Assembly: GCA_964585475.1 (NCBI GenBank)
Contig: CAZPDF010000004.1
Coordinates: 23,169 to 87,168 of the forward strand
Reading direction: 5' to 3'
Length of the DNA stretch: 64,000 nucleotides
Origin: an uncultured Candidatus Saccharibacteria bacterium
Lineage (GTDB): Bacteria > Patescibacteriota > Minisyncoccia > Sungbacterales > HO2-52-23
Shown here: in pieces, positions 1 through 64,000 of the stretch
How the letters are laid out: each line of letters opens with the position of its first letter
How positions within the stretch are numbered: position 1 is the stretch's first letter
Program-made: the position numbers and the translations under genes
The notes under the pieces: model-generated
What the model saw: the letters and a program-made list of their open reading frames with translations, nothing else
Told to the model about the DNA's origin: nothing
Database searches by the model: none

Positions 1-13
1 TTCGTTATGCTAC

Positions 14-115
14 ATTCATCCCGCTAAAGATAAGAGGAAAACTGTGTCGGCCAGAATATTGCCAATGGCCGGAAGCGAAGAACCCCATCCTTATTTAATC
101 TAAATCTCTAACGGG
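14..115 (-). repeat. degenerate copy of the TCTAACGGGA inverted-pair intergenic element
   Basis: CCCGCTAAAGA (20-30) and TCTCTAACGGG (104-115) in inverted orientation ~73 bp apart; downstream of GH13 gene stop. Confidence 0.3.
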
Positions 116-161
116 ACTCATGCCAAGAGCAAATTTTACATCGGGTTTTACGTAAAGGCGA

Positions 162-1406
162 TTAGGCACGGAAAAAAGAGGATGGATTTTTGAGCTTCTT
201 TTCCGCCTTTTGCCAATCAAAGACTCCTCGGACGGCGCGCCTAGTGTCTCTTTCGCCTGCCGGGATGACTTCATTTTCCATTCCTATCTCATCCCCGTAA
301 TAAATTACCGGCCTGATGGGATATTTTTTGCAAACTTCGAAAAGAAGCGAAAAGGCCTTCTTTATCTTGGCCGGATTACCGCGAAATGCCGTTCCCAAGC
401 GCACGGACACTCCTTTGCCAAATCTAAAAACCCCGTCCGGATCCAAAGCGTAGAGAATCTCTTTTCTATCTTTTAAAGAAAGAGTGGCCAGCGAGAGATC
501 ATCGTGATTTCGCAAAAACCCAAGCCATTGACAATCTGCCGGTATTTTAGAAACTCTCTTGGCCATTTTCCAAAGCCGCTTTTCGTCGTTACGGAGGATG
601 GCCAGAAAAAGCTCCTCGGCCAGCGAAAAATTATAAACCAGTTGGCATTCGTCCCCTAGACCGAAATACGCTGCGGATTTTTCTAGGGATTCATGCACCT
701 CCGCCAGCAATGCGATATCTCCCGATTTTGAATCCGCGTATCTCCGTATGCGCTTTAAAACATCGTGCGTCTCGGGAAGACTTTCTGAATTCGTTCCTTC
801 TTTTTTTATAAGATGGGAAACCGCGTCCAGGCGAAAGGCCCGCACGCCTAAGCCCGTCCAAAAATCCAAAACTTTCATCATTTCGGAAAATACCTCCGGG
901 TTTTCCCAATTCAAATCGGCCTGCTCCGGATAAAACGTAGAGTAATAAAAATCTCCGCGCCCTTTATTCCGAACCCACACGCTTGGCTTGATTCCTGAAA
1001 ACGCGTTGGTTGAACCTTTTAATTCTTCGCCCGCCTGACTCCAAATATAAAAACCGCGCTTGGGATTTGACTCACCCGATCTTGCCTCCCTAAACCACGG
1101 GTGCTCTCGGGATGTATGGTTTAGCACAAAATCAATCATTACACTCATCCCCCGCGCTCGGGCATCTTTTGTAAAATTCTCAAAATCCTTGAGAGTCCCG
1201 AGTCCCGGCCTTATCCCGGTGTAATCAGAAACGTCGTAGCCGTCGTCCACCATCGGCGAAGGATAGTGAGGAAGAACGTGCACGCAAGTAATTCCTAATT
1301 CGGCGAGATAATCAAGGCGCCGGCGGAGGCCCTTAAAATCACCGGCGAATTTATCGGTATAAAGCTCATAAAACACCGCTTTTTCCCACCATTTGACGCT
1401 GGCCAT
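162..1406 (-). CDS. GH13 (alpha-amylase family) catalytic-domain glycoside hydrolase/transglycosidase
   Basis: 414 aa; GH13-like region VMIDFVLNHTS and glycosidase-like N-terminus (YELYTDKF..GDFKGL..LDYLAELGI); sits beside glgA. Confidence 0.7.
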   Translation of the reverse strand: MASVKWWEKAVFYELYTDKFAGDFKGLRRRLDYLAELGITCVHVLPHYPSPMVDDGYDVSDYTGIRPGLGTLKDFENFTKDARARGMSVMIDFVLNHTSREHPWFREARSGESNPKRGFYIWSQAGEELKGSTNAFSGIKPSVWVRNKGRGDFYYSTFYPEQADLNWENPEVFSEMMKVLDFWTGLGVRAFRLDAVSHLIKKEGTNSESLPETHDVLKRIRRYADSKSGDIALLAEVHESLEKSAAYFGLGDECQLVYNFSLAEELFLAILRNDEKRLWKMAKRVSKIPADCQWLGFLRNHDDLSLATLSLKDRKEILYALDPDGVFRFGKGVSVRLGTAFRGNPAKIKKAFSLLFEVCKKYPIRPVIYYGDEIGMENEVIPAGERDTRRAVRGVFDWQKAEKKLKNPSSFFRA

Positions 1407-1426
1407 AGCTTATATTTTAGTATATC

Positions 1427-2965
1427 ATGATACCAATGGGTATTTTTAGCCCTGTGCCAAAATTAAAAATTCTTTTTGTGGCTCCGGAAGCGGCGCCCTT
1501 CGTTAAAGTCGGGGGTTTGGGAGAGGTTATGTTTGCCCTGCCCCGGGCCATAAGGAAACTCGGCTACGACGCGCGCCTTATGATTCCCCGGTACGCCGGA
1601 ATAGACCCGGAAAAATTCTTTTTGAAGATGGCGTACGAAGAATTGATGGTCCCCACTGACTCCCAAGAGCCGGGCCAGCCCAAGCATCTTATCTGTAACG
1701 TTAAAAAATATGAGTCGGATCCCCAAGACCGCCGCGCTCCGGTTACAACTTATTTTCTGGAAAACCGCGAGTACTACGAGCAGCGCGCGAACACTTACGG
1801 CTACGCCGACGACGCGGTCCGCTGGGCGCTTCTATCCCGAGGCGTTCTTGAATTTTTGGTCGCATCGCGCGAGTGGAAACCGGACGTGATTGTTGGCTCG
1901 GACTGGCAATCGGCCTTTCTATTAAATTATCTTCAAACAACTTACAAAAATTACGTCGGCTTAAACTCCATAGCCACGGTATTTTCCATCCACAATCTTT
2001 ACTACCAAGGCATGTTTAACCATAAATTCGTCTCGGAGATGGATTACGACTCCGGCCAGACGCCCCTTCCCGCCTTTTTTGATCCGCGCCTTTTGAAACT
2101 TAACATGATGCGGCGCGGCATAATGTATGCGGACGCCATCAACACCGTGTCTTCCTCCTACGCCCGTGAAATTATGACTCCCGAATACGGCGAGCTTTTG
2201 GATGACCTGATAAAGGAGCGGAGATCCGTGCTTTACGGAATTTTAAACGGCCTGGACTACGAACTTGTAAATCCCAAAACCGACCCGCAACTTTACGTAA
2301 ATTTTGATTCCAAAAGCATTGAAGAGCGCGCCCAAAATAAGCTGCATCTGCAGGATCGCTTCGGCCTGCCCAAAGACCCCAAAAAATTTGTAGTCGGCAT
2401 TGTTTCCCGGCTGGACGAACAAAAAGGGTTGAATCTGCTTTTCACTACCCTGGAACCCTTGCTTAAGCAGCTGGATTTCGAGCTTATCGTAGTCGGCTCC
2501 GGCGACAACCGCTTTATGTCGTTCTTTGACGAAATGGGGAAAAAATTTCCTAAGCAGGTGGCTGCCCACTTAAGTTTTGACGCAGTTCTCGCGCATACTG
2601 TTTTTGGAGGAGCGGATGCCATTTTGATCCCTTCCAAATTTGAGCCCTCCGGCCTTACCCAAATGGAAGCCATGAGGTACGGCGCGATTCCCATCGTAAG
2701 GCGCACCGGCGGACTGGCCGATACGGTCGAGGACTATGATCCTGAGAAAAATACCGGCACGGGTTTTGTTTTTAACGATTTTGAAGGACTCGCGCTGGTC
2801 ATTGCAATTACCCGGGCGTGCGAAACCTTCAAGCATAAAAATATCTGGTCAGGGCTTCAAAAACGCGCCATGGAAACGGATTTCTCCTGGGAGCAGTCCG
2901 CCAAAGAATACATAAAACTTTTCGAAAAAGCCGTGGATATTAAAAAAGGACATGTACTGGGCTAA
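1427..2965 (+). CDS. glgA: glycogen (starch) synthase, GT5
   Basis: 512 aa; N-terminal KILFVAPEAAPFVKVGGLGEV motif diagnostic of GlgA; GT-B C-terminal half. Confidence 0.85.
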   Translation: MIPMGIFSPVPKLKILFVAPEAAPFVKVGGLGEVMFALPRAIRKLGYDARLMIPRYAGIDPEKFFLKMAYEELMVPTDSQEPGQPKHLICNVKKYESDPQDRRAPVTTYFLENREYYEQRANTYGYADDAVRWALLSRGVLEFLVASREWKPDVIVGSDWQSAFLLNYLQTTYKNYVGLNSIATVFSIHNLYYQGMFNHKFVSEMDYDSGQTPLPAFFDPRLLKLNMMRRGIMYADAINTVSSSYAREIMTPEYGELLDDLIKERRSVLYGILNGLDYELVNPKTDPQLYVNFDSKSIEERAQNKLHLQDRFGLPKDPKKFVVGIVSRLDEQKGLNLLFTTLEPLLKQLDFELIVVGSGDNRFMSFFDEMGKKFPKQVAAHLSFDAVLAHTVFGGADAILIPSKFEPSGLTQMEAMRYGAIPIVRRTGGLADTVEDYDPEKNTGTGFVFNDFEGLALVIAITRACETFKHKNIWSGLQKRAMETDFSWEQSAKEYIKLFEKAVDIKKGHVLG

Positions 2966-4307
2966 TTTTCTGCATTTCTATCAGCCGCCCACGCAAAAGC
3001 CGTTTTGGATACGAAAGATAACGGCCGAGGCCTACCGCCCCATCTTGGCAGGATTAAAAAAACAGGGCCGCACCAAAATCACACTCAACATCAACGGCGT
3101 CCTGCTTGAACATTTAGACCGCTGTGGCGAGCAAGACGTTATCGGCCTAATCAAGGACTTGCTGTCGTCCAGGCAAATCGAACTTACCGGAAGCGCCAAA
3201 TTCCATCCGCTGCTTCCTTTTTTGCCGGAGCAAGAAATAGTGCGGCAGATAAAATTAAACGAAGGCACTCTCCGAAAGTATCTCGGAGCTCTTTGGCGCC
3301 CTGAAGGATTCTTTCCTCCGGAGATGGGTTTGAACAAAAAAGTTGCGGAGATTGCCTGCAAATTGGGTTATAAATGGATAATAGCCGACGAACTTTCCAT
3401 GCCTTCCTCTTCCAGGCCCATAGATTATTCCCGGCTTTATAAAATCGCGGGGCTTGAGAATTTTTTTATTTACTTCAGGGAACGGCGCATGAGCTGGATG
3501 ATACTATCCGGCCAAGCAGGGACGGGAAAAATTCTGATCAAAAGCTTGGGGCCGCGTCTCAAGCGGCCTGAATATCTTCTTACCGCGATGGACGGCGAAA
3601 CTTTCGGGCACCATCGCCCCGGGTTGGAGCAGCTTCTCTTTGAAATGTACGAGGAAAAGGACATCCAAACTGTTTTCATTTCCGATCTGCCGGGCCTTTT
3701 TAAGAATGCCGCGGAAATAAATCCGGTTCCCTCCACTTGGGCGCTTATGGAAAAAGATTTGGAGCGCCAAAAGCCCTTTTCCAGATGGAAGGACGAAGAT
3801 AATAAAATTCACAAATTGCAATGGGAATTAACCGATTTAGCGTTGGAGGCCATTAAAAAAGCCGACGCCAAAAGCCCCTTCTTTGCGGAAGCGCGGCTGG
3901 CTCTTGACCGAGCCGTCCACTCCGACCAATATTGGTGGGCTTCGGCCCGGCCGTGGTGGTCAATGGAGATGATTGAAAAAGGCGCGAAAGAACTTTCTAG
4001 CGCGGTGCAAAAGATGCCGGGGGTTACCCAAAAGACCAAGGAGAAAGCGCGCGAGCTTTACAAATTAATAATATTTACGGCTTTCGACTGGCAGAGAGAG
4101 GGCGTGGTTGACGAACTTTCCAAAAAAGAGGATGAGGAAATAAGACAGCGGACCGATACCAGTTTTCCCAAGCTTCCTAAAAAAGAAATAGAAAAGATGA
4201 TTAAAAATTTGAGAGAGGAAATGAAACTGGTCGCAGAAAATCAGGAATTTGAGCGCGCCGCGCAAATACGCGACCGCATCGCCGAGCTTAGAAAATACGC
4301 GGAATAA
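2952..4307 (+). CDS. GH57 family glycoside hydrolase with C-terminal UVR (UvrB/C-like) domain
   Basis: 451 aa; N-terminal FLHFYQPP motif typical of GH57; C-terminus ENQEFERAAQIRDRIAELRKY matches the UVR domain; overlaps glgA stop by 14 nt. Confidence 0.7.
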   Translation: MYWANFLHFYQPPTQKPFWIRKITAEAYRPILAGLKKQGRTKITLNINGVLLEHLDRCGEQDVIGLIKDLLSSRQIELTGSAKFHPLLPFLPEQEIVRQIKLNEGTLRKYLGALWRPEGFFPPEMGLNKKVAEIACKLGYKWIIADELSMPSSSRPIDYSRLYKIAGLENFFIYFRERRMSWMILSGQAGTGKILIKSLGPRLKRPEYLLTAMDGETFGHHRPGLEQLLFEMYEEKDIQTVFISDLPGLFKNAAEINPVPSTWALMEKDLERQKPFSRWKDEDNKIHKLQWELTDLALEAIKKADAKSPFFAEARLALDRAVHSDQYWWASARPWWSMEMIEKGAKELSSAVQKMPGVTQKTKEKARELYKLIIFTAFDWQREGVVDELSKKEDEEIRQRTDTSFPKLPKKEIEKMIKNLREEMKLVAENQEFERAAQIRDRIAELRKYAE

Positions 4308-4450
4308 ACAAGATGGCTGGTACTGGTCTCTCGTTCTGGAACGCTCTTCCTTAATCTACGACTTGCTGAAACTCACAAAAGCCCGTCCCGACTATGGTTG
4401 TGGACGGGTTTTGGGTTGTAAACTAGAAATAATTATGCTATAATTAAAAT

Positions 4451-4639
4451 ATGTATAATTGGTCTACCGATGAAAAGGAACTAAAAAAATATCCGGAAGA
4501 CTACAAAATATGGCGGCTTGAACAGCTGGCCAATTTCGGGCTTAACGGAGAAAAAATAAAGTTAGAGGATTTAAAAAAATATTGGGATAAAATAAAAATT
4601 GATCCGGCGCGCAGAAAATTTCTAAACGCAATTTTATGA
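4451..4639 (+). CDS. small hypothetical protein, possible cognate partner/antitoxin of the downstream AbiEii-like gene
   Basis: 62 aa ORF; stop overlaps downstream start (ATGA); charged, no recognisable domain. Confidence 0.3.
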   Translation: MYNWSTDEKELKKYPEDYKIWRLEQLANFGLNGEKIKLEDLKKYWDKIKIDPARRKFLNAIL

Positions 4640-5298
4640 ATATCGAGGTCCTAAGCCAATTGCAGAAAGATTTTCTTGAAAAAATTGGGCGAACCCCTTA
4701 TTTAAGAGACAATTTCTATCTTACCGGAGGCACCGCTCTTGCCGCTTTTTATTTAAAGCACCGTTATTCGGAGGATTTGGATTTTTTCAGCGAAAAGGAA
4801 GTTGATATGATCAATCTTAATGTGTCGGTGGCCAAGCTTAAAACATTTCCCGGAGTAGTTAAGACGGATTTTGAGCAAAGTTATAACCGAAATTTGATCT
4901 TTTTTCATTTCAAAGAAGTCGTTCTGAAAACCGAATTCACTTTTTTCCCTTTCCCAAGAATTGAAAAAGGGGAGGCGCAATACGGGCTCTATATTGATAG
5001 CCTTTTGGATATTGCCGTAAATAAGCTTTTTACGATTTACCAAAGAAGCGCTGCGAGAGATTATATTGATTTATATTTTATATGTAAAGATGATAAATTT
5101 GAAATTGCCGATTTAATTAAAAAAGCTAAAATAAAATTTGACTGGCACGTCGACCCTTTACAGTTAGGGACGCAATTTATTAAGTCGGCCGAAGCGAAAG
5201 ATTATCCCAGAATGATAATTGATATCAAACCGGAAGAATGGCAAAATTTTTTCCTGAAAAAGGCAAAAGAGTTAAGATCAGAGGTTTTAGAATTTTAA
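4636..5298 (+). CDS. nucleotidyltransferase, AbiEii/AbiGii toxin family (DUF1814-like)
   Basis: 220 aa; N-terminal YLTGGTALAAFYLKHRYSEDLDFF resembles AbiEii-family NTase signature. Confidence 0.65.
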   Translation: MNIEVLSQLQKDFLEKIGRTPYLRDNFYLTGGTALAAFYLKHRYSEDLDFFSEKEVDMINLNVSVAKLKTFPGVVKTDFEQSYNRNLIFFHFKEVVLKTEFTFFPFPRIEKGEAQYGLYIDSLLDIAVNKLFTIYQRSAARDYIDLYFICKDDKFEIADLIKKAKIKFDWHVDPLQLGTQFIKSAEAKDYPRMIIDIKPEEWQNFFLKKAKELRSEVLEF

Positions 5299-5400
5299 CA
5301 GTGCTGCATCAAAAACTTCGCAGTATGCAGAGTCGGTAGGGAATACGCCAAAAAGCCGCATGTGTATGCGGCTTTTTGAACAATTAATTATAGGTGGCGG

Positions 5401-6474
5401 CTAGATTTTTCCGGAAAATTTTAGAAGCAGAGTCAAAATCTTTGCTTGCCAATTGAAAAAGATTAACGCCACCATAAACAATATCAGTAGCGATGCGTAT
5501 GCCGCATGCAGGAGATGCTGTTTTCTTACCTCAACCGCTACGGCAAGCAGGAATGAGGCGGAAACAACCGCTCCAAGCAGGAAATAAAGCATCCCGAGGA
5601 TCTTCCCGGGCGAGACAATAAGCCGTTCAATGAAAGAGGCATATCGCAAGACGGGCAAAGGAGAAACTAGCGGAGAAATCTCATTTTCAGCGCTCTCCAG
5701 AACTTTCATCACGATAAGCGATTCGTCTTCATAAACTTTTTTAATACCCTCCTTGAGATTCACGTTCACCCCGTTACTGCTTGCAGTAACGGGGCCCACC
5801 GCCTCTCCCGCAACCCGCAACTCTTCCGCCCCATTCGCTTTAGCTGGAATGGTCTCAACCACAGTTTTTGCCAACTCCGGAAGAGGATCCGCCGTTGTTT
5901 GGACAAAGGGAAGAAACGGATGGCCAAACATCTGGACCACAAATAATGTCTCTTTTCCCTGGTAATTACCTCGCGCAGCCGCAATGCCAATTTCGGTGAA
6001 TTTATAGCCCAAAATGTTTGCACGATGTCTAGGAGAATTGAGCCATGCCTTGTTCACCGCTCCGGAGTCCACGAAATCCACCGCCAGATTCTCCCCTGCC
6101 GCGGAAAATAGATATCCGGCCTCGCCAAACCAATGCCACGGCGTAAGGCCGTCCGGGCTAGTATGGGAGAAATATCCGTTTTTAGCCATGTCTTCTGCTT
6201 TGAGCAGGGCCGCTTTTTCAAGAAGCGAATTTATTTTAAGCGGCGCAAGACCGTTTTCCTCTCTGCTTTCATTTGTAAAATCAACCAAAACCCGAGGAAG
6301 AATCGCGGCGGTTAGATCCAACCGGCTCAAGAGAACGGACTGAAAACTCGTTCCGATAAGGAGCAGGACAGCAACAATTGAAAGCCGGAAAATGCTTGCC
6401 CTTCTTAGTAAATGCGGCTGGTATTCATTTGCTTCATGCGGAATAAAATATTTTCGCAGAATTCTCTTGTTCAT
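5401..6474 (-). CDS. CAP/SCP (PR-1-like) domain protein, membrane anchored
   Basis: 357 aa; N-terminal TM; CAP-like region NGYFSHTSPDG..GENLA....AWLNSPRHRANIL; C-terminal TM helices. Confidence 0.6.
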   Translation of the reverse strand: MNKRILRKYFIPHEANEYQPHLLRRASIFRLSIVAVLLLIGTSFQSVLLSRLDLTAAILPRVLVDFTNESREENGLAPLKINSLLEKAALLKAEDMAKNGYFSHTSPDGLTPWHWFGEAGYLFSAAGENLAVDFVDSGAVNKAWLNSPRHRANILGYKFTEIGIAAARGNYQGKETLFVVQMFGHPFLPFVQTTADPLPELAKTVVETIPAKANGAEELRVAGEAVGPVTASSNGVNVNLKEGIKKVYEDESLIVMKVLESAENEISPLVSPLPVLRYASFIERLIVSPGKILGMLYFLLGAVVSASFLLAVAVEVRKQHLLHAAYASLLILFMVALIFFNWQAKILTLLLKFSGKI

Positions 6475-6667
6475 TTTTTTATAATTATAGCATAAATTTA
6501 CCTGCCCGCCATAAGCCTGTCCTGTTAAGTTAAGATGGGGTTGGAAACTTCGTGAAGCATTAAAAGTTATCTTGGTTTCTGTGCAGGCCTAGGACAGGCA
6601 GGGACAAAAACAATACCCCTCCGATTATAATCGGAGGGGTATTGTGGTAAAATCAGCATTTGACTAC

Positions 6668-9600
6668 TTAATTCGGTGAAGCAATGAGTGCCGCAAGTTC
6701 AGCTTCAAGTTCCGCAAGTCTTTTACGGATGAGGTCAATGAGTTTCAATTTTAATTCTGCAATCTTTACACGGATTTCTTGAATCAATTCCTCGCGACTC
6801 GCTGTAACACCCAACACCTGTCCGGATGAAGCGGGAGGAACAAATAAGGCTGTCCCGTCAGGCATATATAATGCCGTCCCTGATATAATCCCGCCGCCGC
6901 CTCCGCCACCACCGCCTCCACCGCCGCCTCCTCCTGAAGACGGCGCAGGTGTCGTAAAGGATTGCTCGCCGCCAACTGATTCCGGTGATGCCGAGGAGAT
7001 AGTGCGATAGAAGTAAGTGGTGCCCGCAGCAAGACCGCTCACGGAAACGCTGTGGTCCGTTACCTTCGGATCCTCGTCCAACGTCGCCGTGGAATTCGCG
7101 TACCCGTAGTTCGGCGCGGAATCAAGTACGGGGTGCGAAACGGTGTCGTAAATCACGCGACTCGTGCCCGGGAAATCCGTTGTCCACTGAATGGTCACCG
7201 ATGTTTGCTCCGCTTCTGTCGCCACCTCTTCGCTGATAACGAGCACTCGTTGATGATTGCCGAAATCAAGCGGATGATCATTTGCATCCGTATTCACATT
7301 TTGGCCACTTATTTCAATTTCAACAAATACATCAAAGAATGAGGCGCGATTGAGATCGGGAGAACTGTCAATGCGGTAAGTAATGTCAAAAAATGAATCT
7401 ACGACTGGGGCGGGATTGGTCGCGTTCCATCCATCGCTATTTCCCTCGAAAACTTTATATTCACCCGACTGTGTAACGGGCAGAGAATACGAACCATTTG
7501 CTCCGGTGAGTGACAAGGCAATAATTTCAATCGGAATCATTTCTTGTCCTTCTCTTTGCGGCATCACCTGTCCAAGCGCTATCGGCCATTCGGCAAGTCC
7601 GGGCTCACCTTCATCCCACACGCCATCATCATTAAGATCGTTCCATTTGTGTCCGGTAATAACCGGGTAATGGAAGTTTCCGAAGTTCAGCGGATTATTG
7701 CTGAGATCAGTCGTGATCGTTCGTCCTAATCTCGGTTGAAGCTCAACGAATACATCAAAGAATGAGTCAACAACCAATGGCGGTTGCTCTGGCAAACCAA
7801 TACGATAAGTAATGTCAAAAAATGAATCTACGACTGGGGCGGGATTGGTCGCGTTCCATCCATCGCTATTTCCCTCATATACTTTGTATTCGCCGGATTC
7901 TGTTACCGGAAGAACGAATTTTCCATCGGATCCGGTAAGCGAGAGTGCTACGATTTCGATGGGGACCTGTCCGTCTTCGTTTGCGGGCCCTGTTACCAGA
8001 CCGAGCGCTACATTCCAACCTGGGAGCGCTGGCTCTTCTTTATCCCATTCGCCATCGCCATCCAAATCTTCCCATTTGTAACCAACCAGTTCAGTGCTCG
8101 TGTCGGTATTCGTAAATGTACAGGTTACGGTATCGCCTTCTTCAACCGTCACCGTCTTGCCGTTTGGCGGTTCCGCAAATCCAACTGATTCATTGTCATA
8201 CTCACAAGAAATATCGGAAAGCTCCCAACCCTCCGGCACGGTTTCTGTAATCGTGTAATCTCCTACAGCGACATCAAGGGTTCGCTCGTCGCCTCCGGAA
8301 AGAGCGAAATCTTCATGATCCGTTAATGAGAAATTAAATGATTCTCCCGCATCGTCGGGGTTCGTTATTTTGCGGACAACAATATGCCCGCCGTTAAATC
8401 GGTTGTAAAGATACGTCTCCGTATCCCCCCTATCGTCGAAAAAATTTGTACCAAACCACACCAGCACCTGTCCCAAATCCCGGTTGACTACCCTTTCATA
8501 GTATCCGTCCACGTTTTCAAGCCGCCACCCCCCTCTTTCCTCTTCGTCAATGATGTGCCATTCGTCAGGAGATTGTAGAATCTCGGAGGAAAATACCGCC
8601 GCGCCGCGGAAATTGCTTGCTTCATCACTACTGGTTTCCTTACATTCTACTATTTCTCCCGTCGTAAAAGTATTTTCGCCATCTTCATCAAGCAGAGAAT
8701 CCCCATTTTCGTCAAGAACCGGCACCGCTTCATAGAGACAGACATCCCAGCCCGGGATAACATTTCCCGTATCGTCGTCATACTTATACACCACTACAAA
8801 TGACCGCCTATTGCCGAACAGAACTTCCTCGTTTTCTCCCGGACTTAGCTCAACCCCTTGCGAGGTCTCGGTCGTCGATATCCAGCCCTGCGGAGCTTCG
8901 CCTTCTGTACCTTCTCTAACGTCATACTCGCCCGCAGGAAGACCTGTCCATTCGACTATTCCGTTCGGGTCGGTATTTTTACACTGACCCTCCCAACCCT
9001 CGGGAAAGAAAAATGAAAACAAATTATCCAAAAAACGGTCTGCGAGATCATCGGGGTAAAGGCAAATGTTTATATTCTCCACCCCCGGCTCGCCGTCGTC
9101 CCACGCGCCATCGCCATCCTGATCGTTAAATTTCTGAACCGTAATCGTGCCAAACTTCGGGGTATTGCCGAAATCAAATGATTCGGTGCCGTTAATAACT
9201 TCTCCATTTTCAACGGTGACTTCCCACCCCCACGGAGCATAATCTTCATTTTCATCGCACTCTACTGCGCCTGACGTATTCTCGGTCGGGTAAGTTTGCG
9301 TCCAGTTTACTTCCGCCGTTTCACAAACGATAAAAGTGCCGTTTGAAAGATCGCTAAATTCATACGCATAATCCTCCCCGTTCGTATTCGCGGAATCTTC
9401 CTCGTCGCCATTCTCGTCAACTAACGAGATCTCCCAACCCGCGATACCCTGGTCGCCATCATCCCTCGCGCCGCCGTTGCCATTGACATCATAGAACTTG
9501 TAACCGGAGATTGTGTCGTGCGCTTCACCGTTTTCGTGCTGGTCCGCCAGTACAAAATTATTAGAAAATAAAACGGCGCCGAAAACAGCGACTGTTATAA

Positions 9601-9760
9601 ATAAACTTGTAGCAATCAGGTGCTTCGGTCGCCAATGAGTAATCCTACAAAGATAAAAATCGATTGAACGAGATGTATTGTTACGTTTAAAATGAGATAA
9701 ATTTATGATTCTATTACTGCCGGAACCCGCTATTACATCAGAAATGATTTTCCTGCTCAT
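6668..9760 (-). CDS. large cell-surface protein with SdrD-B/Cna-B-like Ca-binding repeats, FN3-like region, (Gly)16 tract and C-terminal coiled coil
   Basis: 1030 aa; N-terminal TM/signal; repeated Y/HKW.DL..DG.WD..EPG..GW motifs; two near-identical segments (..NSDGWNATNPAPVVDSFFDITYRI..); GGGGGGGGGGGGGGGG; LKLKLIDLIRKRLAELEAELAAL tail. Confidence 0.6.
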   Translation of the reverse strand: MSRKIISDVIAGSGSNRIINLSHFKRNNTSRSIDFYLCRITHWRPKHLIATSLFITVAVFGAVLFSNNFVLADQHENGEAHDTISGYKFYDVNGNGGARDDGDQGIAGWEISLVDENGDEEDSANTNGEDYAYEFSDLSNGTFIVCETAEVNWTQTYPTENTSGAVECDENEDYAPWGWEVTVENGEVINGTESFDFGNTPKFGTITVQKFNDQDGDGAWDDGEPGVENINICLYPDDLADRFLDNLFSFFFPEGWEGQCKNTDPNGIVEWTGLPAGEYDVREGTEGEAPQGWISTTETSQGVELSPGENEEVLFGNRRSFVVVYKYDDDTGNVIPGWDVCLYEAVPVLDENGDSLLDEDGENTFTTGEIVECKETSSDEASNFRGAAVFSSEILQSPDEWHIIDEEERGGWRLENVDGYYERVVNRDLGQVLVWFGTNFFDDRGDTETYLYNRFNGGHIVVRKITNPDDAGESFNFSLTDHEDFALSGGDERTLDVAVGDYTITETVPEGWELSDISCEYDNESVGFAEPPNGKTVTVEEGDTVTCTFTNTDTSTELVGYKWEDLDGDGEWDKEEPALPGWNVALGLVTGPANEDGQVPIEIVALSLTGSDGKFVLPVTESGEYKVYEGNSDGWNATNPAPVVDSFFDITYRIGLPEQPPLVVDSFFDVFVELQPRLGRTITTDLSNNPLNFGNFHYPVITGHKWNDLNDDGVWDEGEPGLAEWPIALGQVMPQREGQEMIPIEIIALSLTGANGSYSLPVTQSGEYKVFEGNSDGWNATNPAPVVDSFFDITYRIDSSPDLNRASFFDVFVEIEISGQNVNTDANDHPLDFGNHQRVLVISEEVATEAEQTSVTIQWTTDFPGTSRVIYDTVSHPVLDSAPNYGYANSTATLDEDPKVTDHSVSVSGLAAGTTYFYRTISSASPESVGGEQSFTTPAPSSGGGGGGGGGGGGGGGIISGTALYMPDGTALFVPPASSGQVLGVTASREELIQEIRVKIAELKLKLIDLIRKRLAELEAELAALIASPN
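7321..7880. repeat. intragenic tandem duplication (~430 bp period) inside the 1030-aa surface protein gene
   Basis: ~85 bp identical blocks starting near 7365 and 7794 (antisense ORFs 7383 and 7812 begin with the same 22 residues); flanking sequence diverged. Confidence 0.6.
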
Positions 9761-9899
9761 TAATTCGCGTTCCCCATTAAAACTGCCAAATTATTGAAGA
9801 AATAAGGCAATTTCTAAAAAAACGTCTAAATAAACATTATATTTGAGATAAGTTATGACACTTTCCCCATTTTAGCATAATAAAATAATTATGTCAAGG

Positions 9900-10990
9900 G
9901 CATGTCGTGGTTCAATAGCTTGGAATACCCCTCTGGTAAGATATGGGTATGCCATACACATCAAATCCGCGTATAGAGCGCGTCCGCATGGAAGCGGTGC
10001 GCATGGTTCAAAAAGGACATAGTACTCCGGAGGTTGCCCGTCATTTCGGGTATTCACAAAGCGCGATTGTAAAATGGGTAGGACGCGCCCGCTATCTTCC
10101 TCAAAACGCGCACCTCATTCCAACCAGGTCCTCGCGTCCGCACCATCATCCGAATGAGCTGTCATCCTATCTTGTGTCCGAGATTCTCCGGTACAGGGCA
10201 GAACGAAATCAATGCGCAGAGATTCTGTATCATCGGCTTCTGACTGACGGACTTCGGGTAAGCCTTTCCTCGGTAAAGCGGGTGCTGAAACGATTCGGGT
10301 GCAGCCGGTATTCTCAATGGAAGAAGTGGCACCAGTATCCTCCACGGCCGCTTCCGGAAATGCCCGGTATTCTCGTAGAAATTGATTCGGTGCATGAAGG
10401 ACCGCCGCAAGACAGAGTAAGCGCGTTTGCCCTCATTGACGTGCATTCCCGCTGGGGATATGCGGAGCCGACATGGAGGGCGACGAGTCGGGCTGCGGCG
10501 CGGTTCGTATCTCATGCCAAAGGAACTGCTCCATTCCCATTTCGCACTATTCAAACAGACCACGGTTCAGAATTTTCAAAGTGGTTTACCAAAGTAGTTG
10601 AACACCATGGCGTTTCTCATCGACATTCAAGAGTACGCACACCCACTGACAATGCCCATGTGGAAAGGTTTATTCAGACGTTGCAGAAAGAATGCCTGCA
10701 CCGGATACCTAAGAACTTCCGTGCTTGGCAGAAAGAAATCCCTGAATTCCTGAATTACTACAACACCGAGAGGCCGCATATGTCATTGCAGTATCAAACT
10801 CCGTTACAATACTTAAAAACTATTCCAAGCTATTGATTAGAGAACAGGGCATCACAGAGAAGGTAAACCGTACAATGATTAAGAGCCCATGGAAGACTAA
10901 ATACTAATTTTACCCAAGACGCGCGGATAGGTCAACTGTGCGCTTTAGATCACCCCGGGAGTACCAGATTTTGTCACATATTGCTTAACA
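9900..10990 (+). mobile_element. putative IS481-family insertion sequence (ends not resolved)
   Basis: Transposase ORF with short non-coding flanks; I could not find convincing terminal inverted repeats, so boundaries are approximate. Confidence 0.35.
9943..10836 (+). CDS. IS481-family transposase (DDE/rve integrase core)
   Basis: 297 aa; N-terminal HTH (HSTPEVARHFGYSQSAIVKW), rve-like core IQTDHGSEF.. and downstream conserved E; GC-richer than flanks. Confidence 0.8.
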   Translation: MGMPYTSNPRIERVRMEAVRMVQKGHSTPEVARHFGYSQSAIVKWVGRARYLPQNAHLIPTRSSRPHHHPNELSSYLVSEILRYRAERNQCAEILYHRLLTDGLRVSLSSVKRVLKRFGCSRYSQWKKWHQYPPRPLPEMPGILVEIDSVHEGPPQDRVSAFALIDVHSRWGYAEPTWRATSRAAARFVSHAKGTAPFPFRTIQTDHGSEFSKWFTKVVEHHGVSHRHSRVRTPTDNAHVERFIQTLQKECLHRIPKNFRAWQKEIPEFLNYYNTERPHMSLQYQTPLQYLKTIPSY

Positions 10991-11045
10991 CTATATTTTA
11001 TAATACGCTGATCTTGGATGATCTTTCCAAAACGAAGGGGCAGAC

Positions 11046-11417
11046 ATGAATCAAGAAAATACCGAATATCTATTCAAGAATTTTCCTTTTTTCCATCCCG
11101 AAACTCCGTTGACGGAATCTCTCATGGCATTCGGGTTTGAGTGCGGAGATGGTTGGTTTATCCTAATCAAAGAGCTATGCGAAAAGCTGAAGGCCCTAAA
11201 GCTCAAAGATTTTAGGGTGGTCCAGGTTAAAGAAAAATACGGGGGGCTCCGTTTCTATACCGGTTCAATTGAAACCAAAAAGGCCGACGAAGTATTCCGC
11301 CTCATAGAAGAAGCCGGGGGAAAAAGTTATACTATTTGTGAAGCATGCGGCCAACCGGGCCAACCGAATGAAGATGGTTGGATAGCAACTCTCTGTGAAA
11401 GTTGTAGAAAAAAATAA
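11046..11417 (+). CDS. small hypothetical protein with C-terminal CxxC...CxxC zinc-ribbon
   Basis: 123 aa; CEACG...CESCRKK; SD-like AAGGGG upstream; followed by strong terminator. Confidence 0.5.
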   Translation: MNQENTEYLFKNFPFFHPETPLTESLMAFGFECGDGWFILIKELCEKLKALKLKDFRVVQVKEKYGGLRFYTGSIETKKADEVFRLIEEAGGKSYTICEACGQPGQPNEDGWIATLCESCRKK

Positions 11418-11418
11418 C

Positions 11419-11440
11419 AGGCCACCGGGTGGCCTTTTTT
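11419..11440 (+). terminator. rho-independent terminator
   Basis: AGGCCACC/GGTGGCCT perfect hairpin followed by TTTTTT. Confidence 0.6.
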
Positions 11441-11473
11441 CTTACCACGCGGGTTCGGGCCATAACCGCTAAA

Positions 11474-11502
11474 TTGACAAAATACTTGTATGGCTGTATA
11501 AT
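11474..11502 (+). promoter_or_regulatory. sigma70-like promoter (TTGACA-17 nt-TATAAT)
   Basis: Consensus -35 TTGACA at 11474-11479 and consensus -10 TATAAT at 11497-11502 with 17 nt spacer, upstream of the 11585 CDS. Confidence 0.5.
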
Positions 11503-11584
11503 ATCCGGGACACACCGCTACGTTTGAAGTAGCGGCTGTGGGATGTTCTCTACAAAATCTCACTTGAGAAAGGGGGTGTACCCG

Positions 11585-13003
11585 ATGCTCTGGACCGTAG
11601 TATTTTCGGTTGTATCTGTTGCCGCGGCCGGCCTTCTCATCAAATTCCTGCTTGACCGATCAAGCCATCCGGCCGAGATCACGTGGCAGGAATTCGGCAT
11701 CGGCTTAGCCGTTGCCACGATCGTCATCTCCCCGCTGGTCGGCTGGGCAGGTTTCCGAGTGGCGCGTTCCAACAACGTCACCTTCACCGAATACTGGAAC
11801 GGTTGGGAACTTGAGGCAGTGAAGCAAGATATTTCCTGCACGCGTGACGGCTCCTGTAGCCGTACTTACGACTGCGATCCCTACCTCGTTCCGGTGTTCT
11901 ACCCATGCAACTGCGACGACAAGGGCAACTGCAGTACCTGCATGACGCTAGAAACCCGTTATCACTCTTGCCCCTACGCCACGGTGGAGTCAACCTATAC
12001 CATCCAGACGACGCTCGGCGACTACGAAATAGACGCTCACCGCTTTCCAGAAAACGCCCAGTCCCATCGCTGGCGCAAGTCCGTAGCAATCCCGCCGGGG
12101 CTTATCAGCCGGGTTGGCGAAGGCGCGCCGCCATTCTGGAGCGAGGCCAAAATCAGGATCGAGAGAAACGCTCCAGGTCCGGTTAGCACACGGAAGGACT
12201 ATGAGAACTATATTCTCGCGTCCGACCGCACGATCCTCAAGCAGTACTCAAGCGACATCGAGCGGCTCCGGCAGGCAAACCTCCTCCCGCCAATCGCATC
12301 CAGCATCCTCGATTTCTACCTTGCCGACAAAGTGGCATTTGTTGGATACAGGCCGGAGGATCCTGTTGCCTGGCAACGAGCGCTCCGCTACCTAAACGCC
12401 GCCCTCGGCTCCGAACTTCAAGGCGATCTCCATCTCGTGATCGTCGGCGATCCTTCTGCCAACCAGAATCCAGACGTTTATGCTCTGGCCCTCCGGGCAT
12501 ACTGGCAGAACCGCTCGGTCTTCGAGAAAAACTGCCTTGCCAAAAACGGCATAGTCGTAGTCGTTGGCACCGCCGACAACAAAACCACGTCCTGGGCGCG
12601 GGCCTTCACCGGCATGCCAATGGGAAATGAGGCGCTAACGGTTGCCATCCGAAATGAACTCAAGGCACAGCCGCTTACGCCCGAGCGCATCTTAGGAGGG
12701 GTGCGCGGAGAGTTTCGTTTAAGCAACGGCAAAAAGGATGTACAAGGACTCCACGGGAAAGGCGCAATCGAGCGCATCCTCTGGGGCCTTGATGAACCCG
12801 CCACAAAGTTTACCCGTATCAGCATGCGGGCGGACGATCCCGGCGGAGTCGGAAGCGGATATCTCTATCTCTTGGGAGAGGTAGAGCTCACCTCCAAGCA
12901 ACTGGCCGCCATCGCCTTTCTCGAATTTCTGGCATCGCTCGGCGTATGGCTTGCCGCGGCGCTCATCGGAGAACGCCGCAAACGCTCCCGGGCAGGAAAC
13001 TGA
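11585..13003 (+). CDS. hypothetical multi-pass membrane protein with Cys-rich extracytoplasmic segment
   Basis: ORF open from 11543; AAGGGGG SD 8 nt before ATG 11585 (MLWTVVFSVV..); TM helices at both ends; CTRDGSCSRTYDCDPY..CNCDDKGNCSTC cluster; high GC. Confidence 0.5.
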   Translation: MLWTVVFSVVSVAAAGLLIKFLLDRSSHPAEITWQEFGIGLAVATIVISPLVGWAGFRVARSNNVTFTEYWNGWELEAVKQDISCTRDGSCSRTYDCDPYLVPVFYPCNCDDKGNCSTCMTLETRYHSCPYATVESTYTIQTTLGDYEIDAHRFPENAQSHRWRKSVAIPPGLISRVGEGAPPFWSEAKIRIERNAPGPVSTRKDYENYILASDRTILKQYSSDIERLRQANLLPPIASSILDFYLADKVAFVGYRPEDPVAWQRALRYLNAALGSELQGDLHLVIVGDPSANQNPDVYALALRAYWQNRSVFEKNCLAKNGIVVVVGTADNKTTSWARAFTGMPMGNEALTVAIRNELKAQPLTPERILGGVRGEFRLSNGKKDVQGLHGKGAIERILWGLDEPATKFTRISMRADDPGGVGSGYLYLLGEVELTSKQLAAIAFLEFLASLGVWLAAALIGERRKRSRAGN

Positions 13004-13052
13004 TTCAGTCGCCTGCAGTTAACGCTTCGGGTCCTTGAAAGGAGAGTTCGCC

Positions 13053-13688
13053 GTGAAGAAGAATCTCATCATCGCTCTCGTGGTAATCATGGCTCTGGTC
13101 GTAGCCAGTTTCAGTTTATACGGCTACCTCAACGGCCTCCGCACGGAGTCGGTTCACCAGGAGACGGCGCTGAACGCCCAGTACCTGGCGAACCAGAACT
13201 ACCTCTCGGCTTTCCTCTCCGGCTTCTATGAGCAGCTCGGCATCGCGAAGTACAAGTCCGAGAAGCTCAACGAGATCATCACGGACTACGTGAAGGGACG
13301 CAGCTTCGCCCAAGGCGGCAAGTCGGAACGAGCCGGGTTCATCAACGTAGTCGTCGAGGCGGTTCCCAACATCGGGAAGCTAGATATCCTCGACAAGATG
13401 ATGGACTACGTTGCCGCCCAACGCGAGGGGTATCGCGCCGCGCAGGACAAACAGCTCGACATGCTCCGCCACTACGATGACTGGCGCCAGGACGGCTACG
13501 TGCAGTCCTTCGTGGTCGCCAAGATCATAGGAGTCCCGACAAGGCGCCTCCAAGCCAGTATCGGCATCGAGTTGACGCGCGGGGCGGAAGCGCGGGAGCA
13601 GATGTACCGCATCGTCCTCGCCTCCCAAGCACGTGATGCCTATCGGACAGGCACCATGGAGCCGCTGAACGTCCCGACGAAACCCTAG
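13053..13688 (+). CDS. hypothetical membrane-anchored protein
   Basis: ORF-track start 13035 is a TTG; AAAGGAGAG SD precedes GTG 13053 (VKKNLIIALVVIMALVV..); single N-terminal TM; high GC. Confidence 0.45.
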   Translation: MKKNLIIALVVIMALVVASFSLYGYLNGLRTESVHQETALNAQYLANQNYLSAFLSGFYEQLGIAKYKSEKLNEIITDYVKGRSFAQGGKSERAGFINVVVEAVPNIGKLDILDKMMDYVAAQREGYRAAQDKQLDMLRHYDDWRQDGYVQSFVVAKIIGVPTRRLQASIGIELTRGAEAREQMYRIVLASQARDAYRTGTMEPLNVPTKP

Positions 13689-13709
13689 TCATCAGGTCCG
13701 AAACAACTT

Positions 13710-13747
13710 GAGCCGCCGTGCGCAATGCCGGCGGCTCGTTTATTTTT
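13710..13747 (+). terminator. rho-independent terminator
   Basis: GAGCCGCCG...CGGCGGCTC hairpin followed by GTTTATTTTT. Confidence 0.5.
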
Positions 13748-13908
13748 ATGTAAATTAAATTGCCTTTGAACTAGTTTAGAACCTATCTCAAAAATTCCAA
13801 AAAGTAGTTCCTGAGCTTGTCGAAGGATTACTTTTTGGCTTACTCATGGGGTATGCCTTCGACAAGCTCAGGCAATAATTGAACTTTGAGATGACCTCTA
13901 ATCTGATT

Positions 13909-14802
13909 CTAATCAAAAATAGATACAAGATACTTATCAATTTCGCGCTGCTCAAGATCGTAGAAAAATTTACCCTCATTATGCAATTTCTCTGCCAAAC
14001 TTCTCCCGACAAATCTCCAATGCCACGGCTCAAATCGGTAATAGGCGTTATTTTTCGGATACGAGAGTATAAAACCATATTTATACGCCTCCGCCGCAAG
14101 CCATTGAAAGGTCTGCGTTTTTTCAAAAGCTGAAAAATTAGCTCCCAATTTCGCAGTTGTAAAATCCACGGTCGTGCCTAGCTGATGTTCGGAATACCCC
14201 TGATCCGCCGAAAATTTATTTGCAGTGCCCGCCCCGTAAACCACGGTGTAGGATGATTTTAATTCGGACTGCGTTCCGAACGATCGGTATGCTGAAATTA
14301 TTCGGATATCAACATTGCTTGAAGTTGCGACATCCAATAAAATTTTTAAGAAAGGCTCGATACCCCCGTGCATTAGCATCTCCTTTTTGGGGTCAAAAGT
14401 ATATTTTGGATCAATCGGCGTAAGTTTGGGCGGAATGTAATGCTCGTTAAGAAAATATACTTTTGAATATTTTTGCAGGAGTTGCGGGTCCGTTTTGCTA
14501 AGTTTAACCAGCGTCCCGACGTTGCCCGCGATGTCTTTGACCTGTGCTGCGAAAGTGTCCACCCTGTATTTCTCGTCCAGAAGTTGAAGTTCAAGGGTCT
14601 CCCTCGCTTTTTTGGTACTCGCAAGCTCCTGCCGTAGAAACCCAACCGCCTTTTGGTTGCTCTCGAGGAACTCTTTCTCAAGCGACAATCCATACTGCGT
14701 GAAGAGATAATAATGATATCCTAAAATCGAAAAGCCGCCCATACATAATATAAGGATGGACAGAATCAAGCGCATTCTTATATGTATACGTGGCGCTTTC
14801 AT
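13909..14802 (-). CDS. D-Ala-D-Ala carboxypeptidase, VanY/M15B peptidase family
   Basis: 297 aa; N-terminal TM; SAYRSF..Q; SEHQLGTTVDF; FEPWHWRFVG motifs typical of VanY/M15B. Confidence 0.7.
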   Translation of the reverse strand: MKAPRIHIRMRLILSILILCMGGFSILGYHYYLFTQYGLSLEKEFLESNQKAVGFLRQELASTKKARETLELQLLDEKYRVDTFAAQVKDIAGNVGTLVKLSKTDPQLLQKYSKVYFLNEHYIPPKLTPIDPKYTFDPKKEMLMHGGIEPFLKILLDVATSSNVDIRIISAYRSFGTQSELKSSYTVVYGAGTANKFSADQGYSEHQLGTTVDFTTAKLGANFSAFEKTQTFQWLAAEAYKYGFILSYPKNNAYYRFEPWHWRFVGRSLAEKLHNEGKFFYDLEQREIDKYLVSIFD

Positions 14803-15029
14803 GTCGTGAAATTCTCGATTTCAAGCACTTTCAACCGAGATGTAGATCCGGATAAAATCCGCATCGCCGATTTTGGGACGCCAAAATACTCGCTAACCGC
14901 TTCCAACACCGCCATATTTGCCCTTCCCTCCCTAGGCGGTTCTTTAACCCATATCTCCAAATGCGTGCCGTCAACTTTTTTAATTTTCCGTTCTCTTGCG
15001 CCGGGTTTTACCTTAATGAAGAGTTTCAT
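14799..15029 (-). CDS. DUF167 / YggU-family small protein
   Basis: 76 aa; KVKPGA...EGRANMAVLEAVSEYFGVPKS..RILSGSTSRLKVL matches YggU pattern. Confidence 0.6.
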   Translation of the reverse strand: MKLFIKVKPGARERKIKKVDGTHLEIWVKEPPREGRANMAVLEAVSEYFGVPKSAMRILSGSTSRLKVLEIENFTT

Positions 15030-15092
15030 AGACCCCTAATAAAATCATGTTAGCATGGACACAAAAAAATCTTAAATCGAAATCAAACTGAT

Positions 15093-15118
15093 AAAAAATA
15101 GCACAAGCCGTGCTATTT
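15093..15118 (-). terminator. rho-independent terminator (hairpin AAAAATAGCAC..GTGCTATTT)
   Basis: 10-bp stem flanked by A- and T-tracts downstream of the 15152-16369 gene; same stem sequence recurs at 18186-18212. Confidence 0.5.
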
Positions 15119-15151
15119 GATCAATACCACGTTTAGCTACTCCATATCTCC

Positions 15152-16369
15152 CTAATTCATCTTTCGTATGACGGAGAGCGCCGTATCGTGGAGCATTTTT
15201 GATACGTTGCTTAGCATCTCAAGAGTTTGCCGCTGCTGCTGAAGCTTATTTTGAAGGTCAATATTCGCAAGCTGGGCGTCGTCCCCGACACTGCTTAATT
15301 TAACCTGTGTCTGCATGGTTTGTTTAACGCCTTCAGTCCCTTTTTCAACGCTCTTCTGAATATCGGGTACGCTTAGGGGGTTCTTGAATAAGAAGCGAAA
15401 CCAGGGGTATTTAACCTTAACCCTTGATTCCGAATCAACTTCTATACGCGCGGTAAGCGATGAATTGAATATACCAAGAAACTTTGCCGGCATCCTATAA
15501 TTCAACCGCACCCCTTCCTCGCCTATGACGACTGATTCCGCATTCTCGTCTTGCAGGAGCACTCCGCGGGCGAAATTTTCAAGATCCTGTGAGGATTTGG
15601 CTTGAGCGTGCTCCTTTATGCTTTCGAGGAACTCCTTTTTCTTTTCCGGATCCCAACCGCGCACCTCAACCGATTTAACTTGAATGATTGTGCTCAGACG
15701 CGGCTCAAAATTTTTCAAATTATCCTCGCTCTCGCCCCCGGGCGCAATAATGCCGCCGCCGGTTGACCCTCCGGTGGCAGGGGGCACGCAAATCCATTTG
15801 CCGTCTCGGCATTCGGGAGTATTCGGAACTTCGCAGGCCGGCGCTATGTTGCCGGGGCAGGCCGCTCCGCGCGCCGCTCCGCCCGCGCCGCATGAGCGAA
15901 TACAGGCCTCATATCCTGCCGAACCACTGCCGCCATATTGATCCCGGCACCTCGCTTGGCATGCCGCTAAGGTAGACACCGCTGGCTCCAGTTCTCGCGC
16001 CGTTTCACCTCCGCTGGTTTCTGTGGTACCGGAAACCGGAGCCCGCCGTATAAAATCCAGATTGGATTGGTTATTTTGATAAATAGAATCTGCTTCGTTA
16101 GCAGGCGTAGGCGCCCATTGGATAACTCTGTTGGATTCTTTGCCGCAGGCCCAGTGGTCTCCGCCGATAGGATTGCACATCATCGTATAACCGGACGGGC
16201 AGGAAAGAGCGGGCTTGGGCTGAGAGTCGCAATTTGTCCTAAGATCGGCCGTGTTTACGTACGATTTGACCGCCTCCGCCTGAAATTCCATGGTGTCCAG
16301 AGTTTGTCCGAAAACCGGATATACTGCAGCGGCAAGAAGAATAAACGTTATAATGCAAGTATTTTTCAT
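15152..16369 (-). CDS. secreted Cys-rich hypothetical protein
   Basis: 405 aa; signal peptide MKNTCIITFILLAAAVYPVFGQ; many Cys in N-terminal half; Gly-rich linker; no recognisable domain. Confidence 0.5.
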   Translation of the reverse strand: MKNTCIITFILLAAAVYPVFGQTLDTMEFQAEAVKSYVNTADLRTNCDSQPKPALSCPSGYTMMCNPIGGDHWACGKESNRVIQWAPTPANEADSIYQNNQSNLDFIRRAPVSGTTETSGGETARELEPAVSTLAACQARCRDQYGGSGSAGYEACIRSCGAGGAARGAACPGNIAPACEVPNTPECRDGKWICVPPATGGSTGGGIIAPGGESEDNLKNFEPRLSTIIQVKSVEVRGWDPEKKKEFLESIKEHAQAKSSQDLENFARGVLLQDENAESVVIGEEGVRLNYRMPAKFLGIFNSSLTARIEVDSESRVKVKYPWFRFLFKNPLSVPDIQKSVEKGTEGVKQTMQTQVKLSSVGDDAQLANIDLQNKLQQQRQTLEMLSNVSKMLHDTALSVIRKMN

Positions 16370-16448
16370 AAATTGAATGTAGACGAATTATCCATACTCA
16401 ACTATATACTTAAAACGTCAATAAGTAAACTTATTTTACAACATACCA

Positions 16449-16473
16449 ACATTCTCAAGTTTGTAAGGATGTT
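16449..16473. promoter_or_regulatory. operator-like motif copy 2 (ACATTCTCAAGTTTGTAAGGATGTT)
   Basis: 25/25 identical to 16786-16810; lies in promoter region of the 15152-16369 gene, immediately 3' of the ArsR-like gene. Confidence 0.4.
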
Positions 16474-16474
16474 G

Positions 16475-16759
16475 TTATATACGTTGGAATGATTTAAGAA
16501 AGCTGACAAATGTTTTGCCGTATGGCGAAAGAGTGTGCTCCACGAATTTACCGCGGTATTTTTTATTGATAAGCCCAGCCTGATAGAGGCGTCTCGTATG
16601 CTCGCCCAAGGTTTTCTCATTTGCCTCTAGCGCCTTGACGATATCCTCAAGGGTTATGCCCTCGCTCTCCGCAATCAAAAGCAATATCTCAATGCGGTAA
16701 TGATTTGCCATACCCTTGAGGTGCCGCTCCATTTGTTTTGCCGTCTTCACTTTCCCCAT
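16475..16759 (-). CDS. ArsR/SmtB-family winged-helix transcriptional regulator
   Basis: ORF opens at a GTG (16774); first ATG at 16759 gives MGKVKTAKQMERHLKGMANHYRIEILLL...GEHTRRLYQAGLI, an ArsR-like HTH. Confidence 0.65.
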   Translation of the reverse strand: MGKVKTAKQMERHLKGMANHYRIEILLLIAESEGITLEDIVKALEANEKTLGEHTRRLYQAGLINKKYRGKFVEHTLSPYGKTFVSFLKSFQRI

Positions 16760-16778
16760 ATTTACATTATGCACATAA

Positions 16779-16810
16779 CATCCTTACATTCTCAAGTTTG
16801 TAAGGATGTT
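16779..16810. promoter_or_regulatory. palindromic operator-like site (CATCCTTACA-N10-TGTAAGGATG) upstream of the ArsR-like gene
   Basis: Perfect 10-bp inverted arms at 16779-16788 and 16799-16808; 20 bp upstream of regulator ATG; overlaps 3' end of the PCD gene. Confidence 0.4.
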
Positions 16811-17128
16811 TATTTTGGCGGCTAAGATAAAGTCATTCTCAGAGAGGCCGCCGATAGCATGAGTCCAGGATTCGAGCACCACGCAATTGTAGAAAATGTG
16901 GAAATCCGGATGATGCCCTTCCTCCTCTGCCAATTCCGCGACTTTACCCACAAAGACAATTGCTTCTTTAAAACTTTTAAATTTAAATTCTCTTTTTATC
17001 TTTTTCCCATCCTCCATAATCTCCCAGCCGGGGGTTTCTTTGAGATAGTCCCCTGCCTGCATTTTGTTCAGAGGCGGAACTCCGCCCTCACAAGGAACGC
17101 ATTTTTTTTGGATAAGACCGTGGCCCAT
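16784..17128 (-). CDS. pterin-4a-carbinolamine dehydratase (PCD/DCoH family)
   Basis: Internal ATG at 17128 gives 114 aa; EEEGHHPDFHIFYNCVVLESWTH matches the PCD signature; the longer 188-aa N-extension is low-complexity and unlikely. Confidence 0.7.
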   Translation of the reverse strand: MGHGLIQKKCVPCEGGVPPLNKMQAGDYLKETPGWEIMEDGKKIKREFKFKSFKEAIVFVGKVAELAEEEGHHPDFHIFYNCVVLESWTHAIGGLSENDFILAAKINILTNLRM

Positions 17129-17129
17129 A

Positions 17130-17558
17130 ATGCTTGATCTTAGATTGAATACACCTGAATTATGCACTAAAACATTGACAGGACAAGGCGGATTTACAGA
17201 CAAGATATATAGTGGTATACTGAATGAAATAAGAACTACTATGGAAGGCAGAAGAGAAAAAATTGAACCGGTTATGGAAGGAAAGGTTGCAAAAATGCGA
17301 ATTCCTGATGCCGACATGCAGGGCTGGATTGAGTCACTGCGCGAAGGCAACTTGGATGATAGGGAAATTGACGAAATCCTCTCTCATCTGAATCCTACAT
17401 ATAAAGAGCAAAACTTTTCTCCGCGCATGAAAGAGTCGCTCAAGGAATTCGTAACCCTGATCGAAGAATCAGCCGGCAGAAAACTTACTCCCGAGGAGCG
17501 GACCAAAATTGTAGAAAAGCTAAAATCGTCCTGGCACCAGTCCACCCAGGAACACTGA
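17130..17558 (+). CDS. hypothetical protein (start uncertain; alternative ATG at 17241)
   Basis: Acidic ORF (..MEGRREKIEPVMEGKVAKMRIPDADMQGWIESLREGNLDDREIDEIL..); no domain recognised. Confidence 0.3.
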   Translation: MLDLRLNTPELCTKTLTGQGGFTDKIYSGILNEIRTTMEGRREKIEPVMEGKVAKMRIPDADMQGWIESLREGNLDDREIDEILSHLNPTYKEQNFSPRMKESLKEFVTLIEESAGRKLTPEERTKIVEKLKSSWHQSTQEH

Positions 17559-17714
17559 ACGACCATTTTCTTTATTTTTCCGATTAAAAAGCATGGCTTG
17601 AGCGACGCTTTTTTTCAGCTCCGGCGGCAGGATTTTCGCTGTATAAAAAATACCGCAGGCGCTGGACCGTGCGATTTGATTTTGCCGATAAAACTCTCTT
17701 TGTTAATAATGGTA

Positions 17715-18155
17715 TTATCTTTGTTGCTCCTTCTGAATGTACTCGGGCCGCATATCCGAAGCATCAACAGTGAGTTTTGAAATATGATTTATTTTTCCCC
17801 ACTGAATTTTGATTTGCCCTGGATCAAACCCTTTTTCTTTCAAAACTTGCAGTAAGTGATGCCGCTGGTTTTCTGTATAAGCAACTAGGCCTTCTGAAGC
17901 ATTCGCCCACACGTGACTACCGCAGATGAAAACTTGTATATCTCCACGGTTGTCAAACTCTTTCAAAGCGGCATCAAGGAATTCAGTTAGTATAGGATCA
18001 CGTGTATTCTGTAAATGAGCAGGAAAGCAAGGACTTTTGTCTAATCTGTAGCAAGCAACCGCGATGCATGAATCTAGCCAACCTGAAGTTATCTTCTCTA
18101 GTCCTTCTATACGATCGTAACGATTCACCCCAACCTGGATTAAGGATTGAACCAT
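17715..18155 (-). CDS. hypothetical protein
   Basis: 146 aa; no confident domain (weak CheD-like GWLDSCIAVACY). Confidence 0.35.
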   Translation of the reverse strand: MVQSLIQVGVNRYDRIEGLEKITSGWLDSCIAVACYRLDKSPCFPAHLQNTRDPILTEFLDAALKEFDNRGDIQVFICGSHVWANASEGLVAYTENQRHHLLQVLKEKGFDPGQIKIQWGKINHISKLTVDASDMRPEYIQKEQQR

Positions 18156-18185
18156 TTGTGGCTCCAGACTTAATTAAGACTAAAC

Positions 18186-18212
18186 CAAAAATAGCACGAG
18201 GTGTGCTATTTT
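18186..18212 (-). terminator. rho-independent terminator (AAAAATAGCAC..GTGCTATTTT)
   Basis: 10-bp stem with T-tract on minus strand directly downstream of the tRNA pair. Confidence 0.5.
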
Positions 18213-18220
18213 GTCAAAAA

Positions 18221-18281
18221 CTCCCCGGGTAGGGATCGAACCTACGACCGTCGCCTTAACAGGGCGCCGCTCTTCCGGGGC
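18221..18281 (-). pseudogene. tRNA-Asn(GTT)-like, 61 nt, lacks D-arm (probable tRNA pseudogene or fragment)
   Basis: Acceptor GCCCCGG/CCGGGGA, anticodon loop CTGTTAA, T-arm GGTTCGATCCC present; ~11 nt of D-stem/D-loop absent relative to the neighbouring tRNA-Asn. Confidence 0.45.
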
Positions 18282-18302
18282 AACTTTCGTTTCGATTCAA
18301 AC

Positions 18303-18374
18303 CTCCGGCGGCAGGATTCGAACCTGCGACCATCTCCTTAACAGGGAGCCGCTCTACCGCTGAGCTACGCCGGA
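18303..18374 (-). tRNA. tRNA-Asn (anticodon GTT)
   Basis: Manual fold: acceptor TCCGGCG/CGCCGGA; D-arm TAGCTCAGCGGTAGAGC; anticodon loop CTGTTAA; T-arm GCAGGTTCGAATCCTGC; no encoded CCA. Confidence 0.8.
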
Positions 18375-18470
18375 GGTTTGAATCGGGATTTATGTTGTCG
18401 CCCGCGAAACGATTAACAATCGTTTCGCCCACTTCGCTACCGGGGAATATTCAATATTTTACTTCAAAAT

Positions 18471-19748
18471 TTAATATCCTTCAAGTTTCTTTGAATGATC
18501 ATGCAGGCGGATGCGCTCAAGGGACTTGGCCTCAATCTGACGGATCCGCTCACGGGTTACGCCAAATTCCCGACCTACTTCCTCAAGAGTATGCGTTATG
18601 CCGTCATCAAGACCAAAACGCATGGCAAGAATTTTTTGCTCTCTGGGGGTAAGCTCCTTGATTATTCCAAGAAGTTGATCTTTCAAGAGCCGCCGCGAGG
18701 CAACCTGCGAAGGCGAAAGGGTTTTATCGTCCACGATAAATTCGCCGAGAACCGAATCCTCGTCATCCCCTTCCCCAACCGGCGCCTCAAGCGACACCGT
18801 GTCCTGCTCAATCCGTTCAAGATGATGCACTTTTTCAACTTCGATATTCATTTCGGCCGCAATCTCCTCCGGCAAGGGCTCGCGACCCAAATCCTGTAGC
18901 AACCTGCGCTTCACCTGCTGGAATTTGGAGATGGTCTCCACCATATGCACCGGAATGCGGATTGTCCGCGCCTGATCCGCCAGGGCCCGCGTAATCGCCT
19001 GTCTGATCCACCAGGTGGCGTAAGTTGAAAATTTATAACCCCGGCGGTAATCAAACTTCTCAACCGCTTTAAAAAGGCCGAGATTCCCCTCCTGGATCAG
19101 ATCAAGAAGAGTTAAATGCGTGGAGCGGCCAACATAACGCTTGGCAATGGAAACCACCAGGCGGAGATTGGCTTGCGTAAGCTTCTTTCGCGCCTCCTCG
19201 TCTCCCTTCTCGATGCGTCTGGCAAGTTCTTTCTCCTCGTCCCCGGTAAGAAGTGGGATGCGGCCGATCTCGCGAAGATACATCTGTACCGAATCCTGCG
19301 ACAATTGATCAAAGTCTATTGCCTCCTCTTTTTTCCGGCGCTTGGCCGTAACCACGGTTTCTTCCTTCTTTTTATCCTCATCTATAAACTCCTTTGTTTC
19401 AAGAATCTCGATATTTTCCCGCTCAAACCGCGCGTAGAGATCCTCAAGGAGTAAAATATCCTCCTCGATCGTCGGGAAATAATAAAGGATCTCGGCGTAA
19501 GTTACAAAACCGCGCTCTCTCCCCCGCTTAAGAAGTGCGTTGATTTTATGCTCTACCTCAATGGCGCCCGCCTTTTTGGGCAGCTCTGATTCCATAATCT
19601 TTTTCCGGGCGGCCTGAAATTTGGTAAGTTTGCGCACGAATTTTGTGCGATTTTTTACGACCGGCTTTTTTTTAAAACTGAATCTACGCATGATTTTATC
19701 CCGCCCTCTCCACGAGGTATTATACCTCGTAGAGAGAAACGTTGCCAT
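18471..19748 (-). CDS. rpoD: RNA polymerase primary sigma factor
   Basis: 425 aa; regions 2-4 conserved ([40 protein letters not shown]...). Confidence 0.9.
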
Positions 19749-19794
19749 GCTACCCTGCGGCAGAACCGCAGGGTTTTCGCTGAAAGGGCGGGAT

Positions 19795-21585
19795 TTATGA
19801 AATAGTTTTAAGTTTCTCGGACAGCGCGCGGAAATCCCTAAGAAGCGAGGTGACTAAAGTCGCGTTCCCCTCCTTTTCCTTCCGCTCAATTTCCTCGCCA
19901 AGCTTGAGAAGATTTTCCCTAATACATTCCTTCTCAAGCTCGCGTCTGCATGTATAAAAATCTTCTTCGACATCCGGTGTCATCTGCGCCAGAACCTCGC
20001 CTTTGAAGCGGAGAAGGTCAAACGGACCCGCCAGATGCGGCGCGGGCTTTACCGAGGCGACACCCGCTTGAAAAAGCCCGAAAAGTTCCGCATTGACGCC
20101 AGAGGCAAAAGTAAGATGATGGCCCTCAAGACCTTCAAACCGTGCGCTGTCTTTAAGAACCGTAAGGAGCGCCAACAACCTCTCTTCAATAAGTTCGCGC
20201 CGCGTTGGCAAACGCACGGTTCCCCCTTCTGATGCGCCGTCACGTACTCCATACGTCGCCTTCTCGCCCGGCTTCCTTTTTAACTCCTTCCGGATTGCCT
20301 CCTCCGGCACCCCAAGCTTGCGCGAAACCTCACTTACCCAATGCGCCTTTTCCACCTCGTTTGATAATTCGGAAATTAGAGGAAGAAGAAGTGCTGAAAT
20401 TTCCTTTTTTTCGGAAACGCCAAGCGTTCCTTTTGCCCGAAAGGATTTCTCAAAATAGAAATCCACCACCGGCTTTGCTTTCTCAACCGCTTCCTGCCAG
20501 AACACCGGATTTTCTTTAACCGCATCGGCGGGATCTTTCCCGGCGGGAATTGAAGCGATCTTTCGCTCAAAATCAAATTCTGCAGCCAAGGCAAGCGAGC
20601 GCCTGGTTGCCGTCTCGCCGGCCGAATCAGTATCGAACGAACTTATAATGGTCCCGCAAAGACGCCGCAGGGTCTTTAACTGCTGAGGAGTCAATGCCGT
20701 GCCGGATACCGAAATCGTATTCTTGACTCCGGCTTGGTAAGACATGATGCAATCCATATAACCTTCAACTACCACCGCTTCGTTTTTTGAGCGGATTGCC
20801 TCTTTGGCCTTGTTAAAACCGTAGAGAACACGGGATTTATCATAAATCAATGTTTGGGGGGTATTGATATATTTTGCAACACCCTCCGTAGCTTTGGCGG
20901 GGGAGGGCCTCGCGATTCCCGCCTGCGCCAAGACCTCAGCGGGCGGAGCAAAAATTCTTCCACCGAATCCGATGACGCGGCTGTTGGCATCCGTAATCGG
21001 AAACATGATTCGCGAGCGGAAGCGATCATACCATGAAGATCCGTCTTCGGATCTTATAGCAAGCCCCGCCTTCTCTACCTCCTCTTTTTTAAAACCTTTT
21101 TGTCCTAGGGCTTTCCGAAGAAAATCCCAGCTTTGAGGCGCAAAGCCTACCCGAAACTCGCGCACGGTTTCTTCTTTCATTCCTCGTTCTTGAAGATAGA
21201 TTTTAACCGCCGGGGTTAGGGAAAGATTGCGCTCGAATATTTTGGCCGCTTCCTCGCAAAGGTCATACAGACGATTGCGCTCCGAGCGTAAAGCCGGATC
21301 TTCGCGCCTAAGTACTATGCCGGCGCGCTCCGCTAAAAGCTTTAGCGCCTCCGGGAAATCGTGCCCTTCAATCTCCATCAAAAACTTAAAAATATCTCCT
21401 CCTTTGCCGCATCCGAAACAATGCCAGATTTGGCGCGGCGGGGAAACAAAAAAGGACGGAGTTTTTTCCGTATGAAAAGGGCAATTGGCCCTATAGTTTA
21501 TGCCCGCCTTCTGCAGCCGGATATAGGACTGGACAAACTCCACGATATCCAGCCGTGATTTTATTTCCTCAACGGGTGAATTCAT
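19795..21585 (-). CDS. dnaG: DNA primase
   Basis: 596 aa; zinc-binding [20 protein letters not shown] motif; TOPRIM region. Confidence 0.9.
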
Positions 21586-21629
21586 ACAATGCTTATTCTT
21601 AACAATAGAGGCGGGGTTCGCTGCGAAAT

Positions 21630-21716
21630 CGGAAGGGGCGAGATTCGAACTCGCGGTACCATTTCTGGTACACGGTCTTTCCAGGACCGCCAGTTAAACC
21701 GCTCCTGCACCCTTCC
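21630..21716 (-). tRNA. tRNA-Ser (anticodon GGA), long variable arm
   Basis: 87 nt; acceptor GGAAGGG/CCCTTCC; anticodon stem CGGTC/GACCG with loop CTGGAAA; variable arm GTACC..GGTAC; T-arm GCGAGTTCGAATCTCGC. Confidence 0.8.
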
Positions 21717-21832
21717 ATTCTTTATATTTTTCGGTGATTCTCGGGTTGGATGAGCCAAATGTACGAGGATATCTTACCACAAAATCTTTGTTGTACAAAT
21801 AGATTCTCCTCCCTCTATCTGCAATATGCGGC

Positions 21833-22753
21833 TTAATCCCGCGTACCTTCCAGCGCTTTAATTCTTTCTTCTATGGAAGGGTGGGTCGAAAACATTCTTA
21901 TAATCAACGACGTTTTTCTGCCGGTAGAAGATCCCCTATCCGCCCCGAATGGATTTTCAAAAAATAAATGCGCCGTAGCGTTAGTTGCCGTACGAAGCGG
22001 CTGAGAATAGGCGGAAATTTTTCGGAGGGCTGAAGCCAGGCCTTCAGGATAGCGCGTAAGAAGCGCGCCCGAGGAATCCGCCAAAAATTCGCGCCTGCGC
22101 GAAATTGCCAAGTGAATGAGCGAAGCGATTATGGGTGCCAAGACGGAAAGAATAATACCAAAAATAAACAAAAATCCGGCGGCAGAGCCGCGATCGCGGT
22201 CGCGCCCGCCCATTCCCCCAAACCAAAGAGAACGCATAAACATATCGGTGATTATGGAAATAAACCCTACGAGCACCACCGCAACGGTAGATATGAGCAT
22301 GTCCCTATTCCCTATGTGCGAAAGTTCATGCGCCAAAACCCCCTCAAGCTCTGATCTATCAAGACGTTCAAGAAGCCCCGAAGTTACCGCAACCACAGCG
22401 TGTTTTGGATTACGGCCCGTGGCAAAGGCGTTAGGGGCCGGATCGTTAATAAGATAAAACCGAGGCATGGGAAGGCCGGCGGCAATAGTGAGATTTTCCA
22501 AAACCCGATAAAGCTCGGGGTGGGATTTTAATTCGACCGGTTCGGCCCGATGCAACCTAAGCACAATCCTGTCCGAGAACCAGTAACTTAAAACATTCAT
22601 GCCAACGCTAAAAAGAACGGCAACATAAAGTATTCCCGGGTTTCCGTAAATCTGGCTGAAGGTCCAGCCGATCGCGATTACAACACCGAAGAACGCGGCC
22701 ATCAAAAGCCACGTCTTTCTAATGTTGGACGATTTTTGCGTGTATAGCGTCAT
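21833..22753 (-). CDS. htpX: zinc metalloprotease HtpX (peptidase M48)
   Basis: 306 aa; TM helices; HELSHIGNRD (HExxH) motif. Confidence 0.8.
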   Translation of the reverse strand: MTLYTQKSSNIRKTWLLMAAFFGVVIAIGWTFSQIYGNPGILYVAVLFSVGMNVLSYWFSDRIVLRLHRAEPVELKSHPELYRVLENLTIAAGLPMPRFYLINDPAPNAFATGRNPKHAVVAVTSGLLERLDRSELEGVLAHELSHIGNRDMLISTVAVVLVGFISIITDMFMRSLWFGGMGGRDRDRGSAAGFLFIFGIILSVLAPIIASLIHLAISRRREFLADSSGALLTRYPEGLASALRKISAYSQPLRTATNATAHLFFENPFGADRGSSTGRKTSLIIRMFSTHPSIEERIKALEGTRD

Positions 22754-22761
22754 CGCACGAG

Positions 22762-23010
22762 CTACCTTTTCTCAAGGGTATAACCCTTATTCGAATAATC
22801 GTATTTAATAGTGAAATTGCCTCCGGACTGATCTTCAAAATCGGCGGAGCCGGTCGCCTTGGCCGCCTCAAAAAGGGCTGAGGCCTCGCTCGCATCAATA
22901 GAATATTTGCCGTATCCTCCGAGGTAATCGATCGCGGGCTTAATACCGGAGTAATCCTCCTCGCTGTAATAAACGTAGTAGTTATGAACCTTTACGTAGG
23001 GGGATCCCAT
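22762..23010 (-). CDS. small hypothetical protein
   Basis: 82 aa Tyr/Gly-rich ORF between lemA and htpX. Confidence 0.4.
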   Translation of the reverse strand: MGSPYVKVHNYYVYYSEEDYSGIKPAIDYLGGYGKYSIDASEASALFEAAKATGSADFEDQSGGNFTIKYDYSNKGYTLEKR

Positions 23011-23019
23011 AATCGGGAA

Positions 23020-23580
23020 CTAAAATTTAACTTTCACCGGTTCTTTCGCCGCTTCCTCTTCAAGGTCGAAAAATTCTCTCGCGGAGAATCCAAATGACTG
23101 CGCGATCGTGTTAGAAGGGAAGGACTGAATCATAGTGTTATAATTCAGGATACTGGCATTATAAAATCGGCGGGCGGACTGGATTTTATTTTCCGTATCC
23201 GCAAGTTCTCTCTGCAAATCCAAAAAATTGGCATTGGCCTTAAGATCCGGGTAGTTTTCCGAAACTGCAAAAAGGGTTTTAAGGGTGCTGGTAAGCATAT
23301 TCTCGGCCTGCGTATGCTCTTTCGCGGTTTTAGCACCCATGGCGGCGGAGCGCGCCTCGGTTACATTTTCAAACACGCCCTTCTCATGCGCGGCATAGCC
23401 CTTAACCGTCTCCATCACGTTCGGAATAAGATCGTACCTCCTCTTCATCTGCACTTCAATATCGGACCAGGCCTCATCAATGCGATTGCGCCGGCTGATT
23501 AGGGAATTATAAATAAATATCGCCGAGAGAATAAGAACCCCGATGATGCTTAATATAATGTATAGCGTGGGCATAACCAA
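23020..23580 (-). CDS. lemA: LemA family protein
   Basis: 186 aa; N-terminal TM then LemA-like YNSLISRRNRIDEAWSDIEVQMKRRYDLIPNVMETVKGYAAHEK.. Confidence 0.85.
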   Translation of the reverse strand: MVMPTLYIILSIIGVLILSAIFIYNSLISRRNRIDEAWSDIEVQMKRRYDLIPNVMETVKGYAAHEKGVFENVTEARSAAMGAKTAKEHTQAENMLTSTLKTLFAVSENYPDLKANANFLDLQRELADTENKIQSARRFYNASILNYNTMIQSFPSNTIAQSFGFSAREFFDLEEEAAKEPVKVKF

Positions 23581-23604
23581 AAATCACTAATCAAGCTCGA
23601 ATTT

Positions 23605-23673
23605 AATTCGCGAATGCCCGTAGTGAGCCTGTCGAACTATTCGCGAATAGGATTAGAGATTGATTCGCGATAC
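23605..23673. promoter_or_regulatory. three TTCGCGAA-type palindromes upstream of lemA
   Basis: AATTCGCGAAT at 23605-23615, TATTCGCGAATA at 23638-23649, GATTCGCGATAC at 23662-23673. Confidence 0.35.
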
Positions 23674-23691
23674 AGGGCTGATTATAACAGA

Positions 23692-24045
23692 TTAAATTTT
23701 CTCTTCAATGTCACTAAGCTCCCGCTCCATGTTTTTCTCAATCTTCTCAAGCTCGCGCAGGAGGTGATCTTTTCTCGTAAGTTCATCCCCGGAAAGCGCT
23801 TTGCCCGAGGATTCGAGGAGACGCAGCTCGCCCAAAAGATCGCTCCGAATTTCGGATAACCCATCGCGGATTGATTCGTGCGCTTCACGGATTTCCTTTG
23901 AAAGCAGCACTTGCTTGATGCGCCGCACCCGCCACGTGTAATAAAGGACCAACGTCACACCGAAGATCAACAAAATAACGATAATAAGCGTCGGGAAGAA
24001 GACTGAAATACTTGCAAGAAAAAACCTTCTGAATGATCTACTCAT
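23692..24045 (-). CDS. hypothetical membrane protein with cytoplasmic coiled coil
   Basis: 117 aa; one TM then a charged helical region. Confidence 0.4.
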   Translation of the reverse strand: MSRSFRRFFLASISVFFPTLIIVILLIFGVTLVLYYTWRVRRIKQVLLSKEIREAHESIRDGLSEIRSDLLGELRLLESSGKALSGDELTRKDHLLRELEKIEKNMERELSDIEEKI

Positions 24046-24245
24046 CCAGCAGTTATATCTAACTAATATACATCTTTTATTATAGCATACTGGACTGAAT
24101 GAACTGTGGATAACTTAGCAAAAATGGCGGCTTAAACGCCACCGTATAACATTGATAAGAATTAATACAAAGGGCTTAAAATAAATCGGCAAGAAATATT
24201 TTTATTGCTATGGACGAATTTAATCAGCACACCGATACACCGCCT

Positions 24246-26531
24246 TTAAAACCTTGACTTGATGTAATCAAACACGGGTTGGACTATGCCGCGATGCCCC
24301 TTGGCAAGAATGACTGTTTTCTGGCAAAGTTTGGCCACCTGCTCCGGAATGGGGCCTACTCCAATTGCCTTCGTTATCCTGTCGCGCGCGGCAGGAAATA
24401 GAACAACATCGTGATGCTCGGATTCTTTGAGGATGGCGGAAGCGACAAAATCGGAAAAAATCAACTTTGCGGCCGGCGAGACATTTGTTTTTATCTTCAG
24501 CTCCCTCACCCGATCTTCAAGAACTGCATGGAAGGCAGCATACTCTATATTGCGGGTGGCTCTCGGGACCACCATTCCCACCGTAATTTCTCCGTCAAAC
24601 CATTTAGCAAGGGCAGACGCAACCTTTCCCGCAAAACGCAAATTCGGATTTTCGTCCACCGGCACCGGGATGAAAATTTTTTTAAACCGGGCCGAATCAA
24701 AAAGTTTTACCACCATAAGATCGCACTTGGCTCGGTGAAGAACAGTATCGACCTTCCTGCCGAAAATAAATCCTTTCGTGTTCACGTATCCATCCCACCC
24801 CATAATTAGAAGGTCTCCGTCCTCAATCGAGACGGTTTCCAAAATTGTGTCCGGGATGGAACGCGCGACGATAAGTCGCGTATCAATATTAAATTTTTTC
24901 TGCACTGCGGACTGCTCTATTTTTTCAAGCAATTTTTTTTCGTGATCAGAATGGAATCCAGCTACAAGCGGCAGGGACGGAGGAACTTCGTGGATACGCA
25001 ACGCCATCAACTCCCCTTCCTCGGAACGCGCCATGGCAAACGCAATTTGTGAAAATTCGTTCCAGTGCGCATCCTGCACCACAGGAATAATAATGCGATA
25101 CCCCAGCTTCTCCCGAAATCTTGACGCATGCTCATACATAATTTCGCGCTCGTGCCCCGCGCGCCCCTGAATTTTGGTATATCCGAAATAATTTATGAGA
25201 CCTAGGAGCAGCCAAAATACCGAAAAATAAATTCCAACGGGACTTACTTGGAATAGCGCAACCCCCAGGAGTATATAGAGTGCAACAGCAAGCAAGGGCA
25301 AGAACACTCCAAAAGGCACAACATATTGCCAGCGCGCTTCCGGCCTTTTTCTCCGAAGCTGAATATAGGCAAGGTTAAGCTGGAGAAAAAGAGCGATGAA
25401 GAGAACATTGGCCGCGCCCGCAATGTCTTTCAAAGGCAGAAAGGTGGATACAAAAGTAATTACCGCAATGGAGAGTAAAATTGCGCGATAGGGCGTCTGG
25501 TTAATTTCGTGGGTATCCCCTAGCCGCCACCATACGAATTTGTCCCGGGCCATCGCAAAAAGCACGCGGGAGGAAGAATAAATAGTCGCGTTTAAAGCCG
25601 CAATGTTGGCCAGCAATCCCCCCAGGAGCATAAGCAAATACCCCAAGGGAAGAAATTGCGCGGCTGATTCTATAATCGCGCGTTCGGCAAGCGAATCCAG
25701 AACTTGCCAGGAAGGCACGGCATGGCCGTTGGTCGCGCCGACGATCACAAAGGAAATAAGAAGATAAATAACCGAGACAATCCCCCATGAGGCAAAAAGT
25801 CCGATTTTCAACGTACGAGCTGGGTTCCGAACCTCCTCTCCCGCCTGCGCTTGAATTTCCGAACCCTCGAAAGCAATATAGAATAATCCGGCTGCCTGAA
25901 GAACCCCGGCAAGCCCTAAAGGAAAAAGCGGAGAAAAGTTCTTAAAAAACACCTCCGGCGTTCCCCCAATTTTTTTAAGACCGAAGATAACATAGAACGT
26001 CAAAATACCGAGGAGCAGCATGGAAATATAGCCGCCGATTTTTCCGGAGAGCGCAACCCCCCGATAGTTGATCAATCCAAACATAATTACCACCAATACG
26101 GCGAAAATAATCTTCCAGATTCCTACGCCAAGACCAAAGGGAGAAAACGCAAGAAAAGAAGATAGAAATTCCGTTGCGAATATCCCGAAACTTACTGCAT
26201 AAAGAGCGCAGGCAACGGAAGAGGCCATCCAAGAAAACCATCCCGATAAAAATCCCTGCAAATCGCCAAGTCCATCCCGCACCCAGTGGTATCCCCCGCC
26301 TGCTGCGGGAAATGTAGTGGCTAGCGAAACATAAGAATTGAGGTTAAGAAACGAAATAAAGGCACCAAGAAGTATTACAAAAACGAGTGCACCGCCGGCA
26401 AGTCCTGCGGCGTGTCCCAAAAGCGTAAATACTCCCCCGCCAAGAAGCGCTCCTACACCAAGGAGCGTTATCTCCCAAACACCAAGAGTTCGGCTAAGGG
26501 TTATGGGTATGACAGATTGCGCTTTAGACAT
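24246..26531 (-). CDS. APC-family amino-acid permease fused to C-terminal tandem universal-stress-protein (Usp) domains
   Basis: 761 aa; ~12 TM N-terminal permease; ~300 aa C-terminal region with UspA-like alpha/beta pattern. Confidence 0.65.
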   Translation of the reverse strand: MSKAQSVIPITLSRTLGVWEITLLGVGALLGGGVFTLLGHAAGLAGGALVFVILLGAFISFLNLNSYVSLATTFPAAGGGYHWVRDGLGDLQGFLSGWFSWMASSVACALYAVSFGIFATEFLSSFLAFSPFGLGVGIWKIIFAVLVVIMFGLINYRGVALSGKIGGYISMLLLGILTFYVIFGLKKIGGTPEVFFKNFSPLFPLGLAGVLQAAGLFYIAFEGSEIQAQAGEEVRNPARTLKIGLFASWGIVSVIYLLISFVIVGATNGHAVPSWQVLDSLAERAIIESAAQFLPLGYLLMLLGGLLANIAALNATIYSSSRVLFAMARDKFVWWRLGDTHEINQTPYRAILLSIAVITFVSTFLPLKDIAGAANVLFIALFLQLNLAYIQLRRKRPEARWQYVVPFGVFLPLLAVALYILLGVALFQVSPVGIYFSVFWLLLGLINYFGYTKIQGRAGHEREIMYEHASRFREKLGYRIIIPVVQDAHWNEFSQIAFAMARSEEGELMALRIHEVPPSLPLVAGFHSDHEKKLLEKIEQSAVQKKFNIDTRLIVARSIPDTILETVSIEDGDLLIMGWDGYVNTKGFIFGRKVDTVLHRAKCDLMVVKLFDSARFKKIFIPVPVDENPNLRFAGKVASALAKWFDGEITVGMVVPRATRNIEYAAFHAVLEDRVRELKIKTNVSPAAKLIFSDFVASAILKESEHHDVVLFPAARDRITKAIGVGPIPEQVAKLCQKTVILAKGHRGIVQPVFDYIKSRF

Positions 26532-26537
26532 TTGATT

Positions 26538-28316
26538 TTAGGCCTTGGGCAGACTGAAACTAAATCGCGTTCCCTTCCCCTCCTCCGACACAAACCAGAT
26601 TTTGCCCTGCATTTTTTCTACCAACTCTTTGGTGATAAAAAGGCCAAGCCCGGTTCCCTGAATTAATTGAGTTTTCGCGCTTTCCGCCCGGAAAAACTTC
26701 TCAAACATATGTTCCTGGTCATCCCGCGTCATTCCGATACCATTATCTTCAACATGTATAATGATCTTACCATCGGCAATTTCATGATAAATTTTTACAA
26801 ACCCTCCGACCCGGTTATATTTTATCGCATTAGAAACCAGGTTCATAACTATCTCTTTTACTCGGGCCTCATCAGCCACAACTTCCGGCAAACCTTCCAG
26901 TTCCGTATAAGAAAGGATGATTTTCTTCTCATCCGCCAGCGGCTTAACTTCTACTAAAATCGCCTTTATACTTTCTCGCAGATCGCAAGGAGCGACCTTA
27001 ATTTTGATTCGCCCCGCCTCGCTTCGCGCAACATCTAAAATATCATTCACTAATTGAATCAGGCGCTCATTGGCCTGCATAACCGGATTGATATATTGCT
27101 TCATCCCTTCCGTAACCTTGCCGCCGCTTCCCTCCAGAAGCATGGAGAGATAACCCTTGATCGCGGTAACCGGGGTACGAAGTTCGTGGGCGGCGATAAA
27201 TACGAATTCATTTCTTAATTCCTGCAGACGTTTCAGGCCCTCTGCCATTTTATTGAATGCATTTCCTAAGTCCTCAAGCTCATCTTTAGTTTTAATCTCC
27301 ACCCGCTTCTCAAAATTACCTTGTTCAATCTCGAAAGCGCTTTCTTCCAGCGCCCGGATCGGCCGCGTAAGTCGCCTCGCCAAAAGCGGAGAGAGCAGCA
27401 AAACAGCCAAAATGCTGAAAAGGGTGAAATTCAACACCTGATTTCTAATGTCATTTACAATACCGTCTGCATCCGCAATGGGCCATTCAGCCAGCAGCGC
27501 CCATCCGAGTTTAGGAATTTTCTTCCCGGAACCTACTACCGGCTCACGCCCAAAAAAACTTTCATAACGGTCGCGATCTCCCAAGCCGTCCAGAATCTCT
27601 CCCCGCAGTATTCTTTTCACCCTCTCAAGTCCCAACAAAAGCGTTCCCGATTTCACTTCTCCCCTTCCACGGTAGGCAACGAGCGCTCCTTCTTTATCAA
27701 GAAGCAAAAGATAACCGCTCGCGCCAAGACGAGCTGACTCAACGGAGCGAACGATGGCGAGAAGATTTACTTCGGCCGTCAACACTTGAATGATATCATT
27801 ATTTCTATTCCGCACGGGGGAGGCAAGAGTCATCTGGGGACCAGAGAGCGTATAGTAGACCTCACCCATAAAATCTATGCCGCCCGCCGCGCGTTTGAAT
27901 TTGGGGAGGGAAGACACATCCTGAAGTTCCGCCTCGTCCTCGTCGCGTATGAGTTTTGCGGTTTCCTTCCCTTGAAGATCAATCAAGCTCGCTTCCGAGA
28001 ATGCGCGGTTCTCATCAAGAATTCCTTTAAGAAGAAATTGCTGCTGAGACCTCTCGATCTCCGATTTTTGGGTGAACCCTACGCGAAGCTGCAAAATGCC
28101 TAGGGTATCAACAAGAAATTTTTCTATCTCCTCGGTTTTCTGGTCAATCAGCTGCAATTCAAGATTAGAAACATCGTGACGATGTGAAATTTCAATCAGG
28201 TAGAGCACAAGACCTCCCAAAATCAGCGGCGTAGCCGAGGCAAGCACTATGAAAAATAAAGCAAACTTTTGCTGGAGCCGCGATCCGAAAACAAATTGTG
28301 TGATGCGATCTAGCAT
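26538..28316 (-). CDS. sensor histidine kinase
   Basis: 592 aa; two TMs with periplasmic sensor; HAMP; H-box IAAHELRTPVTAIKGY; HATPase_c motifs. Confidence 0.8.
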   Translation of the reverse strand: MLDRITQFVFGSRLQQKFALFFIVLASATPLILGGLVLYLIEISHRHDVSNLELQLIDQKTEEIEKFLVDTLGILQLRVGFTQKSEIERSQQQFLLKGILDENRAFSEASLIDLQGKETAKLIRDEDEAELQDVSSLPKFKRAAGGIDFMGEVYYTLSGPQMTLASPVRNRNNDIIQVLTAEVNLLAIVRSVESARLGASGYLLLLDKEGALVAYRGRGEVKSGTLLLGLERVKRILRGEILDGLGDRDRYESFFGREPVVGSGKKIPKLGWALLAEWPIADADGIVNDIRNQVLNFTLFSILAVLLLSPLLARRLTRPIRALEESAFEIEQGNFEKRVEIKTKDELEDLGNAFNKMAEGLKRLQELRNEFVFIAAHELRTPVTAIKGYLSMLLEGSGGKVTEGMKQYINPVMQANERLIQLVNDILDVARSEAGRIKIKVAPCDLRESIKAILVEVKPLADEKKIILSYTELEGLPEVVADEARVKEIVMNLVSNAIKYNRVGGFVKIYHEIADGKIIIHVEDNGIGMTRDDQEHMFEKFFRAESAKTQLIQGTGLGLFITKELVEKMQGKIWFVSEEGKGTRFSFSLPKA

Positions 28317-28327
28317 GGCGCAAAAAA

Positions 28328-29182
28328 TTACAATCCAAAACCGCGAATAGCGGCGCGCTCCAAATACGTTTTCTCAAGCGGACGCTTTCTCCCGGCGCCC
28401 ATCAAATCCGGAGATAAAATTCGTTCCTCAAAAGTCGGCTCCTCGACTTCATACTTATCCGGGAGTCCAAGGGTATGATAAAACTCATGAACCATTACGC
28501 TCGCGCCGTATGATCGTAATTCGGGGCGCGCTAAATAGGCGGAGGAAAGCAGGAAAAAACCGTCAGCCGCTTCAACATCAATCTTAAAAATGATTGACTC
28601 GGGGATTCCTAACTTTTCAGCAATCTCACGCTCCGATTCAAGCTCACTTTCATAAATTATGCCGCCGGAGGCCCCCACGCCTTCATAAAGAATAAAGAGG
28701 ACTGGATAAACATTTTTTTCGCGTAGCGAAAAATCTTCATGACGAATATCGCCCGAAGGCCTAAACACTCTTTGCTCAATCTCCGAAGCAGTACGAAGAA
28801 GCGCGTGAGGGTTTCCGCCGCCCGTATTGTCCGTATCATAATAGACGGAGTCCTGCAGTCCCACTACCGGCTCGGGAAAAATTTGGTACTTGAGACTCGA
28901 CTTGCCCTGAAACTGAAGCGCGTGAAATTTCTCTAATTTTTGCAGGTTTTCTTCGAGAACCTCCCGCCAATTCGAAATAATGGATTTCGCTTTACTTTGA
29001 GGCACAAAATAAAATGCGGTGACTCTGATTTCGCTAATCGCTCGGCTGGGATCGTTATAAGCATGCGGGATTGAAACGTCAGGATAATATTCACGGTATA
29101 CTTTCGGAACGCCAATAAAAAAATAGAGCACACCCAGGGCCGCGAAAATAACACTTAGGGTTAGGGCGAGATACTTGACCAT
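28328..29182 (-). CDS. putative membrane-anchored zinc metalloprotease (HExxH)
   Basis: 284 aa; N-terminal TM; MVHEFYHTLGLPDKYE zincin-like motif; family not assigned. Confidence 0.5.
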   Translation of the reverse strand: MVKYLALTLSVIFAALGVLYFFIGVPKVYREYYPDVSIPHAYNDPSRAISEIRVTAFYFVPQSKAKSIISNWREVLEENLQKLEKFHALQFQGKSSLKYQIFPEPVVGLQDSVYYDTDNTGGGNPHALLRTASEIEQRVFRPSGDIRHEDFSLREKNVYPVLFILYEGVGASGGIIYESELESEREIAEKLGIPESIIFKIDVEAADGFFLLSSAYLARPELRSYGASVMVHEFYHTLGLPDKYEVEEPTFEERILSPDLMGAGRKRPLEKTYLERAAIRGFGL

Positions 29183-29204
29183 ACCCAGTATATCTTCCCC
29201 GACT

Positions 29205-29236
29205 GCTCCGACTTGAGTCGGAGCGTTTTTCTGAAA
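29205..29236 (+). terminator. terminator-like hairpin GCTCCGACT..AGTCGGAGC plus T-tract
   Basis: 8-bp stem followed by GTTTTT; near-identical hairpin at 50395-50425. Confidence 0.35.
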
Positions 29237-29273
29237 TCTAGGCGCCGAGGTTCAGGAGCGAGGAAAATGCCGC

Positions 29274-32200
29274 CTATTTGGAGAGAATTTTGTCTATCTT
29301 CTTTCTGGTGAACGGGCCTACAACTCCCGTACCTTGACTAAGCCCTGACGGCGTTAAAATTTCGTCGGCATACTTTTCCTGAAAACGAATCACGGCTTGT
29401 TTGGTAAGATTGCCGAAAAATCCGGTGATAAGCCCTTCGGGATAAACACCTTCTTTGAGAAGAAGTTCCTGCATGGCTTTTACATCATCCCCGGTTGTGC
29501 CGACGGCGAGGTTTCTAAGAATTTCAAGTTTAACGGCCTGCCCGGGAGGAACTGCTGATTTTTCTTTGGATGGCATACCGAGAAGTTCATTTATCTTCTT
29601 TCTGGTTGAGGGACCGATAAAACCGCTGCCTTTCGCCAATCCTACCGGCGAAAGAATATCGGCTGCATACTTTTCTTGGAAACGAACGACGGCCTGTTTG
29701 GTAAGATTGCCGAAAAATCCGGTGATAAGCCCTTCGGGATAAACACCTTCTTTGAGAAGAAGTTCCTGCATGGCTTTTACATCATCCCCGGTTGTGCCGA
29801 CGGCGAGGTTTCTAAGAATTTCAAGTTTAATCGCTTGTCCAGGCGGAAGCTTATCCTTTGGCGCTTCTCCAGAAAGAGGAGCTGCGGGAGCCATCTTTTT
29901 AGCAGAGGTACCAACGGCTTTGACACTTACCTGATTAGTGTTTGTCGACTCGTTACCAGCCGGGTCAACTGCGCGGACAACGTAATAATATGTAATGCCT
30001 TCGGAGAGTCCTTCGTCGTCCGTAAATTCTTTTCCAGGCACTTCCAATGCTCTAATTTCACCAAGTTGAGTAGTTGTGGCGGATCGATAAATCTTCGCGT
30101 GGTCAAAATCGCGCGAAGGATTTTTCCATTCAATTTTAACTTTTCCCTGACCAAGGGCTGAAACAGTAACCGCAGTCGGCGCGACAGGTGGAATTATATC
30201 GGCTGCGGCCACGATGGCAAAGCGGGTGAAATGCGTGGTTTTACAGATCACGTTGTTTTCCGTTTTATTCACCAAGCAGTTTTCAAGCGGCTTCCACGTT
30301 CCTTTGGTTTCGTCCCAAAATCCAATGTCAAGCGTTTCTTCTTTTACGCCTTTTTCTGCGACTTCTGTCTTCTCGTAAAGAAGAGAGAGGGTAACCGGCG
30401 CCCTAAAGGAGGAGATCACCTGACCCGTAGCATCGCGAGCTTCTATGTCATAGACAATGCCTATTACCGTGACATCTCCTTGCGATGGCGTGCGCTCATC
30501 CGGTGTGATCGAAACACTTACCGAGCCGGAACTGGAGATGGCATTCGCCGGTGCAGTGACGGCCGCTCCTCCGCCGGCTGAAGAAACCACCATGGGTCGA
30601 GATGCATCAGCGGTCTTTAACGTAGACGGAGGCATTACTGCAACTTTTTGGAGATTTATCTCGTGTACCATACTAGTTGTACCGACGAAAAGCGGAACCT
30701 CCGATGCCTTATAAAGCACTCCGCCGATCTCTTTGGAAGCGGCCACTCTCCAAGTGGAGGATCCGGTGACGTTTAATATATAAGAGCCGTCGCTCTTTGA
30801 AACGGTCTCCTGGTATCCGCCCTGCTCCGCCCATCCCCAGATAAAACTTTCCGCAACGGTGGTTGTCCCGTTTACGAACACCTTCCCTGTGATTTTAAAC
30901 TCGGCCTTACGAAGTTTAAGGTTTAGGGTAAGAGTTTGTCCTTCGGCAGTGGTCACTTTCTCCTCCGCAGCGCTAATAAATCCAAACTCGGGAGGAACAA
31001 ATGTTTTTATAAAATAGGTTCCGGGAGGTACGGCAACTTTGTAAAACCCCTTCGCATCGGTCTCCGCTTCCGCGACCATGGACTCGAAAGTTCCCCCCTC
31101 AAACGCTCCGCTAAAACTGGTTTTGGATACACCCACAAAGGCATGGAATACTCCTCCTCCTACAGGATCACTGATCTGTCCAGTGATAATGGAGTTGGCC
31201 TTGATTGCGGTAAGATCCCGTACAACTGTAACATTCTCGCCAACCTTCGTTTCAATATCATGCCCTGCCGCTACGTACCCAAATGCAGGATCAATCTCAA
31301 AGCCAAGATACCAAGTTCCTGGAGCCACGCCCAAGCTATAGCTTCCGCTTACAGGATCAAGAAACGCATCTCGCCAAATATTGGTCTCGGTACTCGCAAA
31401 GATCTTAGCCGGAACTCCGGTAATAATTTTTCCGCTCTCATCTCTAAGATTTCCCGTGATCTTTGAGGTATTTCGAAAAACCGTAACTTTTACCGTAAGT
31501 GTTTGGCCGGAAGCCACCGTAACCTTCTGCGGCGGGCCGGAAGTATAGGATGAATCCGGCGGAAGGAAAAGAGATAAGGTATACGTTCCTGCAGGCACCG
31601 CTAAAGAGAAAGTTCCCCGCTCCACTGGTCCACCAAGCCCCGGCCCGCCGAAGAAAAAATCAGAACGCGGAGACCGAAGCACCTCTTGAGAAACGTCCAC
31701 GAACCCAAAGACATCGGAAACAACATTTCCTTTCTCGTCCACCACCTGCCCGGTGATTTTTGCGTCGGCAAGATGCAGCACGAAATTAACTACGGAGGTA
31801 ACGCCCGAAACCACGGTTATTTGCTTAGGAGGATCAAGACTATAAAGCTTGGTTGCAGGATCAGGCCGCGCCGAAACCTCCCAGGGCCCCGGAATTACCC
31901 GAAGATCAAATTCGCCCTGAGAATTGGTTAACGCAAAAGCAAGCCCTCCGCCTTCCGGCTGAACAGCGTTCACCTCAATTCCGCTAATGCCCTTTCCATC
32001 TTTATCCGTAACTTTACCTTTGATGTAATCCGTTCTAAGGACCAATCGAATCTCTCCCAAATCTTTAGTTTCTCCGGAAGCAACGGTTACCGCAGGAAGA
32101 GGAGGCGGACCGAACGAAGGATCCTGGGAGGCGATAAATAAAGTGTAGGTTCCGGCCACAATCGGAATCCGGAAAGAACCACTCGCGTCCACCGGGCCTC

Positions 32201-35150
32201 CGGTACCAAAACCGTCTTTAGTTCTGACTCCGGCAAAAACAGTGTCCGAAGAAGGTATAGAACCATCGGGTTTCAACACTTTCCCTTGGATAAAGGAGTC
32301 GGCGGTCCGCACGGTGAAATTAAGTATCTTTTCTTCGCTCGAAGAGTCCTTGGCAAAAATTACCGTTTCCGGTGGTTTGGTATAAATCCAGTCAACAGTG
32401 GACATGGACGGATTAAACGAAACCTCCCAAGTGCCACCTGGAAGAAGAAGAGTATAACTTCCGGAACTATCAGTGGTAGCTTCAAGAAACTGTTGGGTTT
32501 CCTGTCTATACACGCCGATTCTCGCATTGGTAATCGCGCGTCCATCTTCGCGGAGCACCCGTCCTTTTATTACTTTAGTCGGCTTAATGAGAACGATGGT
32601 CCCCAAATCCTTGGTTTCGCCCATAGCCAGGGTAAAACTCGCAAGCTCCGGTCCTATCAAAGCCGGATCTTTACTAAAGATATTCAGGCGGTACGTTCCT
32701 GCAGGAAGAGAAACTGCAAATGCTCCGGTGGCATCCGTTGGTCTGCCTCCCAGACTCATGCCCGCCTCATTCTGAAAATCTGCAGACACCGAGCCCTGAG
32801 AGGGCGCGGTTCCGTCCGGCCGCAAAATCTTTCCTTTTACCTTGGCGTCGGCCTTTATTACCGTAAAATCGATGTTTTTGAATTCGGCTGTAAAATCATT
32901 CGCAAAGGAGATAAACACGGGCGAGGCCACATATACCCAATCCGGAGTCGTGGTTGCCGAATAGATAAAAGCTTCCCAGATGCCGCCGGTAAGAAGAAGG
33001 GCGTAGTTTCCCTGCAAGTCAGTCTTTGCTTCTCTTTGCGGTCCAGCCCTTGTATAAGCGCCCACAACAGCGTCCGTTACTCCTCGCCCATCCGGATAGC
33101 GCACTATGCCCTTTACGGTCTTGGGCGGTTTTACGAGCGTAATATTCCCTAAGTCCCTAACCTCTCCTTTGGCTAAAACAATGGCTGGAAGCGTAGGCGC
33201 TATAAGGTTTGACTCCTTGGTTTCCACCAAAAGTTCATAAGTACCTGCCGTAACCGGAACATCAAAAAATCCGCTCGCATAAACTTGACCGCCAAACCCA
33301 TAGACCGGCATTCCGGAAATATAAGCATCTTTGGGTCGTAAGCTCACCCAAGCGGTATTTTCCGGAGGAGGAGTTCCGTCGGGACGATAGATGTTTCCGC
33401 GGACTCTTGCGTCCGTCACGGTTACCGTAAAGTCAACCACTTTTTCTTCAAACGTGAGATCGCCTGCAAAAATAACTGTCGGCTGGGGCTGAATATAAGA
33501 CCAGCCGGCGGGGCTTGATTGCGGAGAGATTGAAACCCGCCAGGTTCCTCCTGAAGTAAGCAGGGTATAATTACCTGCGGGATCCGCGGTAATAAATACC
33601 GAACGGCGGGTATCTTCCTGATACGCGTTCACTCCGGCGTCCCCAACCCCGTTACCGTCCGGGAAGCGAACTTTCCCTTTAATGGTTTTGGTGGCCCTGG
33701 CTAAAGTTAGAGTTCCCAAATCCTTGGTCTCTCCCTTGGCAAGGGTAATCGGAAGAAACGCCGGAGGAACCACGCTTGAGTCCTGACTGCTGATATAAAT
33801 GTTATAGGTGCCGGTTGCGGCTCCGATGGAAAAGAAACCTTGCTCGTTTGTATCTCCGCCGAAATTGTCTCCGGAGCTTGAGTTGAGATTGATGAAAATC
33901 TTATTTAACGGCGGCGCTGTTCCATCCGGAAGAAGAACTCTTCCCTGGACTTTCGCATCGATGCTTGAAACGATAAAATCAACAATTTTTTCTTCCGGAG
34001 TCGAATTTTCGGCAAATACTATTGATGGAGAAGGCCTAGAATAAGCCCAATCCCGTGTTTCGGAACGGGAAAAAACGTGCAGATTCCATGTTCCGCCAGT
34101 GACAAGGAGTGAATAATTTCCTGCAGAATCGGCTTGGGCTTCAACATAGCCTTGCGTTGTTCCCCGAGAAGCGCTTACCACTGCATCTCCCACCCCTCTT
34201 CCATCAGATCGCACCACCCTTCCCTTGATGGTTTTGGTTGCTTTCACGAGATAAAGTATGCCTAGATCTTTGGCTTCGCCTTTTACCACGGTTACAGGAC
34301 TTGTGGTCGGCGCGCTAAATCCCGGGTCGCTAACATATATAAAGATACTATAGGTTCCTGTGGATAGCTGAACAAAGAACGAGCCGCTTTGGTCCACCGA
34401 TGATCCAAACCCAAGCCCTGCGGAACCCTGAAAAGAGATGCTGGTACTCATGGCTGCCGGCGTTCCGTCGGGACGAAGAATCTTCCCCTTCACCGATGCT
34501 TCAACCGTAGTAACGATAAAGTTAATAATTTTTTCCTCCGCCGTGATGTCCGAAGCGAAAGTAAGGCCCGTCGGCGATTGATTATAAATCCAATCGCTCG
34601 TCGTAATAGGAAAAACAGTAACGCTCCATGCTCCGCCAGTAACCAGAAGCGTATAATTTCCGGAGGAGTCGGTCTGTATCTCTATATATGTATCCTGCCT
34701 AAAGGCCTGGACACGCGCGTTAGTAACGGAGGTTCCGTCCGCTCGCTTCACTTGGCCTTTAATGGTCTTGGCGGCCTTAAGAAGAATTAAATCCTGCGTA
34801 CGGGTCTCACCGGCCGAAAGAGTTATATCTATGGGGTAAGAACTTATCAGGTTGGTTATTCCAAAAAGAGGCCAAGCACGAATTTTATAGGTATCGGGCG
34901 GAACAGCAATGCTATACGTACCATTCGCATTCGTTACGGTGTTGTAAGATACGGAATGATCGGCTTTATAAATTCCAACTGATGAGTCCGGAATGGCAAC
35001 CCCCGATTCATCCCATACCTTGCCGGATACCGTTGCGGTAGTAGTTGAAGTGGTCTGGGCGGATGCCGATTCGGGAACACCAAAAACAATCAGACAAGAT
35101 GCCGACAAAATGGCAAGAAATAACGGCAGAAAAGCCAAATACTTTCTCAT
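29274..35150 (-). CDS. giant cell-surface protein: >12 carboxypeptidase-regulatory-like beta-sandwich repeats, FN3-like domain, two C-terminal PG_binding_1 domains
   Basis: ORF to 35192; likely start at MRKYLAFLPLFLAILSASC (35150) giving a signal peptide; repeated ..KG.V...DG....A.V....SGNY.L....GTW motifs; C-terminal duplicated ..GTTGDDVKAMQELLLKEGVYPEGLITGFFGNLTKQAV.RFQEKY. Confidence 0.65.
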   Translation of the reverse strand: MRKYLAFLPLFLAILSASCLIVFGVPESASAQTTSTTTATVSGKVWDESGVAIPDSSVGIYKADHSVSYNTVTNANGTYSIAVPPDTYKIRAWPLFGITNLISSYPIDITLSAGETRTQDLILLKAAKTIKGQVKRADGTSVTNARVQAFRQDTYIEIQTDSSGNYTLLVTGGAWSVTVFPITTSDWIYNQSPTGLTFASDITAEEKIINFIVTTVEASVKGKILRPDGTPAAMSTSISFQGSAGLGFGSSVDQSGSFFVQLSTGTYSIFIYVSDPGFSAPTTSPVTVVKGEAKDLGILYLVKATKTIKGRVVRSDGRGVGDAVVSASRGTTQGYVEAQADSAGNYSLLVTGGTWNLHVFSRSETRDWAYSRPSPSIVFAENSTPEEKIVDFIVSSIDAKVQGRVLLPDGTAPPLNKIFINLNSSSGDNFGGDTNEQGFFSIGAATGTYNIYISSQDSSVVPPAFLPITLAKGETKDLGTLTLARATKTIKGKVRFPDGNGVGDAGVNAYQEDTRRSVFITADPAGNYTLLTSGGTWRVSISPQSSPAGWSYIQPQPTVIFAGDLTFEEKVVDFTVTVTDARVRGNIYRPDGTPPPENTAWVSLRPKDAYISGMPVYGFGGQVYASGFFDVPVTAGTYELLVETKESNLIAPTLPAIVLAKGEVRDLGNITLVKPPKTVKGIVRYPDGRGVTDAVVGAYTRAGPQREAKTDLQGNYALLLTGGIWEAFIYSATTTPDWVYVASPVFISFANDFTAEFKNIDFTVIKADAKVKGKILRPDGTAPSQGSVSADFQNEAGMSLGGRPTDATGAFAVSLPAGTYRLNIFSKDPALIGPELASFTLAMGETKDLGTIVLIKPTKVIKGRVLREDGRAITNARIGVYRQETQQFLEATTDSSGSYTLLLPGGTWEVSFNPSMSTVDWIYTKPPETVIFAKDSSSEEKILNFTVRTADSFIQGKVLKPDGSIPSSDTVFAGVRTKDGFGTGGPVDASGSFRIPIVAGTYTLFIASQDPSFGPPPLPAVTVASGETKDLGEIRLVLRTDYIKGKVTDKDGKGISGIEVNAVQPEGGGLAFALTNSQGEFDLRVIPGPWEVSARPDPATKLYSLDPPKQITVVSGVTSVVNFVLHLADAKITGQVVDEKGNVVSDVFGFVDVSQEVLRSPRSDFFFGGPGLGGPVERGTFSLAVPAGTYTLSLFLPPDSSYTSGPPQKVTVASGQTLTVKVTVFRNTSKITGNLRDESGKIITGVPAKIFASTETNIWRDAFLDPVSGSYSLGVAPGTWYLGFEIDPAFGYVAAGHDIETKVGENVTVVRDLTAIKANSIITGQISDPVGGGVFHAFVGVSKTSFSGAFEGGTFESMVAEAETDAKGFYKVAVPPGTYFIKTFVPPEFGFISAAEEKVTTAEGQTLTLNLKLRKAEFKITGKVFVNGTTTVAESFIWGWAEQGGYQETVSKSDGSYILNVTGSSTWRVAASKEIGGVLYKASEVPLFVGTTSMVHEINLQKVAVMPPSTLKTADASRPMVVSSAGGGAAVTAPANAISSSGSVSVSITPDERTPSQGDVTVIGIVYDIEARDATGQVISSFRAPVTLSLLYEKTEVAEKGVKEETLDIGFWDETKGTWKPLENCLVNKTENNVICKTTHFTRFAIVAAADIIPPVAPTAVTVSALGQGKVKIEWKNPSRDFDHAKIYRSATTTQLGEIRALEVPGKEFTDDEGLSEGITYYYVVRAVDPAGNESTNTNQVSVKAVGTSAKKMAPAAPLSGEAPKDKLPPGQAIKLEILRNLAVGTTGDDVKAMQELLLKEGVYPEGLITGFFGNLTKQAVVRFQEKYAADILSPVGLAKGSGFIGPSTRKKINELLGMPSKEKSAVPPGQAVKLEILRNLAVGTTGDDVKAMQELLLKEGVYPEGLITGFFGNLTKQAVIRFQEKYADEILTPSGLSQGTGVVGPFTRKKIDKILSK
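29289..29882. repeat. near-identical 297-bp tandem duplication encoding two PG-binding domains
   Basis: ~130 bp perfectly identical blocks at 29404-29536 and 29701-29833; antisense ORFs 29455 and 29752 start with identical 26 residues. Confidence 0.7.
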
Positions 35151-35163
35151 AGTAATTGTTGTG

Positions 35164-35370
35164 TTATGCCGCTTGGTATCCGAGTTCGGCAATAGCTTTT
35201 ATAATCTGCTCCTTGGTGACCTTGGCCGGATCAAACTCAAAAACCCCCTTCTTCCCGTCATAATCAACAAAGGAGGACGCGACCCCGTCCATCTGCGAGG
35301 TCAGCATCTGAATGCCGGTGGCGCAGGCGCCGCAATGCATACCCTCAATTTTTAACTCGATTTTCTCCAT
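35164..35370 (-). CDS. copZ: copper chaperone CopZ (heavy-metal-associated domain)
   Basis: 68 aa; GMHCGAC metal-binding motif. Confidence 0.8.
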   Translation of the reverse strand: MEKIELKIEGMHCGACATGIQMLTSQMDGVASSFVDYDGKKGVFEFDPAKVTKEQIIKAIAELGYQAA

Positions 35371-35976
35371 AAAATTTATAAGTTTATTAACCAGTAATTG
35401 CCGGGTGATTCATTATTAAAATATTACCACACTTAACAACTTCATCAAAAGTGTGAGATTGTGGATAATAGGCCTATTCAAAACTACATCGGTTATATAG
35501 TATTAAATGTTTATTATCTCTGGCAGAATACCTCGGAGCTCTGCTCCGAGGATGAATGCCGAGCCCCCGCGCGTAAGCGGAGGAGATAACCCCGACGTAG
35601 TCGTCCGATTAGAGGACCTCGTATTCCGTAGAGGAATACCCCGCAGCCCCGCCTGCCGGCGGGCAGGTCTGCTACGGGTGTCGGTTATTATTCAATGCAT
35701 GGGGATAAGTATTTTGCGGAAATTTGCAATAAATAATACAATAAAAAATGCAATATAAACTTAAAAAACCGTCAAATATGCATATTCTAAACGTCATTGT
35801 CTATATAATAATCTACATTGTTGTAACGGTTACTATTGTGATGCTTTTAAGATGGGGGGTGAGATCATTGGTGATATGGGGCTGGCACAAATACAAATCA
35901 GTTAATCCTCCGACTAATGTAGAAATGGACAAAAATGCCTCCCCTCCCGCAAAATAAAAAATGGGGAATGAAGCTC

Positions 35977-36083
35977 CACGGGCAAGCCCGTGGTATCCCC
36001 TCTTACGGTCAAGCCGAAGGCTTGCCCGTGGAGCGGAATCCCGCACCGAGGACCACCTATTCACCCACGAGCAAGCCCGTGGT
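35977..36083. promoter_or_regulatory. three hairpin repeats of CAAGCCCGTGG upstream of the 36126 gene
   Basis: CCACGGGCAAGCCCGTGG (35977-35994, perfect palindrome), CTTGCCCGTGG (36021-36031), CCACGAGCAAGCCCGTGG (36066-36083). Confidence 0.4.
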
Positions 36084-36125
36084 CCTCTGGTGCGTGGATA
36101 GATAATACAAAAAGATTCATCTTTC

Positions 36126-37715
36126 ATGTTTTTACGTCTTGTAATCGTCTGGCTAATCTTATCTATGCCATGGGTTTCCATTCCCCTGGGATTTTGGACG
36201 CCCGCGGCTCATGCGCAGACGCCTTCTTCGCAAACCCAGGCCGATCTGGTGGCCGAAGACATTTGGTGGACACCGCTTGAGGTAAATATCGGAGATCAGG
36301 TATTTTTTGGCTTCCGGGTCCACAACGCCGGCACCGCCTCGTCCGGTCCTTTCAAAATTCTTTTCAGGACAAGTAGCGGCGGGGTTCCCTTGACATGCGC
36401 TTCCGATGTCGCAGACCTCTCCGCCAAGACTACCCTGCTTTCAAGCGCCCTATCCGGCCAAGGAACAACGCTCATTGATGGCATCGCGGTTCCCTATTGT
36501 AATTCCTCCTTCTTCCAGATAGAAGCTCCTGCTGGCGGAGGAGGAATAACGTTCCTTTTATATGTTGACAGGAGTAACCAGGTCCAGGAATCCATTGAGT
36601 CTAATAATATTCTCTCTGAATCCGTCGCTGTGACTGCTCCGCCATCAACGCCTATCCCAACGCCAACTCCTACACCAACACCAGCACCGGCGCCAATCCA
36701 ATGTTCGGTGCAATTAATCCCCGCCTGGAGAGTAGGCGATGTAAGGAACATATGGGCTGCACCGGGCAGCGAGAGATATCAATATTTGTTAACTCTTCCT
36801 CCGGACACGCTGATGATACAGAAAGACGGCAATTGGGTCATTGCCTCCACCGGACAATTTATTGACCAGGTAACCCCGGGTCAGCAATATTCCGCTCCGA
36901 CGACAACTTTTGCCATGCCAACATGTACCCCGGCGCCGGCTCCCGCTATCGGCGGCGGCACATTACCAATCCAGCAGGAAGGCCCAATCCCGCTTCCTAG
37001 TGTGGGTGGGAATATAAGCAGTCCCCCTGGTGGCACTACGCCCGGCGGAGAAATAGGCGGACAGCCATCCGGAAACACTTCGGGGCAAACCGGAGGACAG
37101 CCATCCGGAAACACTTCGGGGCAGACTAGCGGACAAACTGCCGGACAAACAGGCGGGCAAGCTACGAGTCCAACTGGACAATCACAAACATCGACATTCG
37201 GCGCGGCAGTTGCCAACGCTATCGCAGGCGCCATTAATAATTCGCCTTTCGGGCTCGCAGCGGCCTTATTAGGAAACAATAATCTTGCCGCAACGCTCGG
37301 AATTACGAACACCAACCCGACAAACATAACCACAGCAGTCATTGGCCTCGCCATAACAGGTATCACAATGGGCATTGGTAATAGCGCCTTATCACTGGCA
37401 ATTAATATTGCTCAGGGAATAATAGGTATTGTTAAATTTGCGATAAGTCTTTTTAGCGGCAAAGGAGGAGATCCAGGGCCCTCATCTACACCAGGGGGGG
37501 AGCCAGAGGGCGCTGAAAGCACAAGTGAAGCAGTCGAGGGCGTTGAAAGCACAAGTGAAGCAGTCGAGGGCGTTGAAAGCACGAGCGAGTCAACAGAGGG
37601 CGTTGAAAGCACTTCAGAAGCCGGAGCAGGAGTAGAAGGTGTTGAAAGCACTTCAGAAGCCGGAGTAGGAGCAGAGGCAGGAGCAGGAGCAGGAGCAGGA
37701 GCAGATGCCTACTGA
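36126..37715 (+). CDS. secreted low-complexity repeat protein (PT linker, GQ(P/T)SGNTS repeats, TSEAVEGVES repeats, hydrophobic segment)
   Basis: 529 aa; signal peptide; PTPTPTPTPAPAP; GGQPSGNTSGQTGGQPSGNTSGQTSGQ; C-terminal EAVEGVESTSEAVEGVESTSE.. Confidence 0.5.
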   Translation: MFLRLVIVWLILSMPWVSIPLGFWTPAAHAQTPSSQTQADLVAEDIWWTPLEVNIGDQVFFGFRVHNAGTASSGPFKILFRTSSGGVPLTCASDVADLSAKTTLLSSALSGQGTTLIDGIAVPYCNSSFFQIEAPAGGGGITFLLYVDRSNQVQESIESNNILSESVAVTAPPSTPIPTPTPTPTPAPAPIQCSVQLIPAWRVGDVRNIWAAPGSERYQYLLTLPPDTLMIQKDGNWVIASTGQFIDQVTPGQQYSAPTTTFAMPTCTPAPAPAIGGGTLPIQQEGPIPLPSVGGNISSPPGGTTPGGEIGGQPSGNTSGQTGGQPSGNTSGQTSGQTAGQTGGQATSPTGQSQTSTFGAAVANAIAGAINNSPFGLAAALLGNNNLAATLGITNTNPTNITTAVIGLAITGITMGIGNSALSLAINIAQGIIGIVKFAISLFSGKGGDPGPSSTPGGEPEGAESTSEAVEGVESTSEAVEGVESTSESTEGVESTSEAGAGVEGVESTSEAGVGAEAGAGAGAGADAY

Positions 37716-37750
37716 ATTCACCCCCGGGAGGAGAAATGTAAATACAAAAA

Positions 37751-37781
37751 CCGTCCCGCTGAAAAGCGGGGCGGTTTTTTT
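37751..37781. terminator. bidirectional rho-independent terminator
   Basis: CCGTCCCGC..GCGGGGCGG 9-bp stem with A-tract before and TTTTTTT after; between convergent genes. Confidence 0.6.
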
Positions 37782-39600
37782 ATTCAACTTCCACTTGCTG
37801 GGAAAAACAGCGGAAATTCTGAAGAGTTTGATGAGCCGCCATAACAGGAATACGGCAAAAATTTTCTTTATTTTCGTCGTTCGGCGGCGAGCGTTTAATG
37901 CATTCTTCATTTCTCCACCCTGATTTTTCTAAATTACTCCATCCCGGCAAAAGGTCTTTTAGAACCTCGCGCCGCTTCTCGTCAGGACAAATTCCCGGCA
38001 GCCAACTTCGGTAATAAATCAAAACGGGCTCGGCATAAGGAATAATTTCAAAACTTGCCCATCCGAATTCGTTGCTATCCAGATAGTCATATTTTGTTTC
38101 AAAGAAAAAGACATTGCCGGAGCGTGAAAAATTTTTTACGACGGCTTGAGAATCGGTAAATGGGGAAGAGGCGCTTATATTCCGAACCTCGGCATTTTCC
38201 ACTTCCACGTGCAATCCGCCGAAGGCGAAGGGCTCCGCAAGAGAAGGGCCGCCGATATTTTCCAGTTTTATCGCGATTTTCTGCGACTGGCCAAGGCGCA
38301 AAACGCCGCCGGCTTCTATGATAATATGCGAGAGAGGCGGAAAGCGATAAAAATTCCTGTAAAAAACAAGGCCCCCCCACACTGCGGCCAAAGCCAAAAC
38401 AAGCACCAGGCCAGTTTTTGTCATCATCATCTTAATTTTTAAATGCCTCAGATAAAAACCGGCATATTCCCAGATATGGCCGATTTTTTCCTTAATGACT
38501 CCCGGTTCCAATATCAATTTTACGCCAAGAGCCATCACATATAAAAAAAGGGACAATGCCAAAAATCTCTCTTTTACAAAAAAGAGCAGAAACGCAAATC
38601 CAACCAGATTGAAAACGCCGATAATCTGCTTTTCTTTTTTCCTTAAATCAAGCGCTATTGAACACCAACCCCAAAAAATAAGGAAAAGTCCGGACAGGCC
38701 GAAATAAGACCAAAATCTACTAAAACTTATGTTGGCCCAATCACTGCGGCTCATGGCCGAAATTAAATCCGGATCGGAACGATGCCAGAAAGCATATATA
38801 TATTCCTTTATCATTGCCAGAGGGGAGTAATCAATTCCGATCAATACTCTGGATAATACTTCCGCCAGCAATAAAGGGCTTAGTAAAAAGAAAAGCAATA
38901 GAACGGCGTTTTTTTTAGATAAATTCCCGCTTAAAATCCAAAAAATAAAAAGGGGGACCGAGGAAATATAAAAAACCGGAAACTGCTGCCAGGCCAGAAC
39001 TAACGCAGTATTCACCAATAGGCTGGCGGCAAAAAACCGGTTTATATCGGGCTTAGCAGCTACTTTAATTAAAAAATACACCCCTAAAAAAATAAGCCAT
39101 GTTCCGACTGTCTCCTCAAAATAACCCATGGTCGTCAAAGAAACGGAAACCGGCAAAAAAGAAAATATCGCGAGGGTATAAATCGCTACCGCCGTTCCCC
39201 AAAGATCATAAAAAACGAAAAACAGGCTCAAAGACCATAAACCATACATCGCCAGCGGGAAAATTTTTACAAAATCTTCAAGGTTTAAACCGCCAACAAG
39301 CTGATATATTTTATAAAACGACCGGGTAAAATAAGCCAGAAAGGGCGGAGCATTTTCTTTTCTAACCGATGGGGCAAAATCCCAAATGTCTTCTTTGGGA
39401 AAATAGCCGTCAGTAACAAGCCGTTGGGACTTGTCAAAATAATAACTAGAAACAGTATTCAGGACCGGCTCATAAATTATATTACTACTCCGAAAATAAA
39501 AACCAATTCCCAAAATCAGCGCTACTAATAAAACCAGGCCTTGTTTTTTAAAAACCTTATGGAAAAATCCCTTGATTTCACGAAAACGGCCTTTTTCCAT
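37780..39600 (-). CDS. polytopic membrane protein, GT-C-like (ArnT/PMT/STT3-type) glycosyltransferase candidate with extracytoplasmic C-terminal domain
   Basis: 606 aa; >10 TM helices in N-terminal 430 aa then soluble domain; immediately downstream of a GT2 gene; family assignment inferred from architecture. Confidence 0.4.
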   Translation of the reverse strand: MEKGRFREIKGFFHKVFKKQGLVLLVALILGIGFYFRSSNIIYEPVLNTVSSYYFDKSQRLVTDGYFPKEDIWDFAPSVRKENAPPFLAYFTRSFYKIYQLVGGLNLEDFVKIFPLAMYGLWSLSLFFVFYDLWGTAVAIYTLAIFSFLPVSVSLTTMGYFEETVGTWLIFLGVYFLIKVAAKPDINRFFAASLLVNTALVLAWQQFPVFYISSVPLFIFWILSGNLSKKNAVLLLFFLLSPLLLAEVLSRVLIGIDYSPLAMIKEYIYAFWHRSDPDLISAMSRSDWANISFSRFWSYFGLSGLFLIFWGWCSIALDLRKKEKQIIGVFNLVGFAFLLFFVKERFLALSLFLYVMALGVKLILEPGVIKEKIGHIWEYAGFYLRHLKIKMMMTKTGLVLVLALAAVWGGLVFYRNFYRFPPLSHIIIEAGGVLRLGQSQKIAIKLENIGGPSLAEPFAFGGLHVEVENAEVRNISASSPFTDSQAVVKNFSRSGNVFFFETKYDYLDSNEFGWASFEIIPYAEPVLIYYRSWLPGICPDEKRREVLKDLLPGWSNLEKSGWRNEECIKRSPPNDENKENFCRIPVMAAHQTLQNFRCFSQQVEVE

Positions 39601-39603
39601 ATT

Positions 39604-42600
39604 TTAATTTCCCAATTGATTTAAAATGTAATTGGTTCCGGCAAGGATGAAATGAGAAGCGCTATCCATCCACATCTCCTGATCCAAAAGGGTGTGTATA
39701 AATCCGCCCTCCGCTTTGTTGCCAACGGCCGAATTCACCCAGTAAGAATTTTCTCGGTCAAACTGCATGTTAAAAATCCATAAAAAAGCCAATTCAATCG
39801 CTTTTTTATATTTATCCGTATGGTATTTGTCGCCGCGCTCTTGAGCAATAAGAAAAGCGTCGTCCAGCGCCTCCAAAACCTTGCTCGTGCCTCTTAGCGA
39901 AAATGTTCTACCGTCCGGCACGTCCGGAAACGAGCCATACCGCCAGTCATTTCCCGGCCACTGCTGATCCACCAACCAATCGCCTATTTCAAACACAAAG
40001 TCGGCATCATCCTTTTCACCGCCTAAATTATAAATCTCTTTAAAAATGTTCAGAAGCCAGCCCTGCAAACCCAAAGACAAAGAGTTTTCTTTAAGAATTC
40101 TGTTTTTTCTGAATTCATCTTTTTTTATCTCTGCGGCCGCTCGTAATTCTTCGGTCTTGCGGCGATCGTTTGCGGCATTTTCATATGCGCCTAGAGCGGC
40201 GAGCACATGATAATCCGCCAAATTAGAAGAACCTTTAGTTCCTTCATCCGGCCGGCCGTCCGCCACAAACCACGGCCAAAAACTGCTATTCTCTTTTTTA
40301 AGACCCCACAATTTTTCCGCCAATACGCCGGCATTATCAAGATACGCTTCATCTTTGGTCAAATTAAATAATGCCAGATCATTAAATATACGAAAGGCCA
40401 GACTTCCGGTCGGAAACAGCGTTGAGGGCGCAACCGCCGCCGCGACAGTTGAAGTTGCTTCTACATATTCCCGGTTCTTTAAAGCCGAGCTCACATATTC
40501 TCTTTTACCGGAAAATTGATAAAGATTAGTCAGGGACTGCGCTGTAAGCGAATTCCTTATTAAATTCAAATTTTGAGTTACATTACCGGTCTGCGCGTTT
40601 ACTTTGAAAACATAACTCCCGTCGTTGTTTTGATTTTTAACCACCCAGTCCGCCGCCTTAATCATCCGCTGTAAAAGCCTATTTTTATCAAAAGTTTCTC
40701 CGCGAACCAAAAACGGACCGTGCAAAGAAAAAACATTTTTCTTATCAAAAGATTCAATAAAATCGTCAACTCCGAACATATATACCGTCGCTTCGCGGCT
40801 TTTAAAGCAGTCGTTTTTGAGGTTATTAACGGTGCAGAGCCACGACAAACTGTCCTTAAAACTTGAATATTGATGGAGATTCAGCAAATAAGGAAGAAAA
40901 TAAATTTTTTTGCCAAGATACTCTATCACATAGCCCTTGAGAGGATTAAGGCCGATATTCTGCAACAAGTACGGATCCACTTTCAATAAATCATTTTTAA
41001 CAAGCGCTATCTCTATCCTCAAAGATTCCAATTCCTCATTTCCCAGTCGCGGGAAACGCGAATCGCTCATGGCGCCGACGGCATTATTGATCAGGTTCTC
41101 CAAAAGTGAACCGCCGATTGTTAGGGAAGCACGCAGCTTCTGGTTATTCCAGATCATAAGAGCGGCGCCCTGGGGTTTCAAAAAAACATCAAGCAAGTTT
41201 TTTGATTCAAGCATCGGGATAAAATCCGCGGCAGTTAATTTTTTATTACCCAACAATTCCTCCATGGTTTTTCTCACGATGTGTATGGCGGCAAACCTCA
41301 CTTCTTTCATCGACCTCTCGTCTTTATCGGAAATTTTGTATATTACAAAGCGGGGCGAATCCCATACTTTTTGGAAATGAGAGAAATCAGCGCCCCGAAC
41401 CATTAAGCCCACCATGGTGGTTGATCTTGCCCACGGAGCAAGATTTGTCCTGCCGGGAAAAAGATCACAGCGATTTACGGGTAGGCAAATCCACCATTGA
41501 AAACTCTTGTCTAAAAAAACGTAAGAGGCCTGGTATTTTTTGGCAAGGGTCAGGGCCTCGTCCTCGCTGTCTGTCAAAAAAAACTTAGCAATATCTTTAT
41601 AGCGGGCCGCCACCTCTTTCGACTCTGAAGGATAAACTTTGGTGGTAGAAATAACCCGCTTATCGGCGAAAGCAACGATCTGGTGGCCCCTAAACCAATG
41701 GGCCATAACTATTGCGTCCTCGTCAGAATTATTTTTAAGCCATTCAAGGGCGGTTTTCATTTCCCCGCTCAATGAACTATTAAAATCGCCGGTGCCGGTG
41801 TTTAAATTTTTATAACCCTGATAAAGCGTCGCGGAGAGAACCAAAAATAAAACGGCTGACGAAATTAATTTTTGGTTAAAGAGGACCCTTTTGGCGGGCG
41901 GCCAAGAATAAATTAGGGACGTCTTAAAACCGCCTATAACAAGATACGAAAAAATATACGCGGCCCTCCGAAGGTCTTTCAAGAAATCCGCCGGCTGCTG
42001 CCTCCAAATTGTTTCAATCCCGACCTCCTTAAAATTAAGGTTGTTTTTTATTGCCCAAAAGATTATTTCGCTATCCACCGAATAACTCTTTCGTTTTATT
42101 ACCATCCTTTCTAACGCGGCTTTGCTAATCAACCTAAATCCGCATTGCGAATCTTTAAATACCCGCTCTGTAAAAAATAAGATGACGGCATTTGCGATCC
42201 GGTTCCATATTACACGGGGCAGGGGCATGCTTTTGGGGCTTAAAGAACGAACACCGAGAACCAGATCGCACCGATTTATCTTCCAAGTTTCTATCAACTT
42301 AGGTATGTCGCCAGGAGAGTGCTGTCCGTCCGCATCCATAAGGACAAGCGCATCAAAATCAAAATTATCCACCGCAAAATGGATGCCACTGTAAATTACG
42401 TTACCCTTGCCCTTATGAAGGGGCAGCGCCAAAACTTCAGCTCCAGATTTTTTGGCAATAGAAACAGTGCCGTCGTCCGAACCGTCATCTGCGACAAGAA
42501 CCCGGCCGAATTTTTTTGCCTCGCCTATAACTTTTGAAATATTATCCGCTTCGTTATGGGCAGGTAATAAGATTAAAATTTTATCGCTCTCTTGTTTCAT
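39604..42600 (-). CDS. GT2-family glycosyltransferase (Dpm1/GtrB-like N-terminus) fused to TM segment and ~700-aa C-terminal domain
   Basis: 998 aa; N-terminus ILILLPAHNEADNI...VADDGSDDGT...LMDADGQH typical of GT2 polyprenyl-phosphate glycosyltransferases; TM helices ~230-260; large unassigned C-terminal region. Confidence 0.6.
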   Translation of the reverse strand: MKQESDKILILLPAHNEADNISKVIGEAKKFGRVLVADDGSDDGTVSIAKKSGAEVLALPLHKGKGNVIYSGIHFAVDNFDFDALVLMDADGQHSPGDIPKLIETWKINRCDLVLGVRSLSPKSMPLPRVIWNRIANAVILFFTERVFKDSQCGFRLISKAALERMVIKRKSYSVDSEIIFWAIKNNLNFKEVGIETIWRQQPADFLKDLRRAAYIFSYLVIGGFKTSLIYSWPPAKRVLFNQKLISSAVLFLVLSATLYQGYKNLNTGTGDFNSSLSGEMKTALEWLKNNSDEDAIVMAHWFRGHQIVAFADKRVISTTKVYPSESKEVAARYKDIAKFFLTDSEDEALTLAKKYQASYVFLDKSFQWWICLPVNRCDLFPGRTNLAPWARSTTMVGLMVRGADFSHFQKVWDSPRFVIYKISDKDERSMKEVRFAAIHIVRKTMEELLGNKKLTAADFIPMLESKNLLDVFLKPQGAALMIWNNQKLRASLTIGGSLLENLINNAVGAMSDSRFPRLGNEELESLRIEIALVKNDLLKVDPYLLQNIGLNPLKGYVIEYLGKKIYFLPYLLNLHQYSSFKDSLSWLCTVNNLKNDCFKSREATVYMFGVDDFIESFDKKNVFSLHGPFLVRGETFDKNRLLQRMIKAADWVVKNQNNDGSYVFKVNAQTGNVTQNLNLIRNSLTAQSLTNLYQFSGKREYVSSALKNREYVEATSTVAAAVAPSTLFPTGSLAFRIFNDLALFNLTKDEAYLDNAGVLAEKLWGLKKENSSFWPWFVADGRPDEGTKGSSNLADYHVLAALGAYENAANDRRKTEELRAAAEIKKDEFRKNRILKENSLSLGLQGWLLNIFKEIYNLGGEKDDADFVFEIGDWLVDQQWPGNDWRYGSFPDVPDGRTFSLRGTSKVLEALDDAFLIAQERGDKYHTDKYKKAIELAFLWIFNMQFDRENSYWVNSAVGNKAEGGFIHTLLDQEMWMDSASHFILAGTNYILNQLGN

Positions 42601-42916
42601 AAACAGTTGTAAATCATGCTTATCCTAAAATCTAACCATCAAGATTTTCCTGATTTTATCAAGTTAATCTTACACGGATTGACTGGCTTATAATCTGGGG
42701 CTGTCCACTTCCATATTTTTTCTTCGTGGTCCGGTAAACCCCTACTGAACCGCGGGGCATTCCAAGTAACGTGGTAAAAATTTCAATATCCATAGCTTAT
42801 CATAATGATTGACTGCTGTCAGCGCGTTAGCAGCAAAAGGGAGTCCGTAGATATACCTCTTTGTTATATATATCCCGAAACCGCTTATGGTGTATAGAGG
42901 GTTAACTAGATATACT

Positions 42917-43060
42917 ATGAAAACTTTCTTGAACTTGTTCCTGGCCATGATTGCGCTTATGCTTCCTGTTGTCTTGGGCTATGGCGTGGGTCTGCTTTAT
43001 CGCCGCTGGCGGAAGAAGAAGGAGGAATCTCAAGCTACGCCCTCTATCGGAGTTAAATGA
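42917..43060 (+). CDS. possible small membrane protein (47 aa)
   Basis: MKTFLNLFLAMIALMLPVVLGYGVGLLYRRWRKKKEE...; below the ORF-track length cutoff; followed by terminator. Confidence 0.25.
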   Translation: MKTFLNLFLAMIALMLPVVLGYGVGLLYRRWRKKKEESQATPSIGVK

Positions 43061-43074
43061 TGAACACATAAACC

Positions 43075-43103
43075 AAAACTCCGCCTGAGCAGGCGGAGTT
43101 TTG
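43075..43103. terminator. bidirectional rho-independent terminator
   Basis: AAAACTCCGCC..GGCGGAGTTTT hairpin between small ORF and copA 3' end. Confidence 0.6.
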
Positions 43104-43124
43104 GTTTACGATCTCCAGCATATT

Positions 43125-45611
43125 TTATGCCTGCTTTCTTTCAATAGGGGGCGTGTATCTGCGAAGCAACAGCGAGTTAGTCACCACCGAAACGGAACTA
43201 AATGCCATGGCAAATCCTGCAATTTCGGGACGAAGAGTTGCCTGCGAAAGATTGTAAAATACCTGCCCAGCCCCTCCGAATCGGCTACGGATAGAAAGAA
43301 TCCACGGCGCCGCCTGACCGAAAGCCGACTGGGTGATAAGAAGATGCGCTCCTGCCGCGATCGGAATCGCCAGAACGTTATAGATGAACGCCCAGAAAAG
43401 GTTCTGCCAAATTTTTATGATCGTTTTCCTCGAAAGCTGGATCGCGGTAACAACGTCGCGGAGATCGTCTTTAACCAGGATTATCTCGCCCGTCTGCACC
43501 GCCACATCGGTTCCGGACCCCACGGCAATTCCGACATCTGCCTGGGCTAAAGCCGGAGAATCATTAATGCCATCCCCCACCATAGCGACCACTTTTCCCT
43601 CCTTCTGCAGTTTTTTTATAACTTCGGCTTTGTCTTGCGGCTTGACCTCGGCCAAAATGCGGTCAATCCCGACCTGCTTCCCAATGGCCTCGGCCGTTTT
43701 GGGATTATCCCCGGTAATCATAATAATTTCTTTCTTCATTTTTTTAAGTTCAGCTATGGCTTCTTTGGCGAATGGCTTTAGGGTATCGGCCATCGCAATA
43801 ATCGCGATTGCCCTCCATGAGCCGCCCTCGTTTCGCGCGGCAAATACCACGGTTTTTGCCTGCGAAACAAGTTCTTCAAATTTCTTCGCATGCTCGGATA
43901 TCGATACCCCTAGTTTCTCCATAAACGCCGGGTTGCCGACGGCGATTTCGTTGCCCTCGATTTTACCCTTCACTCCGAATCCCGACACCGCTTCAAAATC
44001 TTTCACTTCCGGGAGATTCCCAAAAGAACCTTTCCCCTTCTCTATCACGGCGCGAGCCAGTGGGTGCTCGGACCCCTGTTCCACCGCGGAAGAAAGACGC
44101 AAGGCGTCTTTTTCGTCCATTCCGCTAAGCGCCACAAAATCAGTTACCACCGGCTTGCCGATAGTAAGAGTTCCGGTTTTATCCAACGCAATGGCCGTAA
44201 TTTTATAAGTTTTCTCAAGCGCTTCACCTCCCTTCAAAATTATGCCAAATTTCGCGGCGCGTCCTATCCCCACAATTAACGCCGTCGGCGTGGCAAGCCC
44301 CATAGCGCAGGGACAGGAAATCACCAAAACCGCAATCATGTGAACCAATGCCGCGCGGAGATCATCCGGCACGACGATAAAATACCATGCCGAGAAAACG
44401 ATTACCGAAAACACTACGACGGCCGGAACAAAATATTCGCTAATTTTATCCACTAAATCCTGCACCGGCGCGCGAGAGGCCTGCGCCTCCTCAACCATCT
44501 GGATGATTTGGTAAAGTAGCGTCTCTTTGCCGACCTTGGTCGCTCTGAACTTAAAAAGCCCTTCCTGATTTACTGTGGCCCCAATCACTTCATCATTGAC
44601 CCCTTTTCCTACCGGGAAGGACTCTCCGGTCACCACTTTCTCGTCAATATGGCTCTTCCCTTCAACAATTACGCCGTCCACCGGAATTTTTTCCCCGGGG
44701 CGCACGACTACAATGTCACCATCCTGCAGCTTGTCTATCGGCACGGTAATTTCCTGTCCGTTTTTCAGAACATGGGCCTCTTTGGCCTCAAGTTTAAGAA
44801 GCTCTTTTATGGCTTGGGACGCGCGTCCTTTGGCTTTTGCCTCAAAATAACGTCCGAGGAGAATGAAGAAAAGAAGGGCTGCGGATGATTCCCAAAAAGG
44901 ATGGTCAATATTGAAAAATAAAAACCCGAACATCGAATAAAAATACGCGGCCGAGGTTCCAAGCGCCACCAAGACGTCCATACTGGCAGCACCCACACGG
45001 ATCGAAGTAAAAGAATTACGGTAGAAGGGCCAGGCAATGATGAATTGGATCGGGGTGGAAAGAATCCAGTATAAATAGTTAAGGTCAATACGAAAGGGGG
45101 GGCTCGCAACATCCACAAAAGTGCTTAAAATGAGCTTCAGGGGCTGCGCAATGAACCAGAAAAGATAATTAACTATGTAAGCTCCATATCCCAAAAATCC
45201 CTGGGTCACCAAAACGGGCTGCTGAAGATTTACGAAGGAGAAAAACTCATGCACATGCGTCAAGTTAAACATGTGGATCAACATGTAGTAGGCGATAATC
45301 GGGATCGAGAGCGCAAAGGCCGCGCGGACTCTCCGGCGCGCCTCCTCAATTTTCTGGGCTTCTTTTTTCTCCTCTTCTTCGGCAGTAGACCCCTGTTCGG
45401 TCGGACGAATCAAGTCGTAACCCAATTTATTGATGAATTCGTCTATTTTTTCGAGAGAAATTTTGGTCTCATCAAATTCAACCGCGGTTTTTTCCGCGCC
45501 GTAACTCGTTTTAATCGAAACCACCCCGGGCTGTTTTATGAGCAGTTTATCAATCAGAACAGAACACGAAGCGCAATGCATCCCTTTAACTTTTAACACT
45601 AGCTTAGTCAT
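43125..45611 (-). CDS. copA: copper-translocating P1B-type ATPase
   Basis: 828 aa; N-terminal HMA GMHCASC; CPC motif [11 protein letters not shown]; DKTGTLT; [10 protein letters not shown]. Confidence 0.9.
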
Positions 45612-45686
45612 ACATTCATTAGACGCCAGCTGATATATATTTTATACTTTAGTAAGCTCTATATTCCTTACTAGGGGGCTGACTGG

Positions 45687-46073
45687 ATGCTATACGGTAT
45701 TGATAAAGTTACATTCCGGCACGGCTTTTGCGAGGGTCTAATGCTGGGGGCGGCTTTTGCTATACTGCTATTTTTAGGCGCAATATTTAAGCTGGGTGGG
45801 ATCGGAACGGACGTAAATTATGGAGCAACGCTCGGGGTTTACGTACTAATAGTGGGGGCGCTAGCGGCCGCCACAGTGAGAAATCCGACGAGCGGTATGG
45901 GGGTTACTTCCGGAGCAGGATTTCTAATGTCTCTCGCCGCTTTCGGAGGACTCTTATATGCACAGGGGGCCGGTCAAGCAATCCGGGTAAGTACAGGCAT
46001 ACTACTTACTACAATTCTTGGCATGTGCATCTTTGCCATAATTCAAATCATCAAGCAGAGGTACGATGCATAA
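45687..46073 (+). CDS. hypothetical membrane protein
   Basis: 128 aa, 3-4 predicted TM helices, Gly/Ala-rich. Confidence 0.4.
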   Translation: MLYGIDKVTFRHGFCEGLMLGAAFAILLFLGAIFKLGGIGTDVNYGATLGVYVLIVGALAAATVRNPTSGMGVTSGAGFLMSLAAFGGLLYAQGAGQAIRVSTGILLTTILGMCIFAIIQIIKQRYDA

Positions 46074-46103
46074 ATGAGAGAGCGGTTTATACCGCTTCTT
46101 TTT

Positions 46104-46541
46104 TTATTGTGTGGAACTGATGATACTCCTCACATGTATCTTTCCTATCATATCAAAATGGGTTCTTTTTTTGCCTTCCACTACTCCCTCTCCGCAGGGC
46201 ACCGAGCAGTAAAAAGGAAAGTCTCCTTCCTGCGTTGCCACAAATTCAATTTTTACCGTCTCATTTGCCGGCATACGCTGGGAGATACCGTAGGCGTCAA
46301 TCGCGATTCCATGATCATATTCATCTTCGTTGACAATGGTCATCTTGATTCTATCGCCGCGATCTGCCTCGATAACTTCCGGGGTAAAACGCCATTCGTT
46401 TTTATCGGCGACAATCGTCACTTCGCGGATAACTCCGGTTTCAACCGGCTTTGATTCTTCAGGAAGCAAAAACGCGCGATAAAGAACACCGCCGCCAATA
46501 ATCAGAACGCCTACGATAATAAGGATTGCATACTTGTTCAT
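46104..46541 (-). CDS. membrane-anchored cupredoxin-like copper-binding protein
   Basis: 145 aa; N-terminal TM; beta-rich domain with H..(D/H)HG...FYCSVPCGEG....H..M candidate Cu ligands. Confidence 0.55.
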   Translation of the reverse strand: MNKYAILIIVGVLIIGGGVLYRAFLLPEESKPVETGVIREVTIVADKNEWRFTPEVIEADRGDRIKMTIVNEDEYDHGIAIDAYGISQRMPANETVKIEFVATQEGDFPFYCSVPCGEGVVEGKKRTHFDMIGKIHVRSIISSTQ

Positions 46542-46545
46542 AAAC

Positions 46546-48693
46546 CTACTCTGCCTTTGCGGCTTCTACCTTTTTCGGATTAACCCGCAAATACTTATGA
46601 ACCCCAAAGCTTAACAGCGCCATTAAAATCAGAGAGGCAATAAGAAGAATCCACCATGATGAAACAGCCGCGGGCGCTTTCTCTTCAACCTTTATCCAAA
46701 ATTCAGCTGTCAGAGCTTCGTCTTGGGGCAAGGCAATGCCCTTGGGCCGAAACTGGGCAAATATTTTATAAAGTCCCGCCTCCGGAAATACAGCGTGGAA
46801 ATTTATCACCTCATCCTTTCCCTCCTCATGGATTGCTCCCGGCACCTCCTCATCTCCATGGGCAAGAGCTTCAGGAACCATACGCAAACTATGATGATCT
46901 CCTATTTCGGGATGCGTATGTATAAACTGCTTCCAGTCATCCTTGATTATCGTCAAATGCATTTTTGCGGCAAGATAATCCTCTACCTCAACCTCGTCTC
47001 CGGTGAAAGTATGGACGTCAAAAGACAATTCATGCTCATGCCCCTTTGCAACCGGCTCATCAATTTTTAACGCAACCTGATACTGTCCGACAATAACGTT
47101 TCTTCCAAGAGAAACTTTTCTCTCGTCCCGCGGACCTTCGCCCGCAACCGAGATTTCCGGATGGCCAAAGGAATGATTAACGCCGTCTTTTTTAATTTCT
47201 GACCAGATCTTATAAAGCCCGGGGTTGGAAAATGCATAATTAACCAGTAAATGTCCGGGGGTAGACGTGGGGCTGGGATGTATATGGAAAAATTCATTCA
47301 TGTCGCTCCGAAGACCTATGACATGCATGAGTTTGGAGTGCTCAATTTCTAAATCCTGGACCGGAACAGGGACGTTTCCCGGCTTGTCGTTTATAAAGAA
47401 ATCAAGTTTTTGTACTTGACCGGTTCGGTAAGGAACGGGCGCGATATTCAAATTTACTGCAACCCCCTCCCGCACTTCATTTTCCTCATGATATTGTGCC
47501 GCTCCGTGCTCGTCATGTGCTCCTCCAGTGCCTTCTGACATCACCATTGAATGACCCGAGGGTGGCGGGACCGTAAATGTCCAGCCGGTTGAATTACCGA
47601 TAACAAGGGCAATAGCAATGTATGTTATGGAAAGCCATAACATCGTACGCCGGGACGGACGCTTAAAAATAAACGCGGCCAGTATCGTCACCGCCAGGAG
47701 CCCCAGAAAGAACATATTCCCGTACTTAATAAAACCAGAAATATCAACGAGCGGATGCTCGTGCTTGAGTATGGTTTCGCCGAACCGCTCGCCCGAAATA
47801 TTGACTACAAATTGCTCCCATGCGCTATGAGTACCTGAAGCAATAAACCAGTCATGGCCAAAGATGCCGAAGGTAAGAAGATATGCGCCGATGATGAGAA
47901 GCATCCACCCCATTACTTTCCCAATGCCCTCTTTATGCCGGGCGACACCGGAGAGCGCATTCACGCCCAAAGTGCCAAGAATTGCAAGGAAAATAAGCGG
48001 TACTGACCGCCCCATGCCGTGAACAAAACCAAGAAACCATCCGTTAAATATATCGCCCGTAGTTGCGATGTATCCCAGAAGCACATAGAAAGCGGGGTTT
48101 GGACAGCCGACACCGGCATTGCCCAGAAGCAGCCCAAGAAGAAATGTCTTCATATAATCTTTTCGGCGCTGGATAAAATCAGGGAACTTGCCGGAATACG
48201 AGGGAAGTTTAAATTTTATTAGCCCGACCTCGGATAATCCGAAAATAAATGCGGCGAACCCTCCAAAAAGAACCGCGTAGACCTCTGCATCAGACTTGAG
48301 GCCGAAAGCTTTACCAGCAGCCGCAATAAAGACCCCATATAAGGAAAGTGTGATCGTGAGCCCCAGAGTAAAGGTAAGCGCCATAATAAGTCCTTTCTTG
48401 GGGTCCTTCCCCATGGTCAAGGGAACAATGACAAAAGCAAGCGGCAGGGTGCAGGGCAAAAAAATCATGGAAAGGCCCGCGACAAATGAAAGTGTCAACC
48501 CCACGGTAAGCTCCGGAGTCGTAGCCATCCAAAAAAGACCCACCACGAAAACAATAAATAAGAAAAAACCGAATATCCCGATCTTAAATCTGATTGATTT
48601 TTCGTGTTGCGCCTCTTCAGCCGTTACTGGCGGCTTGGTCTGACTCGGCTGCGGCTCTCCTCCGACAGGAGGAGTAATAGTATTTGGTTCCAT
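46546..48693 (-). CDS. CcdA/DsbD-like thiol-disulfide transmembrane domain fused to His-rich extracytoplasmic domains
   Basis: 715 aa; MIFLPCTLPLAF resembles the CcdA/DsbD TM1 Cys motif, second Cys GVGCPNP; C-terminal region with HEHELSFDVHTF, IHTHPEIGDHH, FHIHPSP clusters and terminal TM. Confidence 0.5.
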   Translation of the reverse strand: MEPNTITPPVGGEPQPSQTKPPVTAEEAQHEKSIRFKIGIFGFFLFIVFVVGLFWMATTPELTVGLTLSFVAGLSMIFLPCTLPLAFVIVPLTMGKDPKKGLIMALTFTLGLTITLSLYGVFIAAAGKAFGLKSDAEVYAVLFGGFAAFIFGLSEVGLIKFKLPSYSGKFPDFIQRRKDYMKTFLLGLLLGNAGVGCPNPAFYVLLGYIATTGDIFNGWFLGFVHGMGRSVPLIFLAILGTLGVNALSGVARHKEGIGKVMGWMLLIIGAYLLTFGIFGHDWFIASGTHSAWEQFVVNISGERFGETILKHEHPLVDISGFIKYGNMFFLGLLAVTILAAFIFKRPSRRTMLWLSITYIAIALVIGNSTGWTFTVPPPSGHSMVMSEGTGGAHDEHGAAQYHEENEVREGVAVNLNIAPVPYRTGQVQKLDFFINDKPGNVPVPVQDLEIEHSKLMHVIGLRSDMNEFFHIHPSPTSTPGHLLVNYAFSNPGLYKIWSEIKKDGVNHSFGHPEISVAGEGPRDERKVSLGRNVIVGQYQVALKIDEPVAKGHEHELSFDVHTFTGDEVEVEDYLAAKMHLTIIKDDWKQFIHTHPEIGDHHSLRMVPEALAHGDEEVPGAIHEEGKDEVINFHAVFPEAGLYKIFAQFRPKGIALPQDEALTAEFWIKVEEKAPAAVSSWWILLIASLILMALLSFGVHKYLRVNPKKVEAAKAE

Positions 48694-48729
48694 GAAATTT
48701 ATGAATTTAATTAAACTGGTAAGTGCTTG

Positions 48730-49122
48730 TTATTTTACGTATTGTGTGGCTTCGCCGAGAGTTTCTTTTGGAAGATCCCGAGAAAGGGTGATTATTAAAA
48801 GCGCCAAAGCCGCGCCCAAAAGTCCTATATCGCGGAAAGTAATCGAGAAATTTACTTCGCTGAAAGGAAGAAAGGCAAGTATAAAAATTGTGAGAAACTC
48901 AAGCGTTGAAAGAAGCGCAACCAACTTCACCAGCGGCGGTTTCGCGAACCAGGCAAGAAGTACGAGCGCCATGAATATTTCGAGCGCCCCCTGCATCCGT
49001 AAATAGCCGTCAAGCGGGATGATTTGCGCAATAATCTCCCGAAGCCAATATGGCAACACCCAGTACCATGCCCTCGGATGCGCCATAAGGTGATAACCCG
49101 AATAAAGGTACATGGTCCCCAA
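48730..49122 (-). CDS. hypothetical membrane protein
   Basis: 130 aa, 3-4 TM helices. Confidence 0.35.
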   Translation of the reverse strand: MGTMYLYSGYHLMAHPRAWYWVLPYWLREIIAQIIPLDGYLRMQGALEIFMALVLLAWFAKPPLVKLVALLSTLEFLTIFILAFLPFSEVNFSITFRDIGLLGAALALLIITLSRDLPKETLGEATQYVK

Positions 49123-49169
49123 AGATAAACGCAGAATCCATTCCGGTTTTAATTTTTGTAAATAGCTGG

Positions 49170-49433
49170 TTATGATAATTCTTTTAGCTTTTCTACAAAT
49201 TTCTCCTTATTAAAACCCCCCGTAGCCCAAAGTTCACCGTTTAAAATTATTCCCGGAGACGCAAAAATCATATGTTTCCCGGCCATTTCTTGACCCTCCG
49301 GCGTAGTTACGTCAACTTTCTTATACGACACGCTCGGCCAATCCTTCTCAATAGAGTGCCAAAATTCTTCGAAGGCCTTGCAGATGTGGCATCCGGGCGC
49401 AACCAACTCTTCAAGCAAAATCGGCTTTACCAT
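49170..49433 (-). CDS. thioredoxin-fold protein (CxxC)
   Basis: 87 aa; PGCHICK active-site-like CxxC near N-terminus. Confidence 0.6.
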   Translation of the reverse strand: MVKPILLEELVAPGCHICKAFEEFWHSIEKDWPSVSYKKVDVTTPEGQEMAGKHMIFASPGIILNGELWATGGFNKEKFVEKLKELS

Positions 49434-49645
49434 TATCGTAATTATATCCTATCTAAAGGGCGGAACCCTAATTCTCTTTTCCACATATTCTCTGTGATAA
49501 TTCGATAAGTTTATGATGCAATACTAAACTTTATAAAAACATGTTATAATAAGTGCAGAGGAGGAAAATGCGGCAAAGATAAGAGCTTTTTAAAAGAAAC
49601 CACTCGGAATCGCAACTTGCGGGATAATCTGTCAAGTACTTTGAT

Positions 49646-49678
49646 AACCTCTCTTTACATCAAAAAGAGAGGTTTTTG
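49646..49678 (+). terminator. rho-independent terminator
   Basis: AACCTCTCTT..AAGAGAGGTT stem followed by TTTTTG; ~65 nt downstream of a 4-codon mini-ORF. Confidence 0.45.
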
Positions 49679-49824
49679 TAAACAAAGTGTGGAAAAGTTC
49701 TGGGTAAGGGTGGAACAAATCCTGAATATCTCCGGTCCCATTGTCTCCATCAACGCTAAAAAATAGCGTAGGAAGGCGATAATGAGGACGGGGGTCAGCA
49801 CACCCAGCCATACCGGGATCCTAT

Positions 49825-50334
49825 TTGGAGAAGGGTCTGGGTATGGCCTGGTGGACACACTTATTATTCTTCAGGAGTTATCCTGATGCCCAAAATGGGA
49901 AAATTTCGAAAGAAGAAAATCTCTTCGCTTTGTTTAATCGTGCCCTCCGAGAGTATATTTACAAAAATTTTCTCGACATCCTCCATTTCGTCCTTTCCAT
50001 CTGTACGTACGTATATCTGGGACTGGCCATTGTCACATTTTTCTTTGAAGAATACGTGCCGGCTGCCTTCCCCTCGGTTATTGAAACGCTCTCGGAACCG
50101 TACCTGGGAGTATTGGGAATCTATGTGGTGGTGCGGGAACTGGAACGAAGACGCGGCCGACAGGTACGTACGGGCCTGGGAGAACTCTTTGCGGTAATTT
50201 GGTTTTTCTTCTTCGTCGCGGCAAGTTTCCTCACCTATTTCTCAGAACACTATGCTCTAAGCGCCATCTACAAAACCGTGGTCACCAATGCTCTGGCCGC
50301 CCTAATTATAAGAATTGGGATACTACTTAGATAA
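49825..50334 (+). CDS. hypothetical membrane protein
   Basis: 169 aa, 4 TM helices. Confidence 0.35.
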   Translation: MEKGLGMAWWTHLLFFRSYPDAQNGKISKEENLFALFNRALREYIYKNFLDILHFVLSICTYVYLGLAIVTFFFEEYVPAAFPSVIETLSEPYLGVLGIYVVVRELERRRGRQVRTGLGELFAVIWFFFFVAASFLTYFSEHYALSAIYKTVVTNALAALIIRIGILLR

Positions 50335-50394
50335 TGGGCGGGCCGCACTAATTATCCGCGTGGGAACTCTTCTTCGATGATCTGGCCAGATAAG

Positions 50395-50425
50395 AAAATG
50401 CTCCGACTTGGGTCGGAGCATTTTC
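50395..50425. terminator. bidirectional rho-independent terminator (AAAATGCTCCGAC..GTCGGAGCATTTT)
   Basis: Perfect 13-bp stem with A/T tracts between convergent genes; stem core shared with the 29205 hairpin. Confidence 0.55.
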
Positions 50426-50455
50426 TTATCCAAAAATATCGAGTAGCGCCGCCGA

Positions 50456-50914
50456 CTAAAACAAACTATACGACCATGGCTCCGGAACGGCTGCCAACAT
50501 CAACGCCGCCCCAAGAAGCGCCATATTCTTTGTGAAATTCACCATCTCCATCATTTTCATGTTCGGATCCGAAATCTTCCAGAAGGCGTGCATCTTGAAA
50601 GAAACCGAGACCAAAAAGAGGACCAGTGAGGCGATCGCCCAAGGAATCAAAACTCCGAGGAAAATCCCTAGCCCTCCCAAAAGTATGAGGAGGCCGGAAA
50701 ACACAACTGCAAATCCGGGAGCGGGTACTCCTTTTGATGAAGCGTACCCAGTGAGCATTCCCCTTTTCATTAAATGGTTCATACCATTCATAATGAAAAA
50801 CCCTCCATAGAGCATTCGTCCAATCAAAAAAATAATTTCCATATTCTTAATTTGCGGATTTACCCCGTTACTTAGAATACCCTGCAGTCGAGTCAGACTC
50901 GACTGCGGTTTCAC
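50456..50914 (-). CDS. DoxX-family membrane protein
   Basis: 152 aa; 4 TM helices with DoxX-like FIMNGMNHLMK..G start. Confidence 0.6.
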   Translation of the reverse strand: MKPQSSLTRLQGILSNGVNPQIKNMEIIFLIGRMLYGGFFIMNGMNHLMKRGMLTGYASSKGVPAPGFAVVFSGLLILLGGLGIFLGVLIPWAIASLVLFLVSVSFKMHAFWKISDPNMKMMEMVNFTKNMALLGAALMLAAVPEPWSYSLF

Positions 50915-50951
50915 GCCATAGAGTTACCGCGGTAGTCGTTCGTAACTAGGT

Positions 50952-51509
50952 TTATCCCTTTATTCTGCTTCGACCTTTGTCCATATTCTTCATTCTTCTC
51001 CCTATGAACCAACCCGCGATTAACCCCAATAAAAGGCCACCTCCCACGCCCAGAAAAGGCGGGCTATTTTGATCATTATTTTTTCGTTCCTGAACATCTA
51101 TCAAGAAATCTGGCGCCTCATAAATTTCCTCTGGATTTGAGGCAAGCGCGAAATCAAAAAATATTTCATGAAGACCAGCATCACTAAAAGTATATTGAAG
51201 TTCCAATACGCCACCTTTGACCCGAAGATTGCCCTGTTCGAAGACAAACTTTCTATCTCTCGCCAGTTTTGAAATCCGAACCCTTACGACAAGATCCTCC
51301 CCGAAGAGATTATTTGTTTTGAGGTCCACGAATGAAGCAAGAAAAGAGGTCTTTATGCCAACATGAGGAGTAAAAGGCGCACGGGAAAGATTAATATAAA
51401 ATTTTCCTTCAACAATGCGCTGATCGCCGCCGTTCGCAAAGGAAAAAAGGGGTACTAGTACTACAGAAATCAATATAATCAAAAATGGGATTATAGATTT
51501 GGGTATCAT
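50952..51509 (-). CDS. hypothetical secreted/membrane-anchored protein
   Basis: 185 aa; N-terminal signal/TM, C-terminal TM; no domain. Confidence 0.35.
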   Translation of the reverse strand: MIPKSIIPFLIILISVVLVPLFSFANGGDQRIVEGKFYINLSRAPFTPHVGIKTSFLASFVDLKTNNLFGEDLVVRVRISKLARDRKFVFEQGNLRVKGGVLELQYTFSDAGLHEIFFDFALASNPEEIYEAPDFLIDVQERKNNDQNSPPFLGVGGGLLLGLIAGWFIGRRMKNMDKGRSRIKG

Positions 51510-51564
51510 TCTTGTGACGTCGAGGACTTATTAACAAAAAATCTCGCAATGAAGGGCAAAATTA

Positions 51565-51828
51565 CTAATCCGATTGCAAGGCTAACCGATTCGAACTCTT
51601 ATCTTGTTCGCAAGCGACACAACCCTTATGTTCGCTATGACCTTTATTCATGGCACGCATAGCCAAAACCATTGAAATCGGACAAAGAGCGAAAAAAAGA
51701 AATGGCGCAAACGCTATCGCTTGTTGCGAAGAAAATATAAAGAATAGTCCCGCGCCAAGCGCAATCACCACCAGCAACCCTTTCAAGTTGAAACACCTGC
51801 TTACAAGTTTTGATTGTTGTTTGTTCAT
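51565..51828 (-). CDS. small membrane protein with C-terminal CxxC and His-rich tail
   Basis: likely start MNKQQSK; 2 TM; ..KGHSEHKGCVACEQD. Confidence 0.35.
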   Translation of the reverse strand: MNKQQSKLVSRCFNLKGLLVVIALGAGLFFIFSSQQAIAFAPFLFFALCPISMVLAMRAMNKGHSEHKGCVACEQDKSSNRLALQSD

Positions 51829-51833
51829 AATCT

Positions 51834-53480
51834 TTATGTGCCACACGAGGCGCCGCCTTTTTGTTGCGGAACAAGACCGAGTTCGCTTACTTTTTGCTCA
51901 ACAAGGCTTGCTCCACTTGCGCTTGAATAATCCTTGCCCATTATCATCTTAGGATCGACCTTATTCCAGTCGGTGTTTTTTACCGCCTTAAAATAGAGTG
52001 CGGTCTGAACGTAATTATGCGGAAACCAAAATGAATTGAAGGCAAGCGCTTCTCGGTACAGCTCATCTTCGGTAAGTCCTTGGGATGCCCCGAGCTGGAG
52101 AAGCCCCAAAAGAGCTGACCCGTGATTGCAATCCTGATAGAAAGTCGAGTTATTGCAACAGGGCCTGTAGGTGTTTTGAGCAATTTTTGTGACGAGTGCC
52201 TCCTCAACCGGCGTAAGCTCCACAATTTTGAATTTGTTGAAGTAAGCGCCGCCGTTTTCTTCTTTGCCCAAATCCCATCCGCCAGTTGATGCAAAACTAA
52301 AGAGCGACCTGCCATTGATTGGGCTTTCTTTATTTGACGACATATAATTTGCAAGTCCAATCGGCCACATGAAATTTACATAGTAGTTGGCGTTTTTCCG
52401 CGTCAGTATAATAGGCTTCTGGGATGGTGTATCGAGGATGTTTTTCAATTCATCGGGGAATCCGCCGCGATCTTGGTAAATTGCCAAAAATTTCTCGCGA
52501 TCTATCACGCCGTTTTGTGTGAGTTTTACCACGCTCGCGCCGAGTGCGATTTTACTTTGGAATCCTTGCTCCGGCAGAACCTGTGCGGTGACTTCATCAA
52601 CAAGTTTATTTCCCGTTCCCGAAATGTCGACGTTGTAGAGCGTGTTGTCATTCGGGTTGAAGATGCGGCTTTGGGCGAGGGCTTTCGCAATTATCGGTTC
52701 GGTTTTGAGCATATTCCAGCTCGCAAGCGAAAGCGCGATAACAACGGCCAAAAGCGCAAGGAGCCACGGCCGATCCGATTCTTTGAATCGGTGATCTTTT
52801 GGCACAGGACAGGTTGCGTCGCCGCATTCAAGCTTTTTGAGATCTCTCCGCATGAGCCAGACCGGCAAGGCCATGAGTCCAAACGAGAGCGCTTTGAGCT
52901 CTAAACCTTGAAGTGGAAAAGCGGCAAGCCCCCCGGCGATTCCGATCGCGGAAAGTATGGTTGAGCCGCAGACAGGACAGGCGGAAGCAGCAATGCCTAC
53001 GATGGAACCGAATCCAGAAGCGGTCCCTCCTTTGCTAAAGCTTCGGAGGGCAAAGCCGAATTTTCTCCAACGATAGACAAGGAGCGAGATATTAACGCCG
53101 AATAGCGCAATTGCTCCAAGCGTCAGAATCACATACGGCCAGAAGTAAAGAGGTGTGCTATATGTATTAGTGATGACATTCGTAATTGCCGAATCAAGGC
53201 GGAGCACCCAATAGAGGACAAGGAAGAAAGCGAGTGATGAGATAATGCCGATGAGTCCATAGAAAAGTTTCGTCAAAAATTTGATGTCTTCCGGCTTGAG
53301 ATCGTATTTTTCCCTTTCCTCATCTTGCGGAATAGCATGTGCCGTGATTTCAATATTGCAGCTTTTGTGTTCCCGGCACCACGCCTCGCATTTCTCGGCC
53401 CACTCTTTATCTTCGTATTTGAAGCCGCACTCCTCGCATTGATGCAATTCTTTATTTTGTTGTTGAATTATTTTGACCAT
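51834..53480 (-). CDS. membrane protein with N-terminal Cys4 zinc-ribbon, Cys-containing TM core and ~300-aa extracytoplasmic domain
   Basis: 548 aa; CEECG..CEAWC zinc ribbon; TM helices incl. ASACPVCGS and ECGDATCP; C-terminal domain with CCNNSTFYQDCNHG; family unknown. Confidence 0.45.
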   Translation of the reverse strand: MVKIIQQQNKELHQCEECGFKYEDKEWAEKCEAWCREHKSCNIEITAHAIPQDEEREKYDLKPEDIKFLTKLFYGLIGIISSLAFFLVLYWVLRLDSAITNVITNTYSTPLYFWPYVILTLGAIALFGVNISLLVYRWRKFGFALRSFSKGGTASGFGSIVGIAASACPVCGSTILSAIGIAGGLAAFPLQGLELKALSFGLMALPVWLMRRDLKKLECGDATCPVPKDHRFKESDRPWLLALLAVVIALSLASWNMLKTEPIIAKALAQSRIFNPNDNTLYNVDISGTGNKLVDEVTAQVLPEQGFQSKIALGASVVKLTQNGVIDREKFLAIYQDRGGFPDELKNILDTPSQKPIILTRKNANYYVNFMWPIGLANYMSSNKESPINGRSLFSFASTGGWDLGKEENGGAYFNKFKIVELTPVEEALVTKIAQNTYRPCCNNSTFYQDCNHGSALLGLLQLGASQGLTEDELYREALAFNSFWFPHNYVQTALYFKAVKNTDWNKVDPKMIMGKDYSSASGASLVEQKVSELGLVPQQKGGASCGT

Positions 53481-53489
53481 AAGCGTGAA

Positions 53490-53702
53490 TTAATGATGGT
53501 GTTCGCTGTCGCCGCCGCAACCATCCGAGAGATTCCATACCTCGGTTAGTTGTTCGCCAGTGAAGCCGTGATCTTTAATAAGATATTTTCCTAATCCGCC
53601 GTAGACATACCACCGCCAGCATTTACAGCAGCAAGGCCCTTTTTCGCTTGAGTTTTGCATAGCATAATCATACGCTTTTTGTTCTTCTGGGGTAAACTTC
53701 AA
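53490..53702 (-). CDS. small Cys-rich protein with C-terminal HHH
   Basis: 70 aa; GPCCCKCWRW....DGCGGDSEHHH; probable metal-binding; co-directional with and 10 nt upstream of the 548-aa gene. Confidence 0.4.
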   Translation of the reverse strand: MKFTPEEQKAYDYAMQNSSEKGPCCCKCWRWYVYGGLGKYLIKDHGFTGEQLTEVWNLSDGCGGDSEHHH

Positions 53703-53808
53703 ATTGTATCTCCTTAGAAAATCTTCTGTTTAAAATCATAACATAATAATATTAAAAAACAGCCCTTGCGGGGCTTGCAAAAATCCTAAATATCCGAGGA
53801 GGATGATT

Positions 53809-54015
53809 TTAATCAATACTCGCCGGGAGATAACCCGAAAGAAAAACGAGAATCACCACAGCACCGAGGGCCGCCAAAGGCGGCACCGGGATTAGATGCG
53901 AAAAAAATGAAAGGGAAATCGAAATGAGTATGCCTATTGCCAAAAATAGACGCCGCGCCATACAGCCGTAGTAATTTAGCGGTGAAATTTTAGGACTCAT
54001 TCCGTCATCCCGCAT
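53809..54015 (-). CDS. small membrane protein (hypothetical)
   Basis: 68 aa, 2 TM helices. Confidence 0.3.
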   Translation of the reverse strand: MRDDGMSPKISPLNYYGCMARRLFLAIGILISISLSFFSHLIPVPPLAALGAVVILVFLSGYLPASID

Positions 54016-54176
54016 AAAACAATTATGTATCCGGATAACACTTTTTGCAGAGCTGATAGTTTTGGGGATCCGGAACGCCTACGTAGGAACAGCTCGGTGC
54101 GGAAGCAAAATTCGGACAGTACTGCTGAATCTATTGTTGATACTGCTCATCTTAAAATATGTTTGACTGATTTTGA

Positions 54177-57100
54177 CTATTGATCGGAAGTTCTTCTCCA
54201 GAAAAATTCAATGATGCTCGCAAAAAGTCCTCTCGGCGTGGAGGATGTTTGCGACTGGGTACCGGAGGGCATAAATTGCTTGCATGCCAGATCCTGGTAA
54301 TTTTTAGTGCAGTAAGACGTGCATTCTTCAGGAGTTTTGCAACCGCCCGGTCCGCTGAAGTCCGTCTGCGATGAACCAGAGCATTTGCCCTTACTACCAG
54401 CATTAAAGATGGTCTGGACTTCGGACGCGTTTAACGCCCTGTTGTATACGGAGGCCTCATCAATCAAGCCGGAGAAAAATTCAGTGCTACTCCGCCATGA
54501 CCCGAGCGTAAACGGATCATCGCTCGTTGATTGTGTATTTGGAGCCTGCCGAAGGATAGTTCCCCGCGACTCGCCATCCACATATAATTTGACGTTGCCA
54601 GAACCATCTTTCGTGCCAACGGCATGATGCCAAACTCCCGAACTAACAGGCGCGGTAACGATGGTCTGACCTTCAGCTTTGGTAGTTTCTCCAACAGAAA
54701 ATTCCAATGTTCCATTACCTACCCTAAGCCAGTATCCCGATCCGGGGCCGCTTGAAGGATAGTTTGATTTTCGGATGATGTTATTTACGGATGATCCACC
54801 ACCCCAATGAAACCAGGCTTCCAAAGAAAATGGTCCGGTCCCGAAATTTAGATTCGCGGGATTTCCGATATTGACGCTACCCGCATTAAATTTGAGCGCA
54901 TTCCCTACTTTTCCGTCGTCAGCGATAGCGGCCCCACCAGAGAGAGTCCCGCTATTTCCATCAGCACTGTCTGACGCACTTGCGTCCCCCTTCCACCAAC
55001 TGACTAAACCTGAAGGCACCGGGGCGCAACTTTGAGTTGGAGGTGGTGGCGGAGGCGGCAGAATAGAGCACGCTGCAAATTCACAGTTTGGCGCTACACG
55101 ACCAACACTACTTCCGTTAGGACACTGTTTTAGATCTTCGGGGCAAGCAAGGCCGCCTCCGTAAGCAACGCAGGCAGGATCGGTGTAGTGGGTTTGACAA
55201 TAAGCTTTACATTCGGCTTGGCTTAGGCAACCGCCTGGGCCTGGTTCACCGCCAGTGCTTCCTCCTCCGCCGATATAGGAAGCACAAACTGGATCAGTGT
55301 AATGGGCGGTACAATAAGCTATACATTCTTCTTTATTCGTGCAGCCACCAGGGCCATTAAAGCCGCCTCCCCCGCCAGACGGAGGTTGGAAACCTCCAGG
55401 CAATCCACCTGCTCCGCCAGGCGGCTGAAAGCCCTTGCAAGCATCCGGATGTTCCTGACAATATGCTTTACATTCTTCTTGACTCTTGCATCCTCCAGGC
55501 CCGCCCGGGAATCCTCCACTTCCTCCTCCCGGAGGACCAAAACCTTCGCACTCTTCTTGATGGGCGGTGCAATACTCAATGCATTCTTCTGTATTTTTAC
55601 ATCCTCCCGGTCCGCTAAATCCCCCCTCGCCAAAATTACCTCCTCCACCTAACGATTGCTGTAGTTGCTCAAAACATCCTTCCAATGACTCAAAATTCAA
55701 ATCCTCGCCGAATTCCCCACTTTGGAGTTTCCGAAGCCCGTCTTCCCCAACCGCACCTTTAATGCACTCTACTGCTTCGGGTGGCAACTTGCTTAATTTT
55801 TGGCTTAAGTCGGCAGTCATCTGACCAAAGCAGGATTTCATTTTTCCTTCCATACCTCTGTCAAAAATCGGCTTGCCGTTCTTGATTTTCTCGAAATTTT
55901 CTTCGCCAAGAGCATCCTCAAGACATTGGACGACCTCGGGCGGCATTTTATCAAGATTTTCGCGGAACTGCTCCATTCCCTTGCTCATTCGTTCAAGGTC
56001 GGCTTCGCTCATTAGTCCATGTTCCTTGGCAAAATTGAAGCACTCCTCGGAATTTTCTTCACAATACGCCTCGCATTGCGTCTTGCTGTGGCATCCGCCC
56101 GGTCCTTTTCCTCCTACTTTTCTTACCATTTCGGCTTCTTCCGCCGTCATAACCCCGGCTTTTTCAGCAAAGGCAATGCACTCCTCTATATGATTATCTT
56201 CAGAACAGTAATTCTCGCATTGTTCTTTGGAGGTGCAGCCGCCCGGGCTCTCGCCCTGGCGCATCAAAACCATGAACTTCCTTGCCTCATCAATCTCTTC
56301 CTGAGGCATGAAGCCGCTTTTTTCGGCGAAATTCAAACACTCTTCCATGTGACTGGAATCACTGCAATAAATCTCGCAGGTGTTTCTGTCTTTACAACCG
56401 CCCGGGAACTGCGCGCCGGATTTTACCAATCCTTGAAATTTTCTAGCCTCGGCCAATTCGTCGCCGGAATAATAGCCGGTCTCCTCGGCAAAGGCGATGC
56501 ATTGATCAAGATGATCAATCGTATTGCAATAATTTTCGCAGGAAGACCAGGAGTTGCAGCCGCCGGGGCCATTTTTAATGTTCAGGAATTTATCAGCTGC
56601 TTCTTTGGATTCTTGTTCCGAAATCAAATTGTATTTTTTGGCAAACGCGAGACACTCTTTGGCGTGGTCAACATTATCACAATAGGAACGGCATTCGGCC
56701 TCGCTTTGACAATTTCCCAACTCGGGTACGGGGTATTGAATATCTTCTGCCGAAAGCGGTCCCTCTTTCTTCTCTTCTTGCGGAGGTGGAGGAGGCGGCG
56801 GAGGAGGCACTTCTTTTTTCACCGCGACACTTTTAGCTACTCCTTTAACAGGGGGGGAAATCTCAAGCTCGGTGGTATTGTTTTGACAATCAACAACATA
56901 GGCGGGCATCACCGGCGTAAAATCGGAGGGATCACGGAAGGATACGTTGTCGCTCACAAAAGATTTGCTGCAACCGCTCAACAACCCGCCGTAACGGAAT
57001 TGCTCTACCGGAGAAAGCGAAAACTCCTGAACGCCGTCGGGGTCTCTGATGGTTAAGGTAAATGCTTCGGAACCGGGGGGTTTTTTAAAATTTATTGAGG

Positions 57101-57209
57101 AATCATTGACGGCTGCCTCGACGTGGATGGTCGCCAAACTCAACAAAAAGGAAAGTACCAATATACTTGCGGCTAATAATTTCGTGGTTGTAATTGTCTT
57201 GGTATTCAT
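54177..57209 (-). CDS. secreted protein with ~8 tandem Cys-rich ~45-aa repeats, poly-Pro and Gly-rich linkers, and C-terminal LamG (concanavalin-A-like) domain
   Basis: 1010 aa; signal peptide; repeats GGC.S...CE.YC.......EC..FA...G; PPPPPPPPPQ; LamG-like region with LYVDG, VWHHAVG and LIDEASVYNRAL motifs. Confidence 0.65.
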   Translation of the reverse strand: MNTKTITTTKLLAASILVLSFLLSLATIHVEAAVNDSSINFKKPPGSEAFTLTIRDPDGVQEFSLSPVEQFRYGGLLSGCSKSFVSDNVSFRDPSDFTPVMPAYVVDCQNNTTELEISPPVKGVAKSVAVKKEVPPPPPPPPPQEEKKEGPLSAEDIQYPVPELGNCQSEAECRSYCDNVDHAKECLAFAKKYNLISEQESKEAADKFLNIKNGPGGCNSWSSCENYCNTIDHLDQCIAFAEETGYYSGDELAEARKFQGLVKSGAQFPGGCKDRNTCEIYCSDSSHMEECLNFAEKSGFMPQEEIDEARKFMVLMRQGESPGGCTSKEQCENYCSEDNHIEECIAFAEKAGVMTAEEAEMVRKVGGKGPGGCHSKTQCEAYCEENSEECFNFAKEHGLMSEADLERMSKGMEQFRENLDKMPPEVVQCLEDALGEENFEKIKNGKPIFDRGMEGKMKSCFGQMTADLSQKLSKLPPEAVECIKGAVGEDGLRKLQSGEFGEDLNFESLEGCFEQLQQSLGGGGNFGEGGFSGPGGCKNTEECIEYCTAHQEECEGFGPPGGGSGGFPGGPGGCKSQEECKAYCQEHPDACKGFQPPGGAGGLPGGFQPPSGGGGGFNGPGGCTNKEECIAYCTAHYTDPVCASYIGGGGSTGGEPGPGGCLSQAECKAYCQTHYTDPACVAYGGGLACPEDLKQCPNGSSVGRVAPNCEFAACSILPPPPPPPTQSCAPVPSGLVSWWKGDASASDSADGNSGTLSGGAAIADDGKVGNALKFNAGSVNIGNPANLNFGTGPFSLEAWFHWGGGSSVNNIIRKSNYPSSGPGSGYWLRVGNGTLEFSVGETTKAEGQTIVTAPVSSGVWHHAVGTKDGSGNVKLYVDGESRGTILRQAPNTQSTSDDPFTLGSWRSSTEFFSGLIDEASVYNRALNASEVQTIFNAGSKGKCSGSSQTDFSGPGGCKTPEECTSYCTKNYQDLACKQFMPSGTQSQTSSTPRGLFASIIEFFWRRTSDQ

Positions 57210-57309
57210 CCCGTTAGAAATTTAGGGCTAATTTTAATACTTATTTCGTCCAGCAAATAATCACTCATCGTACGCTCCATTAAAGACGGTGCCCCATCTC
57301 TAACGGGAT
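57207..57309 (-). repeat. TCTAACGGGA inverted-pair intergenic element
   Basis: CCCGTTAGAAA 57210-57220 abuts ATG 57209 of the LamG-protein gene; TCTCTAACGGG 57297-57307 lies 10 nt past the stop of the upstream gene; 75-bp spacer. Confidence 0.5.
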
Positions 57310-57317
57310 TCACGCCT

Positions 57318-57569
57318 TTATCGTAACGGATTTATGTATTTAAATGGATTGGCCCGATCAAGCGGATTTACTTCCGGAACTTTTTCTCCGAGATTGGTTT
57401 GGATTTCCGGAACCGATTTGCTTAGAGCTTCGGCCGTTCCAACCGCGCTAGCCGGCTCGATAGGTTCCTGGACTTTTTTTTGCGACCAATACCAAAAACC
57501 TCCGGCAATCAGTGCCGCCAGTATAATAGTAACAACAACAAAAATGGGTTTTGATTTTGAATCATTCAT
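57318..57569 (-). CDS. small membrane-anchored hypothetical protein
   Basis: 83 aa; one N-terminal TM. Confidence 0.35.
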   Translation of the reverse strand: MNDSKSKPIFVVVTIILAALIAGGFWYWSQKKVQEPIEPASAVGTAEALSKSVPEIQTNLGEKVPEVNPLDRANPFKYINPLR

Positions 57570-57716
57570 AAACCTAATTGATATTATACCGCAACATATC
57601 GGTCTTGATAAACAGGCTTATACACAGATATTCGTTCTGGCGAGTCCATAATAATGCTCCTGATTTTCCAGATGTATTCAAGGATTAACTTAAGACTTAA
57701 GAAATTTTAACTATAC

Positions 57717-57744
57717 TTGATTTTTCTCTTTCCCGATATAGAAT
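57717..57744 (+). promoter_or_regulatory. candidate sigma70-like promoter (TTGATT-16-TAGAAT) for the aldolase-family gene
   Basis: -35-like TTGATT 57717-57722; -10-like TAGAAT 57739-57744; AGGAGG SD before ATG 57775. Confidence 0.35.
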
Positions 57745-57774
57745 GCACTTGAGTCCTAACTTTAGGAGGCCTCG

Positions 57775-58452
57775 ATGTCGCTGGCGGATGATCTTTGCAA
57801 AATAGGAAAATCGCTTGCCGAAAGAAATTTCGTCCACTATCTCCTCGGCACCATCAGCGCCAGATCCTCCGAAAATCCTCACACCTATCTCGTAAAGCCG
57901 GCCGAATGCCTTTACGAACTGGCGAATCCTAGCGACTTCGCTCTGGTAAATGAGGACGGAGACCCGGTTGACGGCACCGACCGCCGGCCCTCGTTAAATT
58001 TCCTAGTCCACCTTGCCTGTTACCGGGCCAGGCCGGATATCGGCGGGGTCGTACACGCTCATCCGGAAAAGACAACCGCTTTAATCTCTCAGGATCACCC
58101 TGCTTTTAACGGCATACCCAGTAGGATCCCGCTTCTTACGCAGGAAGGCGTATGGATGGTCAAAAATTGGCATATTCCTATTGTGGAAGACCTCGACCCG
58201 AAAGAACTTGCCGAAGCGGTTTCCGAAAAAATTCTTGAGGCCAATGTCGTGGCCATACGAAACCACGGCATCATAGCCGTCGGAAAAAGCATATGGGAAG
58301 CATACGGCGCCGCGCTGGTTGCAGAAAGCGAGGCGGTGATGCTCGGTTCGATTATCAGCATGGGCGGAAAGCCGCTCATCCGAAACCCGGAAACCGGAGA
58401 AACTGATCTTTGCAAAATGCCGTCGCGGACGTTTTCCAAAAAATTCACATAA
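57775..58452 (+). CDS. class II aldolase/adducin-family protein
   Basis: 225 aa; VVHAHPE metal-binding motif and fold-typical glycine patterns; strong SD. Confidence 0.7.
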   Translation: MSLADDLCKIGKSLAERNFVHYLLGTISARSSENPHTYLVKPAECLYELANPSDFALVNEDGDPVDGTDRRPSLNFLVHLACYRARPDIGGVVHAHPEKTTALISQDHPAFNGIPSRIPLLTQEGVWMVKNWHIPIVEDLDPKELAEAVSEKILEANVVAIRNHGIIAVGKSIWEAYGAALVAESEAVMLGSIISMGGKPLIRNPETGETDLCKMPSRTFSKKFT

Positions 58453-58490
58453 TATCCCCGCCTTTCACGGCGGGTTTTAAATATCCCTTC

Positions 58491-59264
58491 CTAGGAAAAT
58501 TTTGCTTTGGGATCTATCCCACGGATAGGTCCTCCGAGTTTCCGAACTGCTTTTTTCACTCTTATCATACAGCCCTCCAAATCCGAGACAATATCCTTTT
58601 CTGACAAACGAATAACCCTCCAACCGCACCGCCGAAGAACAGCGTTTTTTATTTTATCTTTCTGCCTCTTACGCAAACCGGAATGGGCCTTTTTATTATC
58701 ACACTCAATAGCTATCAATCCTTGCCGGCAAAATACGGCAAAATCTATACAATATCGTTTCTGGCCGCATGCGACGTGGTATTGGGCGCGCACTCCGATG
58801 CCGGTGAGCTTCAAACCATCCTCTATCATCTGCTCGGTCGGAACGACGTTATAAAGCTGTAAAATATTTCTGGATTTCAACAAACGATTTAGGGTGGTAA
58901 AACCGAAGGAAATGCGGCGCGGTATTATATTTCTGACGGGCCGAGGCAGTTTCTTGACCCTACCGACACGAAGCCGGAAATAGTAATCGCGGGCCCTCGG
59001 ATGATTTAACTCATCCGGTAGCAACTCGCTCCTTTTAATAGTTTGCTGATTTAAAACACGGGCATAATATAGAATACGCCTTCCCCGACGGCCGAACCTG
59101 GCGGGCTGATAGAAAGCAAGGTAATGGAATGGCCGCGCCGGCGCATGCGCCAAGGGAATTCTATACCACTTTTTGGTTAAAAGGATGCCAAGATCGCGCT
59201 TGTTTTTGAGCACGCCGACTAAAACGATTTTATCTATTTTATCTTTAGCATAATTCTTGACCAT
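58491..59264 (-). CDS. DUF559 (Vsr-like endonuclease fold) domain protein with uncharacterised N-terminal region
   Basis: 257 aa; C-terminal YCIDFAV....LIAIECDNKKAH.........LRRCGWRVIRL matches the DUF559 pattern. Confidence 0.55.
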   Translation of the reverse strand: MVKNYAKDKIDKIVLVGVLKNKRDLGILLTKKWYRIPLAHAPARPFHYLAFYQPARFGRRGRRILYYARVLNQQTIKRSELLPDELNHPRARDYYFRLRVGRVKKLPRPVRNIIPRRISFGFTTLNRLLKSRNILQLYNVVPTEQMIEDGLKLTGIGVRAQYHVACGQKRYCIDFAVFCRQGLIAIECDNKKAHSGLRKRQKDKIKNAVLRRCGWRVIRLSEKDIVSDLEGCMIRVKKAVRKLGGPIRGIDPKAKFS

Positions 59265-59311
59265 ATTTTGGGCCTACGGCTAGCCCCGGAAAAGTCCATG
59301 GCTAAATTTTT

Positions 59312-59426
59312 ATCCCGTTAGAGGCAGATCGCGATCACGATAGCGCAATCTTTGTGTATTACTCCATAAATTCGACCTTGTATATTTTATTTATCCTGCA
59401 AGAAGCGATCGCGGCCTCTAACGGGA
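59312..59426 (-). repeat. TCTAACGGGA inverted-pair element with extended arms
   Basis: ATCCCGTTAGAGGCAGATCGCGATC (59312-59336) and GATCGCGGCCTCTAACGGGAT (59406-59426); ~20-bp imperfect inverted repeat, ~70-bp AT-rich spacer; ~50 nt upstream of the DUF559 gene start. Confidence 0.5.
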
Positions 59427-59469
59427 TTTATCCGGTGTGAGCGAACATAAGTTTTTTAAACTATTCTCC

Positions 59470-59487
59470 AATTCGCGCGAATTGGCC
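59470..59487. promoter_or_regulatory. perfect 18-bp palindrome CCAATTCGCGCGAATTGG
   Basis: Self-complementary; no adjacent T-tract in the orientation required for a terminator; TTCGCG..CGAA core resembles the 23.6 kb palindromes. Confidence 0.3.
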
Positions 59488-59607
59488 AAAAAAATATAAC
59501 TTTGAAATAGTGTTTATAAACTACCCTGCTACCCTGACGCATCAGGCGTTATGACGCATCACCCGTCTCGGTCGGGTGCTCAAAGAGTCTGGCCCCCTTG
59601 GTATCGA

Positions 59608-61419
59608 TTACCCTTTCCGACGGGCCCTTGAGCGCTCAACTTCGGTAAGATACTGCTTTCGCAAACGAACGCTTTGCGGAGTAATCTCAAGGTATTCATC
59701 CTCGGATATAATTTCAAGTCCGCGCTCGATCGTAAGCACAAATGGCGGAGTAAGATTGATCGCTTCGTCCGAACCGGAAGCACGCATATTCGTAAGCTGT
59801 TTACCTTTCGTCGGATTAACCCTCATTTCTTCTCCTTTTGACGTGTTACCGATCACCATTCCTTCATAAACTTCAATTTGCGAGCCTATGTAGAGCGTGC
59901 CGCGCTCCTGAAGCCCCCATAACGCATATCCCATGGCAACACCCTTTGCCATCGAGATCATTGAACCGACAGCGCGTTTATGAATTTCTCCGGCATACGG
60001 CTTAAAGCCGAGAACACGTGAGGCAAAAATACCCTCGCCTTTGGTATCAATCACAAATTGATTGCGATATCCAAGAATGCCTCTCGTCGGCCCCTCAAAA
60101 GACATCCGTACGGCCTCGCCTTTGTGAGAAATATTGTTTAAAACAAAGCCGCGGGACCCAATCCGCTTAATTATAACACCCTGGTATTCGCCGGGTATAT
60201 CAATAATTACCTCTTCAAACGGTTCGAGTTTCTTGCCATTTTCTTCACGAATTATGACTTGGGGTTGCGAAACTTGAAGCTCAAAACCGGCCCGCCGCAT
60301 ATTTTCAAGAAGGATTGCAATATGAAGCTCCCCTCTGCCCAACACCCGGAAGCTTTCCGAAGAACTAAAATCAATGCGAAGACCCACGTTTACTTCAAGT
60401 TCACGTTCAAGGTATTCCCGGAGTTGCCGAGAAGTCACGTACTTTCCTTCCCGCCCGGCAAATGGAGAATTATTCACCAAAAAATTCAGCGCAATAGTCG
60501 GCTCATCAACCGCGATTGCGGGCAAGGGTTTGGCATCCCGGTCAGTCGTAACCGTCTCACCAATATCAATATCGGGAAGTCCTGCCACAAGAATTATGTC
60601 GCCGGCACCCGCTTCAGCGGATTCTATTTTTTCGAGCCCCTTGAAAGTAAAAATCTTTGTAATTTTTCCGGAGCGAGTTTCACCATTCTGTTTTTTTACG
60701 AATACATCGGCCCCCGTCTTGGCGATACCTTCATATATTCTTCCAACCGCAAGCCGTCCCAAAAAATTATCATACCCCAAGTTAAACGGCTGGAGCTTTA
60801 AGGGTTTCTGGGCCAGCTCTTCAGATGACGCAGAAGGAATATGCGCGAGAATGGTATCGAGAAGCGGAGACAAATCATGTGATTCATCGGTGAGCTTTAA
60901 AGTCGCAATTCCTGCCCGGCCGTTAGCATAGACCACCGGAAAATCCGCTTGCTCATCATCGGCCCCGAGTTCGAGGAATAGTGCAAGCACTTCTTCTTCG
61001 CATCGTGCGGGGTCAGCGGCGGGCTTGTCTATTTTATTTATTATCACGATCGGCCTCAGCCCAAGTTCAAGAGATTTTTTTAAAACAAACCGGGTCTGGG
61101 GCATCGGGCCTTCTTGGGCGTCCACGACCAGAAGCACCGAGTCTATTGAACGAAGCACTCGCTCAACCTCGGATCCAAAATCGGCATGTCCCGGGGTATC
61201 GACAATATTAATCTTCGTCGAGACTCGCCCCGAGTTTATCGGGGGATAAAAAATCGCCGCATTTTTTGAATAAATAGTAATCCCGCGCTCAAGTTCCAGC
61301 GCGTTTGAATCCATTGAAACACCCTCTTTGGCAACACCGGTTTGCCGTAGCATCGCGTCAGTCAAAGTGGTTTTCCCATGATCCACATGGGCAATGATTG
61401 CAATGTTTCTTATTTCCAT
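59608..61419 (-). CDS. typA: translational GTPase TypA/BipA
   Basis: 603 aa; N-terminus MEIRNIAIIAHVDHGKTTLTD; EF-G-like domain order. Confidence 0.9.
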   Translation of the reverse strand: MEIRNIAIIAHVDHGKTTLTDAMLRQTGVAKEGVSMDSNALELERGITIYSKNAAIFYPPINSGRVSTKINIVDTPGHADFGSEVERVLRSIDSVLLVVDAQEGPMPQTRFVLKKSLELGLRPIVIINKIDKPAADPARCEEEVLALFLELGADDEQADFPVVYANGRAGIATLKLTDESHDLSPLLDTILAHIPSASSEELAQKPLKLQPFNLGYDNFLGRLAVGRIYEGIAKTGADVFVKKQNGETRSGKITKIFTFKGLEKIESAEAGAGDIILVAGLPDIDIGETVTTDRDAKPLPAIAVDEPTIALNFLVNNSPFAGREGKYVTSRQLREYLERELEVNVGLRIDFSSSESFRVLGRGELHIAILLENMRRAGFELQVSQPQVIIREENGKKLEPFEEVIIDIPGEYQGVIIKRIGSRGFVLNNISHKGEAVRMSFEGPTRGILGYRNQFVIDTKGEGIFASRVLGFKPYAGEIHKRAVGSMISMAKGVAMGYALWGLQERGTLYIGSQIEVYEGMVIGNTSKGEEMRVNPTKGKQLTNMRASGSDEAINLTPPFVLTIERGLEIISEDEYLEITPQSVRLRKQYLTEVERSRARRKG

Positions 61420-61518
61420 CCCGTTAGAAGTATACTCTTACTTACATCCCATAATAGAAGAATAAACCGATTTATTACCAAACCCATTAGAAAACTTCTA
61501 CTTAAACTTCTAACGGGG
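61417..61518 (-). repeat. TCTAACGGGA inverted-pair intergenic element
   Basis: CCCGTTAGAAG 61420-61430 abuts typA ATG 61419; CTTCTAACGGGG 61507-61518 abuts obg stop codon 61520-61522; 76-bp spacer. Confidence 0.5.
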
Positions 61519-61519
61519 T

Positions 61520-62488
61520 TCATGCGTATTTTTCTTTTATTAATTTGTTTAGAATTTTCTTTATTTTTACTATGCTGTCAAAATCATGGATTGAGAATAC
61601 ACCGGCTGGCACTTTCTTTTTTTTAAGTGCAGAGAGTTTCTTTTTCAGTTCAGCCGGCGGAACCATGTCGCTTTTTCCCAAAAATACATATTCCTTTTTT
61701 TTGAGAAGAGCTTTGTTATACATTCCGAGCTCTTGTCTGATGGTTTTATAATCTTTATGCGGATCCGGGGATTCGGCGGAAATAATATGAAAGAGAACTT
61801 TTGTCCGCTCAATATGGCGCAAAAACTTTATGCCGAGCCCCTTCCCGCCGGAAGCTCCTTCTACCAGGCCAGGAATATCAGCAAGGACAAGCTCGTAATA
61901 CACCCCTAAATTCGGCTCAAGCGTTGTGAATAAATAATTCGCCACTTTGCTTTTGGCGCGCGTCAATTCATTAAGAAGGCTCGATTTCCCAACATTAGGC
62001 AGACCTATCAGGCCGACATCGGCTATCAGCTTTAATTCAAGACGAAAAGTAAAGCTCTCACCCTGAGCTCCATATCTAAATTGTTTCGGCCTGGTATTCG
62101 TGGAGGAACGGAAATGAAAATTTCCCTTGCCTCCTCTTCCGCCCTTGGCCGCAAAAATGCGCTCGCCGATTGATACAATTTCCGTATCAACGCCGGTAGT
62201 AAGATTATGAATGATGGTTCCGACGGGCACAAGCAATATAAGGTCTTCCGCATCAGATCCGTCGCAAAATTGCCCCCGGCCGTCCTGGCCGTTTTTTGCG
62301 GGAAATTCTTTTTTGAAACGGTATGTTCGTAAAATGCCAAGGTCCGAAGAACTCTCAAAATAAACGCTTCCGCCGCTTCCCCCGGATCCTCCCGCCGGAC
62401 CGAATTGATTGAGATTCTTATTAAACGAAGTAGCACCTCTTCCTCCGTTTCCCGCCAACACCCTGATTGTAATGTCGTCTACAAACAT
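61520..62488 (-). CDS. obg: GTPase Obg/CgtA (short form without C-terminal extension)
   Basis: 322 aa; Gly-rich Obg fold (AGNGGRGATSF...GGSGGSGGS); G1 GLPNVGKSSLL. Confidence 0.85.
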   Translation of the reverse strand: MFVDDITIRVLAGNGGRGATSFNKNLNQFGPAGGSGGSGGSVYFESSSDLGILRTYRFKKEFPAKNGQDGRGQFCDGSDAEDLILLVPVGTIIHNLTTGVDTEIVSIGERIFAAKGGRGGKGNFHFRSSTNTRPKQFRYGAQGESFTFRLELKLIADVGLIGLPNVGKSSLLNELTRAKSKVANYLFTTLEPNLGVYYELVLADIPGLVEGASGGKGLGIKFLRHIERTKVLFHIISAESPDPHKDYKTIRQELGMYNKALLKKKEYVFLGKSDMVPPAELKKKLSALKKKKVPAGVFSIHDFDSIVKIKKILNKLIKEKYA

Positions 62489-62571
62489 ATGATTAAATTA
62501 AAAAAAGCGGCTTACGCCAAAGCCCCTGCTTAAACTAACGATAACGCATGATACCCAATAGAGGAGAGTAG

Positions 62572-62805
62572 TTATGCGGCAGTACGATTGGTAGAAAACC
62601 AATCAATGAGCCTCTTTCGATGCTGAGCGATTGACCAGGTATCGCCATGCTTGAAAAGCCCCGGGTAGAGACTTTGAAACTTTTGCAACATGGCAACGGA
62701 GGCACATGGAAAACCCTTCGGGATACTATTGTTATAAAACCCCATAAACGTCAAGATGGGTACCCGTATCAAGCTTTGTTCGTATTCTTCGTTCTTTCTT
62801 TTCAT
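62572..62805 (-). CDS. hypothetical protein
   Basis: 77 aa, no recognisable domain. Confidence 0.3.
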   Translation of the reverse strand: MKRKNEEYEQSLIRVPILTFMGFYNNSIPKGFPCASVAMLQKFQSLYPGLFKHGDTWSIAQHRKRLIDWFSTNRTAA

Positions 62806-62982
62806 TGCTTACCATCATACAGTAAACCATTCAAAAAATCAATTATAAAAACCGTCCCGTTTTAAGCGGAGCGGCTTTTGAGGAAGAAATGGCTCCCAAC
62901 CCATTTCACTTTTTCTCAACAGCAGTTGTGCATTTGGTTACAAGAAAATATGTTTTAGTTATTGATACGCCTTGGTTAGAAA

Positions 62983-63930
62983 TTATTCAAGTAATTTTCG
63001 GGTTCTTTCCGCACTCTCGAAGAGAAACGCTTTTATCCCAAGATCCCACGCTACCTTAATATTCTCCTCCGAGTCGTCAAAAAACGCGCACTCTTCCGGC
63101 TTCAAGCCGTTATCCTTGAGAACCAGTTTGTAGGCCTCGGGGTTTATTTTAAGAAATCCGGTTTGCCAGGAATAATAAATTTTGTCTGATACCTGCTCCA
63201 GAAACGGAAAATTCTTTTTATAATAACTTGTCCGCTCAGAAAAATTGTTGGACAGAATAAAAATCTTCACTCCTTTGCTTTTTAATTCACGCGCCAAACT
63301 CTCCATATCAGGGACCGCCAACTCAGCACTGAACCAGTAGTTAAGAAAATCTGCCCGCGACAAATTAATATTCCACTTTTTGAAATACGGCATCCAGTAC
63401 TCATACACATCACCCGCATCTGGCAGGCGAACTTTTGACATAACTTCTTTCAGGGCATCAAGAGCTTCTCTTTCGGGTACATTAAAATTATCCCGGAACC
63501 TTTCCGTCAATTTCGGCCCTTTAATAAATACTCCGTTCAGATCGAAAATCACGGCTTTCGTTAATTTTCCCAAAGAGAGTTCAGACGTGCAAAGATCATA
63601 CTTTTTCTGAAGCATTTCTATTGCTTCCTTAAGCTTGTCGTATTTCTCGTTTGCGCTCTCTACCGTATCCAGTATTTTTTTCGTACCTTCGTCTTTTTTC
63701 AACTCCGTAAGAACCTTCTCTTTTGCCATCTCCTGTAACTTCTCTTTCGGCCACTTACGCACCATGTCTTCAAACTCCTTACTTTTTTGCTCAAGCAACG
63801 TTTTTATATCCTCGCACTTTTGGTTCTCCTCTTTCTTATCTTTTTTGTCCTTATTACCTTTGCGCATGAGGCGCGAAGCGCCGTAGGCAACCGCGGCGGC
63901 GACAAGTGCCGCAACGGCCGCAAGTATCAT
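62983..63930 (-). CDS. HAD-superfamily hydrolase domain protein with N-terminal TM and coiled coil (N-terminus may extend beyond window)
   Basis: HAD motif I VIFDLNGVF; reading frame stays open upstream of ATG 63930 to the window edge. Confidence 0.5.
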   Translation of the reverse strand: MILAAVAALVAAAVAYGASRLMRKGNKDKKDKKEENQKCEDIKTLLEQKSKEFEDMVRKWPKEKLQEMAKEKVLTELKKDEGTKKILDTVESANEKYDKLKEAIEMLQKKYDLCTSELSLGKLTKAVIFDLNGVFIKGPKLTERFRDNFNVPEREALDALKEVMSKVRLPDAGDVYEYWMPYFKKWNINLSRADFLNYWFSAELAVPDMESLARELKSKGVKIFILSNNFSERTSYYKKNFPFLEQVSDKIYYSWQTGFLKINPEAYKLVLKDNGLKPEECAFFDDSEENIKVAWDLGIKAFLFESAERTRKLLE

Positions 63931-64000
63931 AGTATTGCCGCTATCCCATTCTTCGGGTATAGGTGCCTGTATCGGAACAGGTGGAAGCGTAGCAGAAGGA

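Follow-up and report, generated by a model that had tools for sequence, protein, structure and literature searches.

The inverted TCTAACGGG pair around positions 57207-57309 of a 64,000-nucleotide stretch of DNA from an uncultured candidate-phylum bacterium (the window, meaning here the whole stretch that was analysed) represents the two termini of a small mobile element of DNA that forms a hairpin, and it is not a regulatory stem designed by the host. Taken as a whole, the best explanation, which we consider likely, is that this interval and its three siblings in the window are gene-less copies of a family of palindromic mobile elements.

Inverted pairs in the window

The 9-mer TCTAACGGG occurs seven times on the two strands of the window versus 0.45 expected, a number reached in none of 100 shuffles. 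Three of the inverted pairs formed by its copies are exact, and a fourth is degenerate (Table 1). The recurrent two-arm architecture described in the original prediction was thus borne out. Of the frequency check proposed there, the exact 9-mer gave a clear excess within the window, whereas the 10-mer with one mismatch allowed (8 occurrences versus 3.55 expected) was not significant by itself. On the minus strand, the interval 57204-57320 reads TAA (the stop codon of an 83-aa ORF), aggc, GTGAAT, CCCGTTAGA, 80 nt, TCTAACGGG and ATGAAT, and the ATG of the last is the start of a 1010-aa Laminin_G_3 ORF, in agreement with the earlier observation that the 3' arm adjoins a start codon. The distance between the stop codon and the motif, previously given as 10 nt, had to be corrected to 6 nt (counted to GAAUCCCG). 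The same arrangement is repeated at 59314-59425 and 61420-61517, with a degenerate version at 20-115, and the three exact copies are grouped within 4.3 kb, adjoining a defence and mobile island. One more exact arm is located directly beyond the window start (L208 10098).

Individual copies show additional features. The short frame of element 1 is separated by 4 nt from the stop of the 83-aa gene, element 2 contains a second inner stem (GCCGCGATCGC / GCGATCGCGATCTGC), and element 3 has an inner arm copy at 61483-61491 that is able to pair as a mini-hairpin with the arm at 61509. RNA folds of the window elements were predicted at -30 to -45 kcal/mol (z = -2.4 to -4.6), and the RNA stem at 57207-57309 takes in the AU of the start codon. 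When the spacers of the window elements were compared among themselves, no similarity could be detected, as had been claimed. The remark that no known family could be recognised in the motif also held, in that a search of the window with Rfam covariance models gave nothing at the gathering threshold, and 57000-61700 gave nothing at E <= 1; a literature search on the motif itself returned just primers and shRNAs. Two other contexts were considered and rejected. A cyanobacterial HIP1 context disagrees with the mere three occurrences of GCGATCGC in the window and with TypA, which places the window in the Patescibacteria, and an invertible promoter (inverton), for which the spacers are too short and the neighbours are housekeeping genes, was abandoned after the target-site duplications and the nuclease link had been found.

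Table 1. Hairpin elements of the window, their flanking target copies and their short frames
Feature	Position	Strand	Remarks
Element 1, gene-less hairpin element	57208..57309	-	stem reaches AT...AT
Element 1, core arms	CCCGTTAGA 57299-57307; TCTAACGGG 57210-57218	-	
Element 1, upstream target copy GTGAAT	57308..57313	-	begins the 35-codon short frame
Element 1, downstream target copy ATGAAT	57204..57209	-	first two codons of the 1010-aa Laminin_G_3 gene, start codon included
Element 1, short frame, 35 codons, GTG...TGA	57206..57313	-	TGA overlaps the Laminin_G_3 ATG (AUGA)
Element 2	59314..59425	-	112 nt between arm ends; not placed at a start codon
Element 2, upstream flank copy ATAAAT	59426..59431	-	
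Element 2, downstream flank copy ATAAAA	59308..59313	-	
Element 3, obg-typA interval	61420..61517	-	
Element 3, upstream flank copy ATGAAC	61518..61523	-	TGA is the obg stop; ATG is the short-frame start
Element 3, downstream flank copy ATGGAA	61414..61419	-	typA start
Element 3, short frame, 37 codons	61410..61523	-	TAA two codons inside typA
Element 4, degenerate	20..115	-	exact arm 107-115; decayed arm TCTTTAGCGGG 20-30
Element 4, flanks	ATGAGT 116-121; ATGAAT 14-19	-	

Distribution and hairpin structure of the family

In a scan for the exact pattern, with each species represented by one genome, the arms CCCGTTAGA...TCTAACGGG were detected in at least 120 loci, and Patescibacteria, Omnitrophota, Planctomycetota, Desulfobacterota, Nitrospirae, Elusimicrobia and Spirochaetia are represented among the matches listed. 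The 9-mer is identical across phylum boundaries. All pattern matches were also found on the opposite strand with a shift of 1 nt, implying an inverted repeat longer than the searched pattern; the arms of the family can be written as Y-CCCGTTAGA ... TCTAACGGG-R, with a stem of 12-14 bp. Stem positions 10-12 are variable in sequence and yet covary: of 137 elements, 126, 130 and 119 have a Watson-Crick pair at these positions, versus approximately 55 expected under independence. The spacing of the arms varies from 18 to approximately 120 nt, and they may also bracket a tRNA gene. Carriage by phages was rejected, as just 4 pattern matches and one GIY-YIG relative could be found in IMG/VR. The locus L017 was also dismissed as a transposase-bearing case, its 325-nt inverted repeats flanking a surface protein gene and no transposase.

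Target site and evidence of insertion

Two independent insertions at one site were identified by comparing filled sites (L161 1075-1200 and L163 1124-1221) with the matching empty sites (L178, L191, L170 and L181), which contain a single TTCAC or TTTAC. The target-site duplication is therefore 4-5 bp (TTCAC or TTTAC) and falls within the target R-T-N-N-A-Y, which is part of a palindromic sequence of roughly T-R-T-N-N-A-Y-A whose central 4-5 bp are duplicated. Further, a gene-less element is nested within a GIY-YIG gene in L006, and relatives of typA with 82-85% identity lack the element and also start with ATGGAA. Among elements with related interiors, the two central target bases are shared in eight of nine comparisons.

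The inner T-N-N-A is repeated directly in the two flanks, each of its positions being 72-85% identical. The flanks could be divided into the classes (RR,RR), (YY,YY) and (YY,RR), with 51, 43 and 21 members, and no member was found for (RR,YY), implying that the tag is always 5' of the hairpin on at least one strand. Inverted rather than direct flanks are present in 21 gene-less copies and in half of the gene-bearing units, which a plain target-site-duplication model fails to predict.

A GIY-YIG nuclease gene between the same arms

The gene-bearing unit of the family is approximately 277 nt long, with the arms placed around an 86-aa single-domain GIY-YIG gene, and the ~100-nt window copies are gene-less relatives of this unit. 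GIY-YIG ORFs were found between the arms in L096, L110 and L006. Among 80 metagenomic relatives of the 86-aa protein, the 5' arm is located no more than 45 nt upstream of the ATG in 78, and the 3' arm covers the last codons in all 80. The gene ends in CTA ACG GGR (L-T-G), which is itself the 3' arm, and the stop codon lies mostly in the flank. The protein matches PF01541 with E = 8.5e-19 over residues 1-67, its catalytic-type residues are conserved, and most gene-bearing copies retain an intact 86-aa ORF, with a median pairwise identity of 71%; both its nuclease activity and the transposition chemistry are putative. The closest proteins in tblastn are those of the YazA/UPF0213 group. As for a place in the Ssn clade (CDD cd10448), a comparison with SsnA of N. 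gonorrhoeae by hhalign gave a probability of 96.5% and 34% identity over 64 core columns only, and the similarity to UPF0213 is equal to or above that to SsnA (1zg2, E = 1.4e-7; YazA, about 44% identical).

The relationship between the gene-less copies and the unit is confined to their ends. Only the outer 14-22 nt can be aligned, by which the idea that the gene-less copies were left behind when the gene was deleted in place was rejected, and the 3' end of the GIY-YIG gene is retained, as its CCT motif was found in 23 of 92 gene-less copies versus 3 of 92 at the mirrored position. The interiors are unrelated to one another, both within the window and across loci, as well as to the gene body, and thus these copies did not arise simply by recent deletion. 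The window and its flanks of about 14 kb (approximately 78 kb of the source genome) contain no cognate GIY-YIG gene. When partner families were sought by neighbourhood, using all-against-all clustering of 2333 ORFs from the 120 loci listed, only the small GIY-YIG group was enriched, and no consistent long element with the same arms was found besides the GIY-YIG unit.

Start codons and short frames

Since ATGRRY matches the target R-T-N-N-A-Y, about half of the copies are placed precisely at the start codon of a host gene, which is thereby duplicated. In total, 65 elements adjoin the start of a long ORF, and 54 have a start codon in the upstream target copy. The fusion between arm and start codon is therefore attributed to the choice of target together with the survival of harmless insertions. 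The absence of a Shine-Dalgarno (SD) sequence, reported in the original prediction, was confirmed but is ordinary, in that a crude test on genomes of this kind detected SD-like motifs at just 16% of the control starts. Such motifs are no commoner upstream of the duplicated start than at control starts, which leaves the idea of a bridged SD without support. Just outside the window, the gene caller seems to take the upstream duplicated start of a DEAD-box helicase gene.

The frame that begins at the upstream start codon is open through the element in 24 of the 54 cases (44%), whereas each of the other two sense frames is open in 6, and shuffled sequences averaged 5.9 and never exceeded 13. Both start-codon cases of the window (elements 1 and 3) have a short frame that is open through the element. 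Element lengths that leave a remainder of 1, 2 or 0 on division by 3 were counted 27, 17 and 10 times, respectively, showing that lengths that would fuse the short frame to the host are under-represented. The short frames stop either at a UAA within the 3' arm or at AUGA, which overlaps the true start, and this placement suggests translational coupling of the upstream frame to the host gene. On the other hand, only 44% of the start-codon copies have an open short frame, and coupling is thus not the sole route to tolerance. Part of the translational role originally proposed was retained, as read-through frames far exceed the approximately 6 expected by chance, whereas a designed initiation signal was not, because many copies (such as that at 59314-59425) are away from start codons. 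The other roles put forward there, a site of RNase III processing and a pair of operators for a regulator, gained no support.

Comparison with known systems

The closest known system is Ssn, in which small GIY-YIG nucleases are paired with dispersed hairpin repeats, termed NTS/SRM (Chenal et al. 2025, PMC11893778), that are equivalent to CGTC-tagged REPs (Di Nocera et al. 2013, PMC3733652). Both systems have an IS-like gene architecture, with a single-domain GIY-YIG gene of about 90 aa bracketed by inverted repeats and many copies that are also gene-less, and both have stems opening with A-T (or A-C) and continuing with CCCG beside a short directional tag. A further mark of the Ssn type is site-specific cleavage restricted to single-stranded DNA, on the 5' side of the hairpin. 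In line with the Ssn type, the protein is a single-domain GIY-YIG protein, its 86 aa being compared with about 90-100 aa for that type, and 78 of 80 genes are bracketed while gene-less copies are dispersed, although the flanks here are halves of one stem. In contrast, a complete 20-50-nt hairpin is present on each side of the gene in Ssn, whereas the two arms of one long stem of 12-14 bp surround the gene here, and the 'loop' varies between a few nt and an entire gene or a tRNA. In place of CGTC, the tag is R-T-Y-Y-A-Y, the C-terminus of the protein differs in addition to its low identity to SsnA, a target-site duplication could be demonstrated, and the host organisms belong to CPR, Omnitrophota and comparable lineages. 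The SRM pattern HGTCWY..YYVSBRH..WNVSBRG..RNCYNB, which matched 5 NTS copies in 1 kb of Neisseria as a control, matched no window element (its single match in the window is an unrelated site at 45928), and two mini-hairpin sequences that were tried also failed. Considering these differences in motif, in architecture and probably in protein family, the element is treated as a variant distinct from Ssn/NTS.

Other systems share some features with the family. REP/REPIN sequences and their RAYTs are also short, palindromic, non-autonomous and dispersed elements linked to a small gene bracketed by the same repeats, but their partner is an HUH tyrosine transposase (Y1) instead of a GIY-YIG nuclease, REPs have a GTAG tag and no target-site duplication, and REP families are species-specific, whereas the 9-mer here is constant across phyla. 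Correia elements (NEMIS, the MITEs of Neisseria) resemble the window copies in their size (~100-150 bp), terminal inverted repeats, short target duplication, insertion beside genes, co-transcription and mRNA hairpin; however, their copies share the whole sequence and duplicate TA, whereas here only the ends are common, and the gene-bearing relative encodes a GIY-YIG nuclease and not a DDE transposase. With regard to MITEs in general, terminal inverted repeats, small size, a lack of coding capacity for mobility proteins and a 4-5-bp target-site duplication were all found, together with a gene-bearing element with the same ends (the ~277-nt GIY-YIG unit, whose autonomy is putative), and near-identity along the whole length was not, the interiors being unrelated within the window and across loci. 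Rickettsia palindromic elements (RPEs), some families of which are CGTC-tagged REPs, are likewise palindromic, mobile and tolerated in or at coding sequences, but they are in frame and translated within the host protein, whereas host-fusing lengths are under-represented here. At the level of translation, AUGA coupling and the hairpin-bridged split RBS of phage T4 gene 38 provide parallels, as a stable hairpin separates the original initiation region from the true start and the upstream frame ends on or beside the start codon; the difference is that the arrangement here arises when a mobile element inserts and thereby duplicates the start codon, with a function suggested by frame statistics only.

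Alternative explanations

The comparison with Neisseria raises the possibility that the hairpins are sites of a host-domesticated, ssDNA-specific nuclease, like NTS/SsnA, that marks or limits incoming or recombining ssDNA near particular genes, their spread being ancient and their placement at start codons incidental. A similar logic (a small single-domain GIY-YIG gene bracketed by dispersed, gene-clustered hairpin repeats), a similar grammar (a 4-nt tag and a stem starting A-T or A-C, then CCCG), the constant position of the tag 5' of the hairpin on at least one strand and the clustering of three copies beside the defence and mobile island would all agree with such a role. We nevertheless regard it as unlikely, because insertion events, as opposed to static sites, are evident from the comparison of filled with empty sites (including the target-site duplication) and from a nested copy, the protein is as close to UPF0213 proteins as to the SsnA core, and the published SRM pattern recognizes the Neisseria control and none of these elements; natural transformation is not known in these organisms. 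A stem evolved by the host for regulation or processing of RNA at intercistronic junctions (translational control or RNase III cleavage), as put forward in the original prediction, would account for the stable folds, the covarying positions, the inclusion of the start-codon AU in the stem and the enrichment of open short frames. It is hard to reconcile with arms that occur in both orientations and away from start codons, enclose a nuclease or tRNA gene, are accompanied by target-site duplications, are missing at the orthologous typA start of relatives, keep the 9-mer unchanged over phylum boundaries and lack any Rfam match, and its probability is judged to be very low.

Mobile elements of better-known types have also been considered. 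An ordinary MITE, originating from a DDE-type insertion sequence with the same terminal inverted repeats and mobilised by it, would agree with the repeats at the ends, the short duplication of the target and the size of close to 100 bp. There is, however, only a slight chance that this is the answer, given that no recurrent transposase family is found near the elements of the 120 loci listed, that the GIY-YIG unit is the sole long element seen with these arms, that a covarying inner stem and unrelated interiors are unlike copies of a master MITE, and that the flank classes are asymmetric. The least probable candidate is a REP/REPIN type moved by a Y1 transposase (RAYT or IS200-like), or an integron attC-like site for a tyrosine recombinase. 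Integron core sites are GTTRRRY/RYYYAAC, which GTTAGA/TCTAAC resembles, and a Y1_Tnp gene is present ~8 kb past the right end of the window, but it is not bracketed by the arms, the GTAG tag is absent, and REP and IS200 elements lack a target-site duplication, whereas one is seen here. The attC reading in particular was rejected based on the order of the boxes (GTTAGA...TCTAAC, the reverse of attC RYYYAAC...GTTRRRY) and the lack of an integrase nearby, none recurring near the elements of the 120 loci listed.

Proposed mechanism and implications

The preferred explanation remains a mobile palindromic element, and it reverses the earlier statement that the pair is 'not a MITE or REP copy', considering its target-site duplication, its occurrence in many phyla and the identity of its arms with the terminal repeats of a GIY-YIG gene. 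By analogy with SsnA and the NTS hairpin, the arms would pair as an ssDNA hairpin or cruciform, giving a structure that may be recognised by the GIY-YIG nuclease, and the adjacent 4-nt tag would direct cutting. Gene-less copies would be mobilised in trans, and insertions within genes would be lost, so that start-codon copies remain, in which the duplication restores the start codon of the host gene. Ribosomes initiating from the original ribosome-binding site could then read through the short frame and melt the stem that hides the true AUG; after stopping at a UAA 5 nt ahead of the AUG, or at AUGA, they could re-initiate, and host expression would survive. The element is thus probably made harmless at start codons by the translated short frame. 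Counting against the explanation are the lack of a cognate GIY-YIG gene in approximately 78 kb of the source genome, the unrelated interiors of the gene-less copies and the inverted flanks of part of the copies. In addition, GIY-YIG enzymes act by hydrolysis of DNA, and strand transfer is not known for them, so that the joining step is without a known catalyst.

A broader and more speculative proposal, which may be correct but is held with considerable doubt, is that the family represents an undescribed IS-like class with the smallest gene-bearing transposable unit known (~277 bp). The 86-aa GIY-YIG protein would cut R^TNNAY at the junctions and at the target, the resulting 4-nt cohesive ends would allow excision and re-insertion by ligation, and the overhang would pass on both orientation and target core, while gene-less derivatives would colonise start codons across CPR and other uncultured phyla, tolerated via a coupled short frame that unwinds the hairpin.

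If the explanation is true, a second family of small GIY-YIG nucleases with its own hairpin repeats, distinct in sequence from Ssn, would exist. The target-site duplication, empty sites and nested copies provide direct genomic evidence of insertion, which is absent from the Ssn/NTS report (PMC11893778). The family would also bear on how DNA may be propagated by a hydrolytic nuclease of less than 90 residues. Such nuclease-hairpin pairs may be candidate tools for sequence- or structure-specific DNA cutting. For genome annotation, gene callers may choose the upstream duplicated start at such sites. Moreover, the family would account for a recurrent puzzling feature of CPR gene starts, and would offer a natural, testable case of a mobile element neutralised through translational coupling.

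Elements in the window

The feature at 57207-57309 is a gene-less member of a palindromic mobile element family associated with a GIY-YIG nuclease. The original prediction had read it as a conserved intercistronic stem; the recurrent inverted-arm architecture at a gene start, with unrelated spacers between the arms, was borne out by sequence reading, and the junction has the described arms and start codon (the ATG of the downstream ATGAAT starts the 1010-aa Laminin_G_3 gene, minus strand), with the quoted distance from the stop codon slightly off. An exact 9-mer of the arm occurs 7 times in the window against 0.45 expected, a count reached in 0 of 100 shuffles. As RNA, the window elements give good folds (z -2.4 to -4.6), and no family was matched in an Rfam search with them. 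The window's TypA is 82% identical to that of Ca. Sungbacteria, and its genome (from ENA ERZ27284378) belongs to Patescibacteria.

Features of the window and of other loci (L-numbers, from genome and metagenome collections; L206 and L208 adjoin the window's right and left ends)
Sequence	Position	Strand	Feature
Window	20-115	-	Decayed copy of the two-arm architecture
Window	18221-18281		Weak second tRNA, reported by Rfam, not called by ARAGORN
Window	21629-21717		tRNA-Ser, ARAGORN call, absent from Rfam gathering list
Window	23583-23671		Inverted repeats of ATTCGCGAAT, related to CCAATTCGCGCGAATTGG
Window	57206-57313		35-codon frame; begins 4 nt past 83-aa gene stop; its TGA overlaps LamG ATG
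Window	57204-57320	-	83-aa ORF / Laminin_G_3 junction: TAA (83-aa ORF stop) - aggc - GTGAAT - CCCGTTAGA - 80 nt - TCTAACGGG - ATGAAT
Window	58491-59264	-	REase_MTES_1575/DUF559 protein gene, directly downstream of the element at 59314
Window	59314-59425	-	Same two-arm architecture
Window	59468-59485		Perfect 18-nt palindrome CCAATTCGCGCGAATTGG, between typA stop and the element at 59314
Window	61410-61523		37-codon frame; its ATG overlaps obg stop; ends two codons into typA
Window	61420-61517	-	Same two-arm architecture, obg to typA
Window	61483-61517	+	Inner arm copy, CCCATTAGA, and the arm at 61509
L002	4385-4669		Different small GIY-YIG gene adjoining tRNA-Ala; 22-nt duplication of tRNA 5' end at each side
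L006	3774-4159		GIY-YIG unit split by gene-less element (3877-3982)
L017	2046-2369, 4832-5155		325-nt inverted repeats, one element copy in each, around 686-aa Big_5 surface protein gene
L031	7674-7895		Tandem elements, exactly one 6-nt flank (ATTCAT) between; junction TCTAACGGG-ATTCAT-CCCGTTAGA
L064	4972-5059		tRNA-Thr between two arms
L090	432-538		tRNA-Val between two arms
L161	1075-1200		Gene-less element in ORF6N-like gene
L163	1124-1221		Gene-less element, same position of ORF6N-like gene
L206	1-8489		Defence and mobile island: LexA/S24-DNA methylase fusion, Vsr, Y1_Tnp (IS200-like), OLD-family AAA/TOPRIM protein, RNase H-like protein, PDDEXK, HicB
L208	9926-10106		Further exact arm, 172 nt from left arm of the decayed copy (compound element)
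L208	10539-10607		Arm pair 42 nt inside called start of DEAD-box helicase gene

The inner arm copy can pair with the arm at 61509, so that the obg-typA element holds a nested mini-hairpin. For the DEAD-box helicase gene, the caller may have taken a duplicated upstream start.

Spread and covariation of the arms

A pattern scan of one genome per species (CCCGTTAGA-N70-100-TCTAACGGGR) yielded at least 120 loci, where the chance expectation for 18-mer pairs in a collection of that size could be a couple of hundred. The matches listed come mostly from Patescibacteria, and also from Omnitrophota, Planctomycetota, Desulfobacterota, Nitrospirae, Elusimicrobia, Spirochaetia and others; all of them also match on the opposite strand at a 1-base offset, indicating an inverted repeat longer than the searched pattern. 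The stem covaries: its next three positions are variable, yet of 137 elements 126, 130 and 119 keep a Watson-Crick pair there, against about 55 expected if the sides were independent. Mini-hairpins have the closest arms, 18 nt apart, and the widest spacing is about 120 nt; element lengths cluster at 92/93, 100, 103/104 and 115-118. In L064 and L090, complete tRNA genes fill the exact space between the arms, with the acceptor stem stacking on the arm helix. The segment between the inverted repeats of L017 could be duplicated or invertible.

The GIY-YIG nuclease unit

The arms are the ends of a nuclease gene. When all ORFs from the 120 loci listed were clustered, no recurrent transposase or recombinase was found, and one small cluster was distinct: its ORFs, about 86 aa long, are arm-bracketed themselves (L096, L110, L006) and encode GIY-YIG catalytic domains (PF01541, E = 8.5e-19). 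Among 80 relatives taken from at least 460 in a metagenome scan with their alignment, 78 have CCCGTTAGA no more than 45 nt ahead of the ATG, and TCTAACGGG lies over the last codons (...K-R-F-L-S-L-T-G) in all 80; of 74 distinct contexts, 56 have a stop codon that the flank provides. The unit measures 274-282 nt from arm to arm, and its ORFs are mostly intact, with a median pairwise identity of 71%. The 3' end of the gene persists in gene-less copies (CCT motif in 23/92 versus 3/92 at the mirrored position), and their alignment to the unit profile is confined to the outer 14-22 nt; they thus have the ends of the unit but not its body, and their interiors are unrelated. The nuclease gene was absent from the approximately 78 kb of this genome searched. 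The GIY-YIG gene of L002 represents another type of GIY-YIG insertion, distinct from this unit.

Mobility and target sites

Two gene-less elements with unlike interiors occupy one position of an ORF6N-like gene (L161 and L163), the filled sites reading TTTAC-element-G-TTTAC and TTCAC-element-G-TTCAC, and in four homologous loci the site is empty and TTCAC or TTTAC is present once; this is a 4-5-bp target-site duplication. Taking the nested element out of the L006 unit restores the reading frame of its GIY-YIG gene; at this locus the flanks are inverted (GTTTAC ... GTAAAC), not direct. Relatives with 82-85% identical TypA have the start ATGGAA and no element upstream. When related elements at different loci were compared, 8 of 9 comparisons, which are not independent, showed an identical target core. 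In different metagenomes (L146, L161, L199 and others), homologous ORF6N-like genes also carry GIY-YIG units close to their 3' end, at no fewer than three distinct positions, and in the 5' part of this gene family one site is occupied repeatedly by gene-less elements.

The flanks of 133 elements follow N-T-N-N-A-Y on the left and R-T-N-N-A-N on the right, the inner T-N-N-A being a direct repeat (72-85% identity per position) and the Y/R and A/T pairs lengthening the stem. With the next positions added, the target consensus is the palindrome T-R-T-N-N-A-Y-A, whose two central bases are mostly both purines, or both pyrimidines when the other strand is read. The flank classes number 51 (RR,RR), 43 (YY,YY), 21 (YY,RR) and 0 (RR,YY), so each element reads TCTAACGGG-R-T-R-R-A at one end or both; a plain target-site duplication would not give the inverted-flank class.

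Start codons and short frames

The elements prefer start codons, and ATG-RR-Y agrees with the target consensus. A long-ORF start is abutted by 65 elements, and in 54 of these the upstream flank copy is also a start codon. The frame set by this copy is open through the interior in 24 of the 54, compared with 6 and 6 for the other two sense frames and a shuffle mean of 5.9 (maximum 13, 1000 runs); elements away from starts showed no frame bias. Length determines where the short frame ends: either the 3' arm supplies a TAA, 5 nt ahead of the AUG, or the frame closes at a TGA that overlaps the AUG. Lengths modulo 3 of 1, 2 and 0 number 27, 17 and 10, those that would fuse the frame to the host protein being rarest. 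Both start-codon copies of the window have open short frames. Few gene starts in these genomes have an SD-like motif, and the region upstream of the duplicated start is no richer in them. These statistics suggest that open short frames provide translational coupling, which would rescue the host gene.

Known systems and proposed mechanism

The closest system is Ssn/NTS, whose nucleases are single-domain GIY-YIG proteins of 94 aa; they cut single-stranded DNA on the 5' side of a hairpin repeat, and this repeat brackets the Ssn gene and is also dispersed in the genome (PMC11893778). The Ssn-paired repeats are the CGTC-tagged REPs, which a 2013 study described as having no transposase (PMC3733652). 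Both families have a tag and a stem starting A-T, then CCCG. However, with N. gonorrhoeae SsnA and its NTS flanks as the control sequence, the present protein was only 34% identical over the catalytic core, the SsnA C-terminus differs, and the published SRM pattern matched the Neisseria control and none of these elements. Unlike in Ssn/NTS, the present gene sits inside one long split stem, and target-site duplication is demonstrated. The nearest proteins in PDB and tblastn searches were UPF0213/YazA proteins. Within the literature collection searched, no description of the arm motif or of a prokaryotic GIY-YIG element with target duplication was found; one study counts GIY-YIG genes among those that Patescibacteria exchange with other groundwater bacteria (PMC12455944).

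In the proposed mechanism, the nuclease would recognise the folded arms and cut in the tag, the DNA ends would then be joined, gene-less copies would move in trans, and the short frame may couple translation to that of the host gene.

Follow-up and report, generated by a model that had tools for sequence, protein, structure and literature searches.

The inverted pair at positions 59313 to 59426 of the window (the whole 64,000-nt stretch of DNA analyzed here) is best explained as a nonautonomous, MITE-like foldback element that entered a TAAA site downstream of the promoter region and upstream of the start codon of a DUF559 gene, a reading to which we assign a probability of roughly 80%. The TTTA repeats on its two sides identify it as an insertion, and it is an ordinary member of a seemingly undescribed, cross-phylum family of hairpin mobile elements. 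Our observations show its anatomy and target duplication, the empty site of a sister copy in relatives, the spread of the family, and an enrichment of open frames across family loops.

On the plus strand, this element (copy C) reads TTTA/TCCCGTTAGAGGC-AGAT-CGCGATC...66-nt loop...GATCGCG-GCCTCTAACGGGA/TTTA. The minus strand is the sense strand of all neighboring genes, and the parts of the element are as follows.

59309 to 59312, no strand: left copy of the target site duplication (TSD), TTTA on the plus strand and TAAA in gene sense, identical to 59427 to 59430
59313 to 59325, minus: gene-proximal arm of helix 1, TCCCGTTAGAGGC, pairing with 59414 to 59426
59326 to 59329, minus: 4-nt bulge, AGAT on the plus strand and AUCU in sense, on the gene-proximal arm in 21 of 21 subtype members
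59330 to 59338, minus: gene-proximal strand of helix 2, CGCGATC(AC), 95.9% paired over the 21 members
59339 to 59404, minus: A+T-rich variable loop, without similarity to the other copies
59405 to 59413, minus: distal strand of helix 2, (GC)GATCGCG, supported by sequence, fold, and subtype alignment
59414 to 59426, minus: distal arm of helix 1, GCCTCTAACGGGA, pairing with 59313 to 59325
59427 to 59430, no strand: right copy of the TSD, TTTA, as read in the sequence

The outer arms (59313 to 59325, TCCCGTTAGAGGC, against 59414 to 59426, GCCTCTAACGGGA; plus strand) pair over 13 bp, and the inner arms (CGCGATC at 59330 to 59336 with GATCGCG at 59407 to 59413) pair over 7 bp, which one G-U pair extends to 9 bp in minus-strand RNA. 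Between them, AGAT (59326 to 59329) is left unpaired as a one-sided bulge on the left side only. The original prediction had described arms of about 20 bp with a GATCGCG extension; these are real, as 13 bp, a 4-nt bulge, and 7 bp. The repeat finder reported only the 14-nt core of copy C because it allows no gaps. The flanking TTTA/TTTA direct repeats were absent from that prediction. Since the arms are complementary, a transcript crossing the element would fold into a long hairpin. The minus-strand RNA of the region had a predicted folding energy of −45.4 kcal/mol (z = −5.0; 0 of 200 shuffles as good), and folding of copy C as DNA was significant on both strands. We rejected an intrinsic terminator, given a 66-nt loop, a stem followed by AUAAAAAUUUAGCC, and the absence of the element from the terminator-like sites found.

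Copy C is one of four such elements in the window. The exact 9-mer CCCGTTAGA occurred seven times (0.41 expected; 0 of 100 shuffles reached 7), an excess that excludes chance as the origin of the inverted pairs. All seven matches fell in convergent pairs 98 to 114 bp long, and a relaxed scan of the window returned exactly four convergent pairs, all between codirectional minus-strand genes.

19 to 116, minus: copy A, 98 bp, flanks TTCA/CTCA, left arm degenerate (TCCCGCTAAAGAT), abutting the ATG at 19 to 17
57209 to 57308, minus: copy B, 100 bp, flanks TTCA/TTCA at 57205 to 57208 and 57309 to 57312, abutting the ATG at 57209 to 57207
59313 to 59426, minus: copy C, 114-bp inverted pair, flanks TTTA/TTTA
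61419 to 61518, minus: copy D, 100 bp, flanks TCCA/TTCA, between the Obg stop codon and the TypA ATG at 61419 to 61417

The arms were 13 to 14 bp long in all four copies, and all four had 4-bp flanking repeats (two perfect and two with one mismatch; plus strand). In copies A, B, and D, the gene-proximal arm reaches exactly to position −1 relative to the start codon. Mismatches within the arms were G-U pairs on the gene-sense strand, three of them contributed by copies A and B, and hairpin predictions for the window copies gave z scores from −2.5 to −5.0. The neighboring genes encode Obg, TypA, an aldolase, an amylase, and a LamG-domain protein (1010 aa, at copy B); the gene that starts at copy A runs beyond the window edge. 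The interiors of copies A to D showed no mutual similarity above shuffle level. Likewise, comparison of the copy C loop with 140 other elements gave best local scores inside the shuffle range. Copy C is thus a longer-armed member of a set of inverted pairs that also occur at other gene starts of the window, in keeping with the earlier proposal of a family of related elements rather than a fixed protein site.

The family extends well beyond this genome. A scan for CCCGTTAGA-N68-98-TCTAACGGG in one genome per species located at least 120 loci in Patescibacteria (many classes), Saccharibacteria, Omnitrophota, Deltaproteobacteria/Desulfobacterota, Planctomycetota, Spirochaetia, and others. Family ends follow YCCCGTTAGA(RRY)...(RYY)TCTAACGGGR, of which the 9-bp core is conserved partly by construction, the scan having required exact 9-mers. 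At positions 10 to 12 of the arms, outside that core, 60 to 63 of 66 elements were Watson-Crick paired. Element length ranged from 27 to 118 bp, with clusters at 92/93, 99/100, 103/104, and 114 to 116; these peaks were not regular, and helical phasing of element length was rejected. The loop ranged from 4 to about 95 nt, minimal versions being plain hairpins of 27 to 30 nt. Rfam at the gathering threshold returned only tRNAs, and at E ≤ 5 over positions 57100 to 61700 it returned nothing relevant. Literature searches with both 9-mers yielded unrelated papers only and no paper describing the element family, and searches on MITEs in CPR/Patescibacteria gave nothing relevant. Carriage by phage was also rejected, given only 7 viral contigs, 5 of them a single phage without a flanking repeat.

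Sequences outside the arms carry the signature of insertion. Across 139 elements among the matches listed, the six bases outside each arm followed R-T-N-N-A-Y. The central four of these were direct repeats in 94 of 139 elements compared to 21 expected from partner shuffling (maximum of 35 in 1,000 shuffles), whereas they were reverse-complementary in only 6 of 139 compared to 23 expected. Rare flanks were repeated as well (ATCCAT/ATCCAT, ACTCAT/ACTCAT, and GTCTAC/GTCTAG). Because the flanking repeats are direct and not inverted, they point to insertion with a 4-bp target duplication and not to a longer palindromic motif; the family duplicates 4 bp of a preferred target, R-TNNA-Y. Three elements nested inside the loops of others (L107, L101, and L117) had a direct repeat of their own, as in the 30-nt hairpin within L107 (5-bp repeat CGAAG). 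Elements with similar interiors and the same helix-2 variant and bulge preceded unrelated genes in different genomes (L050, L091, L059, and L113), and the element common to L095 and L102 was more alike (∼78%) than the flanks of the two loci. Some sublineages in other genomes have common interiors, unlike the window copies. The loops of two elements (L052 and L076) each contained a whole tRNA gene.

Relatives of the LamG gene at copy B provided the corresponding empty site. LamG homologues of 57 to 65% identity retain a gene of 80 to 90 aa directly upstream, whose counterpart in the window has 83 aa, and at the orthologous sites (L213, L214, and L212) the junction was uninterrupted (...GTGAATACC...). 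It reads CGATAA-ACGC-GTGAAT-ACCCAAACAATTACAA in L213 and GATAA-GGAGT-ATGAAC-TTT in L214, compared to CGATAA-AGGC-G-TGAA-(T-CCCG...100 bp...CGGG-A)-TGAA-T-ACCAAGACAATTACAA in the window. Both flanks of copy B match the relatives, and the extra sequence consists of the element and a second TGAA. The ancestral-type GTG is left upstream, and the working start is now an ATG that takes its A from the final base of the element. This empty site settles the insertion of copy B. Relatives of TypA (82 to 85% identity) had no element at the TypA start; gene order around TypA differs in these relatives, which therefore offer no strict empty site for copy D. At copy C, two loci with a DUF559 homologue (L144 and L154) have the motif CTAATTCGCGCGAATGGTGGAATAGT 12 to 22 nt before the ATG, and in the window this motif lies about 190 nt further from the ATG with copy C between, in an approximate comparison where the element makes up 118 of those nucleotides.

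Copy C belongs to a subtype with two helices, represented by 21 elements of 110 to 117 bp in total, of which 20 are in other genomes. The extended copies that the original prediction had called for therefore exist, with the same layout: helix 1, a 4-nt one-sided spacer, and helix 2 (CRYGRYC). This recurrence excludes chance for the extension as well. Helix 1 comprises 9 invariant and 3 covarying bp; the invariance of the 9-bp core is uninformative because it is built into the search design. The spacer reads ACCT, TCCT, or ATCT in sense and is always on the arm nearest the downstream gene. The inner repeat directly adjoins one terminal repeat (0 nt) but is 4 nt away from the other, and the two ends of the subtype therefore differ. 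In the trimmed subtype alignment, 98.2% of cells paired and seven pairs changed on both sides; pairing fell to 34 to 40% in a control with slid partner columns. Four of the seven helix-2 pairs changed on both sides across the 21 members. Compensating changes at positions 10 to 12 and in helix 2 are not required by an inverted repeat that is merely bound by protein, and they therefore indicate selection on, or generation through, the hairpin. Among non-Watson-Crick pairs on the sense strand of the subtype, G-U outnumbered A-C by 9 to 2, while the broader set showed no strand bias at positions 10 to 12 (G-U 7 versus A-C 6). Pairing data of this kind only modestly favor folding of the sense strand.

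The helix-2 variants bear directly on whether copy C could be a cis-regulatory site of the DUF559 gene, either an operator pair or a switch sensitive to Dam methylation of GATC. GATC occurs four times in copy C, including 59328 to 59331 and 59333 to 59336 on the gene-proximal side and 59407 to 59410 on the distal side, and the element is placed downstream of a promoter-like match and upstream of the DUF559 start, as a regulatory site might be. However, GATC was present in a minority of the 21 members, at positions that covary as base pairs. Helix 2 occurs as CGCGGTC, CGCGGAC, CACGGTC, and CGCGATC, each with the compensating change on the opposite arm, and GATC is therefore incidental. The idea of a methylation-sensitive extension loses its basis, GATC being one of several helix-2 variants. 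The link to the DUF559 gene fared no better: the element was upstream in 0 of 80 loci encoding DUF559 homologues (50 to 75% identity), which led us to reject a DUF559-specific signal, and the same element type stands before unrelated genes in other genomes. We regard a cis-regulatory role of this kind as close to refuted.

The surroundings of copy C are as follows.

58491 to 59264, minus: DUF559/MTES_1575 restriction-endonuclease-like protein, 257 aa, downstream of copy C
59467 to 59520, minus: likely DUF559 promoter, with a sigma70-like match from 59520 to 59493 and the palindrome CCAATTCGCGCGAATTGG at 59467 to 59484; a consensus match only, with the motif preceding the ATG in L144 and L154

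The DUF559 ATG (59264) is separated from copy C by 48 nt, close to the 50 nt first estimated, and copy C occupies a TAAA site (gene sense) and not a start codon. With the promoter-like site upstream of it, copy C would fall in the DUF559 5′ untranslated region and is probably transcribed within an mRNA leader of about 220 nt. Transcription through the element would place its hairpin in that leader, where it would form the strongest predicted hairpin of the four copies. Copy C showed no sign of a gene-specific function. Most likely, it is an insertion that is tolerated and that may influence translation or the stability of the leader, and the effect of its hairpin would be neutral or modestly modulating.

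Many other family members sit directly on start codons. In 66 of 141 elements among the matches listed, one side and only one abutted the start of an open reading frame (ORF) of at least 50 codons, and nearly all 66 had RTGAAY directly before the distal arm. This upstream RTGAAY lies where the start of a tightly packed operon gene would be expected: the stop codon of the upstream gene is the TGA of RTGAAY in 14 cases (ATGA overlap) and lies 5 to 30 nt upstream of it in about 20 further cases. When an element lands on an RTGAAY start codon, as copies B and D did, its last base (A or G) and the duplicated TGAA rebuild the start codon. By our own estimate, a preference for RTGAAY together with the loss of gene-disrupting insertions roughly predicts the share of copies at start codons, because ATGAAY starts form a large part of the harmless targets in a gene-dense genome. 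About 25 asymmetric copies at start codons (17 two-helix elements and 8 with a local hairpin) all had the same orientation, with the spaced end beside the gene; this uniformity requires target-directed orientation or selection. For an invertible promoter, the constant orientation of the asymmetric subtypes was reason for rejection.

The old start, left upstream, often remains connected to the new one by an open frame. Read in the frame of the old start, the loop had no stop codon in 26 of 66 elements, compared to 7 to 13 of 66 in the five other frames, and a stop-free bridge was present in 18 of 34 operon-internal copies compared to 5 of 20 other copies that likewise retain the upstream start. 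In every length class, the arm TCTAACGGG-ATGA supplies, depending on the frame, a UAA, a UGA that overlaps the AUG, or an in-frame fusion; the 23 open bridges ended at UAA (13), just past the AUG (7), or in frame (3). Both operon-internal copies of the window are bridged.

57206 to 57313, minus: bridging ORF of copy B, 35 codons, VNPVRDGAPSLMERTMSDYLLDEISIKISPKFLTG and stop, from the old GTG to a TGA that overlaps the LamG ATG (ATGA)
61410 to 61523, minus: bridging ORF of copy D, 37 codons, MNPVRSLSRSFLMGLVINRFILLLWDVSKSILLTGWK and stop, with an ATG overlapping the Obg TGA (ATGA) and its end 8 nt inside TypA

Operon-internal copies often present a short stop-free ORF running from the old start to a UAA or UGA beside the new AUG. 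Ribosomes from the old start may then cross the loop, melt the hairpin, and reinitiate at the rebuilt start. These sequence statistics suggest a translational relay by which expression of the downstream gene is maintained. The enrichment was limited to continuity of the frame: peptides read from the loops were mutually unrelated except for MNPVR, which is encoded by the arm itself, and length was not bound to one frame, so we rejected a conserved peptide (MNPVR...LTG and stop). An outward promoter in the arm was also rejected, as TCTAAC is 3 nt away from the ATG and the copies had no hexamer at a fixed distance; in the loops, −10-like hexamers had a weak sense-strand bias (46 versus 34 of 66). 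Pairing of arms across genes (mRNA circularization) was discarded, given that the inner positions match their own partner across the spacer.

These same features could be read as those of RNA modules that serve the host, in mRNA processing or stability (e.g., through RNase III) or in translational coupling, with mobility as a mere route of spread. The strong predicted hairpins (z scores of −2.5 to −5.0), the G-U character of arm mismatches on the gene-sense strand in the window, the 66 copies whose 3′ arm ends exactly at −1 relative to the AUG, the enrichment of open bridging ORFs at operon junctions, and the two pairs of arms that enclose tRNAs in the manner of processing stalks are all consistent with such a role. 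However, orthologous junctions function without the element, and copy C lies 48 nt from its gene and is missing at 80 of 80 homologue loci. In addition, Rfam gave no match, and the open-frame signal is explained equally well by selection that merely tolerates insertions. We therefore consider host RNA modules a quite improbable explanation and retain the MITE-like insertion.

With no conserved coding content in the element, the enzyme that mobilizes it must act in trans. The features of the ends alone suggest a cut-and-paste DDE transposase of the IS1380/piggyBac type, as a lead only. The 211 fetched loci (∼1.3 Mb) contained neither a transposase nor an autonomous element with these ends. Clustering of 835 ORFs from 120 loci gave no protein family recurrent beside the elements (no transposase, recombinase, integrase, or HUH enzyme), and the fetched loci contained no kilobase-scale end pairs with matching flanks enclosing a transposase. 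One candidate for an autonomous element, L014, was rejected, being a 325-bp inverted duplication that flanks a gene for a secreted protein.

Of the features by which MITEs are recognized, the family has inverted ends, a target duplication, an empty site (copy B), and a small size without conserved coding, while copies A to D lack an interior common within the genome. That the window copies have only their ends in common is unusual for MITEs within one genome and counts against the MITE-like reading, as does the single orientation of asymmetric copies at start codons, which random DDE insertion would produce only if oriented by the target or filtered by selection. The compensating stem changes, the failure to find a transposase in the fetched loci, and ends of the form YCCC...GGGR in place of plain CC...GG weigh on the same side. 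A less probable reading is that the family is a cross-phylum, orientation-specific hairpin transposon adapted to RTGAAY starts and operon junctions. Such a transposon would rebuild the start codon (GTG to ATG in copy B), exploit a bridging-ORF relay, and carry arbitrary loop cargo including tRNA genes, implying an undescribed hairpin-recognizing enzyme rather than an IS-derived MITE.

The conserved stem around a variable loop also raises the question of whether the hairpin is a folded single-strand recombination site with the loop as cargo, inserted in one orientation into RTNNAY by a tyrosine recombinase (attC-like or Xer/CTX-like) or an HUH enzyme. The stem is conserved around a loop of 4 to about 95 nt that can hold a whole tRNA gene (L052 and L076), its compensating changes and one-sided 4-nt bulge recall the extrahelical bases of attC, and orientation relative to the flanking repeat is fixed. 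The modest sense-strand excess in the subtype (G-U 9 versus A-C 2) points in the same direction, and ends joined over one repeat as a perfect arm-6 bp-arm were found once (TCTAACGGG-ATTCAT-CCCGTTAGA; L026). Nevertheless, the GTT/AAC box order around the loop is reversed relative to attC, the flanking genes are housekeeping genes (Obg and TypA) and not cassettes, and no integrase or HUH gene is recurrent nearby. The strand excess also disappears in the broader set (G-U 7 versus A-C 6 at positions 10 to 12), and a 4-bp duplication preferring T..A is a typical trait of DDE transposition. We consider a recombination site unlikely and the MITE-like insertion the better account of copy C.

CPR (Patescibacteria) genomes are considered streamlined, with little mobile DNA, and this family is common to them and to Omnitrophota, Desulfobacterota, Planctomycetota, and others; it may thus mark the exchange of DNA between uncultivated bacteria of groundwater and sediment. 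Annotation is affected as well: elements located exactly at gene starts leave behind an upstream decoy start codon and give rise to short ORFs that begin with MNPVR, and gene callers miss starts at such junctions, as in L213, where the true GTG start of the LamG gene is 87 nt upstream of the called ATG. If true, the relay would show how compact operons tolerate insertions between translationally coupled genes. Identification of the enzyme that moves hairpins of 27 to 118 bp could bring to light a new branch of the IS1380/piggyBac type in prokaryotes or a new hairpin-specific recombinase.

Several known systems resemble the family in part. Like integron attC sites (57 to 141 nt in total), the elements have paired GTT/AAC boxes, a covarying inner stem, a one-sided spacer, and a variable loop. 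However, they read 5′-GTTAGA...TCTAAC-3′ around the loop, whereas attC reads 5′-RYYYAAC...GTTRRRY-3′. An attC site was rejected on this reversed box order, which holds on both strands (5′-CCCGTTAGA...TCTAACGGG-3′), and on the housekeeping neighbors, with no integrase and no cassette array seen. REP/BIME/REPIN sequences (RAYT) are likewise high-copy extragenic palindromes with a minimal unit of about 27 to 30 nt and GTRA beside the stem, but REPs have a GTAG head on one side and no target duplication. We rejected a REP/BIME identity, given direct repeats on both sides, a head motif of RTRA-AY and not GTAG, and no RAYT gene seen.

With respect to the ends, IS1380 and piggyBac offer a partial likeness. 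The terminal and inner inverted repeats of piggyBac are spaced unequally at the two ends, as are those of the two-helix subtype. Both IS1380 and piggyBac make 4-bp duplications and have CC..GG ends (PMC10045372), and piggyBac ends read ttaa/CCCTAGAAAGATA (PMC3078864). The corresponding sequence here is T(NN)A/YCCCGTTAGAAAT, with a duplication that also has T first and A last (TTAA in piggyBac); the terminal sequence CCCGTTAGAAAT can be set against CCCTAGAAAGATA, a likeness that covers few bases only. Unlike in IS1380 and piggyBac, an extra Y/R base pair lies outside CCC...GGG (Y-CCCG...CGGG-R), one base from the duplication. Moreover, the target is looser (TGAA, TAAA, TTCA, and others), and the fetched loci yielded no such transposase with these ends. 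We take the resemblance as a lead and not as membership.

Rickettsia palindromic elements and the mitochondrial "byp" GC hairpins of Magnusiomyces are small mobile hairpins in, or at the edge of, coding regions, where they persist because translation copes with them. Like them, the elements described here are small hairpin insertions between matching short repeats. Those elements are translated in frame or hopped, whereas here insertion is at the first two codons and the start is rebuilt; the data suggest termination and reinitiation, with only 3 of 23 open bridges in frame.

Correia/NEMIS (Neisseria), ERIC/IRU (enterobacteria), and RUP/BOX (pneumococci) are bacterial MITEs that are cotranscribed and fold into hairpins. 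The family shares with the Correia, ERIC, and RUP type a size of about 100 to 150 bp, terminal inverted repeats, a short target duplication, an absence of coding capacity, an intergenic or operon-junction position near gene starts, and long RNA hairpins. It differs in its ends (YCCCGTTAGA) and in its 4-bp TNNA duplication, compared to TA in Correia, and also in having only its ends in common within a genome, a loop of 4 to about 95 nt, and a distribution over several phyla. Finally, unlike in those MITEs, about half of the copies here sit exactly on a start codon rebuilt by the element, and this start-codon behavior is the interesting part of the family.

Two elements of the hairpin family, both outside the window, enclose a complete tRNA gene. 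At L052 (4972 to 5059), a tRNA-Thr(CGT) gene fills the space between the arms exactly, and a partial copy of this tRNA follows the element; at L076 (432 to 538), the enclosed gene is a tRNA-Val(GAC) gene inside a tRNA cluster. The L014 locus carries an inverted duplication of ∼325 bp (2046 to 2369 and 4832 to 5155) on both sides of a gene for a 686-aa secreted protein, with one 92-nt element per arm; this 92-nt element was found again on two more contigs of the same genome (L009 and L081). A pair with the same arms (91 nt), without flanking direct repeats, is present in one phage lineage (IMG/VR contigs L126 to L130), and short hairpin versions of the element occur at L125 and L131.

Several elements also contain a degenerate additional arm (TCTAAYNGGG) a few nucleotides from the distal arm, which gives an alternative short hairpin in competition with the long-range stem. 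Its carriers are as follows.

Window, 61483 to 61491: additional arm within copy D, a minus-strand element
L015, L016, and L094: additional arm in elements outside the window

Some relatives have a LamG-gene junction orthologous to the one holding copy B in the window. In one of these (L212, 1490 to 1525), the junction holds a hairpin that is unrelated to copy B and has 12 bp in its stem (CCCACACCTAT-GTAT-ATAGGTGTGGG); the same operon junction was therefore hit by a different small palindrome. In another relative (L213), the annotated LamG-gene start is probably wrong, and an in-frame GTG leads to an N terminus matching that of the window protein (VNTQTITIPKLLAA... versus MNTKTITTTKLLAA...).

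L213, 1414 to 1500: LamG-gene start region, GTG at 1414 versus called ATG at 1501

Within the window itself, many genes look leaderless, judging from the sequence, because a TATAAT-like hexamer lies 6 to 10 nt 5′ of the ATG without a Shine-Dalgarno sequence. AGGAGG is present at a minority of gene starts (e.g., 57775).

Window, 1406, 1427, 6474, 24045, 35507, and 49433: example gene starts with the TATAAT-like hexamer

Downstream of TypA (window 59530 to 59600), we observed a hairpin, CACCCGACCGAGACGGGTG, without a U run, together with a direct repeat, TGACGCATCA...TGACGCATCA. Nearby, directly downstream of a promoter-like match, CCAATTCGCGCGAATTGG forms a perfect 18-bp palindrome (59467 to 59484). 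Another intergenic region of the window (23603 to 23672) contains three ATTCGCGA(A)T boxes, and a different conserved palindrome of ∼30 nt, ACATTCYRACATTCTNNAGAATGTYRGAATGT, is located upstream of other DUF559 homologues.

L138, L139, L146, L149, L170, and L177: ACATTCYRACATTCTNNAGAATGTYRGAATGT palindrome, 30 to 90 nt upstream of the DUF559 homologue

The CCAATTCGCGCGAATTGG motif itself recurs with GGAATAGT ahead of DUF559 homologues on two metagenome contigs (L144, ∼500 to 530; L154, ∼245 to 275), and this palindrome may be an operator for some regulator.

Follow-up and report, generated by a model that had tools for sequence, protein, structure and literature searches.

The junction between obg and typA lies on the minus strand of the window, the 64-kb stretch of DNA analysed here, and is occupied by a hairpin-forming element of ~100 bp, termed E3. 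The coordinates at which the original prediction had placed this inverted-pair element were confirmed. Its features are as follows.

61520–61522, minus strand: obg stop codon TGA, inside the left copy of the putative duplicated target
61523–61518, minus strand: left copy of the putative duplicated target, ATGAAC
61518–61420, minus strand: E3, between obg and typA
61507–61518, minus strand: E3 5′ arm, (C)CCCGTTAGAAG, a terminal inverted repeat (TIR); pair probability with the 3′ arm >0.98
61431–61506, minus strand: E3 interior, 76 nt, A/T-rich
61491–61483, minus strand: partial internal copy of the 3′ arm, UCUAAUGGG, within the interior
61420–61430, minus strand: E3 3′ arm, CTTCTAACGGG; one frame includes UAA, another leads into GGAUGx
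61417–61419, minus strand: typA start codon ATG, in the right copy of the putative duplicated target (ATGGA), flush with the 3′ arm
61410–61523, minus strand: E3 mini-ORF of 37 codons (MNPVRSLSRSFLMGLVINRFILLLWDVSKSILLTGWK), bridging the obg–typA gap

The element had been described as exactly spanning the interval from the obg stop to the typA start. This holds on the typA side, where the 3′ arm is flush with the ATG, but the stop side is off by 1–2 nt: the strict 5′ arm CCCGTTAGAAG occupies 61517–61507, C61518 extends it to CCCCG, and A61519 and C61518 separate it from the obg stop codon (minus strand: TGA, AC, CCCGTTAGAAG). Two features of the junction had been missed, a flanking duplication that contains the ATG and the 37-codon ORF that spans the gap. 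The ATG of this mini-ORF overlaps the obg TGA as ATGA, and its TAA (61412–61410) lies 7 nt inside typA. The assertion that the typA start is solid was borne out by conservation of the N-terminus MEIRNIAIIAHVDHGKTT in 80 orthologues, all of which begin ATGGA(A/G)AT; with the start securely called, an annotation artefact is excluded as the cause of the start-codon juxtaposition. The motif does precede this start without an SD, as claimed, but such absence is ordinary, since almost no gene in the window has one, and the genome is SD-poor and leaderless-like. The anti-SD motif is missing in part of the CPR, including Parcubacteria (PMC9297842).

Folding of the E3 region, proposed earlier as a check, returned pair probabilities of 0.98–0.999 for the closing stem and a z-score of −3.4, with as good a fold in 0 of 200 shuffles. 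Pairing at the base of the stem partly masks the typA AUG (probability 0.38–0.46). An alternative 5′ hairpin that uses the internal third arm copy reaches −12.8 kcal/mol alone and is unpopulated at equilibrium. A promoter and terminator scan gave no match at the element (61417–61522).

E3 was thought to be a second copy of its kind. It is a repeated element, but the window holds four full copies, every one on the minus (sense) strand, and the family extends to many phyla. The other three copies are:

57309–57208, minus strand: E1 (57206–57313 including flanks); left repeat GTGAAT at 57313–57308, arms at 57307–57299 and 57218–57210
59427–59312, minus strand: E2 (59308–59431 including flanks); flanks ATAAAT and ATAAAA, arms ATCCCGTTAGAGGC and GCCTCTAACGGGAT
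117–20, minus strand: E4 (17–121 including flanks); left repeat ATGAGT at 121–116, 5′ arm at 115–107, 3′ arm UUUAGCGGG at 28–20, ATG at 19–17

The 11-mer arm, allowing at most one mismatch, occurs five times in the window versus 0.99 ± 1.04 in shuffles, and five occurrences were reached in 0 of 100 shuffles. The 3′ arm ends exactly at an AUG in three of the four copies, the exception being E2, which is not at a start codon and has its next ATG 48 nt downstream. Fold z-scores run from −2.2 to −6.5. E2 has an inner stem, CGCGATCGC/GTGATCGCG, interrupted by a bulge of 4 nt. The 3′ arm of E4 carries two G·U-compatible changes, and the gene that follows leaves the window. Full mini-ORFs are present in E1 and E3; that of E1 has 35 codons, and its TGA overlaps the ATG (57209) of a gene for a 1010-aa secreted protein. 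E2 and E4 are without a full relay ORF. The spacer had been called unrelated to those of other copies, which is correct for the four in the window but not across genomes, where recognisable interior subfamilies exist.

Exact arms were found in at least 120 genome contigs, mainly of Patescibacteria/CPR but also of Omnitrophota, Planctomycetota, and others. Copies range from 77 to 118 bp and encode no transposase, their sole ORFs being non-conserved mini-ORFs; short single-hairpin versions also occur (L001:3572-3605; L202). The arms precede unrelated housekeeping genes, and 148 Pfam families are represented in 92 proteins encoded downstream of copies. Orientation relative to the gene is fixed (26:1). 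Of 88 oriented copies, 69 have a right ATG that begins an ORF of 130 codons or more. A gene start is the location of 76 of the 96 copies in CPR genomes, whereas 14 of 22 non-CPR copies are away from gene starts. The TIR comprises nine invariant stem pairs and three covarying ones: stem positions 10–12 vary, yet are paired in 130, 128, and 125 of 135 copies, compared with shuffled means of 109, 87, and 78. The inner stem of the E2-type subfamily additionally shows compensatory double changes. Such invariance of the arms across phyla, combined with unrelated interiors, would not usually be seen in a decaying MITE and suggests that the arms are under additional selection. Viruses were considered as carriers and rejected, only 6 of 2.9 million viral contigs having matched, five of them representing one phage locus. 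None of the four window copies was matched by an Rfam 15 covariance model, whether the gathering score or E ≤ 10 served as cutoff, and no earlier description of this repeat family was found in the literature searched.

A direct repeat that flanks the copies co-varies with the gene start, in the arrangement ATGXY-T, element, ATGXY. The two flanks agree in a single, fixed register, 6/6 positions being identical in 19 of 135 copies and 5/6 in 68 of 135, and the left-repeat consensus is A83 T80 G76 A73 A72 T95 (of 100). Thirty copies precede a gene start other than ATGAA; an exact ATGXY duplicate is present in 18 of these, and in 24 if the register may shift by ±1, against a permutation null with a mean of 1.17 and a maximum of 5. 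Tandem copies in locus L008 are separated by exactly ATGAAT. The upstream gene ends at the left-repeat TGA in at least 11 copies besides E3. The left repeat of E3 itself, ATGAAC, has one mismatch to the five bases of ATGGA. In L187 and L137 the flanking duplicate is entirely lost. Judged from sequence, the flanking repeat is a target-site duplication of 4–5 bp that recreates the start codon, and the arm abuts start codons because this duplication contains ATG. The termini, CC..TAGA with a 4–5 bp A/T-rich duplication, may resemble IS1380/piggyBac ends.

The original prediction proposed a comparison of orthologous obg–typA junctions, and here the outcome was unfavourable to it: obg–typA adjacency is not conserved among orthologues, and ~76 of 80 typA starts lack the element. 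It is present at the typA ATG only in the window and in L187, L137, and L154, each of which has closer TypA relatives without it. This patchy presence, together with the unconserved junction, argues against a conserved regulator of typA and for mobile insertion. A helicase site is likewise filled in L129 and empty in the orthologues L142 and L155. Filled and empty sites that could be paired by homology of both flanks were not found, and the neighbours of E1, E2, and E3 are not conserved.

Many copies can be read through from the left ATG. This frame is free of interior stops in 23 of 62 copies (~37%), compared with 5/62 and 5/62 for the other two frames and with 6.3 ± 2.3 copies (maximum 12) when interiors are shuffled. 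The open frames stop either at the UAA in the 3′ arm (14 copies) or at an AUGA overlap (8 copies). Interior stops interrupt 39 of the 62 copies, and neither E2 nor E4 has a full relay ORF; coupling therefore cannot be the sole route to expression of the host gene. By a strict definition, −10-like boxes lie 6–8 nt before the left ATG in 16 of 65 copies (L129 is an example), as compared with 0–2 at other spacings, and the right ATG has no comparable peak ahead of it. Across copies, no conserved promoter or SD was found within the element at constant spacing from the ATG. A role for the hairpin in bringing an SD of the left ATG close to the gene was rejected, as an SD lies upstream of the left ATG in only 5 of 88 copies.

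The explanation that we consider likely is that E3 belongs to a family of MITE-like mobile elements of ~100 bp that are non-autonomous and work like the MIRUs. The element would have the layout T-CCCGTTAGARRT ... AYYTCTAACGGG-A, in which a 12-bp TIR closes a long hairpin and the interior is free to vary. It would insert at AT(G/A)AA-type sites with duplication of 4–5 bp (TGAA/ATGAA), the element-free site reading GCATGGAAAT or ATGAA. Where the target is a start codon, either the duplicate itself or the terminal A of the element plus the duplicated TG would rebuild an ATG directly after the 3′ arm, and the left duplicate would supply a TGA, which in E3 is the obg stop. Hosts may tolerate such insertions through their SD-poor, leaderless-type starts, with the ancestral left ATG still initiating. 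The tiny reading frame that the element often carries probably hands ribosomes on to the host gene: translation of a short ORF from the left ATG would pass through the hairpin, unwind it, and end at a stop codon that the 3′ arm itself provides, either a UAA 4 nt upstream of the AUG or a UGA that shares bases with it (AUGA); termination-reinitiation or RNA unfolding would then let the ribosome start again on the host gene. For E3, such a relay would lead from obg to the mini-ORF, via the ATGA overlap, and on to typA. This reading draws on the repeat family and its diverse host genes, the TIR and covarying stem, the target-site duplication, the patchy presence, the open-frame enrichment, and the −10 boxes at the left ATG; from these we infer transposition itself, an enzyme responsible for it, and translational coupling.

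The closest known systems share parts of this anatomy. MIRUs (Supply et al. 1997; summarised in PMC12548453 and PMC3184786) are short intergenic repeats (40–100 bp), seemingly mobile, which 'insert themselves at start codons' and carry a coupled ORF at −4 spacing (PMC12548453). Start-codon insertion is found here too, as is an internal ORF that overlaps the flanking genes or may be coupled to them; further likenesses are the −4 (ATGA) overlap of the small ORF with its neighbours, which in MIRUs preserves host-gene expression by translational coupling, tetranucleotide direct repeats at filled sites, and tandem copies. MIRU hosts, however, are GC-rich Mycobacterium and not CPR and other uncultured phyla; MIRU TIRs are imperfect, whereas a perfect 12-bp TIR conserved across phyla closes a ~100-nt hairpin in the present element; and, unlike in MIRUs, only ~37% of copies retain the full ORF, in an SD-poor, leaderless context. 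The likeness drawn here is one of structure and placement; sequence homology is not expected, given the different hosts and composition. By the definition in PMC3184786, bacterial MITEs (e.g. Correia/CREE, RUP, Nezha, ERIC) are comparable in having TIRs around a non-coding core, a flanking target-site duplication, a length below 200 bp, several copies per genome, stable folding of the RNA into a stem-loop, and, putatively in the present case, filled versus empty sites. The element has the TIRs, the flanking direct repeats, and the small size (under ~200–400 bp) without a transposase gene, but departs from MITEs in that copies within one genome have unrelated interiors, yet termini identical across phyla, and in its strong bias to start codons with regeneration of the ATG. 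In ~1.5 Mb of loci examined, no cognate autonomous IS or transposase with the same TIRs was found; long-range arm pairs and orphan arms, considered as a possible autonomous form, resolved into distinct elements, as around ackA in L042, or into truncated copies. The Neisseria REP2 repeat also lies directly upstream of many genes and supplies their ATG initiation codon, but it lacks TIRs, has a promoter and RBS, and marks a co-regulated gene set (PMC3184786), whereas the present element has no conserved promoter or SD and unrelated host genes.

Several other explanations account for part of these data. A chance inverted repeat or an obg transcription terminator would fit a stably folding structure directly after a stop codon; the excess of the motif over chance, the identical arms in so many contigs, the absence of a U-tract, the ~70-nt loop, and the blank terminator scan effectively refute both. 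That the invariant arms are a recognition site in a non-mobile element is unlikely, although they are constant across phyla while interiors vary, the stem covaries, orientation is fixed, the AUG is partly sequestered, the internal arm copy allows an alternative hairpin, and all three imperfect pairs in the window copies are G·U on the sense strand. Family-wide, however, G·U versus A·C counts (7:4 and 2:2), a gauge of RNA-level selection, are not significant, the downstream genes are functionally unrelated, no Rfam family matches, the non-CPR copies mostly lie away from gene starts, copies carry co-varying duplications at their flanks, and close relatives differ in having the element at typA. 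An RNA-processing cassette, in which an RNase III-like cut at the hairpin base frees a typA mRNA that begins at or near the AUG and is translated leaderless, is improbable. It would suit a leaderless-looking host, a long stable stem, and arms that end exactly at the AUG, but it does not predict the open frames from the left ATG, and stems of just 12–14 bp before the first bulge are short for RNase III. Such processing could act together with a mobile-element origin.

Comparably improbable is a hairpin of the REPIN/REP type, or one derived from IS200/IS605 (PATE), which a Y1 HUH transposase (RAYT/TnpA) would move as single-stranded DNA. As in REPINs, two inverted short conserved repeats form a long extragenic hairpin around a less conserved spacer; compensatory changes maintain that hairpin, which would suit a single-stranded intermediate, short single-hairpin versions exist, and an IS200-type Y1 transposase is encoded on the same contig as one of these (L001:1207-1683). 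That IS200 copy, the only Y1 gene seen, nevertheless ends in different hairpins, CCCCGCAC...GTGCGGGG, and no Y1 gene flanked by the element's arms (CCCGTTAGA hairpins) was seen in the loci examined, whereas REPINs go with a RAYT gene that has REPs on either side. Neither REPINs nor Y1 elements have a target-site duplication, and IS200/IS605 ends are asymmetric subterminal hairpins without TIRs; the present element has symmetric terminal repeats and a co-varying 4–5 bp duplication. Integron attC sites, which read R″ RYYYAAC ... R′ GTTRRRY on the cassette strand and occur in arrays, were rejected, as the element shows the opposite order on both strands, with GTTAGAR leading and YTCTAAC trailing, and its copies are scattered at gene starts. 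BHB introns, retrons, and ribozymes were rejected on anatomy (no bulge-helix-bulge, no RT, no conserved core).

The original interpretation is partly supported, and the MIRU-like mobile element would explain the start-codon juxtaposition without a new kind of initiation signal. The identity of the 12-bp termini in distant phyla implies a shared mobilising enzyme or horizontal spread. A bolder reading, plausible but short of probable, is that the copies form an undescribed cross-phylum hairpin-MITE family specialised for leaderless start codons and defined by three properties jointly. The ATG would be rebuilt from the terminal A of the element and the duplicated TG; the arms would have evolved stops in two frames (UAA, and UGA overlapping the AUG) that relay the ribosome from the old 5′-AUG; and copies would promote rearrangements that make new junctions such as obg–typA. 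If true, this would constitute a natural experiment on SD-independent re-initiation in the CPR and would point to a transposase common to phyla. The repeat family, apparently unreported, will confront annotation pipelines in thousands of CPR, Omnitrophota, and Planctomycetota MAGs, where knowledge of the element helps to prevent mis-called starts and spurious small ORFs. The MIRU strategy of start-codon insertion plus a coupled mini-ORF would thereby extend to SD-poor, leaderless lineages, which may offer many natural constructs for the study of termination-reinitiation over a stable hairpin.

Re-reading of the sequence bears out the coordinates originally predicted for an inverted pair between obg and typA. 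On the minus strand, which is sense for both genes, the order is AAATACGC-ATGA-AC-CCCGTTAGAAG-(76 nt)-CTTCTAACGGG-ATGGAAATA, and the juxtaposition of arm and start codon is genuine. As proposed, the element fills the gap between the obg stop and the typA start exactly, but for two bases (AC). This copy, E3, is one of four complete copies in the window (E1–E4), each lying on the minus strand in a same-sense gap; the features at obg–typA are as read from the sequence.

61522..61520, minus strand, obg stop codon TGA
61517..61507, minus strand, 5' arm of E3, with C61518 before it
61430..61420, minus strand, 3' arm of E3
61419..61417, minus strand, typA start codon ATG
57309..57208, minus strand, E1
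59427..59312, minus strand, E2
117..20, minus strand, E4

With one mismatch or fewer allowed, the arm motif occurs five times in the window versus 0.99 ± 1.04 expected, and 0 of 100 shuffles reached five, excluding a chance match. In the predicted folds of all four copies the closing stem is formed by the conserved arms (z-scores of −5.0, −6.5, −3.4 and −2.2 for E1 to E4). The stem also survives the thermodynamic comparison with alternative folds on which the original prediction was to be judged, the closing pairs of E3 having predicted pairing probabilities of 0.98–0.999. No window copy has an Rfam match, even at E ≤ 10. E1 lies at the start codon of a gene (54177-57209, minus strand) whose product, a secreted protein of 1010 aa, repeats a Cys-rich module of ~45 aa (..GGC.s.eEC..YC..) many times and has a C-terminal Laminin_G_3 domain. 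Elsewhere in the window, two tRNA hits stand side by side (18221-18374, minus strand), the second of which (18221-18281) spans only 61 nt and scores 30.6 bits, just over the Rfam threshold of 29.

The element is repeated far beyond this genome: an exact-pattern search of GTDB, with each species represented by one genome, matched at least 120 contigs. Among the matches listed, most contigs belong to Patescibacteria/CPR, including Saccharibacteria, Parcubacteria/Paceibacterota, and Nomura-, Yanofsky-, Kaiser-, Jorgensen-, Zambryski-, Doudna-, Kerfeld-, Sungii-, Vogel-, Campbell- and Brenner-bacteria. The non-CPR hosts listed are Omnitrophota, Planctomycetota, Elusimicrobia, WOR-3, Firestonebacteria and Thermodesulfobacteriota/Deltaproteobacteria, with a single Chloroflexota MAG and two 'Gammaproteobacteria' MAGs. 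The 135 copies listed measure 77–118 bp (mode ~100). Unselected DNA from relatives holds 4 copies in 526 kb, versus 4 in the 64-kb window, and viral carriage is rare (6 of 2.9 million viral contigs). A search of the published literature found no description of the element.

The extended arm consensus is CCCGTTAGARRT...AYYTCTAACGGG. Stem positions 10–12 are variable, with several pair types among copies, yet are paired in 130, 128 and 125 of the 135 copies listed, against shuffled-partner means of 109, 87 and 78 (maxima 116, 97 and 87). A subfamily with an inner CGCG-NN-C stem, comprising E2 (59312-59427) and 12 other loci (including L019, L029, L041, L043, L048, L057, L067, L070, L093, L106 and L129, all outside the window), shows compensatory double changes (CGCGAT.C/G.ATCGCG, CGCGGA.C/G.TCCGCG, CGCGGT.C/G.ACCGCG). 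This covariation argues that the hairpin itself is kept, beyond the end sequence alone. The subfamily's 4-nt 3' bulge (atct, tcct, acct) begins with the stem's variable dinucleotide, which could reflect pairing in an alternative, slipped register or an ancient duplication inside the element. Imperfect arm pairs hint at a sense-strand G.U bias in the window copies (3:0), a hint that the family as a whole does not bear out (G.U versus A.C, 7:4 and 2:2). Short single-hairpin forms of the arms occur at L001:3572-3605, on the window's own contig (CCCCGTTAGAGagtaaaCCCCTAACGGGG, in frame within a 123-aa TM+HTH ORF), and in L202 and L133. Solo 3' arms, flush with ATG ~20 nt past the upstream gene's stop (L044:2040, L105:6255), look like internally deleted copies retaining only the start-codon part.

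A direct repeat brackets the inverted repeat, in the order ATGAA-T, CCCG...CGGG, ATGAA. Among the 135 copies listed, the flanks agree in a single fixed register at 6/6 positions in 19 and at 5/6 in 68, and no repeat appears in other registers; the left-flank consensus is A83 T80 G76 A73 A72 T95 of 100. The repeat changes together with the second codon of the host gene. Of 30 copies at genes not beginning ATGAA, 18 have the identical ATGXY on the left (24 with a ±1 register), whereas permuted sets average 1.17 and never exceed 5; the duplicates include ATGGA, ATGAG, ATGCG, ATGTA, ATGCC and ATGGG. Copies away from genes have ATAAA, ATCAA or ATTGA duplicates. In several of these the two sides disagree at the base that borders a 4-bp core on the outside, and E1 and a copy at L119 pair GTG on the left with ATG on the right, fitting a 4-bp duplication (TGAA/TAAA) and an element ending T...A. 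The terminal A of the element plus the duplicated TG would then rebuild the start codon. At E3 the two repeats, ATGAAC on the left and ATGGA at typA, disagree at one position, and that change creates the obg TGA. Two full copies stand in tandem at L008:7673-7895 and at L067:6504-6722, separated only by 5-6 nt of duplicated target (ATGAAT), which suggests re-insertion into a regenerated target site. Terminal inverted repeats with a flanking duplication match the defining features of MITEs (PMC3184786). No transposase or autonomous element with the same ends was found in ~1.5 Mb of loci examined. About 8 kb to the right of the window, an IS200-type Y1 transposase gene (L001:1140-1730, 158 aa) splits an AAA_15/OLD-family nuclease gene by insertion; its end hairpins (CCCCGCAC...GTGCGGGG) are unlike the element's arms, and ATGAATG also follows the left one.

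Comparison of 80 typA orthologue loci (L122–L201, 66-80 % identity) goes against a conserved obg–typA signal, the point on which the original prediction had invited refutation. The obg gene lies ≤3 kb upstream of typA in 3 of the 80 and adjoins it in none, so the junction is peculiar to the window lineage, and the element is absent at ~76 of the 80 typA genes. Most of these empty loci have a terminator-like GC hairpin and T-run leading directly into ATGGAAAT, with no leader. The element is flush with the typA ATG in three of the loci: L187, where the arms are perfect; L137, where one base has been inserted; and L154, where it has decayed. Every element-bearing TypA has closer relatives without it: L199 and L194, both empty, share 86 % identity with the TypA of L187, and none of the eight nearest relatives of the window TypA carries the element. 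This patchiness implies that the element was gained or lost more than once at one and the same nucleotide. Similarly, a DEAD-box helicase gene in L129 carries a copy with a perfect duplication (ATGAAT...ATGAAC), and its orthologues in L142 and L155 are empty; no filled/empty pair with both flanks homologous was found among the loci compared. Because the adjacency is unique to the window lineage, one may speculate that the obg–typA junction was born by rearrangement at an element copy.

The lack of a Shine–Dalgarno (SD) sequence before typA, also part of the original prediction, is real but ordinary, since almost none of the window genes has one; anti-SD motif loss is documented in about half of Parcubacteria (PMC9297842). 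Many window genes have a TATAAT-like box 7-12 nt ahead of the ATG. The box, sometimes TGn-extended, often stands ~7-10 nt ahead of the start in genes largely free of SD sequences, both across the window (e.g. the genes starting at 6474(−), 1427(+) and 1406(−)) and in L142, L155 and L199. These start regions suggest that leaderless mRNAs are widespread in the lineage. Across copies, −10-like boxes stand 6-8 nt upstream of the left ATG, the outer copy of the duplicated target, in 16 of 65 (strict) versus 0-2 at other spacings, and TANNNT falls 5-10 nt before it in 28 of 65 versus 12 and 9 in control windows; no such peak precedes the right ATG, which opens the host gene, in the copies scored. 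In L129 the box (TGtTATGAT + 7 nt + left ATG) keeps the spacing of empty orthologues. The left ATG therefore appears to be the ancestral leaderless-type start.

The frame of the left ATG is stop-free through the interior in 23 of 62 copies, versus 5 of 62 in each other frame and 6.3 ± 2.3 (maximum 12) for shuffled interiors. The resulting mini-ORFs begin M-N/S-P-V-R, coded by the duplicate and 5' arm, and show no conservation in their interiors. Their stops belong to the 3' arm: UAA 4 nt ahead of AUG in 14 copies and UGA overlapping it as AUGA in 8, with in-frame fusion to the host gene in 2.

57313..57206, minus strand, E1 mini-ORF, 35 codons, stop in an AUGA overlap
61523..61410, minus strand, E3 mini-ORF, 37 codons, ATG overlapping the obg TGA (ATGA)

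The E3 TAA lies 7 nt inside typA because typA starts ATGG, not ATGA. Ribosomes arriving from obg, or from a 5' AUG where the mRNA is leaderless, would read through the hairpin, unwinding the stem, and could terminate at or beside the host AUG to re-initiate on the host gene. RNA-unfolding and scanning models of translational coupling are both established (PMC12548453). We infer such a translational relay as the most economical reading; the full ORF is missing in 39 of 62 copies, and in E2 and E4.

Among the matches listed, copies abut a start codon in 76 of 96 CPR cases versus 8 of 22 non-CPR ones (Fisher p = 1.7e-4), non-CPR copies away from start codons lying at (A/G)TAAA sites. One copy in L042, an SD-using planctomycete, has AAGGAG just upstream of the 3' arm. 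These patterns fit an element that prefers AT(G/A)AA targets and whose insertions at start codons are tolerated best by hosts that initiate independently of an SD. The L042 element (6200-6289, Planctomycetaceae MAG) carries its own 3' end a second time as an internal tandem duplicate, AAGGAG included, so that an SD-like motif stands 12 nt ahead of the regenerated ATG.

Among the matches listed, the downstream genes are unrelated housekeeping genes (148 Pfam families in 92 proteins), such as those for SSB, ClpP, ATP synthase, MreB, topoisomerase I, DNA ligase, a hibernation factor, glycosyltransferases and TypA. The original prediction is partly supported: the repeated element is real, but it is not a typA-specific signal. 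The rival readings (chance inverted repeat, terminator, RNase III cassette, REPIN/Y1 element and dedicated regulatory RNA) are disfavoured as a group by the flanking duplication, by the lack of relation among host genes, by the patchy distribution and by the motif statistics. The element is probably mobile and MITE-like, targeting start codons and carrying a relay ORF in the manner of MIRUs. Its interiors are unrelated, those of the four window copies from one genome included, and its arms are perfectly conserved across phyla, a degree of conservation exceeding what neutral MITE decay predicts; selection may have acted to keep the element mobile, to preserve hairpin-dependent expression, or both.
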